Assembly (NCBI GenBank): GCA_951406725.2
Contig: OX597823.1
Location: 23,188,001-23,252,000, forward strand
DNA from: Octopus vulgaris
Taxonomy: Eukaryota
Length of the DNA: 64,000 bases
Reading direction: 5' to 3'
Of the stretch, positions 1 to 64,000 are shown one piece after another. The notes under the pieces were generated by a model. That model saw only the letters and a list, made by a program, of their open reading frames with translations. It had not been told where the DNA came from and made no database searches. A program made the position numbers and the translations under genes. How positions within the stretch are numbered: position 1 is the first letter of the stretch; each line of letters begins with the position of its first letter.

Positions 1-435
1 ATCCTGTCTTAAAGGTATTTGATGACCTCACCAGTGCTGGTGCCACACATACAAGCACCTAGCTAACTTTTAAGTGGCTGTCATTAGGAAGGGCATCCAG
101 CTATAAAAAAGAGCATGCCACAGTAGACACTGGAGCTCAGTGCAGTCCTCTGGCCCATCAGTTCATGTTGAACCATACAACCCAAAACAACATGGAGTAT
201 ACAGTTCAACATGAACCCGACATCTATTACTGAAGAGATGGGACATGTTGAAATCACGTGATCATGCAGTTCCAGCATCCATAGCTGGGGATTCTTATCT
301 GCCAGTACCATGCATGTGCTTATATGCACATTGCATCCACAGGAGGTCTTCGAGTTAGATAAAATGGAGTATTTGGCACTAACAATATCCACAATAAGTT
401 GGAAATAGATTGCATTTTTATATATATATATATAG

Positions 436-466
<31 letters not shown>

Positions 467-772
467 AAGAGAGCAAGAGAGACACAGTGAATTAAGCAGA
501 CATGATGTAATAGTGAAACTGAAATGTCTGACAAAAGCAATTCTGCCATAGACAGCATCTATTTCTGTTTCTATCTACTTATAACACATGACAACCAAAG
601 CATCACAATTTAAACAGTGTGGTTCAAGAGCCACATATATAACTTTAACAGTGTCCAGAAATATTTTCTAGTGAATTATGATTGCATATTAAAATCATCT
701 TTTAAAAAAATTAAGACAAATGGCTATCACTAAGAACTTGTTACACACAACAAAGGTGACAAAAATACTTAC

Positions 773-790
773 TTCTCCACTTTCTTTGGC
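773..790 (-). CDS. Micro-exon gene, 18-nt exon: (A)PKKVE(K/N); gene continues beyond the window start. Probable ribosomal protein with a Lys/Ala-rich N-terminal extension (identity not determinable here)
   Basis: TCTTTTCTAG|GCCAAAGAAAGTGGAGAA|GTAAGT; phase 2-2. Joined peptide: MVAESKKGDKASKKAEATPKKAEAPKKVE. Confidence 0.75.
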
Positions 791-963
791 CTAGAAAAGA
801 AGAAAATATTTTGTTTAGTTACATGATATATTTACAAACATGGGATTATTGTTAATGTATTTCATGTATCGATATGAAACTTTTTATTACCAGTAATACT
901 TTATACTTTTAACTTTACTAAAGCCAATTTCCATTTACTCTTGCTGTTCTAATTGTCTTTTCC

Positions 964-1192
964 TTAACCCTTTCGTTACCAACCCGGCTGAAACCAGCTC
1001 TGGCTCTTTAGTATAAATGTCTTGTTTTCATAAGTTTTGAATTAAAATCTTCCACCAAATCTTAGTCACAATTTATGTTCTTAACACTAGCTGAATGATA
1101 ACTAAGTTATTTTACTAAATTCTTTGTTATATTTAAAATAATTGGAAGAAACACAGAGCATCTCAAAATAAATACAGTAACGAAAGGGTTAA
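964..1192 (+). mobile_element. piggyBac-type MITE
   Basis: TTAA-CCCTTTCGTTAC...GTAACGAAAGGG-TTAA; a reverse-oriented copy is at 59782-60000. Confidence 0.85.
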
Positions 1193-1246
1193 CAAGATTT
1201 TTTATATAATATCAATGTAGCAGTAGGACCAATATATAAAATATAA

Positions 1247-2708
1247 GGGGCTAAGGCAGTTTTGCACTTCTTGAAAAACACATTTAAAAAAAAAATTTTT
1301 CCCCGGATTCCTACATTTTAGATGTCAGAGATTTTTTGTTTCCTGTTTTAGATGACAGAGATTCCGAATATGCAAGAAACCACGTTTTCACAATTTTAAA
1401 TTCAATAAGCATATAGATATGTGTATGAAGATAGATAGATCTGTCTTCCTGGGGCTAAAAACAATAGTAGGACCACCACATTTAGTTGACAAATGTATTT
1501 TATGAATAAACGGACAAATGGAAGAAATTGGTCAAAAATAATATACGACCCTGGTTATGGTATGGAAGTGATAAATTCCAGACTACATCGTTCCCTAGGC
1601 CATGCCAACTAACATTATTTTCCCTGTATAAAAACTAAATCTACCGCAGCACTCAGTATTTTGATTCACAAACTTTGATCCCCCATTTTGTGTTTGTTTA
1701 CAATCTGCCTGAATTTGTTTCCGCATTGATCGCTTCAAACAATAACTTCCAGACCACATCGTTCCCTAGGCCATACTGACTAACATTAGTCTCCCTGTAT
1801 AAAAACTAAATCCACACCAGTACCCAGTATTTTGCTCCACAAATTTTCCAAACTTTGAACCCCCATTTTGTGTATCTGTGTAATTTGTTTCCGAAGTGAT
1901 CGCTTCAAACAAGCATACTGAAAAAAATAAAAGTCGAATGGTTTCACTCCCTAAGAAAGACCATAGATAAACTCTATCTCCTCAGAAAAATTGCTAATAA
2001 AAACATTTTTTAAAAGTTTTTACTTCATTCCGACGTAAAATCGTCTATGCTGTCGCTATTGCCACTTTGTTTCTTCGGAATCACCGCTTTCGGTTAACAG
2101 ATAAAAAATATCCTATTCATTATTGTACACCACATGCTTTTGTACCCCATTCATTCTTTTTCTCGATATCTTCCAATTTTCTGTTGAAAAAGCTTTAAAT
2201 TCAGAATCAATGCTTGATAACATGAAACTCCTATCCATTTTCAAAGTTGAAGAAAAATCGATGCCGAAAAAAATCTCCCAAAATTCACTGAGTTAAGATA
2301 TCAGTTCAAGCAATGTCGGATACTATAACCCAACTATTTACAAAGTGAAATCACATGTTTTAACGAATGTACCAACGAGATTTGGGTTCAAATTTACATT
2401 TAAATAACAATAGGTTCTCTCGGCCGGGTTGGTATTATGAACCAAAAATTTTTTCGGCCAGGTTAGTAACGAAAGGGTTAAGACAATCACAAGTAAAATG
2501 TTAATTCTTTTCACTTTAATGTTTTTGTCTGTACTTAAATTTAATTTGCATATGTTCTTTAATTCACTACACTATTATTAAAGCAAGCAAAATCAAAAAT
2601 TTAAATTGGTGGTAGGGGGAACTGTTTTTTTTTTTTGCCTGATCGTAATCTCTGACACATTTTTAAAAATGCATTTTTCAAGGAGAGGTGCTAAACTGCA
2701 TTAGCCTC
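1247..2708. mobile_element. Composite non-autonomous DNA transposon region
   Basis: Imperfect inverted ends (GGGGCTAAGGCAGTTTTGCAC.. / ..GTGCTAAACTGCATTAGCCTC), an internal ~170-bp direct repeat (1577-1912) and a piggyBac-like right end (GTAACGAAAGGGTTAA, ~2466-2481). A related end occurs at ~28995-29887. Confidence 0.5.
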
Positions 2709-2757
2709 AAATATAATATTATTTAACAATATCTTATAACAAAAAATAGATACTTAC

Positions 2758-2778
2758 GCTTCAGCCTTTTTTGGAGTC
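2758..2778 (-). CDS. Micro-exon gene, 21-nt exon (duplicate of 3407-3427): (A)TPKKAE(A)
   Basis: TTTTTCAG|GACTCCAAAAAAGGCTGAAGC|GTAAGT; phase 2-2; flanking intron is near-identical to that of the 3407 exon. Confidence 0.8.
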
Positions 2779-3247
2779 CTGAAAAAATAAAATGAATAAA
2801 ATGATTTATGTAAATGAACATGTCAATTTTTTACAAAATTACATTTCTTAATGAAAAAGACTAAGCTATGCTGCCATCATATCACAGCAGTATTATAAAA
2901 GGTGAACTGTTTTAGTTATAGTTATTCAAAGCTACATGTCAGTGGCAAAGATATGTGTGTGTATAAATTACGCATGCGTGTGTATATATACACATATATA
3001 TACACACACACACACACACAGATATATATTTATACTCTTTATCTTATATTAAACTTTTTAATACTTTTTGATAGTTATATTTATTAAAAAAATAAAATAA
3101 AATAAAATAAATATAAAAATTCATAAGTATAAATTAATTAACAAAATTTTTTAAATTTTAACTTTAAATTTAAATAATTTAAATTTTATTTCTATGTATT
3201 GGTTTATGCTTTTCACTGTTTGATTTGCCTAATAGTGGTTTTATCTC

Positions 3248-3286
<39 letters not shown>

Positions 3287-3406
3287 CCGTCCAACCCGTG
3301 CTAGCGCGGAAAACGGACGTTAAACGATGATGATGATATACATTTACACTAGCCTCAAATATAATATTATCTAACAATGTCTTATGAACACAAAATAGAT
3401 ACTTAC

Positions 3407-3427
3407 GCTTCAGCCTTTTTTGAAGCC
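3407..3427 (-). CDS. Micro-exon gene, 21-nt exon: (K)ASKKAE(A)
   Basis: TTTTTCAG|GGCTTCAAAAAAGGCTGAAGC|GTAAGT; phase 2-2. Confidence 0.8.
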
Positions 3428-3600
3428 CTGAAAAAATAAAATGCATAAAATGAGTAATGTAAATGAACATGTCAATTTTTTACAAAATTACATTTCTTAC
3501 TGAAAAAGACTGAGCTATGCTGCCATCATATCACAGCAGTATTATAAAAGGTGAACTGTTTTTGTTATAGTTATTCAAAGCTACATGTCAGTGGCAAAGA

Positions 3601-3656
<56 letters not shown>

Positions 3657-3678
3657 TTTACACTTTTTGTTTTTCATT

Positions 3679-3872
3679 TCATGTTAGCAGTATTGGACAG
3701 GGACCTATTTTGAGGGAGCAATTAACAGATGTTGTCAAAACAAACCTATTCTTCAAATGGGATAATTCTATTCCACTAGTCTTTCTAAACACAGAGCAAC
3801 AAGTAGTAATGTCAGTTGTGGAAATTAACATCAGAATTGCACTCAACTGGTGACAAACCAAGCCACAGAATA
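3679..3872 (-). ncRNA. Weaker candidate intronic H/ACA-like RNA
   Basis: Non-repetitive, less AT-rich island in the host intron with stems CAGUUG/CAACUG and UAGUGG/CUGCUA, an ANANNA box (AGACUA) and terminal ACA-UGA. Target not established. Confidence 0.3.
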
Positions 3873-4801
3873 TGAACATTTACATGCATATTATAATGTG
3901 CTTTTTATAGTTCCCACATACCAAATTCACTCACAAGGAATTGATCAACCCAGGGTTTATTGTATAAGAAACTTGCCCAAGAGTCACACAGTGGGACTGA
4001 ATCCAAAACAAACTTCCACTGAACACAACCACATGAAAATGAACTCTTCTGTCAAGTTAAAACATTGCCTCACATTCTACATTAAATTTTCATTACTATA
4101 TTTCTACTGAAATGATACAAATTGTGTGCTTTTATAAATTCTGAAAATAATTGCAACTTTTACATAATCTGGCAATATTTTCACTAAGTTCATTCTGTTT
4201 CTTTATCTAGGTTGGTGTCAGAAGTTATCAAAAACACAATATAATTTCCAAATCAGTACCTGGAGCCTTGTGCAATTATTAATCAACAAAACAATGCCTG
4301 TTGCAACAGAAATTACAGGGCATTGAGAATTCCCAAGCATACGCTATTTACTATGGAATTTTTTCAATGAGAGAAAAAATGTTATTTCAAGCCAACTTCA
4401 GTCTTTTAATTCCATTAATTCATCATTTGAATGTGCCTTTAAAACCAGATATTATAATCCACTTTTCTTTTTGATAACTACTACAGCATCCTGGTTTACT
4501 AAGAAATTAAATTACAACAAATGTATAAATATATGTCAAAGGGTAGAACTCTTGAAAAACATCTATCAAATTTACATGGTATTTGTGATTTCATGTCACA
4601 TGAAGAATACATTTTTATTTAGCCTCAACTGCAGCCCTGAAATAAACTTATGACCTCTCTAACAGTTGTCTTATTCTTTATCAAATCGAAGCCCACAAAG
4701 ACTTTTTAGGTATATGAGGATATAGCTATGATTATTCAATCACAGCCATTCATAGTCAACAGCATTGTCAATATTTTTTTTCAAATTGTATGACATTATC
4801 C

Positions 4802-5180
4802 ATTATCATCATCGCTTAACGTCCGCTTCCTATGCTAGCATGGGTTGGACGATTTGACTGAGGACTGGCAAACCAGGCTCCTATCTGATCTGGCAGGTTT
4901 TTACAGCTGAATACCTTTCCTAACACCAACCATTTCAAGAGTGTAGTGGGTGCTTTTACATGCCACTGGCAACGGCCATGCTCAAATGGTGTTTTTTTTT
5001 TTTACGTGCCACCTGCACAGGAGCCAGTCCAGTGGTACTGGCAACAATCTCGCTCAAAGCCAGTGTCGCAGGACTGGCTCATGTGCAAGTGGCACGTAAA
5101 AAACCACCATTTGAGCATGGCCGTTGCCAGTACCGCCTGTCTGGCCCTCGTGCCAGTGGCACGTAAAAGCACCCACAACA
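4802..5180 (-). mobile_element. RTE 3'-end / (GAT)n-tailed retroposon copy
   Basis: Same 3'UTR family as 9952-10400. Further copies at ~1-190, 3283-3335, 12001-12290, 20990-21510 and 54480-55018. Confidence 0.8.
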
Positions 5181-5321
5181 CTGAACTTGGCTACTATTCC
5201 TAGTAGGACAAGTACAACCACCTACGACAAGTTACACATTTATATGAAAGCAACGTTTCTTTTAACTATTTTATAAGGAGAACAATTCACTATGTTGAAG
5301 AAAGATAGCAAAAATACTTAC

Positions 5322-5339
5322 TTATCGCCTTTCTTCGAC
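5322..5339 (-). CDS. Micro-exon gene, 18-nt exon: (E)SKKGD(K)
   Basis: TTCTTCAG|GTCGAAGAAAGGCGATAA|GTAAGT; phase 2-2, in frame with flanking exons. Confidence 0.8.
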   Translation of the reverse strand, partial: VEERR

Positions 5340-5405
5340 CTGAAGAAGAAAAATGATTATTCATCAGTTATATGAAAGTAATAGAAAAAATTGGAAAACT
5401 GGGCT

Positions 5406-5507
5406 CAACTTTTTTATCAATTGTTATAGATCATCAAAGGGCACATACAGAAAGAGCAACTTTTTTATCAATTGTTATAGATCATCAAAGGGCACATACA
5501 GAAAGAG
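5406..5507. repeat. 51-bp perfect tandem duplication
   Basis: CAACTTTTTTATCAATTGTTATAGATCATCAAAGGGCACATACAGAAAGAG present twice. Confidence 0.9.
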
Positions 5508-5529
5508 CAACCTTTTTTGCATTGCAGGT

Positions 5530-6050
5530 AATAATGTACTTCAATCAGAAACAACATGCCATGATTGAGTTCTTGACAAAAGAGGGGTGTTTGTTGACTG
5601 TGACATCTACAAAAAGTTACAGATTATTTACAAAAACACCATTGACAAGAACAATGTGTACAGATGGATGAAAAATGTAACCACTAACACAAATCGCTAA
5701 CAAGTGGGAGGATTCAATTAGACATACGAGTGGCAATCTCTGAGTTTGCTGCACAACCAGACTGTGGTCACAATGCATTACAAAAGATAGGAGTCTGGGG
5801 AATCACATTAACACTTGATTTGAAGGAAAGAAGGATGGTTTGCTCTGATGCAAGCGTTTGAAGATTATGAAAATATTTTTCCCAATTTAGTGACAAGGGA
5901 TGAAATATAGCCATATTTCATGATCCAGAACTGAAGGCTCAGTTCATGGTATAGTGACAGTCCTTCTCCAAGACCTGAAACATTTAAGAACCAGCAACCA
6001 TCACAGAATGGGATGACAAGGGCCTCATTTTCCTCAACTTCAGTGAATTA
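5530..6050 (+). mobile_element. Highly degraded mariner transposase remnant
   Basis: Fragments QHAMIEFLTKEG (mariner N-terminus) and LVTRDEI..FHDPELKAQFM (cf. IVTGDETW..YDPE.K.QSM), with stops and frameshifts. Confidence 0.55.
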
Positions 6051-7214
6051 GGCTGGTCAATGGTCCTTCATTGAAATCCAACACCCTCCTCAAACTTCCA
6101 CCTATTTGATCTATTGATAGGCAGTCCCCAGGTTTACGAAATGACTGCAAAAGGTACATGAATGAGCAGCTCATTTTTTCAAAGACAATTCGAGTGTTAG
6201 GTCCAACAATAGTGCAGATGCATTGCCTGTGATAGAGGCTATGAGTAGTATCTTTGAATAGAAGAAGAGTTATTCTACTAATATGTGCAATTTGAATGAC
6301 CAACACCAATAAGTTGTCTTTTGTATTGTCTTTGTCAGAATCCAAGTGAAAACTTAAACAGGATATTAACAATATACGAATTTATTACACATACCGATAA
6401 AAGAGAAATAATTTAGTTGAAGTCAGACCAAACCAGAGGGAAAAAAATGTTCTAATCTATTAAGATTTTGTTTTTAGTGTTATTTTTTAAATTATAAATG
6501 ATCGGTTACTGCTATTTGCAGAGTTCAATAACACTGACGAATTCAAAATATAATGCTTTTAATCAAGTTACAAACGATTGATTTTGTTAGGGTAATGAGT
6601 ACATCTTAATATTAGCGACTAATTATCAATATCAGTCATTGATATTTACAAAGTTAAGAACCCCTATACGAAAACAAAAATCTCAATTCATATAATCTAA
6701 GGATGTTATATAATTCGCAGGAAAAAACAATTTCCATTAAAGGATTCAAACACCAAGCACTCCATAAGAGTACTAACGTACATTCGACACAACTCAACTA
6801 AGTCAATGAAACTGTTGAAGCAGGGCGCCAAGAATTTAAAGATTGATGTGTACAAAGTGATCAACCTCCTTGCATCTAGCTTCTAAAATCTAATTGTTGA
6901 ATGGCAAATTCTTCCCATCTTATAACCAATGGTGGCAAAGAATACGTACATTGGGTGTGCGTATTTTTTTTTTTTTTTTTTTACTTTCGCCAGTTTCAAC
7001 ACACAACACCGAAATAAAGTTTAACAGTTGCTCCATCACCAGTAACACTGAGCAGCGATAAATCATAAACATTTAAGGTATTTTATGTTCAGAATATTTA
7101 AGTCAAGTATACTTTCGTATGAAGGACATGTAAATCAATAATTCTGTTTGAAAATTAAGGTGTCGCCTTTAACCCCCGGGGCAGCCTGTGCAGAACAAAC
7201 ATTTCTGATTCAAC

Positions 7215-7380
7215 GAATGTGTCCAGGACAACCAATATTCCATATGCCCATCCCTTCAAAAACACTATGTGATTTGATGAAGGTGCCTACTATTTCTAGC
7301 AGTTCGAATGACCAGAGAGAGAAGACACGTTGATAGTTCCATCCCTTGAACAGAAACTTCTCTCGGAGTACAACAGCTAC
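7215..7380 (-). ncRNA. Candidate intronic H/ACA snoRNA (guide specificity like SNORA52/snR8)
   Basis: 5' hairpin has lower stem UAGCUGUU/AACUGCUA and upper stem GAGAGAAG/CUUCUCUC. The hinge is AGAAAUAGUA, followed by a second hairpin (CCUUCA/UGAAGG) and ACA 3 nt from the predicted end. Pocket strands CUC and GUCAUUCG pair around the conserved 28S sequence CGAAUGAU-U-A-GAG. Same strand as the host gene, in an intron. Confidence 0.55.
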
Positions 7381-7721
7381 ATGTCTATACATAGAGCCAC
7401 TAATGTCCATGACACGCATATACACTGAATATAAGATTTACAAAACTATTTTTATGTTATTAATCAATGACACTTTAAATGTTTTTAATAATCGTTAAAG
7501 AAATAACGCTTTTCTTATTTTTGCTCGAGCTTCTTTTGGATGTATTTCAGTGCCACATAAACATTATCCAGTAATTTTGATTCATTTGATTAAAATGTTT
7601 CATGTTATAGATTCCGCATGCAAGTATTTTTAAAATGTTGCCACAAAAAGATAAACTGATGCTGGGAAATTATACAAAGTTGATGTTATATATTTAATGT
7701 ATGAAGTTAAAATATACTCAC

Positions 7722-7732
7722 TCTGCAACCAT
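7722..7732 (-). CDS. Micro-exon gene, coding exon 1 (exon 7738-7722, ATG at 7732): M-V-A-(E)
   Basis: TTTTCAG acceptor ending 7739, exon GACATCATGGTTGCAGA, GTGAGT donor at 7721; ends in phase 2. Confidence 0.75.
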
Positions 7733-8108
7733 GATGTCCTGAAAATAGGGAAACAACACACAAAAAATAATTAGTATGCAAAATACATTAGATTTAGAAA
7801 TTTAAGTAAAAAAAAGAAGACAAGAAATAGCTGAACAAAATATAATTATTGCTTAAGAACACGTGTTAAATGATCGTATAAAAGAAATAACGAAAATAAC
7901 TCAGCCATGGAGTACGTTACCACGTTGTTGAACAGAATGTAGATTTTGAACGGTTAATCTATGATTTACAAAGGCATATAAATAATAATTACTATTAAAT
8001 TATATTAAATGAATATATACGATTCATTTGTTAATGTTTACGAAGAAAATTTACCTGTACAAATGCCGATGATAAAGGATTTAAAAGCGAGTAACAATAT
8101 ATACTTAC

Positions 8109-8191
8109 AATTTAGCTGACAAGTAACACTAAAAAGGAAGTCACGCAGAGAATTCTTCCTGAACAGCACGTCTGCGAAGAATACCGGAAGT
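8109..8191 (-). promoter_or_regulatory. Promoter and non-coding exon 1 of the minus-strand micro-exon gene (5'TOP/TCT-like start, ETS/GABP site)
   Basis: Minus strand reads GTGA-CTTCCTTTTT-AGTG (pyrimidine tract 8140-8131), then a GTAAGT donor at 8108. CCGGAAGT (ETS motif) lies at 8184-8191. This layout is typical of ribosomal-protein/TOP genes; the exact TSS is inferred. Confidence 0.6.
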
Positions 8192-8719
8192 TGATATTTT
8201 CTTCTTTAACATTTATTTCAGCAATAATCTTTTCAGTAGCAATGCTTTCTTGTATCGCTTGGTTTATTTATTTTTAAAATATTAATAAAATTATTTTGAA
8301 CAATTTCTAAAATTAAACTAAAACAATTTTTTTTTTAAATGTGGCTTAAAATTATCTCCCTTTGTCTCTTATTCTAATTCAAATTTCTATAATAGGCACA
8401 CTAGCTCATGAGAGCATGTGCTTGATCATATCAATCGGAATAACCTTACTACGGGATATGAGCTCCAAAAGTTTTTAAAAAGCGTAAATAAAGTGGCATT
8501 CCTTCGCATGTGTACCCCTCCCCACGATTTTTGTTGCCTCATAACTTCCAGAAAAATTTATATTTTTTAATAAAATTTCATCCAAATACGCTTCAGATGG
8601 TATAGATTCCGATTGTAACGGAATTTATTTCCGAGGATGGGGTGAGAAGTTTCGGGAAATTCATACGAGTTGGTTTTGTTTTCTCATAACTTTCAGAAAA
8701 TTTGGTGTTTTTTAATGAA

Positions 8720-9141
8720 ATTAAACGCATACCCTCCATCAGACACCTACCATATTCTGAGCGCCTTGTTTCCCTGGGCATGGATTCACTGAAGCTCCGG
8801 CGTCTGGCAACGGACTTGGTAAACACCCACAAAGTTATCAACCACCTCACCAACAACAACACTGAACACCTTTTTGATCTCCATGTGTCTAACACACGTG
8901 GACATGCCTACAAAGTCAGAAAACAACACAGCTCCCATGACTTTCGGAAACATTTTTTCACGCTCAGAGTTGCTGAAGCATGGAATAAACTGCCTGCGTC
9001 AGTTGTTGACTGCCATGACACTGCATCCTTTAAGGCCCTCATGCTTTCCGAAATCCGCCGAAACTACACCTGATTATATATACACTTTAGATGAGTTGTA
9101 GTGCACCTGAGCACTGTACACAATTATTATTATTATTATTA
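8720..9141 (+). mobile_element. 5'-truncated CR1-group LINE 3' end
   Basis: ORF2 C-terminus YSERLVSLGMDSLKLRRL..DL..TRGHAYK..FRKHFFTLRVAEAWNKLP, then GTGCACCTGAGCACTGTA and an (ATT)n tail. The same 3' end recurs at ~47480-47690 and ~56435-56465. Confidence 0.85.
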
Positions 9142-9951
9142 TAAATACTTTTCACTGTATGTAGGTTACGATTATATTGGAATTAAATATGAAGACTCAC
9201 TTGTTGAAAAAAACATCATCTACATTCACATTAGCAGTTTAGAAAAGCCTGTAGATATTCTCTGAACACCATTTTTTTTCTCTTGCTCGCACTAAATAAT
9301 AGTACTAATAAGAATTTTTAACAAAAACAACAAAGCAATTGACCAAATACTTACCGTAAATTTTTCTTTTCACCCGCCCGATTTTCACTATGGAAAAAAA
9401 AAAACCTCGGATTTTATGCGTGGAATCAAGTACCCTAACTTCCTAATATGCTGCAAATCCATTAGTTTTGTTCGGAAAAAGGGGGAGGGGCGACCGAAAC
9501 CTCCCCCTCCCCCATATCCGGGAATCATTGGAAATTTTTTTTCTTTTCGTTGAATGAATTCCGGTGACCTCCTAATACGCTACAAAACCCTTTTTGGGGT
9601 CCGGAAAACGCGATGGAGGGGGGGTGGAACTCGGAAATTTGACCACCACCCCCGTTTTCAAATATTTTTTGCTCTTTCTTTTTTTACCCGTAATTTTAGA
9701 TAACATTTTGCAGAAATACGTTTTCGAGAGAGTGTGGTTTACATTAGATTGAAAACTCAAGAAGTTTGAAATGAATATGTGAAAATGCAAAAATTATAGA
9801 AGATAGTGGTAACGAAGTGTGTGGAGAGATAACGAACGATAAATTCATATAAAAAAAAAAACACGTTAGTTTTGCATATATGTGTGAAGCGAAGTAAAAG
9901 TATATTAAAACAAAAATATCTTTTTCCTTCCTTTTAAAATCATTGGATATA

Positions 9952-12000
9952 ATCATCATCATCATCATCGTTTAGCGTCCGTTTTCCATGCTAGCATGGG
10001 TTGGACGGATCGACCGGGGTCTGGGAAGCCAGGAGGCTGCACCAGGCTCCAGTCTGATCTGGCAGTGTTTCTACAGCTGGATGCCCTTCCTAACGCCAAC
10101 CACTCCGTGAGTGTAGTGGGTGCTTTTTACGGCCACGATCGGTTGGTGCTTTTTACATGTCACCGGCACGGAAGCCAGTCAAGGCAGCGCTGGCATCGAC
10201 CACGTACAGATGGTGCCTTTTACGTGCCACTGGCACAGGTGCCAGGGGAGGCTGGCAACGACCATGATCGGTTGGTGCTTTTTACATGGCACCGGCACAG
10301 AAGCCAGTCAAGGCAGTGCTGGCATCGACCATGTACGGCTTGTGCATTTTACGTGCCACCGGCACAGGTATCACAGCTACAATTTCCATTTGATTTTTTG
10401 ATGTTGATGTACTTGACTCAATTGGTCTCCTCAAGCACAGCAGGTCGCCCCTACGATCCAAGGTAAGTACGGCAGGCTGTCCTGCGATCCAAGGCACTTT
10501 GGAAGGGCTGGGGCTTCTATGTGAAGCTGGTGCAGGAAACAGCCAGAGGTCTCAATCATTCATCATTGCCCCTGTGAGACCCAACTTTCGAAGGTCATGC
10601 TTGACCACCTCATCCCATGTCTTCCTGGGTCTACCTCTACCCCGGATTCCTTCAACTGTTTAGGAGTGGCACTTCTTCATACATCTCTCCTCATCCATCC
10701 ATAGTACATGACCATACCAGCGCAGACGTCTCTCTTGCATGCCACATCCAATCCTTCTTATGTCCAGCATTTCTCTCAGGACACTTACACTCTGTCGTGT
10801 GTGCACACTGACATTACACATCCAGTGGATCATGCTAGCTTCATTTCTTTCAAGCCTACACATGTCCTCTGCAGTCCCAGCCCATGTTTCACTACCGTGA
10901 AGCATGGCATTTCGCACACATGCATCGTACAATCTACCTTTCACTCTGAGTGAGAGACCCTTTGTCACCAGTAGGGGTAGGAGCTTTCTAAACTTTGCCC
11001 AGGCTATTCTTATTCTAGTGGTAACACTCTCTGAGCATCCACCCCCACTACTAACTTGGTCACCTAGCCGAAACTATCAATTACTTCTAGTTTCTTCCCC
11101 AGGAATGTAATGGAATCTGTTTTCTGAGTATTAATGGTGTCTATTGCCCCTGTGCATCTGCCGCACACGAAAGCTATCTTCTTGGTTAATTTTCCTTTGA
11201 TGGTGCTGCACCTCTTATGTGTCCATAGCTTACACTGAGTACATCTTATGGAGTTTCTACCTACATGAAGGGATGTGTGGTGTGTTTGCCTTCCTACTTA
11301 CTAGAACTTTAGTCTTTGCTACATTGACTCTAAGGCCTTTTGATTCTAAACCTAGCTTCCACACCTGAAATTTCTTTTCTAGTTCTGGTAGTGGTTCTGC
11401 TATGAGGGTCAGGTCATCAGCATAGAGGAGTTCCCAGGGGCAACCCATCATGAATTCCCCTGTTATTGCCTAGAGGACTATGATGAATAAAAGGGGACTG
11501 AGGGCTGAACCTTGGTGGACCCCTACTTCTACCCGGAATTCTTCACTATACTCATTGCCAATCCTAACCTTGCTGGCGGCCTCTCTGTATAGGGCTTGTA
11601 CAGCCCTTATTAACCATTTGTCAATCTCGCAGTTTCCGCATCGCCCACCAGATAAGGGATCAGGGAATCCTGTCAAAGGCTTTCTCCAAGTCCACAGAAG
11701 CTATGTAGAGGGGTTTATCTTTAGCTAGGTATTTCTCCTGCAGTTGTCGAACCAGGAATATGGCATCAGTGGTGCTTCTACCCGGCACAAAACCAAACTG
11801 TAGCTAATCTAAGCAAGCTCTCTCCCTAATGAGATGGGCTATGACCCTCTCTGTGACCTTCATCACCTGATCCAACAGTTTAATACCCCTGTAGTTATTT
11901 CTATCTAGAGCATCACCTTTACCCTTGTAGCAGTTGACTATGGTGCTGCTACGCCAGTCATTGGGTTTGACTCTATTATGAACTACCTGGTTTACAATAC
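9952..12000 (-). mobile_element. 5'-truncated RTE-clade LINE (RT fragments plus 3'UTR and (GAT)n tail)
   Basis: Motifs VGVHQGSALSPLLFIIVL, LLYADDL, GLRVNVAKTK, LHGSETW and RRLRWYGHV, with frameshifts. The 3'UTR has a ~60-bp minisatellite and ends GACGCTAAACGATGATGAT. Confidence 0.9.
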
Positions 12001-12808
12001 GGGGTCTGGGAAGCCAGGGGCTGCACCAAGCTCCAGTCTGATCTGGCAGTGTTTCTACAGCTGGATGCCCTTCCTAATGCCAACCACTCCGCGAGTGTAG
12101 TGGGTGCTTTTTACGTGCCACCTGCACAGGTGCCAGGGGAGTCCAGCATCGGCCACAATCGGTTGGTGCTTTTAACGTGCCACCGGCACGGAAGCCAGCC
12201 AAGGCTCAGATGGTGCTTTTTATGTGCCACCGGCAAAAGTATTACAACTACTATTTCCATTGATATTTATTTTAATGTTCATGTACTTGACTCACTATTT
12301 TCTTAATATGATTTGTCATTTCACAAAAGACTATGTCTTTAGATTCACTTAGATCACATTCTTTGAATAATGGCTGTTAATTCAAAAATAGTAAACAGAC
12401 ATTGTTATTTGGCTGTCTTTTCTCATCATCACCGTCATCATCATCATTTAATGGATAAAGATTGCTGAGAAAGAAATGATGGGTCTAGTTGGATGTTCAT
12501 GAAGTAGAGATCATTATAGACATGATAATGGGCAGAGAGAAGAGTTAGCATGTCTGTGGGTCAGAGAGTATAGTGTATTAGTGAGTAAGTCATTAGCAAT
12601 CAGTTTGTTGACATTTTGAAAACAGTCTGTGACTGCAATTCTTAACTTGGAGAAAACTTCCAATGGGAAAATTGCTTTTAGGTTAAAAATCTATTATTTG
12701 CACTGCTTTTTCCTCAATGTTTATTTTAAGAAAGCTAATGTTAAATTAATATTTCGTTTTTGGATTTGGTTTGCAAGATTCTGTATGTAAGGTCGTGTGT
12801 TGAAGCAT

Positions 12809-13063
12809 ATTTTGTTGTGTATGGGGAGAGCCATTCTCTTTTAGTACCTTGTTATTTAACACACACACCGGTAAAGTTTCCACTCATTTACTTATTTGTT
12901 TTTCCTGAAATTTTCATTGTGTCTTGCAACCTTTTCAATAGGTTTCAGGATGCAATGAAAATTTTAGGAAAAATAAATAAGTAAATGAGTGGAAACTTTA
13001 CCAATGTGTGTGTTAAATAACAAGGTACTAAAAGAGAATGACTCTCCCCAGACACAACAAAAT
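12809..13063. repeat. Long inverted repeat (foldback, ~120-bp arms, ~10-nt loop)
   Basis: ATTTTGTTGTGT..CCACTCATTTACTTATTT..GCAACC versus GGTTTC..AAATAAGTAAATGAGTGG..ACACAACAAAAT. Confidence 0.85.
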
Positions 13064-13429
13064 TAATATATGTTATATAAGATATTCTGTTGCATATGAG
13101 ACTACTATATGGAAAGATGCTGAACTGGGAAATAGAGGAAATACTGAAAAAATGGTGAAGAAACATTAGTCAAGGATGTTGTGAGTGAAGTAGATTTGAT
13201 TGTTATAAAATATCCGCAGTGTTTCAAAACTGAACTATTTTCTGATCATATAAAAATTTTCTTTATCGTCACAAAAGATTATTATAATGATTAACACTTT
13301 CTTTTAATCACATACAGAAATCTATAATAGAGTAACCTAATTTTTATCATCATCATCATCTTCATTATTGATATTTTGCTTGATTTGAGACTCGCTGATT
13401 AAGATGATAAACTTACAAATATAAAATGT

Positions 13430-13658
13430 TTAACCCTTTAGTGTTTAAACCGGCCAAATCCGGCCCAATATATTCTATATGTTTTATATTCAAACTGGCG
13501 ATATCTAGCCTCTCACTCCTAACCTACAATGCCATTCTGAAAATAAACAATCACATCATTGAAACCTCAAAGCTATAAGATAATGCATGATTAATTCAAA
13601 ACAATTTGAGTGAAAAAGTATTACATTCAACAGAGTATTCTGAACACTAAAGGGTTAA
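13430..13658 (+). mobile_element. piggyBac-type MITE, second family
   Basis: TTAA-CCCTTTAG...CTAAAGGG-TTAA; copies at 47760-47983 and, reversed, 51314-51542. Confidence 0.85.
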
Positions 13659-14489
13659 GGTCATTGCCTACCCCAAATATTACAATCAACTGACAATCCC
13701 ACAGTATGAAATACTGGGTATGTGTCTTCTACCAGACTCTCAAGTAGAATAAAGCCTTGTGACTGAAATTTGAGGGACATAACCTGTGTGGAAGCCTGTA
13801 CAAGTGACAGTACCTGTTCTTGGATTACAGACTTAATCCACCATCAATTTTACCACTGCCACCTGGCCATTGAGTGCTTTTAATGGTGTCTGCTCTTGCA
13901 AGTATTTGTGATACATCTTTATTCAGCAGATAACTTACTTCTTTACTCACACAACTTTTGGAAACTCTGAAAAAGCTAATGTATGCTGCCCTCCTTTCTC
14001 TCACTGAGTGATTATAGATAAAAACTGCACTTTATTTACATTTGACAAATATCCGTCAAATATAAATAATGTAAATAATGTACACAATTCCTCATCTCTT
14101 AAATATAGAACTGTAAAAAAAATGCACTGTTCCATTTACCTGAGCCAAACTGATTGAAAAATAAATCTAAATACATTTTAAGTAAATCTGTTTGGCAATA
14201 CTTGATTATTCTTGTATCTTCAGTACTGAGTTTCATTTTCAAAGCAGAAAATACCTTAGCTCTTAACATTTACATGTCATAATTGTATTCTTCATTAGAA
14301 TACTGCTTACCTATCCAGACTTTGTTGAAAAAAATAAAAAAATATCCATTTAATAGACAATTCTTGATTTATCAACACATGCATTCTGTCTTTCCTTTGT
14401 GTCTTGTATCATAATGACAACTTCTTGTTCCATTAAACTGTGTATAAAGCTACCTAGCTTGTCATTTCTGTTTTGCCTTCCACAATATT

Positions 14490-14660
14490 ATAGGTGCAGG
14501 AGTGACTGTGTGGTAAGTAGATTGCTTACCTACCACATGGTTCTGGGTTCAGTCCCACTGCATGGCATGTTGGGCAAGTGTCTTCTACTATAGCCTCGAG
14601 CCAACCAAAGCTTGTGAGTGGATTTGGTAGACGGAAACTGAAAGAAACCCATCGTATATA
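14490..14660 (+). mobile_element. tRNA-derived SINE (CORE-like family)
   Basis: A-box-like GTGTGGTAAG, B-box-like GGTTCAGTCCC and TTGGGCAAGTGTCTT core. Reverse copies at ~15525-15680 and ~49165-49580. Confidence 0.7.
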
Positions 14661-15119
14661 TATGTGTGTGTGTGTGTGCCTACAACCCTAGTATGTTGAC
14701 ATCTATAGGCAATGAAAATTAGATTCACTTTTGACCATAGGCTGAAACAGCTGTAAGAAGTAATTTCTGGATTTCAATAATTTATAATATGACTTTTAAA
14801 ATCTGTATTTGTATTATTATCTTATCTATTGATTTATATAATATTTTGTATGCTTTTGATGTTCTCATTTGTAAAATAATCTAACATTACAATATCCGTA
14901 AGTTGATGAACAAACTAAATTTGTTTCTCCATTTTCTTATTTTTTCTTATTTGTATTATAAATTTACGGCAAAAATATTTCTTTACCTTCACCCGTTTAA
15001 TACAATAAATGAATTAATTGCATTGCAATTAAAAACATTTATGTATTAAGAATTTAGGTACTTTACCAACAGTATATTGGATAAATGATATCCCATAGTA
15101 GGTTGCACCCATAACCCCT

Positions 15120-15495
<376 letters not shown>

Positions 15496-16183
15496 GTTTG
15501 TGTGTATGTGTATGTATATATATATGATGCACTTCTTTCAGTTTCCACCTACCAAATCTACTCACAAGGCTTTGGTTGGCCTGAGGCTATAGTAGAAGAC
15601 ACTAAACCAAGGTGCCACACAGTGGGATTGAACCTGTAACCATTTGGTTGGGAAACAAGCTTCTCACCACACAGCTACTCGGTTAAATTATTTTCTATGG
15701 CTGATGCTTTTCCTGTCCCCAACTTTCTCATGTTTCCAAGCAGTGTAACATTCACCCATGGCTGGACATGTTTCCAAGGAAGGTTGGAAACAAATGACTG
15801 CTTGTATGATGGTGACATTCATTTACAACTGCTATGTGATGTCACACATGCACACACGAGTTATATACATCAGTTTAATGGGATCATATAGAATGTGGTC
15901 AATAGGTTGTTAGCATCTAACATACATATGGCTTGTATAGAACTCTCAAAGGAAAAGTATTAGATGAATAAAACTTATTAATCAATATAAAAGATTCACT
16001 TTATTCCATATCCAAATTAATGGAGTAATTTTGGATAAGATGACAAATGCAACACAACTCCAAATTCAATACTGTGCCAGAATTAAAGAGTCCCCTCCTC
16101 TGCATTGTCACCAGTGCAATGTCTTTTCTCATAGATGAACTTGACTAGGGCTGGCTTATGTCTAAAGAACAGTAGAAATATAT

Positions 16184-16410
16184 ATTTCTTTACTACTCAC
16201 AAGGGGCTACACACAGAGGGGGACAAACAAGGACAGACAAACGGATTAAGTCGATTACATCGAAACCAGTGCATAACTGGTGCTTAATTTATCAACCCCC
16301 GAAAGGATGAAAGGCAAAGTCGACCGCGGCGGAAATTGAACCCAGAATGTAACAGCAGACGAAATACGGCTACGCATTTCGCCCAGTGTGCTAACGTTTC
16401 TGCCAGCTCG
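16184..16410 (-). mobile_element. tRNA-derived SINE (Meta-like core family)
   Basis: Reverse complement of the family seen at 28374-28610; another copy at ~22035-22250. Confidence 0.75.
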
Positions 16411-16616
16411 ATAAAATAATATCAGTGTAAATGAGCCAACAAAGAGCCCCTATGTGGACACTTGCCCTGTTAGAAGTAGAACCAGGTCTAAACAACAACA
16501 GAATAAAACATTAGTAGAAGAATCAAATAAACTCCATGCCAACAAAAATTTTGTTTATATAACACAGCCTTAGAGATTTTCTGATTTTTTTTTTCTTCTG
16601 TAAATTCACTTTTCAG

Positions 16617-16708
16617 GGTGAGAGTGGAAAATGGGGAGAGTTATATTTTTATAAACAACCTAATTATTTTTTTATCTAAAACAAGACTAATTTTGCATAG
16701 AGATTCAG
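16617..16708 (+). other. Possible 5'UTR exon of the secreted-protein gene
   Basis: Polypyrimidine tract and TTTTCAG acceptor at 16616; CAG|GTAAAT donor at 16709. No coding support. Confidence 0.3.
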
Positions 16709-17148
16709 GTAAATATTGTGATATTGTGTAAAATTGGTTTAATTCATTGGTTGATCAGAAACATGAGAAGTTTTTGGCAAAATTACAGATGATTCATTGA
16801 ACATATTTCACTTCACATGCTTTTTTTAATGATAAGGTAGACGCAAACATGTGAGTGTATACATACATATATACATGTACACATACATGAATACATACGA
16901 ACATACAGATACATATACACATACAAATAAATATATATACATACATATATAATATATATATATTATGTATGTATGTATATATATATATATATATATATCA
17001 TCATCATCATCATCATCGTTTAGCGGACGTTAAACGATGATGATGATGATGATGATATATATATATATATATATAATAAACCTGATAAAAAGCAATATAG
17101 AGCATTGTTTCTTTCTCAATTATTACAGAGGTAAAAGCATTTACCATC

Positions 17149-17161
17149 ATGAAGCTTTTTG
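17149..17161 (+). CDS. Secreted 142-aa protein (ALF-like?), coding exon 1: MKLF(V)
   Basis: TTACAG acceptor at 17128, CATC-ATG context, G|GTAAGT donor; phase 1. Confidence 0.75.
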
Positions 17162-18854
17162 GTAAGTAAACACTAAGCTTCCCTGTTATACTTCTGGTCC
17201 TTTCAGATGTTGTTCATGCACTATTTCTGGAAATTTTGAGTTTGCTTATAGCTGAGGACTATTTGTTGATGGTTACTTGTTTATTGACATAATCTATTTC
17301 ATCAAAATTAGTCTGCAAGTGAGAAGCTTGTGGTCTAAAATCATATTCACATATAATAGCAATTCCGATCCAATTTCTAGTCTTTCTTTATTCTATCAAT
17401 AGCATCTTTTCCTTCTCTAACAACACCTCTACCTCTTTTCTGATAAAAAAAATCCAAACTGGGATGCTTTTACAAATTAAAATTGAAAACAATAGAAATA
17501 AATATAATGGTAATTTTATTTTAGCTAAATAACTTGAATGAAATATGAACTGAAATTTTAAAATAAATAATTTTGAAACTAAAAGAAAAATTAAACATTT
17601 GCTTTAATGATTCATATTAGACTTCAAATTTTATTGGATTTCAGTTTCAGTTTGATTTTCAAATTCACACAAAAAGTTTTTGTAAATTTTTACTAGACCC
17701 CTACCAATTTTTGATTTTTAAAAATATTTTCTCTCATTTTGAAAAACCTCAAAATATAAAATATAAAACTTTAAACTTTCACTCTATATAACATTAAATG
17801 CATGACAGAACTTTTCTGAGATAAGTCAATTTTTTCCATCTGTGATGACTGAATTCAGCTCATCAATATTGCAAGGCAGCTTCTAGTTGAAATACTGCAT
17901 ACTTAAAAATCAGTGAATAGTGCCATTTAGTTGTGCTTACTTATAGCTAGGTCAACAGTACCACTAAGTAAGATGAACTTGCTACTAGATGTATTTTCTA
18001 TGATCAACAAAGATTGTATTTGAAGTGAATTTGAGTGGGGTCTGCATCTTGTAGCAGAGCTGTCTTTGAAATACCTGTAGTAGGGTTGTTTTAAAGGGAA
18101 TGCCTCTGGGCAAACCAATGCACTTGTATCCCTTCATTCACAACCTACATGTATGATACAGTATACATCAGGCACATGCTGTTAGTAATTACTCAGGGTA
18201 GGCAGTTGGTGATGTTTGTGTAGTAAAACACACAGAAAAATAAATGAAACACAGGAACACAACTGAGTTGTAGGCAGATCTACTTCTGCCTTTATAGCAT
18301 GTAAAGAAAACGTCGTTGTAGGAATGTATGCAGCACATGTGCTACAGCAGTTCTATGCATAGCTTTAATACTGGGATTGAAAGTTAGGGGCATATTATGC
18401 CTACCTAATTTACAAAAAAGTAAATATTTTGTATTCTATGCATAGTAATCAGAGTAACCTTCATAACTTTATTGAATTAGGTGCATATTTTGCCATAAAA
18501 GAAAAATATTACTATTGATCTATTTTATTCAGGGTAGGCACAGCCTACCTTGCCTACCCAGGCAGCTATATCTCTGGTATACATAGATTAGTATCAGCTT
18601 ACAAAACCTGTGAAACTCATAGATAACTGCTTCATGTGCCCATGTCTTAAGATGGCACTGCTTTGCAGTACCTCTCTCTTACATATGAGTACCTTAGGCT
18701 ACTCATGACAAAGCAATTTAAGAACATTTAAAAAAAAATTTAAGTATAAAAAAAAAGAATTAAAAAAGAAAGTTAATTTGACCTAGAAGTGATTCTCTCC
18801 CCTTAATGGTAAATTCACCAGAAGTAAAGCACGTTCTGTATTTATGTAGGTATA

Positions 18855-19197
18855 TCATCATCATCGTCGTTTAACGTCTGTTTTCCATACTGACATGAGT
18901 TGGATGGTTCAACTGGGGTCAGAGAAACCAGGAGGCTGCACCAGGCCCCAATCTTATCTGGCATTGTTTCTACAGCTGGATGCCCTTCCTAACGCCAACC
19001 ACTCCGAGAGTGTAGCAGGTGCTTTTTATGTGCCACTGGCACAGGGAGCTGGCATCAGCCATGATCAGATGGTGCTTTTTATGTGCCACCACTACGGAAA
19101 CCAGTCAAGGCGGCACTGGCATCGGCCACATTCGGATGGTGCCTTTTGTATTAAAGAATCTTCAAAGTAAAGTTCAGTAATCACAGAGGACTTCTTG

Positions 19198-19228
<31 letters not shown>

Positions 19229-19555
19229 GTTTAACGTCCGTTTTCTATGCTAGCATGGGTTGGACGGTTCAACTGGGGTCTGGGAAGCCAGAAGGCTGTG
19301 CCAGGCCCAGTCTGATCTGGTAGTGTTTCTACGGCTGGATGCCCTTCCTAACGCCAACCACTCCGTGAGTGTAGTGGGTACTTTTTACGTGCCACCTGCA
19401 CAGGTGCCAGATGAGGCTGGCAAACGGCCACGATCGGATGGTGCTTTTTATGTGCCACTGGCACGGGGGCCAGACGAGATTGGCCACAGCCACAATCGAA
19501 TGGTGCATTTTACGTGCCACTGGCACGGAGGCCAGTCGGGGCAGCGCTGGCTCTC
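18855..19555 (-). mobile_element. Two tandem RTE 3'-end copies (18855-19150, 19199-19555)
   Basis: Both begin on the + strand with (CAT)n-CGTTTAACGTC and share the family body. Confidence 0.85.
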
Positions 19556-20383
19556 TTACGTGCTATTACCTGAGTTGAATATTTCACTCCACCATTCATT
19601 CTTCTATGCTTGTATTTCTGTTTGTGTCACAATGGTTTTGGTATTTTGTTTAAAGCTAAAATTACTTTTTAAATTTTTCAGTCCACAGTTAGTGCATGTA
19701 GACATAAAATATCAAATAAAATTTTGCATTTCTATTTTTATTCTGCATCTTATCAACCCTTTTCATACCAGCCTGTTTGAGTCTGTCCCTGATTCTTGTA
19801 GAAACTTAGTTTGAAAATGATCTAAATTAAAATCTTCCATCAAAATTTCTTGTTAATTTATACTACATGACCAGCTTAAAATTGGTGATGTTATTTTACT
19901 AAATTCTTCAATATTTTGAAGATTAATTGAAACAAAGACAATACATTATACAGAAATATCATGATAAACAAGTAAAGTTCCCTATCCTATTCATTCTTAT
20001 TCTTTGTAGTTTTGCCTAATACTTTCTCGTGCTATACTTTATTAACTTTCACATATTTTCTGAATCAATCTTATACTTTTCTATGTTTTCTGATACATTT
20101 TTTAATTCTTTCCTATACTTTCTTATTTTTTTCTATAATTTCTTGTACTTTTTATGTTTCTAAACTATTGTAATCTTTCATACACTTTAGCTTACTTTTT
20201 AATACTCTCCTATATCACCCTGTTCTTTTTATACTTCTTACTATGCTGTCTAATACTTTCCCATACTTCCTTATACATTTCCATGCTTTTTATATGAATC
20301 TTAATCAAACTCAGCTGCAAAGTAAAGATGATATTTTTTCTTTCTTTTTTTCTTCTTTTTTTTTACTCTTCTTTGGTTTTCAG

Positions 20384-20553
20384 TGTTCCTCATTTGTTCT
20401 ATGTGTTCCATGGTGTTGTTCCACCACGTTGATGCTACAAGCTATCAGTTTGACATAAGACAATCTCTGGCAACAATCGACCTATTGCTCAAGGCTGGTC
20501 TGAGTACCTTAAAAGTGCATGTGAGCAGCCTTTTTCAATCAACAAGTGGAAAG
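20384..20553 (+). CDS. Secreted protein exon 2: FLICSMCSMVLFHHVDA|TSYQFDIRQSLATIDLLLKAGLSTLKVHVSSLFQSTSGK
   Basis: Long polypyrimidine tract plus CAG, AAG|GTAAGA donor, open frame. Completes a hydrophobic signal peptide ending V-D-A. Confidence 0.8.
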
Positions 20554-22635
20554 GTAAGAACAAGAAGAGATATTTCTAAGCAAACAGCCACATCATATTG
20601 ATCATCTTTGTCAACATCATCATCAATGTTTCTTGATATAGGCACTAAGAAACTATTCAACTAGAGGGGAAACAATAGGAAAAAAAAATATGTGATTTGA
20701 ATGATACAATTCTCTATATCAGTAAAAAGTTTGTCTTCACTCTGAAATAGGAATAAAAAGTTTGTCACTCTTTCTGACAAAGTGGGATTGTTGGTTAGGA
20801 ATAGGACCTAGTAAGTAGTAGAATTATGTTGGTTTCACACTTATCAAGAACAAAGTCACCAGTCTGAATGGATAACTGTCCTCAGTGAAACACATCTAAA
20901 TGTTTAGCTGTGTAAAGAAGTACTGAGCTTTATCTGTGAACATGTAGAAGAGATAGACCCTGGAAGACATGGCATGAAGTGATGAAGCATGATCTTTGAA
21001 CGTTGGGCCTCATGGAGGCAATGACTAGAGACTGAGACCATTGGTGATATGCAGTACTTAAGAAGACCTGTAAAACCAAGTGAAATCATAGTCATGGTTG
21101 ATGCTGATGTCATGCAACTGGCATTCTTGCTAGTGGCATATAAAAAGTACAGAGGCAATGTGGGCAATGCTGGTGTTATGTAAAAAGCACCTTTCAAGCA
21201 TTGGGCCTAACTGAGGCAATGACAAATGACTGAGACCCTTTGGCAATATGCTATGCTTGAGTAGAAGACCCATCAAGCCAAGGGAAATTGTAGTCATGGC
21301 AGATACTGGTGTCATGCAAGTGGCACCTGTGCCAGTGGAATGTAATAGCACCCATTACACTCTCAGACTAGTTGGCATTAGGAAGGGCATCCAGTCATAG
21401 AAACCACGTCAAATCAGACTAGAGTCTGTGCAGCCCCTCAGCTTGTCAGCTCAGGTCAAACCGTCCAACCCATGCCAGCAGGGACAATGGACATTAAATG
21501 ATGACGATGTTTTTTTGTATCTGTGATCATCATCATCATCATCATTGGTCAATAGTTGATAATGAATGTTACCATCATACAAGTACTGTCTTTCCCTTCC
21601 AATCTTCTGCAAAAATAGGTTTGGTTATAGGGAAATATTACCATGCTTGGAAACAGGTGAGGATTGGCGACAGGAAGGGCATCTGGCTATAGAAAATCTG
21701 CCTTGATGAACTCTGACTCATGCGAGCTTGGAGAAATGGATGTCAGAATGATGGTGCTGATATGTGCACGTTTCCAGCAACCAAATTCCATTCACAAAAC
21801 ACTGGTCAATCCAAGGTTATAGTAAAAGACCTTTTATTTAATGTGATATGCAATAGCATAGGACCTAGAACCACATGGTTGAACTGAAAACTTCTTCACT
21901 ATTGGTTGTAATGGGGTGAAATGCAGTAATGGTGGTATTGAAATCAGTATTAGTAGTAACAAGAGATTACAAATCAACTTGGTTAATCCAAGTGATAACC
22001 AATAAAAAAAAGTTTTATATTTAGTATCTAGAATTCTTTTCTACTCTAGGCACAAGGCCCAAAATTTTGGGGGAGGGGACCAGTTGAGTAGATCAACTCC
22101 AGTGTGCAAGTGGTACTTAATTTATTGACACTGAAAGGATGAAAGGCAAAGTTGACCTCAGTAGAATTTGAACTCAGAATGTAAAGACAAACAAAATACC
22201 GCTATGCATTTCGCCAGGCATGCTAATGTTTCTGCCAGCTTGCCACGTTAATAAAGTATCTAGAACTGAGATACTAAATATAAACTAAATGTAAAACTAG
22301 ATTTGAGATGATTTCATCCTATAGTCTTTTAAGCCTCTTGGATTGAATAGGTGGTAGACTGGGAGAATCCTTAACACACCAAGCCTGTGAAATTAGTTAT
22401 CTCCCTTACTATTCTGAGTCGAAATACCTCTAAGGTCAATTTTGATCTATATCGTTTCTGAAGTCAAAATATAGTTGCACTCAAGCATTGAGATTAATTT
22501 AATGTACCTGTAAAGCATCCTGGATGTAAATGGAATTATAACAGAAGACTAAAATTAACCAATATTCTAATTATCTTTCCAATTTAATACATTGGAAACA
22601 GCTATTTAACTACAATATGTTTATATTTAATGTGA

Positions 22636-22955
22636 AGGCACGTGGTTTAGTGGTTCAGGCATTCGGCTCACAATTGTAAGGTTGTGAGTTCAATTCCTGG
22701 TGACACATTGTGTCCTTGAGCAAGACACTTTATTTTACATTGCTCCAGTCCACTCAGCTGGCAAAAATGAGTTGTACCTGTATTTCAGAAGTCTAACCTT
22801 GTCACACTCTGTGTCATGATGAATCTCCTTGAGAACTACATTAAGAGTACACGTGTCTGTGGAGTGCTCAGCCACTTGCACATTAATTTCATGAGCAAGC
22901 TGTTCCATTGATCATATCAGCTAGGACCCTCGCCATAGTAACTGATGGAGTACTC
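22636..22955 (+). mobile_element. tRNA-derived SINE (CORE-like)
   Basis: A box TGGTTTAGTGG, B box GAGTTCAATTCC and GTGTCCTTGAGCAAGACACTT core. Confidence 0.7.
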
Positions 22956-23055
22956 CTATTGTATTTAGTAAGTTCTAAGTTAATATTTGATGAACATGTT
23001 TACATTTTACAAGTTATATTAAATAATTTCTCATTATTATTCTTATAATGAACAG

Positions 23056-23137
23056 ATTCCAATTGATGGCACTCCACTTATCATGAATTACTTTGCTCAT
23101 GATTGTGATATACATATAGGAAGAAAGAGAATGTTGC
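23056..23137 (+). CDS. Secreted protein exon 3: IPIDGTPLIMNYFAHDCDIHIGRKRML(L)
   Basis: AACAG acceptor and C|GTAAGT donor; phase 0 to 1 exactly bridges exons 2 and 4. Confidence 0.75.
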
Positions 23138-34877: not shown

Positions 34878-36959
34878 GTAAGAAAACTTCTTTGAAATGG
34901 TTTTGTGTAACTTAAGCTAAGGTAAGATATTTTCTGATAACTGCAAATTGTTGAAGTAGTAAGGATCTGGATATTAATGGTTCGAATTCTGTCAAATAAA
35001 GCTTTCAAGTTTATTGAATGTAAGAGTCCCAGATGATCTGGTATGTATTTCTAACGTTTAGCTGAAGTGAGGAGATGTAAAATAGTGTCCTCTCTAGAAA
35101 CTTGAAAAAATGCCTGCAGTCCTTGGTAATATTGGGGTAAGTGTCCCTACCTGTCACATGGAAAGCAGGAGTTTGATTTCCTTCTAGGCAGTGCTCATTA
35201 TTTTGAGAATTATACCAGGTAACTAGGGGAGAGAAGCTAGGTGTCAAGGTTATGTAGCAAAGGGAGTTGTTGAAAGTCAGGTGTTTGATAATGTTCTGCA
35301 ATATGAGGATCAAAGGTACGAGGTGTTCTGAATTGCAAGACAATGTATCAGAGAGAACTGGGATCTTGTTGGTGAGAAATGTGTGATTCTGAAAAAACGT
35401 GCCACTATAAAAGGCTGCTAAATGTGGAGAGTGCATGAGAGAATAAGGGTTTTCCCAACCTAAACTGAATAGAGAGACCAGCTACCCTAGTTGATAATAG
35501 GATGATAAATAATGCAATTGAGATTGTAAAAGCAAGGAAAGCCTCTAGTCAATCAAGAATTAAATTTGACTAAGCAAAAACCAAACTTCTAGTAAGCAAG
35601 AAAAGAGATTGGACTCCCTTCAGGAAAACAATTCTGCTTGATATGCTGGAAAGGTGAAGGTAGAAATTCCTTATGGTGTACCAAGTGCAAGCTATAGATA
35701 CTAGGGTTGCAGTGGAATCACAGGAAGGTTAATGTAGAAAGATTTTGTATGTGAAAGATATAGTAGAGCAATAAATACTATGTCCAGATCGGAAATAGAT
35801 TCTCTCAAATGATCTCAGGAGGCTCCCTGCAAATAGTAGATAGTTTTGGTTATCTTGGTGATCTAATTAGCAACAAGCTAATTAGATCACCAAGTTCTGA
35901 AAGTATACTTGCTGAAATAAAAATATGATGGAGAAAGTTCCAGTGAGTTATTATCTTTGTTGATAATAAAAGATCTCTCAATGAAAGTGAAAAGCAGAAT
36001 GTATGATGCTTGTGTATGAAAAGCAATGCTACATGGTATGAATGGTATGAGAAGTGACTGGTATTGGTTTCATTAAAAAAAAGTATTCAGTACACTTTGC
36101 ATTGGGAAAGACATCTGGTTGTAAAAACCATGTTAAAGCAGACATAGGAACTTGGTACAGTCCTCTTTTGTTGGAACATGTCAAGCCATCCAACCCATGC
36201 CAGCATGGAAGATGGACTTTAAATGATGATGATGATGATTTTACTTTAAATGATGAGTAGTAAGTAACCCAATGTCTTACACATTCAGTAATCCCAATTC
36301 AACTATCATTTAGTGGGTAAATTTAGCTGCAAACTTGTAGGTCAAAGGTCATTTAAAAAGAAACTTTGAAAGTCACAGTAGTTTGCAAGTATTATCATGT
36401 TTCATTCTTATCAACATTTCAACACCTGCCTACTCACTGCCTCTGATCTTGTTTCTTTCCCACCCCCATCATCATCGTTATCATCACCACCACCCCACCA
36501 TCCTTTCCTCCTTTAATGTTTTTCTGTTTGTGACAACATATTCAAATGTTACCATTTCAAGGGAAATAACCTCATCTGTATTCAGTGTGGTTCACAATAA
36601 AATACAGTGACATCCTGATCTAAGCATCGGAATTTTCTGATCTGTTTGTCTGCTACCCGCTATGTATTATCAGGACAAATTTGTTCGTATTAAATTCTCT
36701 ACCGAGCCAAGGCACGATAACCTTGCTACCTCCTCGTAATAAAATAAATAAATAAATAAAAATAAAAATGCTACAACTATATGATGAAATTAAAGCTGTA
36801 ATCTATTATAAATGCAACATATTATTTATATATTTGTAATACATTTGCCTGTAAAATTAGTATTAATTATGTTTCTGATATATTGTTTCTTTTAGAATGT
36901 GCAGCTCAGTGGGGCAGGTAATGTCCTTAATTCACTGGGGCTGTAGGTTCAAATCAGAC

Positions 36960-37720
36960 CATGAATGCAGAGAGCTATGTGTGATGTGTAAGACGTGTGA
37001 TGATGCTGTATGGCAGTGAAATATAGACAATGAATGTTAAGGACTATAAAAGTTTGTGTAATATATATGAGGTATGAGAGTAAGGCAGGAACAGTGAATG
37101 TAGAAGGCTTTATGTGCGATATTTATAAATTGTGTGATGATGTATGGTGGTGATGGATATGTATGAGACTACATGTGGTGTGTATAAGATGTATGATGTT
37201 GTATGGCAGTGAAACACTGACTATATCAGATGTGTATATGAATCTGTGTGGCAATTAATATTGTGTGCATGAGATGTGTGATGGTGTATAGCTATAAAGC
37301 ATTAACAGTGAACTTAGAGGACTATATGTGGTGTTTGTAAGATGCATATTGAGGTATTCTAGTGAAACAGTGAATGTAGAAGTCTATATGAAGTGCATGA
37401 AATTTGTGTAATGGTGTATAATTGTTAAATATGGACAGTGACATGTGTAAGAGAACTGTATGTATTGTGCATAAGATGTATGCTAGTGAAACACAGATAG
37501 TTAATATTAAAGACTCTGGCATAAGGAAAATGTGTCATGGAATTAAGGACACTATGAGATATGTGTAGCGAGTTGTATGCCAGGTGAATGTATAGGATTA
37601 TATGTGGTGCATGTTGTATGGCCATGAAACATGGATAGTAAATGTATTTGACTATATGAAATCTGTGCAAAATTTGCAATGCTTTATAGTGGATAGTAAA
37701 TATTAAGACTCTCCAATTAG
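36960..37720. repeat. Degenerate minisatellite
   Basis: Recurrent TGTGATGATGTATGGCAGTGAAACAGTGAATGTAGAGGACTATATG-like units. Confidence 0.6.
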
Positions 37721-37864
37721 TGAACTGGAGGGAATCATGAATAGTCTGCTTGATGTGCATTGTAAATTTAAAAGAAAGTTTGAGTATAAATGGATTTTGA
37801 AGATTCCAAATGTAACAGTTCTTTGATTTCTTTAAATTTGAATGTGATTATTTGTTTGTTCTAG

Positions 37865-37936
37865 GAAATTCAAAGAAACTATGCAAAAATGATGAAAACT
37901 ATTCACCGAGCAAAGGAATTAGAACAAAAATATGCA
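37865..37936 (+). CDS. NDUFAF2: NDUFAF2 exon 4
   Basis: TTCTAG|EIQRNYAKMMKTIHRAKELEQKYA|GTTAGT; phase 0-0. Confidence 0.88.
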
Positions 37937-38365
37937 GTTAGTATGATTTCTCCTTTCATATTGATGTTTTTTCTGTTGAAAGTAATTTTGTCATGAAATG
38001 TTCCTTCCAATAAAACTTTATGTAATATATACATAATTTAGGACAATGGTTTAAAAACACAATAAATCAGAAGAATTTGGAGTTTAAAGGGAATAGGAAA
38101 CAAAAAATTTTCCAAATACCTTCTTTGTTTCTTTATGAATTTTCCAGTACAATTACAAACTTCCTAGTGTACCTATGTTACTGTTGTTCAGACATAGTTA
38201 CTAGTACACCTGCCTAGTTATTAGTGACTAGATATGTTGACACTAGTGATCAGGTAGGTGCACTAGTATAGTAATACTCAGGTGCAGCAGTACCTGAGCA
38301 CTGCTATAGTTACCTAGCCACTAGTGTACTTATCTGGTATGTACTGTTCCTATCTACCTATTGTA

Positions 38366-39650
38366 TCAGGTCATTAAGAAGGAAATGTTCGATTTTCTTA
38401 TGCACCAACTTTGACAGTCATTAATTCTAATGTTTTATCCTGACAATTCTTTATTTTTTCAACTTTGAAGAGTTACATCATCACTTTTTGAAATGCAATT
38501 CATGGTGTCTGATTATATTGTGAGTTTTCTCTTGCAAATCAATTTTTATGAACCAATAGATAGATAAAAAAATTGTGTTGTTTATGAATATGAGTTCTGT
38601 CATGGAACCAATGCATTCCAGACAGCTCAAAACATCAACGAGGTGTTTGGTGAAGATGTGGCAAATGAGTGCATTGTATGTTGTTGGTTTGAGAAATTCC
38701 AGTCTGGTAACGTTACTCTTGAAAATCAGCCCCATTGTAGACATGAGCCCAAGGTGGATAATGATGAGCTAGAAACTGTAGTGGAAACAGATACATTTCA
38801 AACTATGCGTGAGTTAGCAGCAATGTTTGATGTTTAAATTCCAACTGTATTGGACCATATGAAACAAATTGGCAAGGTAAAGAAGCTGCACAAGTGGATA
38901 CCACATGAACGGAATGTGTCTCAAATGATATGTTGTCTTGAAATTTGCTGTTCTTTGCTGTTACAGCGTAAAAGCAAACCATTTTTGCATCGTATTGTTA
39001 TGTGTGATGAAAAATGGATTCTTTTCAACAATTGCAAGTGTTCTGCATGGTGGTTGAATAGAGACAAAGTGCCAAAACACAATCCAAAAAAGAATATTCA
39101 GCACAAAAAGCTAATGGTGTCTGTTTGGTGGTCCAGCACTGGTGTCATCCACTACAGCTTCATGAGACCTGATGAGTCAATTGCAGCAGATGTATGCATC
39201 AACCAATTGGATGAATTGATGAGTGAACTTGCAATTAAACGGCCGAAATTGGTCAACAGAGACATGCCAATTCTCTTGTAAGACAATGCTCAACCACATG
39301 TTGCACAAAGAATGCTACTCAAGTTACTGGAACTGAACTTGGAAGTACTCTGTCATCCACCATATTCACCAGACCTTGCACCAACTGACTATCATGTTTT
39401 CCAGGCATTAGACAACTTATGGCAAGGAAAAAAAAACATCAGATCTGAAGAAGATGCAAAAACAGGCGTTTGTGATTTCATCACCTCTTGCTTTCCAGAA
39501 TTCTTCACTGCCAGTATAAGCTACCAATAAAATGGCAAAATTGTGTTGATAATTTAGGTGTATATTTTGATCAACTGCATTGCCTTTTGTTGAGATAAAG
39601 TATAATAAACTTTCAGTTCAAGATCAGACATTTCATTCTTAATGACCTGA
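38366..39650 (+). mobile_element. Full-length (1285 bp) mariner transposon with disrupted transposase
   Basis: TA-TCAGGTCATTAAGAA..TTCTTAATGACCTGA-TA; motifs WIPHE, CDEKW, (Q)DNA and HPPYSPDLAPTDY (DD34D); several stops and frameshifts. Confidence 0.93.
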
Positions 39651-40571
39651 TATGTACCAGTTTGCTGTTGCTCCAACCTGGTCACTGTTGTGCCTCCATA
39701 GTTACTAGTATAATTACCTAGTTGCTTCTCTGTCTATCTACTTGGCCACTGTTGTTTCTCCCTGTTTACCTGTTTACTGTGTTATCAACCTAGTAGTTGG
39801 CTTATCTACCTTGTCACTAGTTTACCTACGTGATTACAAACACAGCTTTAAATTAGACTGACATCTTGACAACATCTTAACATTGTGTAAAGCTGTACAT
39901 TTACCAAAGTCTTACTTAAGTACCATTGCAGTGCCACATATTATCTGTAGCATTAATTTTAGTGATACTGGGTTCTGCTGGGAGCAATACAGAAAAACAA
40001 CTGCTGTGCAAGATAAGAAAACAGGTGATTGTGATGATCACAAAATGTGTAATCACTTACGTACTATACCTGCAAAGCCACACATAGGTATGAAATAAGA
40101 ATACTTCATTACTCTTAAGCAGTCACTTTATCTCCACTGCAGACCTCCTTATCAGGTACTGTGTTTTGGGCAATGTAGTGTGGGGAACTCATTCCTTTCC
40201 AAGCTATTATTCTACAACCAGAAATTACAGGATCACAAGTGAGTGAAATAGCTATACTGAAAATTGAAATTTTAGAAACAAATCTAGTTTACCAGGTGCT
40301 TGCACTATAATGCTATAATACACACATATGCATGTGTGTTTGTTTGTATGAGTATGTGCACATGTGCATGCACACACTCACACACAGAGTTAACCATCTG
40401 CCACATCAATTGAAGTATAAGATCACTGACAGCCATTTAGAAACTAATTTTTTAATAGATTTATTGATACAGATGCCTGAACGCACATACTGATATACAT
40501 ACATATTTTCTGATTGTAAATTCATGTTCTTTATATATACATATGCATACACATTTATACGTATATACATG

Positions 40572-41888
40572 TAAGGATTGCCCCAAAAGTAAAGCAAAAG
40601 TGGGCATAACTTTTTCATTAACTAACATAGATAATTTAAATTGCATATGTTTGTTGGGAAATAGTAATTCTTCCTTTATACAAAGGTACTACTAACATAG
40701 ACTCCAACATGCAATGTATTTGCATCATCATTAAACCTATCCGTTGAATCTTGTTTCAAAAAGTTCAAGTTTTTAAAAAAAATAAATGCTTTGATCAAGG
40801 CTTTCTTTACCTTTCTCCCAGCAATAATTTTAAATAACGATGAGAGGAATTAGATGCTGGTTTGGTCATGTGATGCATATGGATGTAGACAGGTGTGCAC
40901 GGAAATATGATCTCAAAACACTGAGCCTTACAAAGGAGATGATAAACTGCTTGCTGTTCATGATACAGCTACTTTCCAGAAAAGGAGACTGGCACCTTTG
41001 TCAACTGAAACAGCAGTTGTGCGTTTCTGTGCTAATCATTGGCCCTTGAACTTCTTGACCTTGAAAAAGTGGTGTGGTGTCATTCTGTTAGCAGAACTTT
41101 TGTTTTGGATCATACAAATATGGCCATGTTTCATCTCCTGTCACTACAGTCATCATCATCACCATCATCATTTAACGTCCATTTTCCATGCTAGCATGGG
41201 TTGGACGGTTCAACTGGGGTCTGGGAAGCCAGAAGGCTGCGCCAGGCTCAGTCTGATCTGGTAGTGTTTCTACAGCTGGATGCCCTTCCTAACGCCAACC
41301 ACTCCATGAGTGTAGTGGGTGCTTTTTACGTGCCACCTGCACAGGTGCCAGACGAGGCTGGCAAATGGCCAAAAAAACATTATCTTCATTGTCTTCAAGC
41401 ACTTCTACCTTTCTTTTCTTCAAGTGCTGAGGTACCCATTTTCCACCATCTTTTGTAATACATTGTGACCACAGTTCAGTTATGCAGCAACTTCACAGAT
41501 TGTGGTTCATTTGCACAAATCAATTCATCTTGTTGGTGAGTCATGTCAGTGTTTGCAGCAGATGGTCTCCCACTGCATGCTTTGTGTTCAATACTATTCC
41601 TCCTTCTTTAAACTTCTTCATTGATTTGTGTACATTGCTCTTGTCATTGGTATCAACTCCTTAAACAAATTGTGGATGTTAGCCAGCCTGCACCCTTCCT
41701 TTTGTTAAGATCTCACTGATGACACATTGCTTCTGCTTGGAACCCATTATTTGCTTTCAATAAAGAACAGGATTAATAGTTAGTTTAGAAGAAGAGTGAC
41801 TGTACTAACATGTGCAAATAAGTAACCTATGTCAATTAATAAAAAAAAAAAATTACCAACTTTTGCACTACTTTTGGGACAATCCTTG
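40572..41888 (-). mobile_element. Deleted mariner-like element with nested RTE fragments
   Basis: TIRs AAGGATTGCCCCAAAAGT / ACTTTTGGGACAATCCTT; degraded N-terminal transposase at ~41400-41750; RTE tail at 41150-41370. Confidence 0.6.
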
Positions 41889-43913
41889 TGTGTGTGTGCG
41901 CATTGTAAAGGCAATGAACAATAAAAAAAAGGAAAAAGGTAACCCAGATACTTATTAGCTTAATGCTTTCAAGGAAGGGAAAGACTCTTAAACATTTTGG
42001 ATTCTAGTCCTTCATAGGAAGAAAAGCAAGGAGTGAGAAAGAGGAGAAATAGATGTGAGAAAAAAATAAAATAGTCGAGGAATTAGGAGCTAGATGGGAA
42101 TGTAGTTCTATAGGAGGGGGAGGACGAGGTGGGTGTGTAAGCACATGTATAAAAGTGTATTTGTGTTTAGAGATGGATATATGGGGAAAGTGGTTAGTGA
42201 TGGTGTTAGTGTATGTTTGAAGGGAGGAGGTGGGGTTGAGTACAATTGTGAGGTAAAAGGTAACGCAAGAGGAATGTGGAGGGTGTAATGGAAATTTGTG
42301 CAAAGACATAAACGTATGACACAGTTACATGGGTGGTGTGTATGAACAAGCAAATCAAAAATGAGAGAAACAGCAAATTCAGGGAGAAAAGAGAAGTGAG
42401 AGAAAAATCAGAGAAAAATTAATTACAATACAACGCTAGCCAAAAACAAATGAATTCTTTGAGAGAAGTGTTATTTAAAAATCACACTACACTGAGGAAT
42501 CCAGGAAGGTTATATAACTGGTAAAATGTCTGGAGAGGTTGAAAGGAGTGCCCTAAGTATGGTGAGTAACTGGTAAAAGTTTAGTTTGGTGAGACACAGA
42601 AAAAGGCAAGAGGAACCCATGTGCTGGAGTGTAAAGCAGTTTCTTTTCTTTTGGTTTTTTCCTACCCACTTTTCCTCTTTCTCTCTTCTATGCTTTTCTT
42701 CTGATGAAGGTCTAATGTCTGAAATGTTAAGAATCATTCCCTTTTAAGTGTTAAGCTAATACAGTCTTTCTTAAAACTTGTCCTTTCTGTGTTGTCTTTT
42801 TCTTTCTTTTATTGCTCATTGTATTCACAATATATTTTTAATGCTTATATAGATCTTTTATATGTGTGTAGGTGCATGTGTGTCATATGGGAAATGGGGT
42901 GAGGTGCAAATCTAGGTGGGTTAGTTGGGGTACATAAGTTATAGATAGCTGGATGTATATTCTGAGAAGGACATTTTATATATTTTTGTTGATAGAAATT
43001 GGTACCACCATATCAAGTGAGAACTTGTGTCCAGTTCAGGAGGAGATTTATATCTCATTTTCTCTGTTCTGTTTCTGTGCAAAATGTATATTCTGCATAA
43101 CTTCAGTTTATGTAGCTGTCATTACAAATAGGTACCATCAGACCATCTTAGAAAGTTATATGAGATGGATTGGTGTCTCATCATCTAAAGAAAGATTTAT
43201 CTCTTCTGTTTCATTCCATGAAAACCAGAAGTAAACACTAGTCTTTAAGGGTCACTCAGGTATCATTTATGTTTTAAGATATATATTTTTTTTAATTAAA
43301 AAGTACTTCTGAGGAATTGTACTTGTTTCACAAAAGATTTGATCTATCTGCGGCTATGTGTTGAAATTGAAGCAATTATGTCAGGGAAAATAGGTGGTTA
43401 AAATAACCTTAGCAAAGGCGGATGTATTATTTTCAGTCGTGTTTATTTGTTTGTCTGTGGACGAGATATCTCAAGAATCACTGGATGGATTCAGATGAAA
43501 CTTTCAAGGATGTTTGGCCTCGTGACTGGCACAAACTGATTAGATTTTGGGATCAATACAGTACCGGTCATGGATTCTGGATTATTTGTTATACTTACTT
43601 TACTTGACATGAAGTATCATGATCTCTGATTATCACCCTCGAAAGCAGGCTCGTGGTTTCCACATAAATTATGGCAGTGTTGTTGTTTCCAAAGTTTTAT
43701 TTTCATTTCTCTATTATTAATTTTACTCACGTCTCTATCTTAGTAGAAACTGATGGATAAATAAATCAAACTATATAAACAAACGGTAGCAAAACTGTTC
43801 AGAAATTAAATAACACTAACATATTCCGTAACAGTAATAAATTTAATTTATCCTTGACAGTTTTTCGTTTTACCAATTTTGAATATATCGCTCCTGTTTA
43901 AAACTTCTTACCT

Positions 43914-45601
43914 ACTTTATTTCATAAAAATTGGCTACAAGAGCCTTACAAAGAAGTAGCTGTGGGCTGGACAAAAACACAAATGACAATGAATGAAAAT
44001 GAAAAGATGATTGGAGGGGGAAGGCAGACAATGCCCACCGATTGCAGCTTCCCAAAAACATTGTTCTCTTTTTTATTTTTATAGAAATAAGCACAAAATG
44101 AGGTATTGAACCTCTTACAATTATTTAACCATGGACACAATATGCTCACAAAAATGAGGCGCTAAGCCTCTTACCTTTTGTCCAATAAAGTTTCAACTCG
44201 AGGCACTAAAGCTCCTGCTCCTCTTCCTGACTAGGCTATTTGCCTCCTTGAAGCACTTTGATGGTGTTATGTTGCACTTTAGAGCAAATCTATTAGTGTC
44301 CTTGTGGAATGAGTCCAAAGTTCTGCATAGATCACTTTCCCATATGACCTCCACAGCTACCTGTGTAGGCCAATTGGGGTCCTCCATGCAGTCCAGAACC
44401 CCTTCCCTTTGGCATTTTCTTTCCAACTTCTTAATGAAGTTCTGTACAGCCCCTCCCTTGTGAAAGAAGACCACATATTCCAACTCCAACTCCATGGGAG
44501 TGGTCATAGTTTCCTCCGTCGGTGGCACAATTTCCACTGACGGGGTTTCGGGACATGCTGGCAGTGTACCACTAACTGCCGGCAAAGTCCCATTCTTTTT
44601 TTGCTTTTTCTTCCCTTGTGCTACGGAAGGGTGAAGTTCTTCCGTTTTATCCGGAGGATCTTCCCTCCCTCCTGCAGCCTTCGGTGGGCCACCATTGTTG
44701 CCCACTTTCTTCCTCTTACGGCCTTTTTTTGAGGAGGTTTCCACCTCCCTGACTGTTTCTATCTCCCCCTCTGACTGGGGAGGGGTAGATTCCTTTGTCA
44801 CCAACTGTTCCAGGACCTTGTTCTGGTCCTGGGGACAGTTTTTTTTAATATAGCCTGGTTCCAGGCACAGGTGACACACCGTTGCGTATTTAACACCCCT
44901 GGAAATAAACTTAATAGTTGGCAGATGCTCTGCCAACTCTTTCTTAATATCTATTTTCGGAAAGACAGTGAAGGTGTCGAGTGATTTTGAATAAGTCCTC
45001 AACACCACTCTGTCCTTTCCCCTAAATCTTTTAACCACTGTTTGGGTGGGACAATCTCCCACTCCAAAACTGTGACCAATTTTTTTGCCATGTTAAAGAA
45101 AGTTCAAGAAAGAAATAAAAAAAGTTCAAACAAAAAAGTCAAAAAAAGTTTGAAGAAAGAAAAGTGGAGTAAGAAAGAAGGAAGACAGTTCCAAAAAACA
45201 CAGCAAAACACAATTCTGGCTAACCAGTACTCCTGGCCAAAGATACTCCAACAACAACAGGGACACAGCAGCAGGAACACAGCTCCACAAATTGGTTAAA
45301 AAATTTAACAAATTTCTTTTTTAAAAAAATTCTACAATTTTTGGAGGCGGGATGCACCCCCAAAACAACACAGTTCTCACACTTAAGTGAGACAGCACAA
45401 CTATAGGCAGACAAATACCTGGAATTCTGTAGGGATTTCTTGTTCTAACAAAATAGACAACAAACCCCCACTGAATCCCCAAAAAACAAATTCTTACCTT
45501 ATAGCTGCACCTTCACAGTTCTACACTTCAAGACCACTGCATAGCAACGTCTTGACCACATTCAGTGTAAAAACAACACTGAGTCACACATGCAAGCTTG
45601 C
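43914..45601 (-). mobile_element. ORF1-only (gag-like zinc knuckle) retroelement
   Basis: 289-aa ORF at 45062-44193 with CHLCLEPGYIKKNC (CX2CX4[H>Y]X4C) and a K/E/P-rich linker. No ORF2 before AATAAA at ~43921-43916. CTTACCT flanks both ends (43907-43913, 45602-45608). Confidence 0.65.
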
Positions 45602-45649
45602 CTTACCTTCCTGACAATTGCCTTTCTAGCCCTGCCTTGAAGGAAGCTT

Positions 45650-45830
45650 TACTTCTTGGTCTCACGTTTTTGTGTGCAACGATATTGTTAAACTTCTATT
45701 AACAATACTATATGCAGGTCCTTTCTGTTTTCTTTCATGCACGGATAAATTTTTCACTATAGCCCTTAATGGTCATAAAGACTATATCAGTAGATAGACT
45801 AAAAAAGGCCTTCATAGAGAAAACTGTCCC
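45650..45830 (+). pseudogene. Gypsy LTR-retrotransposon integrase C-terminal remnant
   Basis: SHVFVCND..YAGPF..FFTIALNG..TISVDRLKKAF resembles the Gypsy GPF and VSIDRLKPA motifs. Confidence 0.6.
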
Positions 45831-46241
45831 TGTTCCCACTGCTGACGACACACACACAGCATTACAAACATGGCCGGCACACGCACCTTCACATTCCATG
45901 ATTACCATTGGGGGTCAATTAGGTACCAGACAAGGATTCTGGATTTTTTTCTGGTTTTTTTTACTTAATTTTCGAGAGTGGTCAGGTTCATTTTTAGTAT
46001 TCTTGTTTGTGAGAGCAGTCGAGTTTATTTCAGATATTCTCATTTTAAAAATCATCACTGGCTAATTGTTGAGAGGACGTTGGAGTTACTTTGGCAAAGG
46101 TTTGCACCCTCTGAGTGCTCTTGTTCAAAATGTTCCCCATTTTAAAAATCATTCTTCCTGTTGTTTTCTGGTTTGTTGTAATAATTAATATACTTTCTGA
46201 AGATGTGTGACAATTCTCAAAGTAATCTATTCAATTTTCAG

Positions 46242-46287
46242 AGTGCATCACCCAAATTTGAGGAAAATGTTTTACCTCGGACACGAA
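46242..46287 (+). CDS. NDUFAF2: NDUFAF2 exon 5
   Basis: TTTTCAG|SASPKFEENVLPRTR|GTAAGT; phase 0 to 1 bridges exons 4 and 6. Confidence 0.78.
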
Positions 46288-46369
46288 GTAAGTAATTTAT
46301 AGAAAGAAAACTCTTTTATTATTCTTTTGTTAGTGGTTGGGGTCAGGGACCCCAAAAATCTTAGGTAAT

Positions 46370-46745
46370 ATCTGTAGCTGTCTTACTCTTGGCAGCATCA
46401 GGGATCCTGTAGCATGAATGTCTGAGACAATATCTACAAATATCTTAGCTACAGCAGCTTCAGGGGCCATATAGTCCGAAGATCTGAGATAATGTCAACA
46501 GCTGTCTTACTCATAGCATCATTAAGGTCCATGTAGTATGAAGGTCTGCAACCATCTACATTTATTGTTCTCTTGACAGAGTCAAGGATCCTATAGTATG
46601 ACAGTCTGAGACAATGTCTACAGCCATCTTGCCCATGGTAAGGTCAGAGTCAATTAGAAAGAAGGTCTGAGTCAATGTTTACAACTACGTTATTCTTGTC
46701 AGGGTTGGTGGCCATGCAGTATGTAAGTCTGAGACATCTACTGCT
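46370..46745. repeat. Old ~61-62 bp minisatellite (~6 units)
   Basis: GTCTGAGACAAT-TCTACAGC anchors recur at about 46420, 46482, 46544, 46604, 46665 and 46727. Confidence 0.75.
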
Positions 46746-47152
46746 TTCATATTGGCCACTGTGCTAAGATGACACATACTATGGCCACTGTGCTAAGAAG
46801 CAGACAAGTACTGACAGGTTGAGAGAGATACCTGAAAACCTGATATTTCCCTCTGACAAAACTTAATAAGTACACAACACATTCCTTGGATAATGGAACA
46901 GTACCTTTAATGATTCTACAAAAAGAAAATAACTGTGTCTCCTTGGCGTAAATCTCTGTGTTACCACATGTAGCAACCACGATTGAGAACACGCCATTCT
47001 TCTTCGTAAAGATAATTGTAAGTACATCCCGAATTCTAGAAAAACCATACACACAGTTTTATATATCAGCACGCACCACACATGACTATATACACAAACC
47101 GAATTTAAATCATACTTTCTTCTTCTTTGCTGAGGCATTACAGTGAGTATCA

Positions 47153-47452
47153 TGTGCACATTATAAACACACCAACCATTGAATCCTTACATCTCTTGAT
47201 TGTACATATAATTGTATCTTTTTTCATTCACACATACAATGAGGAAAGCGGGAACAGTTAACAACAAAAAATAAGATCTTATTTATATATCCCCCTAACA
47301 AGTGCGCACATTATAAACACACCAACCATTGACTCCTTACATCTCTTGATTGCACATATAATTGTATCTTGTATACACACATACAATGAGGAAAGCGGAA
47401 ACAGTTAACAACAATAACAACAAAAAATAAAACATCTTAATCTCCCTAACAA
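47153..47452. repeat. ~150-bp tandem duplication
   Basis: GTGCACATTATAAACACACCAACCATTGA...CCCTAACAA present twice. Confidence 0.85.
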
Positions 47453-48302
47453 ATGTGCTATATCTTCACTTCTTTTTTTTTCTTCTTTTTCTTTGTTTTT
47501 TGAGATTTGCCAACACTACACCTGATTTTCTCCCCTCCATACACACACAATTATGTATCTGACTGATACACTGTTCGCTTTCCAGACATTTGTACATTAC
47601 TGCATATACTTTATATGCGCTTTTGACAAGTTGTGGTGCACCTGAGCACTGTATACAATAATTTCATTATTATTATTATTATTATATTATTTGAGATATA
47701 CAGATTTTTAAAATCATTTATGTGACATGTATTTAAATACCAAAGCAATTGCAGGTATATTAACCCTTTAGTATTTAAACCAGCCATATCCGGCTAAAAT
47801 ATTCAGCCTTGTTTTATCTTCAAACTGGCTAGATCTGGTCTCTCACACTTCCCCTACAATGTTATTCTAAAAATAAACAATCATTGAAATATCAAAGCTA
47901 CACGGTAATGCATGACCAAAGCAAATGAATGTGAATAAATAAGCTTTACATCTGATAGAGAAATCTGAATGCTAAAAGGTTAAATAAGATACAAGATAAA
48001 TTTTAAATTTTATTGAAATTATTTTCTCACACACACACCATATACGCATGCATGTATGCATGCATGCATACACACACACACAAATAGAAAGAGAGAAGGT
48101 ATGGATGAATGTTATATAATTATGATATATAAATATGGATTTGGGTGATAATAAATATTATGGTATGTTTATATAGAAGTATTTGGACAAATGGATAGAT
48201 GGTGTTAGAATATGGACAAATGTATGAAATGGTGTATAATGTATTGGTATGTGAATATTTTCACTCTTTTTGTTGCTCTTTCTCTTTTGTCTTTATTATT
48301 AG

Positions 48303-48376
48303 GAGAATTCCCAGAATATCCTGAATATGAAATAATACCTGGCGAGAAGACAGAAACTGATGATAAAAAGAAGTGA
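48303..48376 (+). CDS. NDUFAF2: NDUFAF2 exon 6 (terminal)
   Basis: Polypyrimidine tract plus TTAG|REFPEYPEYEIIPGEKTETDDKKK*; FPxYxxxExxPG resembles invertebrate NDUFAF2 C-termini; AATAAA follows. Total CDS 465 nt (154 aa). Confidence 0.88.
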
Positions 48377-50207
48377 TAAAATAAATATTGTTTCTGATTA
48401 ATTTATTCCTTTTCCAATGTTATATTTTGATTTCATTCCTTAGATTCATAATAAAGATTTTTGTATTGAACTGAATGAATCTCTCTCGTTAAATTTATTG
48501 CTCTCTGCTCTAGTTTGACCGTAGATCTATGACTGAAACTAGTAAATGAGTATAAAATCATTAGTGATGATGATACCTCCTTTGCCCTACTGTCCTCCTC
48601 CTCTCGGCCCTCTCCTCCTTCTAGCAGCAACAGCAGCAATCATCCCCTCTATTCTACTCCTATGTTAACTCACTACTTTCACCTCTCTCTCTCTTCCATC
48701 ACTGCTGTGGTGATTTGCCCAGAAGGACAAGTGTTTTTCGTAGATTTTAAGTTCTGTTGGATCATTGATCCATTGGACTTATTTCTCTTCTCTTTAGTGT
48801 TAAGCAGGTATGAAATGGAATCTTCTTCTGGGTGGGATGCTGGTCTCTTGCAGGTGCCTTTACCTTGCTAATAGAATTGAATTTTTCACCTATCTTAGAC
48901 TCGTTCAATGACCAGTTTTTTCTAGATCCTAAATGACTGAGAAATTTGAAAGAATGATCTTTGATAGGAGTCACAACTGACAATAATAACAAGGAGATCA
49001 GAATTGTCACCAAACATGCCAAAAGTCAGATTATTCCCTACTGCAAGTTCTCAGTCAAGTTTTAAATAATTTGGATCTCTGAGTTGCCCCTCTTGATTTC
49101 CATGATTCAAATTAATCATCGAAAGTAATTATTTTTTTCCTCCTCTTCACTATGGATGTAATTTTAATTCTCTTTACTCTTTTACTTGTTTCAGTCATTT
49201 GACTGCGGCCATGCTGGAGCACCGACTTTAATCGAGCAACTCGACCCCGGGACTTATTCTTTTGTAAGCACAGTACTTATTCTATCGGTCTCTTTTGCCG
49301 AACTGCTAAGTTACGGGGGACGTAAACACACCAGCATTGGTTGTCAAGCAATGCTAGGGGGACAAACACAGACACACAAACACACACATGCATATATATA
49401 TATATATAATATATACGACGGGCTTCTTTCAGTTTCCGTCTACCAAATCCACTCACAAGGCTTTGGTCAGCCCGAGGCTATAGTAGAAGACACTTGTCCA
49501 AGGTGCCATGCAGTGGGACTGAACCCGGAACCATGTGGTTGGTAAACAAGCTACTTACCACACAGCCAATCCTGCGCCTAAATTAGAAATTAATTTAGAC
49601 TCATTATGTTAAATATGTTAGCTCCAATGTAACTACATATCTTTCAAGCAGCATACTTTTCTGGATAATTTTACTCCATCATTCATTTATCTGCTTACAG
49701 ACTATGAGTTTAATTCCAGTGTCAGTGTTTGTAGTTTCTGAGTAAAGCACTATATTCTACATTGTCTCATTTCACGTTGTGTCAGTATTAAGTACTGCAG
49801 ATGATTTAGAAATTTTACCTGTGATTAACTGACATCCTATCCATGGGAAATATATCTCTCAACTCCTAACAAATTGGGGAGGAATATCTGCCATTAAAAC
49901 CCTCTTTTGATTTTAATATTGAGCTGTAGACTAACAAAAAAATGATAAGCTATAGATATGCTGTGATGTAGAAGCACCAATGGAGCTTTTATTTTCATAC
50001 AGTGTAGCTTGAGCAAGACAGCTTTATGGAAACTATCCTTCTCTGACCAACACTCATATAAAACTAGCAAAACCCTTATCAAGGGTTCTTTTACTTTCTG
50101 AGTTCAAATTCTGCCAGGCTCAATAAAACAGTAGCTGAATACTGAAGTTAGTTTCATTGACTGTACTCTCATTACCAAATTTTGTCACCATGTCCCAATT
50201 CTTGAAA

Positions 50208-50605
50208 TCTTTATATATAAAAGTAAGGTTGTGTGTCTGTCTCCTACGATTTAGATTCCTAACTACTCCCACATTTTGCGGTGCAGTTTAACCAAAGCCG
50301 GGTATCATAGTCGTGATTCATATCGAGCCCTTTTGGGTATTAGCGTGCGTCTACGATGAGTCTACGATTTAAAAAAAAATTTACCATCATTCTTTTCCAT
50401 TTTAATGCATTTTTTCCGCTATTATATAAGGGAAGTAACTCTCTAAAAATGTCTACGATGAGTCAACAATTAAAAAAAAAAATTTACCATAATTTTTTTC
50501 CCATTTTTAATGCATTTTTTTGCTATTTTTTGGCTATAACTCTCTAAAAATGCTTATATAGTTATTTCCCTTACAAACCCGAGCAACGCCGGGCGATACT
50601 GCTAG
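50208..50605 (+). mobile_element. Non-autonomous Helitron
   Basis: A|TC start (TCTTTATATATAAAAG), sub-terminal hairpin CCCGAGCAACGCCGGG, CTAG|T end, no TSD. Confidence 0.85.
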
Positions 50606-51220
50606 TCAATTATATAATTGGAAACCAATAATGGAAACCAATAATAGAATGTAGGAGTGAGATGACACTCCAGAAGGAGCAGTCCAGAAGTTACAAATTG
50701 GGAGGTCACATGATGTTGTGGACTATATGGTTCTTTTGTGTTTTGCTAGCCATGCTTGCTCTCTCTTCATCACTTAGGATTTGTAGTTCTGTCATCCTGA
50801 ATTGCTCAGAGATGAGGTTGATGTTGATGATGTTTTGAATTTGTTTTATGAACTTAGCCATCCTTACAAAGTCTGATTGCTGAGGAGGTTTCTTTCTCTT
50901 GACCCCAAACAATACATCCCTATAATACTATGATCAAAGGCATTCTAACACACATACTACTTTTTTATTTTCAGATCTTATTTAATTTAAAATGTTTGTT
51001 TGCAATATTTCTGTGGATTTCAATCGCAAAATATATAGACAAGGAATTTAGCTGCTGTTTCTAGCATATTGGCAACAGCTGTGCATATACATACACAAAT
51101 CTATTGATAATTCGTTGTTTAGTTCCTAAATCAGCTCTTATCCAGCAGACTTATAACCAAATGCATTCTATCCATGGCCTTCCAATTTTTTGACTTTATA
51201 TTTTTCAGGTACTACATTAG

Positions 51221-51610
51221 CAGTGTTTCCCAACCTGTGGTCCACAAAGGAATTACTGGGGTCCACAAACTAAATTCAAAATTTCATATATATATATATA
51301 AAGGATAATCATATTAACCCTTTAGCATTCAGATTTCTTAGTGAAATTTATTGCTTATTTATTCATACTGTTTTTGAATTAATCACATATTATTTTGCAG
51401 CTTCAAAATTTAAATGGTGTAGCTATATATTTTTAAAATGACATTGTAGGGTAGGTGTGAGAGGTTGGATCCAGACAGTTTTAACATAAAACAGATGGAT
51501 TATTTGGGCCGGATATGGCCGGATTAAATGCTAAAGGGTTAAAAGGGGTCCGTGGGAAAACTCACTTAAATAAAAGGGGTCCTTGGTAGTGAAAAGGTTG
51601 GAAACCACTG
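51221..51610. mobile_element. hAT (Charlie/Buster-like) MITE with nested piggyBac MITE
   Basis: CAGTGTTTCCCAACCT...AGGTTGGAAACCACTG, with a TTAA-flanked insert at 51314-51542. Confidence 0.7.
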
Positions 51611-54600
51611 ATCTAATGTGTCTTTAAAAAAAACATGGTTGAGTGTAACAAAAAGGAGATTTAGTCTGAAAACAGACAAAATGAAATGTTCACGTTTGGA
51701 TCTCTCAACAGAGGCTTGATCAGTTCGGTTGGAACATCTTTTGAAAGACGTATTCGCGTGCTCATATTCCTGTGTGTAAGCACAAACAAAAACCAATGCA
51801 TGCAAAAAAAAAAATACGACCAATTCTTTTTCCAAATTTGAACATTTTCTGTTTTGGAGCACAAAATCCATGGGAAACTTCAATATTGATAGCTGTTCAC
51901 GTGTAATACATATCACACACACACACATATATATATATATTGATCGGCTTAATCGGGATTAACAAGATGGGATTTAACTAGATTTCAAATAATTTCTTTC
52001 CATAAAATTGACACGAAAATTAGGGTCGTAATCTCTGCCTTATCCCCCTTTACAGCTGCACTCTCTAGCAAATGGTGAGCTCATGCTCTGGCGTAAGGAT
52101 TTTACTGGAACCACTTACACTTATATTACAAAGTTAACTTTGAGCTGCTATAGAAAGTTCACTCTGAGGTGAGGCTTGTAATTACATTAAATTAACGACT
52201 GATTACTTTCTATTTTCAAACTGTTTCAATCTTCATTTATACCTGCTCTATTGTTACGTTTCATTTTCTTACACGCACACACGTCGTTCCGACTGGTTCC
52301 CCTCCCACTCCTGTCAGTTGTCAGTTTCGAAGCAAAATTAACGTGGTTTTGAGAAGACTCTAACCGCAATTAGCAAACCGATTCATTTCGGTTGTTATGT
52401 TTAAACTTTGAAGCAAATAAAATGTTATTATTAGTCGTCGTTGTAGAAATAGTAAATCGTTTGACTGAATGTTTTAAGCAACGGTCCTCTGAATTCGAAG
52501 TCTTCCTTTCGCCCGTTTGACGTGGATGAAATTAACCACCAACATACCTGAAGTCCATTCAGTCGTTTAGGACCCTGAACTACATCAGTTGACTTAATGC
52601 TTAACTATAAAACCATTCACATATATATATATATACATACATACATACAATCACACACACATACACACACACACACACACATATATATTTATATATATAT
52701 AAAATTCGGTATATAAAATCTGTACACTACTTCAAACAATCTATACATTTGTATATATACAATTTCCTTTTAGAACTATTCCACTTTATAAACACTGTCA
52801 AAGTGTTTATGAAACTCTGAGATATCACGTTTTCCCGTTTAATGCTTAAATTATCACTTCTTGAGAAGACACTGATATAGCAGAAATTGTAGTTGTCTGA
52901 CAGAATGCCTTGCGGTATTTAGTTGCAACTCTCTATGTGATAAGTTCGAATCCCATTGAAATTGACTTTGTCTTTCATCTTCCGGTATCGATAAAATTAA
53001 GTATTAGTTATTGTTCTTTAGCCTTAGTCCACTCCAGTCGAGCAGATCTATGGTGAAAAGTGGTCTAGCCATGACAGTCCGCTGTCTTACTTATTTAGGA
53101 CTACCTTGTCATATGTGTTCTTCAATTTTCAGGACGGTAGGATGTAATTTGACTGCTATTTCTAACACCTCGAGTGACCATTTGAGGCTTTTTTCGTAAA
53201 CATGAAGTCAATCTAATAAACTATATCCACCCATCAAACGGCACTGCGCTCATACTAAAAAGCAATTTTATGTTGTCGTAGAAATGGCAGTGCATTAGCA
53301 GAATGGTAAGAGCTTTCGGACAAAATTCCTTTCTAATCTGAGGTCAATTCATCATTTATCCTCTGAGGTCGATAAAATAAGGTACTGGGGTTGATTTAAT
53401 CGACTACGTACACCTCAATTAATTTCAGGACTTGTGCCTATATTAGTCTCTATTCGTAAAAACATTGTTGGCTTTTTGCCTAAATTAAAACGTCTATTAT
53501 TTTTAATAGTAGTTTTGATAAATTATCCACTTCTTTATTTTAATACATGTTATATCAATCACATGCTCTGTTACACGACAGAGACGGCATGTTGGTTTCA
53601 GTTCCTACCCTAAATTTGGTAGTTCTCCCAATTTTCGGTTAATCGCCTATTTTTATCTCTCTGCCACTGCCCCCCCCTCTCTCTCTCTCTATATATATAT
53701 TTATATATATATATATATATATGTATGTACACACACACACACAATACGTGTGTACGCTCAAATATATATGATTTTTTTTTGTTTCGCTTTGGTCAATTAT
53801 ATTTGGCCCTAGTACTTATTTCAGATTGGCATTTATTCTATGTATTTCTACTTCATGAACAAATAAATTGTTGTAAAAAGACATGACATACATTCACCAC
53901 ACATATACCAATACGATGAGTTTCTGCCTAGTTTCTGTATACCAAATTCTCCTCAACACTATCTTGATTAACCCAAAGCTAAAGTTATGTCTCAATGAAA
54001 TCGAACACAGAACCACATGGGTGTGAAGTAAGCTTGTTAACCACTCAACCATGGTCTATGAAAAATATATGAATGTAATATTGTCCAGACTAAATGCTTG
54101 GCAGCTTTAATTCTACTGAGGTCAACTTTGCCTTTCATCCTTTTGGGGTTGATGAAATAAGTTGTACCAGTTGTGCATTGACTATCCCACCTTCCCAAAA
54201 TTTCAGGCCTTGTGCCTATTGCAGAAAGGATTATATTTGGTTGTTGGTATGGCCAAGTGGTTAAGAAGTTCACGTTGCAGTTGTGAGAAAGGTATAACAT
54301 TGTCATAAACTGTGCTACCCCGGTTCTGTAGTAAGAGCACATATGTCTAGAATGCTTAGCCACTTGTTAAATCAGGAGCTGGTTATTCTGTTGGTTAAGT
54401 GACTGAATTCTCGTTGTTAAAGTATGGAAGCCCATCCCAGGAAGCTGTTGGACGAAGTGGTGAGAAAAGATCTTACAGAGGTTGAAACTCACAGAGGGGA
54501 TGACGGGGGACCAAGACTCCTGGCAGTTTCCTTTGCTTGAAAATACACATCAAGTTAAGTAAAGGTGTGATTAGGTTCATCCCTTGCAACCCTCTCTAGC

Positions 54601-55093
54601 TGAGCATCCTTAATCTTGCAGGCTTGTAGGTGCTGGTGCAACATAAAAAAGTACCCATGCCGGTGATATGTAAAAGCACTCAGTACACTCTCTAAAGTGG
54701 TTGGCATTAGGAAAGGTATCCAGCCGTAGAAACCTTGTCAAAACAGACGGGCCCTGAACAGCTCTTCAGCTGGTCAGCTCCTGTGAAACCGTCCAACTCA
54801 TACCAGCATGGAAAATGGACGTCAAATGATGATGACGATGATATGTATATTGATATATATATACGGAGTGGTTGGCGTTAGGAAGGGCATCCAGCTGTAG
54901 AAACACTGCCAGATCTGACTGGAGCCTGGTGCAGCCCCGTGGCTTCCCAGACCCCGGTCGAACAGTCCAACCCATGCTAGCATGGAAAGTGGACGTTAAA
55001 CAATGATGATGATGATGATATATATATATTTTGGAGATGTACTTGCATAGCAAGTGACCTAATCTGAGATCGTGTGCTGAAACAAAAGCAATT

Positions 55094-55285
55094 GCAGCAT
55101 GGAAGGTGTTTATAAGCCATTTAAAAACACAAAAATCGTTAGATTCACTTCAAGTATGGAATTTTATCAGTGAACAGGTCATGGTCTCAAAGCAACAAAA
55201 ATATTTTGGCAAATTAAATATAAATGTCGAAGTAAATCTAACAGTTTTTGTTTTTTAAATGGCTTATAAACACCTTCCACACTGC
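55094..55285. repeat. Inverted-repeat MITE-like hairpin upstream of the SMIM15 coding exon
   Basis: TGGAAGGTGTTTATAAGCCATTTAAAAA..TTAGATT versus AATCTAA..TTTTTAAATGGCTTATAAACACCTTCCA. Confidence 0.75.
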
Positions 55286-55773
55286 GACATACATATATAT
55301 ATATATTGTATGTATGTACATACACAGATCTAATTATATATTATCGGATGGATAACATTTGTAATATAAATTATATAAGACATATATTTATTGTCATCAT
55401 TATCATCATACTTGTGTCTTTCTGTGGTGGCATGTGTTGGACAGATCTGCTCCAACTGGGCATCTTGTCACATGTTGCAGTCACTTATCATCCCCCTGGT
55501 CAGTTTTAGCATTCTAAGATCATCTTTCATTACCCCTTCCCATGTCATCCTCAATCTTTGTCTTCTACGGACATCTACTTGAATTATTTTGGCCCCTTTT
55601 CACCCAACTGTCATGTTTCACATGTATATACCTGTGCAGCCTTCTCTCTTGCACAACACAACTGATTCCTCTAAATATAGAAATATATTTGTCTCTTTCA
55701 GGTGTCTTAGAGTTTGTTGAACTTTTTTCTGAAGAATAACTGCAAGGAAACAGAAAGAAAGAAATTAACCAAA

Positions 55774-56007
55774 ATGTTTGAAGACTGGGATTGGAATGAG
55801 ATGGTAGGGAGATTGATCAGGTGGGCTGCAACAAGCCCATGGGAATTCATCTACTACGTGCTCTTGTGTTTGTCTCCGTTTTTCTTTGTCAGTGCCATCT
55901 TGGCATGGCAGCTTGCCAAACAAATAGAACACAAGGAAAAGAGAAAGAAGAAGACAAATAAAAAAGAGTCTAATGTTGCAAAGACTCGACGACAAAAAGC
56001 TGACTGA
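55774..56007 (+). CDS. SMIM15: Small integral membrane protein 15 (UPF0542), 77 aa
   Basis: MFEDWDWNEMVGRLIRWAATSPWEFIYYVLLCLSPFFFVSAILAWQLAKQIEHKEKRKKKTNKKESNVAKTRRQKAD matches the family pattern WAAxxPxxF...L(S/T)PxFxxSAxLxWxLAKxIE plus a basic coiled coil. The acceptor CTCTTTCAG at 55701 implies upstream 5'UTR exon(s). Confidence 0.93.
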   Translation: MFEDWDWNEMVGRLIRWAATSPWEFIYYVLLCLSPFFFVSAILAWQLAKQIEHKEKRKKKTNKKESNVAKTRRQKAD

Positions 56008-56636
56008 ACCTCCCAAAGCACCACCCACACTCCCACACGCCTACAAATATAAGTTTTTGTAAATTACATATATATATATATATGTTTATACACATACATT
56101 AAATGCTTAATAATTATTTAAATATATATATGATATATGTGTGTATATACAGATACATATGTAAGTTATAATGTTTAATATTATACATGCATGTATATAT
56201 ATATATATATGAATAAAAGTTTTGTGAAATAGGGAGGTATCTTTTATTTATAAACAGATTTGGAAAGTTTGGATTTTCCTAAGGAAAGGAGATAGAATAT
56301 TGCTCAACTCCTTTTATTTTGTTCTTTATGTTGTTGTCTAGTGTCGGAAAATTCAGACTTTTTATATGTGTATATAAATAAATGAAGAAGAGATATCTCC
56401 ATTACATCTAATTTTTCTATCAATTTTTTGAAACATTGTAGTGCACCTGAGCACTATATACAATAAGATCATGATATACAAATACACACATGCAAGCAAG
56501 CACACACACACACACATAATAGATGGATTATCCTTCTGTTACATTACAGCTAAAAGATTCACCATTTGCAGATCATCTGATAATGAACCAAATCCATTTT
56601 TTCTATGTTCAATGCTCAAATGTGTATGTTTGTGTT

Positions 56637-56671
<35 letters not shown>

Positions 56672-57257
56672 CTTGTGCTTGGTACATGTCAAGGCTCTGT
56701 CCAGGAGTTACAAATCTCAAATCAAGAATGCTGATCTATCAGGAGACAATTGGAATAATGGTGAGACTGGGCATCAGTATGGTCGAGCCTTTGCAGAAGC
56801 TTAAAAACCAATAATTTGTCTCAGTCTATTCAGAAACTCAACAGCAATAGCACAAAATACACAGCAAACAAACAACTAGAAATCAAGAAATTTTTTGTTG
56901 TATGTGTCCTCGTTACCATTTTCAGCACCGTGCATGCATGTGTCTAAATATGTATGTGCAATATGTATATATGTAATGTATGTATGCATAATATTTATGT
57001 TTACATGTCATATATATTATTGATGCATGCTAATATATTGGTTTTAACAAATGGGAAAAGAAAAATTCTCAGTACTTGAGTAGAATGTAACAGTATATTA
57101 CTTAGGATGATCCAATGGCCTGTTTCTCTAGAATTACCTTAACTGTAGCCAGTTCCTCTGATAGTTGTAGAATGATTCAGTCTTTTATCTGTTGAAGAAA
57201 CTGGCTACATATTGGATATACTCCAGGGCAATGAGTAACTGGATCAGTGTAAATAAG

Positions 57258-57299
<42 letters not shown>

Positions 57300-57699
57300 T
57301 GTGGTTAAGTTAAATTTAAGCCTTCTCTATATGTACAAACTTATGTAAAGAACTACTGAAATCTTGTTTATGTCTCAATTATATCTGAAACAAATTTCAT
57401 GGATGCATCTCTTTTATATGATATATTAAATGTTTTTTTTTTATTGTGAGAGTGATGGGGGAGGGGGCCTTTGTTAACTCCCCCACCTTAGCTTACCTTT
57501 CCTCATATTGAAAGTCAACTTCTGCAAAGCTGTCCAATGAGTTTTGAAGATACGGCGTTTCTTTCCTTGATCTTTTGGATTTTATTTTTAATACTGACCT
57601 ACTGGCCAAGCAAACTAGATTAATTTATTGATTGGTTAAAACTGTTTCACCTGTGACTTATGTTTTTTTCATCATCATCCCCATCATTTTAACTTAAGG

Positions 57700-59260
57700 T
57701 TGGTGAAGTATGCACCAGTCAAGTACTGGGTTATTTAATTTGCCACCTTGTGCCTACATTAGAAAAAATTATTGTTGTTATTATTATTATTATTACTACT
57801 AAGGTGGCGAGGTGGCAGAGTTGTTAGCATGCTGGGTGAAATGCTTATCAGTATTTCGTCTCCTGCAACATTCTGAGTTCAAATTCTGCCAAGGTCGACT
57901 TTGCCTTTCATCCTTTCAGGGTTGATAAAGTAAGGACCAGTGGAGTATTGGGATCAATGTAATCTATTAGTCTCCTCCCCCAAAATTTCAGGCCTCATGC
58001 CTTTAGTAGAAACAATTATTATTATTATTATTATTATTAAGGTGGTAAGCTGGTAGAATCATTTGTGTATTGGATAAAATGTTAAGTGGCATTTCTTCCA
58101 GTTTTTATGTTCAGGGTTCATCCTTTCAGGGTTAATAAAATAAGTACCTGTTGAACAATGTGGTTGATGTCATCAATTAAACCCCTCCCCAAAAATTGCT
58201 GGTCTTGTGCCATAATTTGAAATTACTACTACTACAGCGGTGAGCTGGCAGAACATGCCGCGCAAAATGCTTAGCGGTGTTTTGTCTGCCATTACGTTCT
58301 GAGTTCAAATTCTGCCGAGGTCGACTTTGCCTTTCATCCTTTCGGGTTCAATAAATTAAGTACCAGTTACGCACTGGGGTCGATGTAATTGACTTAATCC
58401 ATTTGTCTGTCCTTGTTTGTCCTCTCTGTGTTTAGCCCCTTGTGGGTAGTAAAGAAATAGGTATTTTGTCTGCTGCTATGTTCTGAATTTAAATTGTGCC
58501 ATGGTCAACTTTGCCTTTCATCCTTTTGGGGTCGATTAAATAAGTACCAGTTATGCACTGGGGCCAATGTAATCAACTTAATCCCCTCCCCCAAGCTGCC
58601 CTTGTAGCAAAAATTTGAACTCATTATTTGTGGGTTTCAAAATCAGTAGAGAACCAAACAAAATATATTATGGTAATTTTGTTGCATTTCTTTACATTCT
58701 GAAATTATGTCCCACTAGTGTCAACATTGTCACTCTTGTAAACTCTATGGAACAAAGTACTTGTCAAGTATTGGGGTTGACTCTTGCTGCAAAATTTGTG
58801 GCCCCTAAACTAGAAATTAGTTTCTTCTTCTTATTATTATTAAGGTGGCAGATTGACAGAATCATTATAGTATTGAAAAGTATGCTTTGTGATATGTGTT
58901 CAGGGTCTTTACATTCTGGGTGCAAATACTGCTAAGGTCAGTGGTATTTGAACTCAGAGTCAATAAAATAAAGTACCAGTCTAGTAGAGGGTCTAGTGGC
59001 AGCCATTGAAGTCATCTAAACACTCACAAAAATTTCTTGCCTTTTGCCTGTATTCAAATAATTATTATTATTACTGTTGTTGTTATAATAGTAAGGGTGG
59101 TGGGTGGTAGAATCTGTAGAGCAACAATTAAATATTTTGCAGTATTTAGTTGCATACCTTTACGTTCTTAGTTCAAATTCCACCAGAAGACTACAAAGCT
59201 TTTCATTCTTCCAGATTTTTAATATATAATACCAGTCAAGTATTGGAGTCAGTAATATGA
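57700..59260 (+). mobile_element. Tandem cluster of Meta-like tRNA SINEs separated by (ATT)n/(ACT)n
   Basis: Repeated GGTGGCGAG/GAGCTGGCAGA heads and GCCTTTCATCCTTTC cores at about 57802, 58040, 58237, 58460, 58843 and 59095. Confidence 0.8.
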
Positions 59261-59708
59261 TCATGTCTTCTCTCAAAATTAATGCGATCCTTCTCTGCTA
59301 AAAATCACAAAAAGTAGAGAATAGAATAACTGAAGTTGTTAGAACTATGTTATTATTTATTTTAACAGAAGGCAAGTTATGATAAATAATAATAGCATTA
59401 AGGCAAATAAATGGTTTGATTTTATTAACAGTTCTAAAGTAGAATAACTTAGTTTGCTATGAGAATGAAAAAAAGTCTAATGTTTCAGGCTTAACTCTTC
59501 ATTGGTGGAAGAGAGAGAAATATGTTATCACTGTTAGAGAAATTGCTTTGTTGAAGGATTATTCCTGAAAGGATAGACTTTCTCTATTCTTCACAATAAA
59601 TCATTTGTTCTGCTTTTAAGCTATTTATACTTACTAACTGCTCACACAAACCATCTCTAGTTTTCTCAGATCTTACTGTTTATTTGAATATGTTTTGAAT
59701 CTGTCCAT

Positions 59709-60150
59709 TTAACCCTTTTGATAACAACTTGTCTGAAACCAGCCTTGGCTCGAGGATATAAACCTCCTGTTTTGAAGTGATTTAACCCTTTTGTTACTGT
59801 ATTTATTTTGAGATGCTCTGTGTTTCTTTCAATTACTTTAAATATAACAAAGAATTTAGTAAAATAACATTCAGCTAGTGTTAGGAACATAAATTGTGAC
59901 TAAGGTTTGGTGGAAAATGTTAATTCAGAACTTATGCAAACAAGACATTTGTACTCAGAGCCAGAGCCGGTTTCAACCGGGTTGGTAACGAAAGGGTTAA
60001 ATTAAAACCTTCCTTCAAAATTTCATGTTAATTTGTTGCAAACACCAGCTTAATAATTACAAAAATATTTTATTATATTCTACTTTATTTTCAAAATTAA
60101 TTGAAACAGAAATACTGTATTTCAATACAAATTCTGCAATGAAAGGGTTA
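59709..60150. mobile_element. piggyBac-type MITE with a younger piggyBac MITE (59782-60000) inserted at an internal TTAA
   Basis: Outer TTAACCCTTTTG...GAAAGGGTTA; the inner copy is the reverse complement of 964-1192. Confidence 0.8.
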
Positions 60151-60372
60151 TAGCAGTGTTTCTTAATCTTTATTTTGTAACAGCCCCATTTCAGTATCTC
60201 AGAAGGTTTGCTTTCATTCCATTATATTAAGATAAAAAAAAAAAAAACTGATGAGTTATTGATTAAGATTAGAGAAAGAGCTAGAAATGTATTAAAAATC
60301 TTAATTACTAAATATACTTGTCTGATAGACAATGGGAATCTTAGATTGAGAAACTTTTACTATCATTAATAA

Positions 60373-62665
60373 CACTGGTCAACAAAATTAAATGTATTAT
60401 ACTCATTATAAATGCAAACCAACTTTTTTAGACTAATTTTTCATGTTGATTTCAAAATTTCACTCCATTTGTTTGTAGCACATATCAGTTTTTCAGTAGA
60501 TACATGAAAATATTTACATATTTGTATATATGAAATCATTAACATAATAAATAAGGACATATTATTTTTAGAAAGCAAATGAGTTTATTGAGTTAAAAAT
60601 CATCAAATACCATTCTACAAAAAGTGAATATGCAAAAAATGGGTCTGACAAAACAGACAAAGTTAGAATAACAGGATTAGAAAAACATTGTGATCTGGAT
60701 TTCCTGCAGTGTTCCTGATCTGGTTGATCATAGTAAAGTGTCCAGCAAAAGTCAGCCAGCTTACTGTCATTCCAGATGCCTTGGTACCATTTCTCCATAA
60801 CACTAATGTCCTGGTGAAATATTTCCCCATATTCATCAAACACTGCTCCAATGTTAGCAGCGAAGAAATCCAGATGGAAGTCCAAGAAGTAAACTTTCAG
60901 GGACATGCGACAACCCATTGCTGAGTAACATTTCAGAAGATTCTTGATGCTATCCTTGTAGCCCATTCCTTCTTGTTGCCCAAGAAATTCGCACAGATCC
61001 AATTGAAAGCATTCCAGGCAGGCAGTTCCAGTTCATCCAGTGTTGTCTTGAAGTTGACATCATGGAGTACTTCTCTAATTTGGAGTCCAACAAAGATACC
61101 TTCTTTCAACTTCGCCTGTGTGATTTTGGGAAACTTTTCTACAATATACTCAAACCCTCTGGGATTTCTCTTCTCTAGTGTCTTTACAAACAGTTTCTTC
61201 AGTCCAAGATTTATGTGCAAAGGAGGCAATAGGACATTACATGGATCCACAAGAGGTGTATTCTTGACGCTAGACAGTCCTGGCTGGTATGTTGTTCTTG
61301 TCTGCTAGCTTGATTCTGAATAATGTCTGTCAGTTGCTCAACTATCCCATAGACACAAGAAATAACAGTTTTTTATGAAACCTGACTGCATTCCCATTAA
61401 CATTCCAATGACTTAAATCTCCACATATTTTCCATGAGTATCTTTCAGAGGCAATGACGTGAAGTAAAAGTTCCATATTCTCAGGATTCAAAGTGTGCAA
61501 AGGGAATGGAAGGCTTCAAATTAATATTATGGAGAAGTACAGCTTTTAAACTTTGTTTTGAAGAGTCAATGAACAAATGCCACTCTGCAGGATCATGATT
61601 TTGTGATAAACATTCGAAAAGTCTATCGATGTTACTGCAAAAGCAAAGTGGCCCTTCAACAGAAAAACATTTCTCTGCTGAAAATAAGTTATATGAACAC
61701 TGTGCTCTAGCAGATACTTCTTTAGTCTTGCTGCCAACAGTTCTGCTTTATCTTTTGAGAGGGATAGGTCTCTGACAAGGTAGTTCAGTTCAGCTTGGGA
61801 AAATTTCTGAGGTTCAAAGCTGTTGTCATCAGCCATATAATCTTCCTTTGCAGCACTATCGTGACAGCATCATCATCTGGTGGAACTGGAATTGGCAGAC
61901 TTCCATTGTGAGGTCTCATTGCAGAAACCCAATTTGGATACACAATTTTTTGTATTTATTCCTCATAGAAAATCCTGTAGCATTTACTTTGCAAAAATAA
62001 CAGTCATTAAAATGGTCTTTTGGCTCCCTCCATATCATTGGAATGGCAAAATGCATGGACTTCTTATTGAACCAGTCATGTAAGCCATTTGAGCAAGCTG
62101 AGCAGATAAAATGTGGTGCCCATAAATTGTCCTGATCTCCAAGAAGATAGTCAAAGTATAGCTTATAAATCTTCTTGTTATTGTACGTTTTTGAGCTTTG
62201 ACAATAAATTGTCCACAGACAATAAAACACATCAGGACGATTTCTACACTGTCTTCCCATTGTTAACACTGCAAAACAAGTAAGGAAATCGATACAAACA
62301 GTTATACTGAATTTGAGATGATGAGATATTTCATCAGACCAAATATGACTAGACAATTTGAGATGTTGAAATACCTATTTCATCAGACAAAACAGGGTTA
62401 GTTAATTTAAGATGATGAAATATTGCATCTGAACAATGCAACAATGAATAATGTAATTTATTTTAAAGGTATGTTTCCATATGAAATACATGCCTATGCA
62501 TTAATTGTAATTTCTATATAATGCATGAGCTAAAACCATAAAACTTTCACATCTTGAAAACTGTACGTGATATCAAAAAACTAATTGCATATTTGAAATC
62601 AGCATTAAAAACTACACTAAGTACATGTTGATATATGCTTGATAAAAAATACTTGTTGACCAGTG
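60373..62665 (-). mobile_element. Full-length Chapaev3 (CMC superfamily) DNA transposon, degraded transposase
   Basis: TIR CACTGGTCAACAA / TTGTTGACCAGTG with TAA TSD. Motifs LGDQDNLWAPHFIC, PMIWREPKDHFNDCYFC, LVRDLSLSK, LFIDSS, LPPLHINLGL, KLKEGIFVG and HLDFF..GE.FHQDI..E..YQG.W....LADFCW. Confidence 0.92.
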
Positions 62666-63402
62666 TAATGGTTTCTAATTTAGGCAAATGCTGGCAATTT
62701 TAAAGGAAAGGCGTTAGTCAATACTTTAGACCCTAATGCTTGACTGGTACTTTATTTTATCAACCCTGAAAGTCAATGATGACCTCATTAGGTTTTGAAT
62801 TCAGAATGTAAAGAACTAGAAAGAATAACACGTTACATTTTTTCTGGTAATCTAGTGATTCTGCTGACTCACCATGTTATTGCTACCGTTAATAACAACA
62901 ACAATATTTAGGTGGTTTCACACCTTCCACTGCCCAAGTAATTCCTTCAAATCAGAACCAAGGACCACCCTTATAATGTGGGAAAACGGATTTAAATGGT
63001 AAAAAAAATTTTTTTTGAATATAATTTTATTATATTTCTTTTTTATGATAATAATGATAACAAATGTTTTGTTGATAAAATAATGGTTTATGGGAACATC
63101 CTATGCGGTCAATTGTATAAGGAGTGAAAATAAATTCTCTTTAAACATTTATTGTTTAAAAAATATGAACGTTATTCTGTATTATATTAAACAAAGCAAA
63201 AAAGGTAAAAATAAAACCCTTTGGTGTTTTGTGATATTTTCTTAAAAACCATACAGTCCTCTCAGTGAAATGTTTTTCTTCTATAGAAACAGTAGCAGTT
63301 ATGTTTGGTGTTACATCTTATTAAAATAGCTTCCAATACTGGACATATGTTGATGGTTTATGCTCTGTCTCATAAAAAAGCTACCTTGTTTGTGGTCTAG
63401 AC

Positions 63403-63577
63403 CAGTGTGCCGCAACATACTGGTGTGTTACAAGACGATGCTAGGTGTGCCACTGTGTAACCTGAATATAATTATTTTCCCCCTATACTTTTAGTTATAT
63501 TTTTAGTTCAGGTGTGCTGCTGAATTTTGAAAAGAATATAAGTGTATTGCAAGTGAAAAAAAGGTTGCTGAGCACTG
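63403..63577. mobile_element. hAT (Charlie/Buster-type) MITE
   Basis: CAGTG..CACTG termini with a perfect 8-bp TSD GTCTAGAC on both sides. Confidence 0.85.
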
Positions 63578-64000
63578 GTCTAGACACTTAATATTCACTC
63601 ACTCCTCCAAGATGTAAATAAATGCCAATGCTAGCATCATTACATTGCTACTCTCAACCACCAGACGTTGCAAGTTGAGCCTCTACCAGATAATTTGTTT
63701 CTATGTTGGGTTATTTCATCTTACTATTTTAATCCCTTTTGGATTACAGGAATTTCACTGAAGAGTTTGTTTTCATGGGTTAAGAAATTCAAATCACAAC
63801 TATGTGGGTTCAGATTTGATCCCCATTGCACTGCATCTTGGTCCAATGTTTTCTGCTGGAGCCTCCAGTTGACCAATATCTTATTAAATTTAGCAGAGAC
63901 AGAAACTGTGCAGAAACCTGCCATACACAAATTCACACACACACACACGCATACTCTGCCTTGGGAGCGAATTTAGTAGATGGAAACTGTAGGAAGCCCA

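Follow-up and report, generated by a model that had tools for sequence, protein, structure and literature searches.

The window analysed here, a 64,000-nt stretch of the Octopus vulgaris genome, contains on its minus strand the 5′ portion of a gene whose coding region is broken into a series of very short exons. Transcription is likely to start at a TCT/5′TOP-like pyrimidine tract (CTTCCTTTTT, positions 8131..8140, minus strand) that also looks like a splice acceptor, and an ETS/GABP-type motif (CCGGAAGT, 8184..8191, plus strand) occurs approximately 45 nt upstream of this likely start; both motifs, which a preliminary description of this DNA had reported, are present in the sequence. In 5′TOP/TCT ribosomal-protein genes, transcription begins at a C inside the pyrimidine tract, and by analogy with the promoter architecture of such genes the ETS-type motif may act in the promoter. 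The sole candidate for a further upstream exon, 33 nt in length (9387-9355), was rejected, as it resides inside a dispersed repeat with at least 66 matches among those listed.

A non-coding first exon (8109..8140, minus strand, with an approximate 5′ end), which has its donor after 8109 and contains no upstream ATG, is followed by a 17-nt start exon (7722..7738, minus strand) composed of 6 nt of untranslated sequence and, from the ATG at 7732, 11 coding nucleotides ending in phase 2. Four micro-exons then follow on the same strand, all in phase 2-2: m1 (5322..5339, 18 nt, SKKGD), m2 (3407..3427, 21 nt, ASKKAE), m3 (2758..2778, 21 nt, TPKKAE), which is a tandem duplicate of m2, and m4 (773..790, 18 nt, PKKVE). 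The intron occupying positions 1..772 (minus strand) leads out of the window toward micro-exons m5-m13 and five exons encoding the uL30 core, which are found from G000:C10:23187693 down to about 23171720. The preliminary description had proposed five coding exons of 17, 18, 21, 21 and 18 nt with strong splice sites, and each of the five is indeed bordered by a pyrimidine tract and YAG acceptor and by a GT(A/G)AGT donor, the designation as coding applying in full to the four internal exons and to only 11 nt of the start exon. The array is therefore real and larger than the five exons first noted, since in its entirety it comprises 13 internal micro-exons of 18-24 nt, nine of them past the window edge, all 13 being in phase 2-2 and having near-consensus splice sites. 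The proposal that each exon encodes one xKKx(D/E) unit holds within the window, but later units drift away from it (VAKKPA, VTRKTR, AGKEAG).

Comparison with known proteins reveals that these micro-exons belong to the octopus gene for the ribosomal protein RPL7/uL30. The spliced model of 336 aa is letter-for-letter identical to a public protein (P0125) named Octopus vulgaris L7, and it contains the Pfam domains Ribosomal_L30_N (PF08079, 82.4 bits) and Ribosomal_L30 (PF00327, 61.4 bits), both above their cut-offs. It also matches PDB chain 9eho_F from the octopus ribosome, which is a 343-aa form of uL30, with an E-value of 1.9e-212. The suggestion of a ribosomal protein is thereby upheld, uL30/RPL7 having been among four identities initially proposed, and the protein encoded downstream of the tail is a uL30 core. 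The protein comparison and Pfam domains rule out the other three (eL6, uL23 and eL22) as well as a muscle or histone protein. Because the public protein equals the spliced model, the annotation already includes all 13 micro-exons, contrary to the expectation that gene predictors would miss them. The uL30 reading frame is intact and agrees with the protein deposited for the ribosome, and the RPL7 matches in the octopus genome (at least five) are all exons of this one locus; no retrocopies preserving old splice forms were found among these matches, whose number is a lower bound. RPL7 is thus a single-copy gene and this locus is its main copy, being neither a pseudogene nor a paralogue.

When the 18,801-nt sense region was scanned strictly for micro-exons, using criteria chosen after the exons had been seen, 13 matches were returned, corresponding to 12 of the 13 exons and one nested 12-nt acceptor, with one true micro-exon falling under the threshold. 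All 13 sense-strand matches are symmetric, open and lysine-coding, and the antisense strand yielded none. Among 200 dinucleotide shuffles of the region the mean was 0.56 matches (maximum 3), or 0.05 (maximum 2) for matches that are symmetric, open and lysine-coding, and 138 kb of flanking DNA read on both strands gave seven matches, one of which had these three properties. The part within the window alone gave four matches, whereas its shuffles averaged 0.2 (maximum 2). The identity of the spliced model to the public protein nevertheless represents a stronger check on the array than do these statistics.

The array supplies 273 coding nucleotides, spread over 16.3 kb ahead of the uL30 core, and it encodes the whole of a lysine-rich N-terminal extension of 91 residues. 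When the array is removed, eight residues remain before the core motif, compared with 6-10 residues in 21 of 24 bivalve and gastropod records, the three with longer N-termini (12, 15 and 60 aa) being counted as misses. The 60-aa N-terminus lacks a basic character and seems to reflect annotation from an upstream start. The approximately 91 extra residues are missing from bivalve, gastropod, annelid and brachiopod uL30 records, and the predicted mass of octopus uL30, 37-39 kDa, compares with about 28-29 kDa in snail and oyster. Two sister-group proteins are likewise long-tailed. Within 95 residues the tail contains 31 K, 21 A, 8 P and 11 V, such that K, A and P account for 60 of the 95; octopus uL30 thus has the Lys/Ala/Pro-rich, low-complexity N-terminal tail that defines histone-H1-like extensions. 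AlphaFold places residues 1-100 without secondary structure at a pLDDT of 41-54, although low values are expected in any case from the shallow, gappy alignment, in which six of 41 rows carry a long tail; the tail is basic and is predicted to be disordered. Judged by aligned residues, it also changes fast between octopods, with 52 of 72 residues identical to O. bimaculoides versus 236 of 240 in the conserved core.

Homology among introns that flank the micro-exons shows that exons of the array were duplicated in tandem. The m2 and m3 exons and their introns (3347-3656 versus 2699-3012) are 90.8% identical over 315 nt, m5 and m6 are 87.8% identical over 1044 nt, and m9, m10 and m11 share 75-85% similarity across exon and intron, with weaker links to m7, m12 and m13. 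Of the 10 internal codons that differ within the four recent duplicate pairs, nine carry non-synonymous changes, and the exons are no more alike than their flanks, m9/m10 excepted. Between m11 and m9 the exon is more diverged than its surroundings (13/21 versus 138/157 identical positions; Fisher p=0.005, one of nine tests), and this excess could reflect selection on the sequence rather than drift. No comparable array occurs at the uL23, eL22 or eL6 loci, for each of which roughly 30 kb was scanned in a comparison limited to these three genes; loci for eL14 and the L7Ae family were also located.

A snoRNA host gene carries a C/D or H/ACA snoRNA within an intron, and the preliminary description had listed intronic snoRNAs among the hallmarks of ribosomal-protein and translation-factor genes. 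Their presence here finds no support, although a novel snoRNA could escape such scans, as Rfam yields no match at gathering score in the window, E-value scans for snoRNAs return chance-level matches only (the miRNA matches being driven by microsatellites), and no RUGAUGA..CUGA pair is present in the window introns.

The companion claim, that the tail can be shortened in frame, is borne out: none of the 105 possible junction codons is a stop codon, and the O. sinensis RefSeq entries, which are predicted models, comprise five distinct isoform proteins differing only in whole exon units. Units m1, m3 and m7-m13 are found in all five proteins and the variable ones are m2, m4, m5 and m6, with the m2 unit occurring twice in two of the five, m4 missing from one, and m3 spliced to m6 in the 322-aa isoform. 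Transcript models X2 and X3 encode a single protein, as do X6 and X7. These isoforms support in-frame skipping, although some of them could be artefacts of mapping or copy number.

Taken together, these observations make it probable, if far from certain, that the RPL7 tail of 91 residues arose through tandem duplication into 13 symmetric micro-exons that are mostly included, with some skipping of 5′ units, and that it forms a disordered arm facing ES7L. A single small phase-2 exon would likely have been duplicated repeatedly in tandem, and its descendants are probably included in most transcripts, with 5′ units sometimes skipped in frame. Because all of the micro-exons are multiples of three nucleotides in the same phase, the gain, loss or skipping of units should leave the essential uL30 core unbroken, and the array would therefore be free to grow and drift, with selection presumably preserving the reading frame and a basic composition but not the exact sequence. 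The encoded tail is predicted to project as a disordered poly-cationic arm from the solvent face of 60S, where the uL30 N-terminus meets expansion segment ES7L, and such an arm would likely bind rRNA electrostatically and tolerate changes in length. In solved ribosomes, ES7L is contacted by the uL30 N-terminus (PMC10281867).

A rather doubtful alternative, which goes back to the preliminary description, is that regulated micro-exon splicing adjusts the length and charge of the tail between tissues or stages, so that a single gene would yield specialised ribosomes. Every micro-exon can be skipped in frame, the isoform models vary at four units, and, because RPL7 is single-copy, splicing is the only route to uL30 variants. 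Yet near-consensus splice sites throughout the array fit constitutive inclusion, the isoforms span only 37.0-39.3 kDa with an almost unchanged pI, and rapid turnover of the tail between species speaks against a conserved programme. The neural microexon programme (SRRM3/4, eMIC) acts on frame-preserving exons of 3-27 nt that carry a UGC enhancer immediately 5′ of the acceptor and are included specifically in neural tissue. A UGC is located at -18 to -22 in four of the 13 octopus micro-exons and at -40 in a fifth, none being found at m4, m5 or m6, and UGCAUG is absent within 300 nt downstream of all 13. Precedents are provided by vertebrate RPS24 (PMC8563012) and by yeast uL30, whose N-terminal differences are reported to alter translation (bioRxiv 10.1101/2021.10.06.463374). 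Regulated combinatorial splicing of the 13-unit cassette into tissue-specific (for example neural) ribosomes, possibly contributing to that slowness of octopus translation which the rRNA break leaves unexplained, is an unlikely extension of the same idea.

It is distinctly improbable that the array is strictly constitutive, the isoforms being mis-mapped near-identical exons or alleles that differ in exon copy number. All 13 exons are present in the O. vulgaris record, and the last 16 nt are identical within m5/m6 and within m2/m3, so that some apparent skips may be mis-mapping. In addition, the O. vulgaris genome contains one copy each of m2 and m3, and the transcript models that share a protein would be expected if O. 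sinensis has two copies of m2. However, mis-mapping poorly explains the m3-to-m6 junction, given that the 5′ ends of m4 and m6 have just 1 nt in common. Finally, the notion that the main role of the tail lies away from the ribosome, where it would bind nucleic acids in the manner of histone H1 and serve in chromatin, in nuclear import or in autoregulating its own pre-mRNA, is very improbable, for while its composition resembles the PARP-binding extensions of fly L22 and L23a (PMC1934995) and yeast RPL7B is described as autoregulating its splicing (PMC12311795), octopus uL30 has no Pfam linker-histone match and the long form is what was deposited as the ribosomal chain.

Genes for ribosomal proteins tend to be compact and conserved, and octopus RPL7 devotes 16.3 kb to a tail built one unit per exon. 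Symmetric exon duplication of this kind represents a concrete route by which lineage-specific ribosomal-protein extensions can grow, and the presence of a single RPL7 gene makes octopus a clean cephalopod test case for ribosome heterogeneity generated by splicing. Literature searches turned up no account of a cephalopod uL30 tail assembled from micro-exons; a 2026 preprint on octopus ribosome cryo-EM contains no mention of uL30, RPL7, extension or microexon in its text and supplement, and the main text of a splicing preprint covering 20 species, including O. bimaculoides, has no match for RPL7 or ribosom, although its supplements may list these exons. An octopus ribosome structure (9EHO) and an in vitro translation system exist (PMC13321053), and octopus translation is reported there to be approximately 30% slower, independently of the H88 break. 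The uL30 tail is one candidate cause of this slower translation, even though the two sister-group proteins share long tails.

With its intact core and TOP-like start, octopus RPL7 resembles uL30/RPL7 of other eukaryotes, from which it differs in encoding its tail as one unit of 6-8 residues per exon. Runs of short symmetric exons that permit combinatorial in-frame skipping are known from schistosome micro-exon genes (MEGs) and from the N-terminal variable region of troponin T. MEGs encode secreted proteins, mostly by means of micro-exons, whereas the octopus micro-exons contribute 273 of 1008 coding nucleotides (27%), short of the majority found in MEGs, to an essential cytosolic protein. At 18-24 nt and with all 13 symmetric, they also fall within the size range of neural microexons and preserve the frame as these do. 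The tail is comparable to the lineage-specific Lys/Ala/Pro-rich N-terminal tails of insect eL22 and uL23, which the ribosome tolerates (PMC1934995), although the proteins concerned are different, and in octopus the tail is built as a symmetric micro-exon array; the uL30 tails of insects themselves measure 23-40 aa in all eight records examined. In vertebrate RPS24, also a core ribosomal protein, a terminal tail is likewise altered by very short exons, but these are three C-terminal exons of 3, 18 and 22 nt under cell-type regulation (PMC8563012), whereas those of octopus RPL7 are 13 duplicated N-terminal exons.

Reading the protein encoded downstream of the micro-exons identifies the gene, on the minus strand, as a member of the uL30 family (RPL7). 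The spliced model comprises 336 aa and is identical to P0125, a public protein that NCBI names Octopus vulgaris ribosomal L7-like, which bears out the ribosomal-protein assignment of the preliminary description. The expectation that gene predictors would likely miss the micro-exons did not hold, as this public annotation already contains them, and the presence of all 13 in one annotated model suggests transcript support. The micro-exon gene is real and identified, with its protein already in annotation. This RPL7 locus alone was recovered among the matches listed in a protein search of the assembly. The micro-exon architecture of the uL30 tail, the Lys-rich stretch preceding the conserved core motif, is apparently undescribed so far; no account of it was found in the open-access articles and preprint main texts searched.

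All five exons first described are present on the minus strand, each flanked by strong splice sites: a start exon (window 7738-7722) and micro-exons m1 (5339-5322), m2 (3427-3407), m3 (2778-2758) and m4 (790-773). The non-coding first exon, on the same strand, ends at 8109; ahead of it lie a CTTCCTTTTT tract (8140-8131) and, further upstream, an ETS-type motif (8184-8191). The window spans G000:C10:23188001-23252000, and nine further micro-exons were found in the 100 kb examined downstream of it: two of 24 nt, m5 (23187693-670) and m6 (23184536-513), and seven of 21 nt, m7 (23184016-3996), m8 (23182976-956), m9 (23182456-436), m10 (23181367-347), m11 (23180537-517), m12 (23178525-505) and m13 (23177073-053). 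Five exons encode the core, four of 103, 167, 138 and 110 nt and a final exon starting at 23171928. The 2-2 phase noted earlier for the internal exons is true of all 13 micro-exons, and the 105 junctions possible between exons create no stop codon. Within m11, a nested in-frame acceptor would make a 12-nt exon (23180528-23180517), a possible extra length variant.

A strict exon scan of the 18.8-kb region returned 13 candidates on the sense strand and none on the antisense strand, compared with a mean of 0.56 (maximum 3) in 200 shuffles; the flanking DNA, 138 kb scanned on both strands, gave seven. Because its thresholds were set only after the exons had been seen, we place more weight on the match of the spliced model to P0125. 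A perfect-looking 33-nt exon just upstream of the RPL7 promoter was rejected as a pseudo-exon carried by a dispersed repeat (window 9290-9700; at least 66 matches, about 80% identity).

Self-comparison reveals that m2 and m3 were duplicated together with their introns (90.8% over 315 nt), as were m5 and m6 (87.8% over 1044 nt), and that m9, m10 and m11 with their introns share 75-85% mutual identity; weaker links join m7, m12 and m13, and m1 to m4. Exon identity is on par with flank identity for m2/m3 and m5/m6, above it but not significantly for m9/m10, and below it for m9/m11 (p=0.005, one of nine tests). Ten internal codons have changed among the four recent exon pairs, nine of them non-synonymously. 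Against O. bimaculoides, the tail is identical at 52/72 positions and the core at 236/240. What is preserved in the tail is frame, splice sites and basic composition, and not exact sequence. A repeat element in the m3-m4 intron (window 1522-2434) recurs in the m11-m12 intron at 82-87% identity.

The micro-exons encode 91 of the 99 residues preceding the core motif, and thus eight would be left without the array. Among 24 bivalve and gastropod records, hand-picked from named search matches, 21 have 6-10 such residues (the others 12, 15 and 60), and the count is 8-9 in five records from brachiopods, nemerteans and annelids. In eight insect records it rises to 23-40, which seems to reflect an independent expansion. 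The stretch spans at least 89 residues in O. bimaculoides and 44 in Argonauta. Two marine proteins, P0127 and P0234, which are near-identical in the core and group as sister to octopods (100/99), carry Lys/Ala/Pro-rich tails of 58 and 104 residues, a wide length spread for that lineage. The tail is thus probably a trait of cephalopods and varies greatly in length. In the second half of the O. bimaculoides tail, read as protein (exons were read in the O. vulgaris assembly alone), basic pairs lie mostly 7 residues apart. No comparable array occurs in the O. vulgaris uL23, eL22 and eL6 genes, and the array is therefore gene-specific among the four genes examined. A processed, broken uL23/RPL23a copy (G000:C3:169583150-169583520) aligns across four exons of the C6 gene.

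For O. sinensis, RefSeq lists seven named isoforms that amount to five different proteins (343, 336, 335, 328 and 322 aa), predicted models that differ by whole units only. Units m1, m3 and m7-m13 occur in all five, whereas a second m2 is present in two, m6 is absent from two, and m4 and m5 are both absent from one. The last 16 nt are common to m5 and m6, so the apparent m6 skip could be mis-mapping; m2 and m3 likewise agree over their final 16 nt, so the m2 difference could reflect exon copy number, and the O. vulgaris assembly contains one m2 copy. The predicted m3-to-m6 join would be harder to explain in either way. Neural microexons have UGC upstream and UGCAUG downstream as motifs. Four of the 13 micro-exons, none of them m4-m6, have UGC at -18 to -22, and no UGCAUG was found downstream of any of the 13, so that the neural signature appears weak. 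Regulated splicing of the array to produce ribosome variants is, in our judgement, unlikely.

Among 95 residues of the tail, lysine accounts for 31, alanine for 21, valine for 11, and proline and glutamate for 8 each, with a net charge of about +25 across the 99 pre-core residues. AlphaFold predicts no structure for residues 1-100 (pLDDT 41-54, a low score due partly to a shallow alignment). The eukaryote-specific uL30 N-terminus touches ES7L at the back of the large subunit in solved ribosomes (PMC10281867), a fly L23a extension is tolerated by yeast (PMC1934995), and the N-terminus of yeast uL30 paralogues can influence translation (bioRxiv 10.1101/2021.10.06.463374). The tail probably forms a flexible poly-cationic arm, which would bind to exposed rRNA and tolerate changes in length. 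In octopus ribosome entry 9EHO, the sequence deposited for the uL30 chain (chain F) corresponds to the 343-aa 'isoform X1' of the O. sinensis record; the animals of the accompanying preprint are O. bimaculoides, whose tail differs from that sequence. The searched text portions and supplement of the preprint (PMC13321053) make no mention of uL30, extensions or splicing.

Elsewhere in the window, a single-exon ORF (55711-56007, plus strand) matches Pfam UPF0542 (96 bits), which we take to be the SMIM15 family of small membrane proteins. Five transposon remnants lie at 38838-39281 (+), 8690-9073 (+), 10660-11073 (-), 44193-45092 (-) and 60568-62374 (-); one is a mariner-type DDE fragment (PF01359), and the other four resemble retrotransposon or DNA-transposon pieces and have no Pfam match. 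Outside the window, the intron after the second core exon contains a 79-nt C/D-box-like segment (GUGAUGA ... CUGA; L003:8097-8175, minus strand) that has no significant Rfam match and is possibly an unannotated snoRNA.

Among known systems, the insect H1-like ribosomal-protein extensions resemble the octopus uL30 tail in composition. Troponin T and schistosome MEG cassettes share the exon logic of the array, but micro-exons make up 27% of the octopus coding sequence, which sets the gene apart from schistosome MEGs. A similar exon logic is seen in the RPS24 cassettes, as described in two reports (PMC8563012; PMC11703226).
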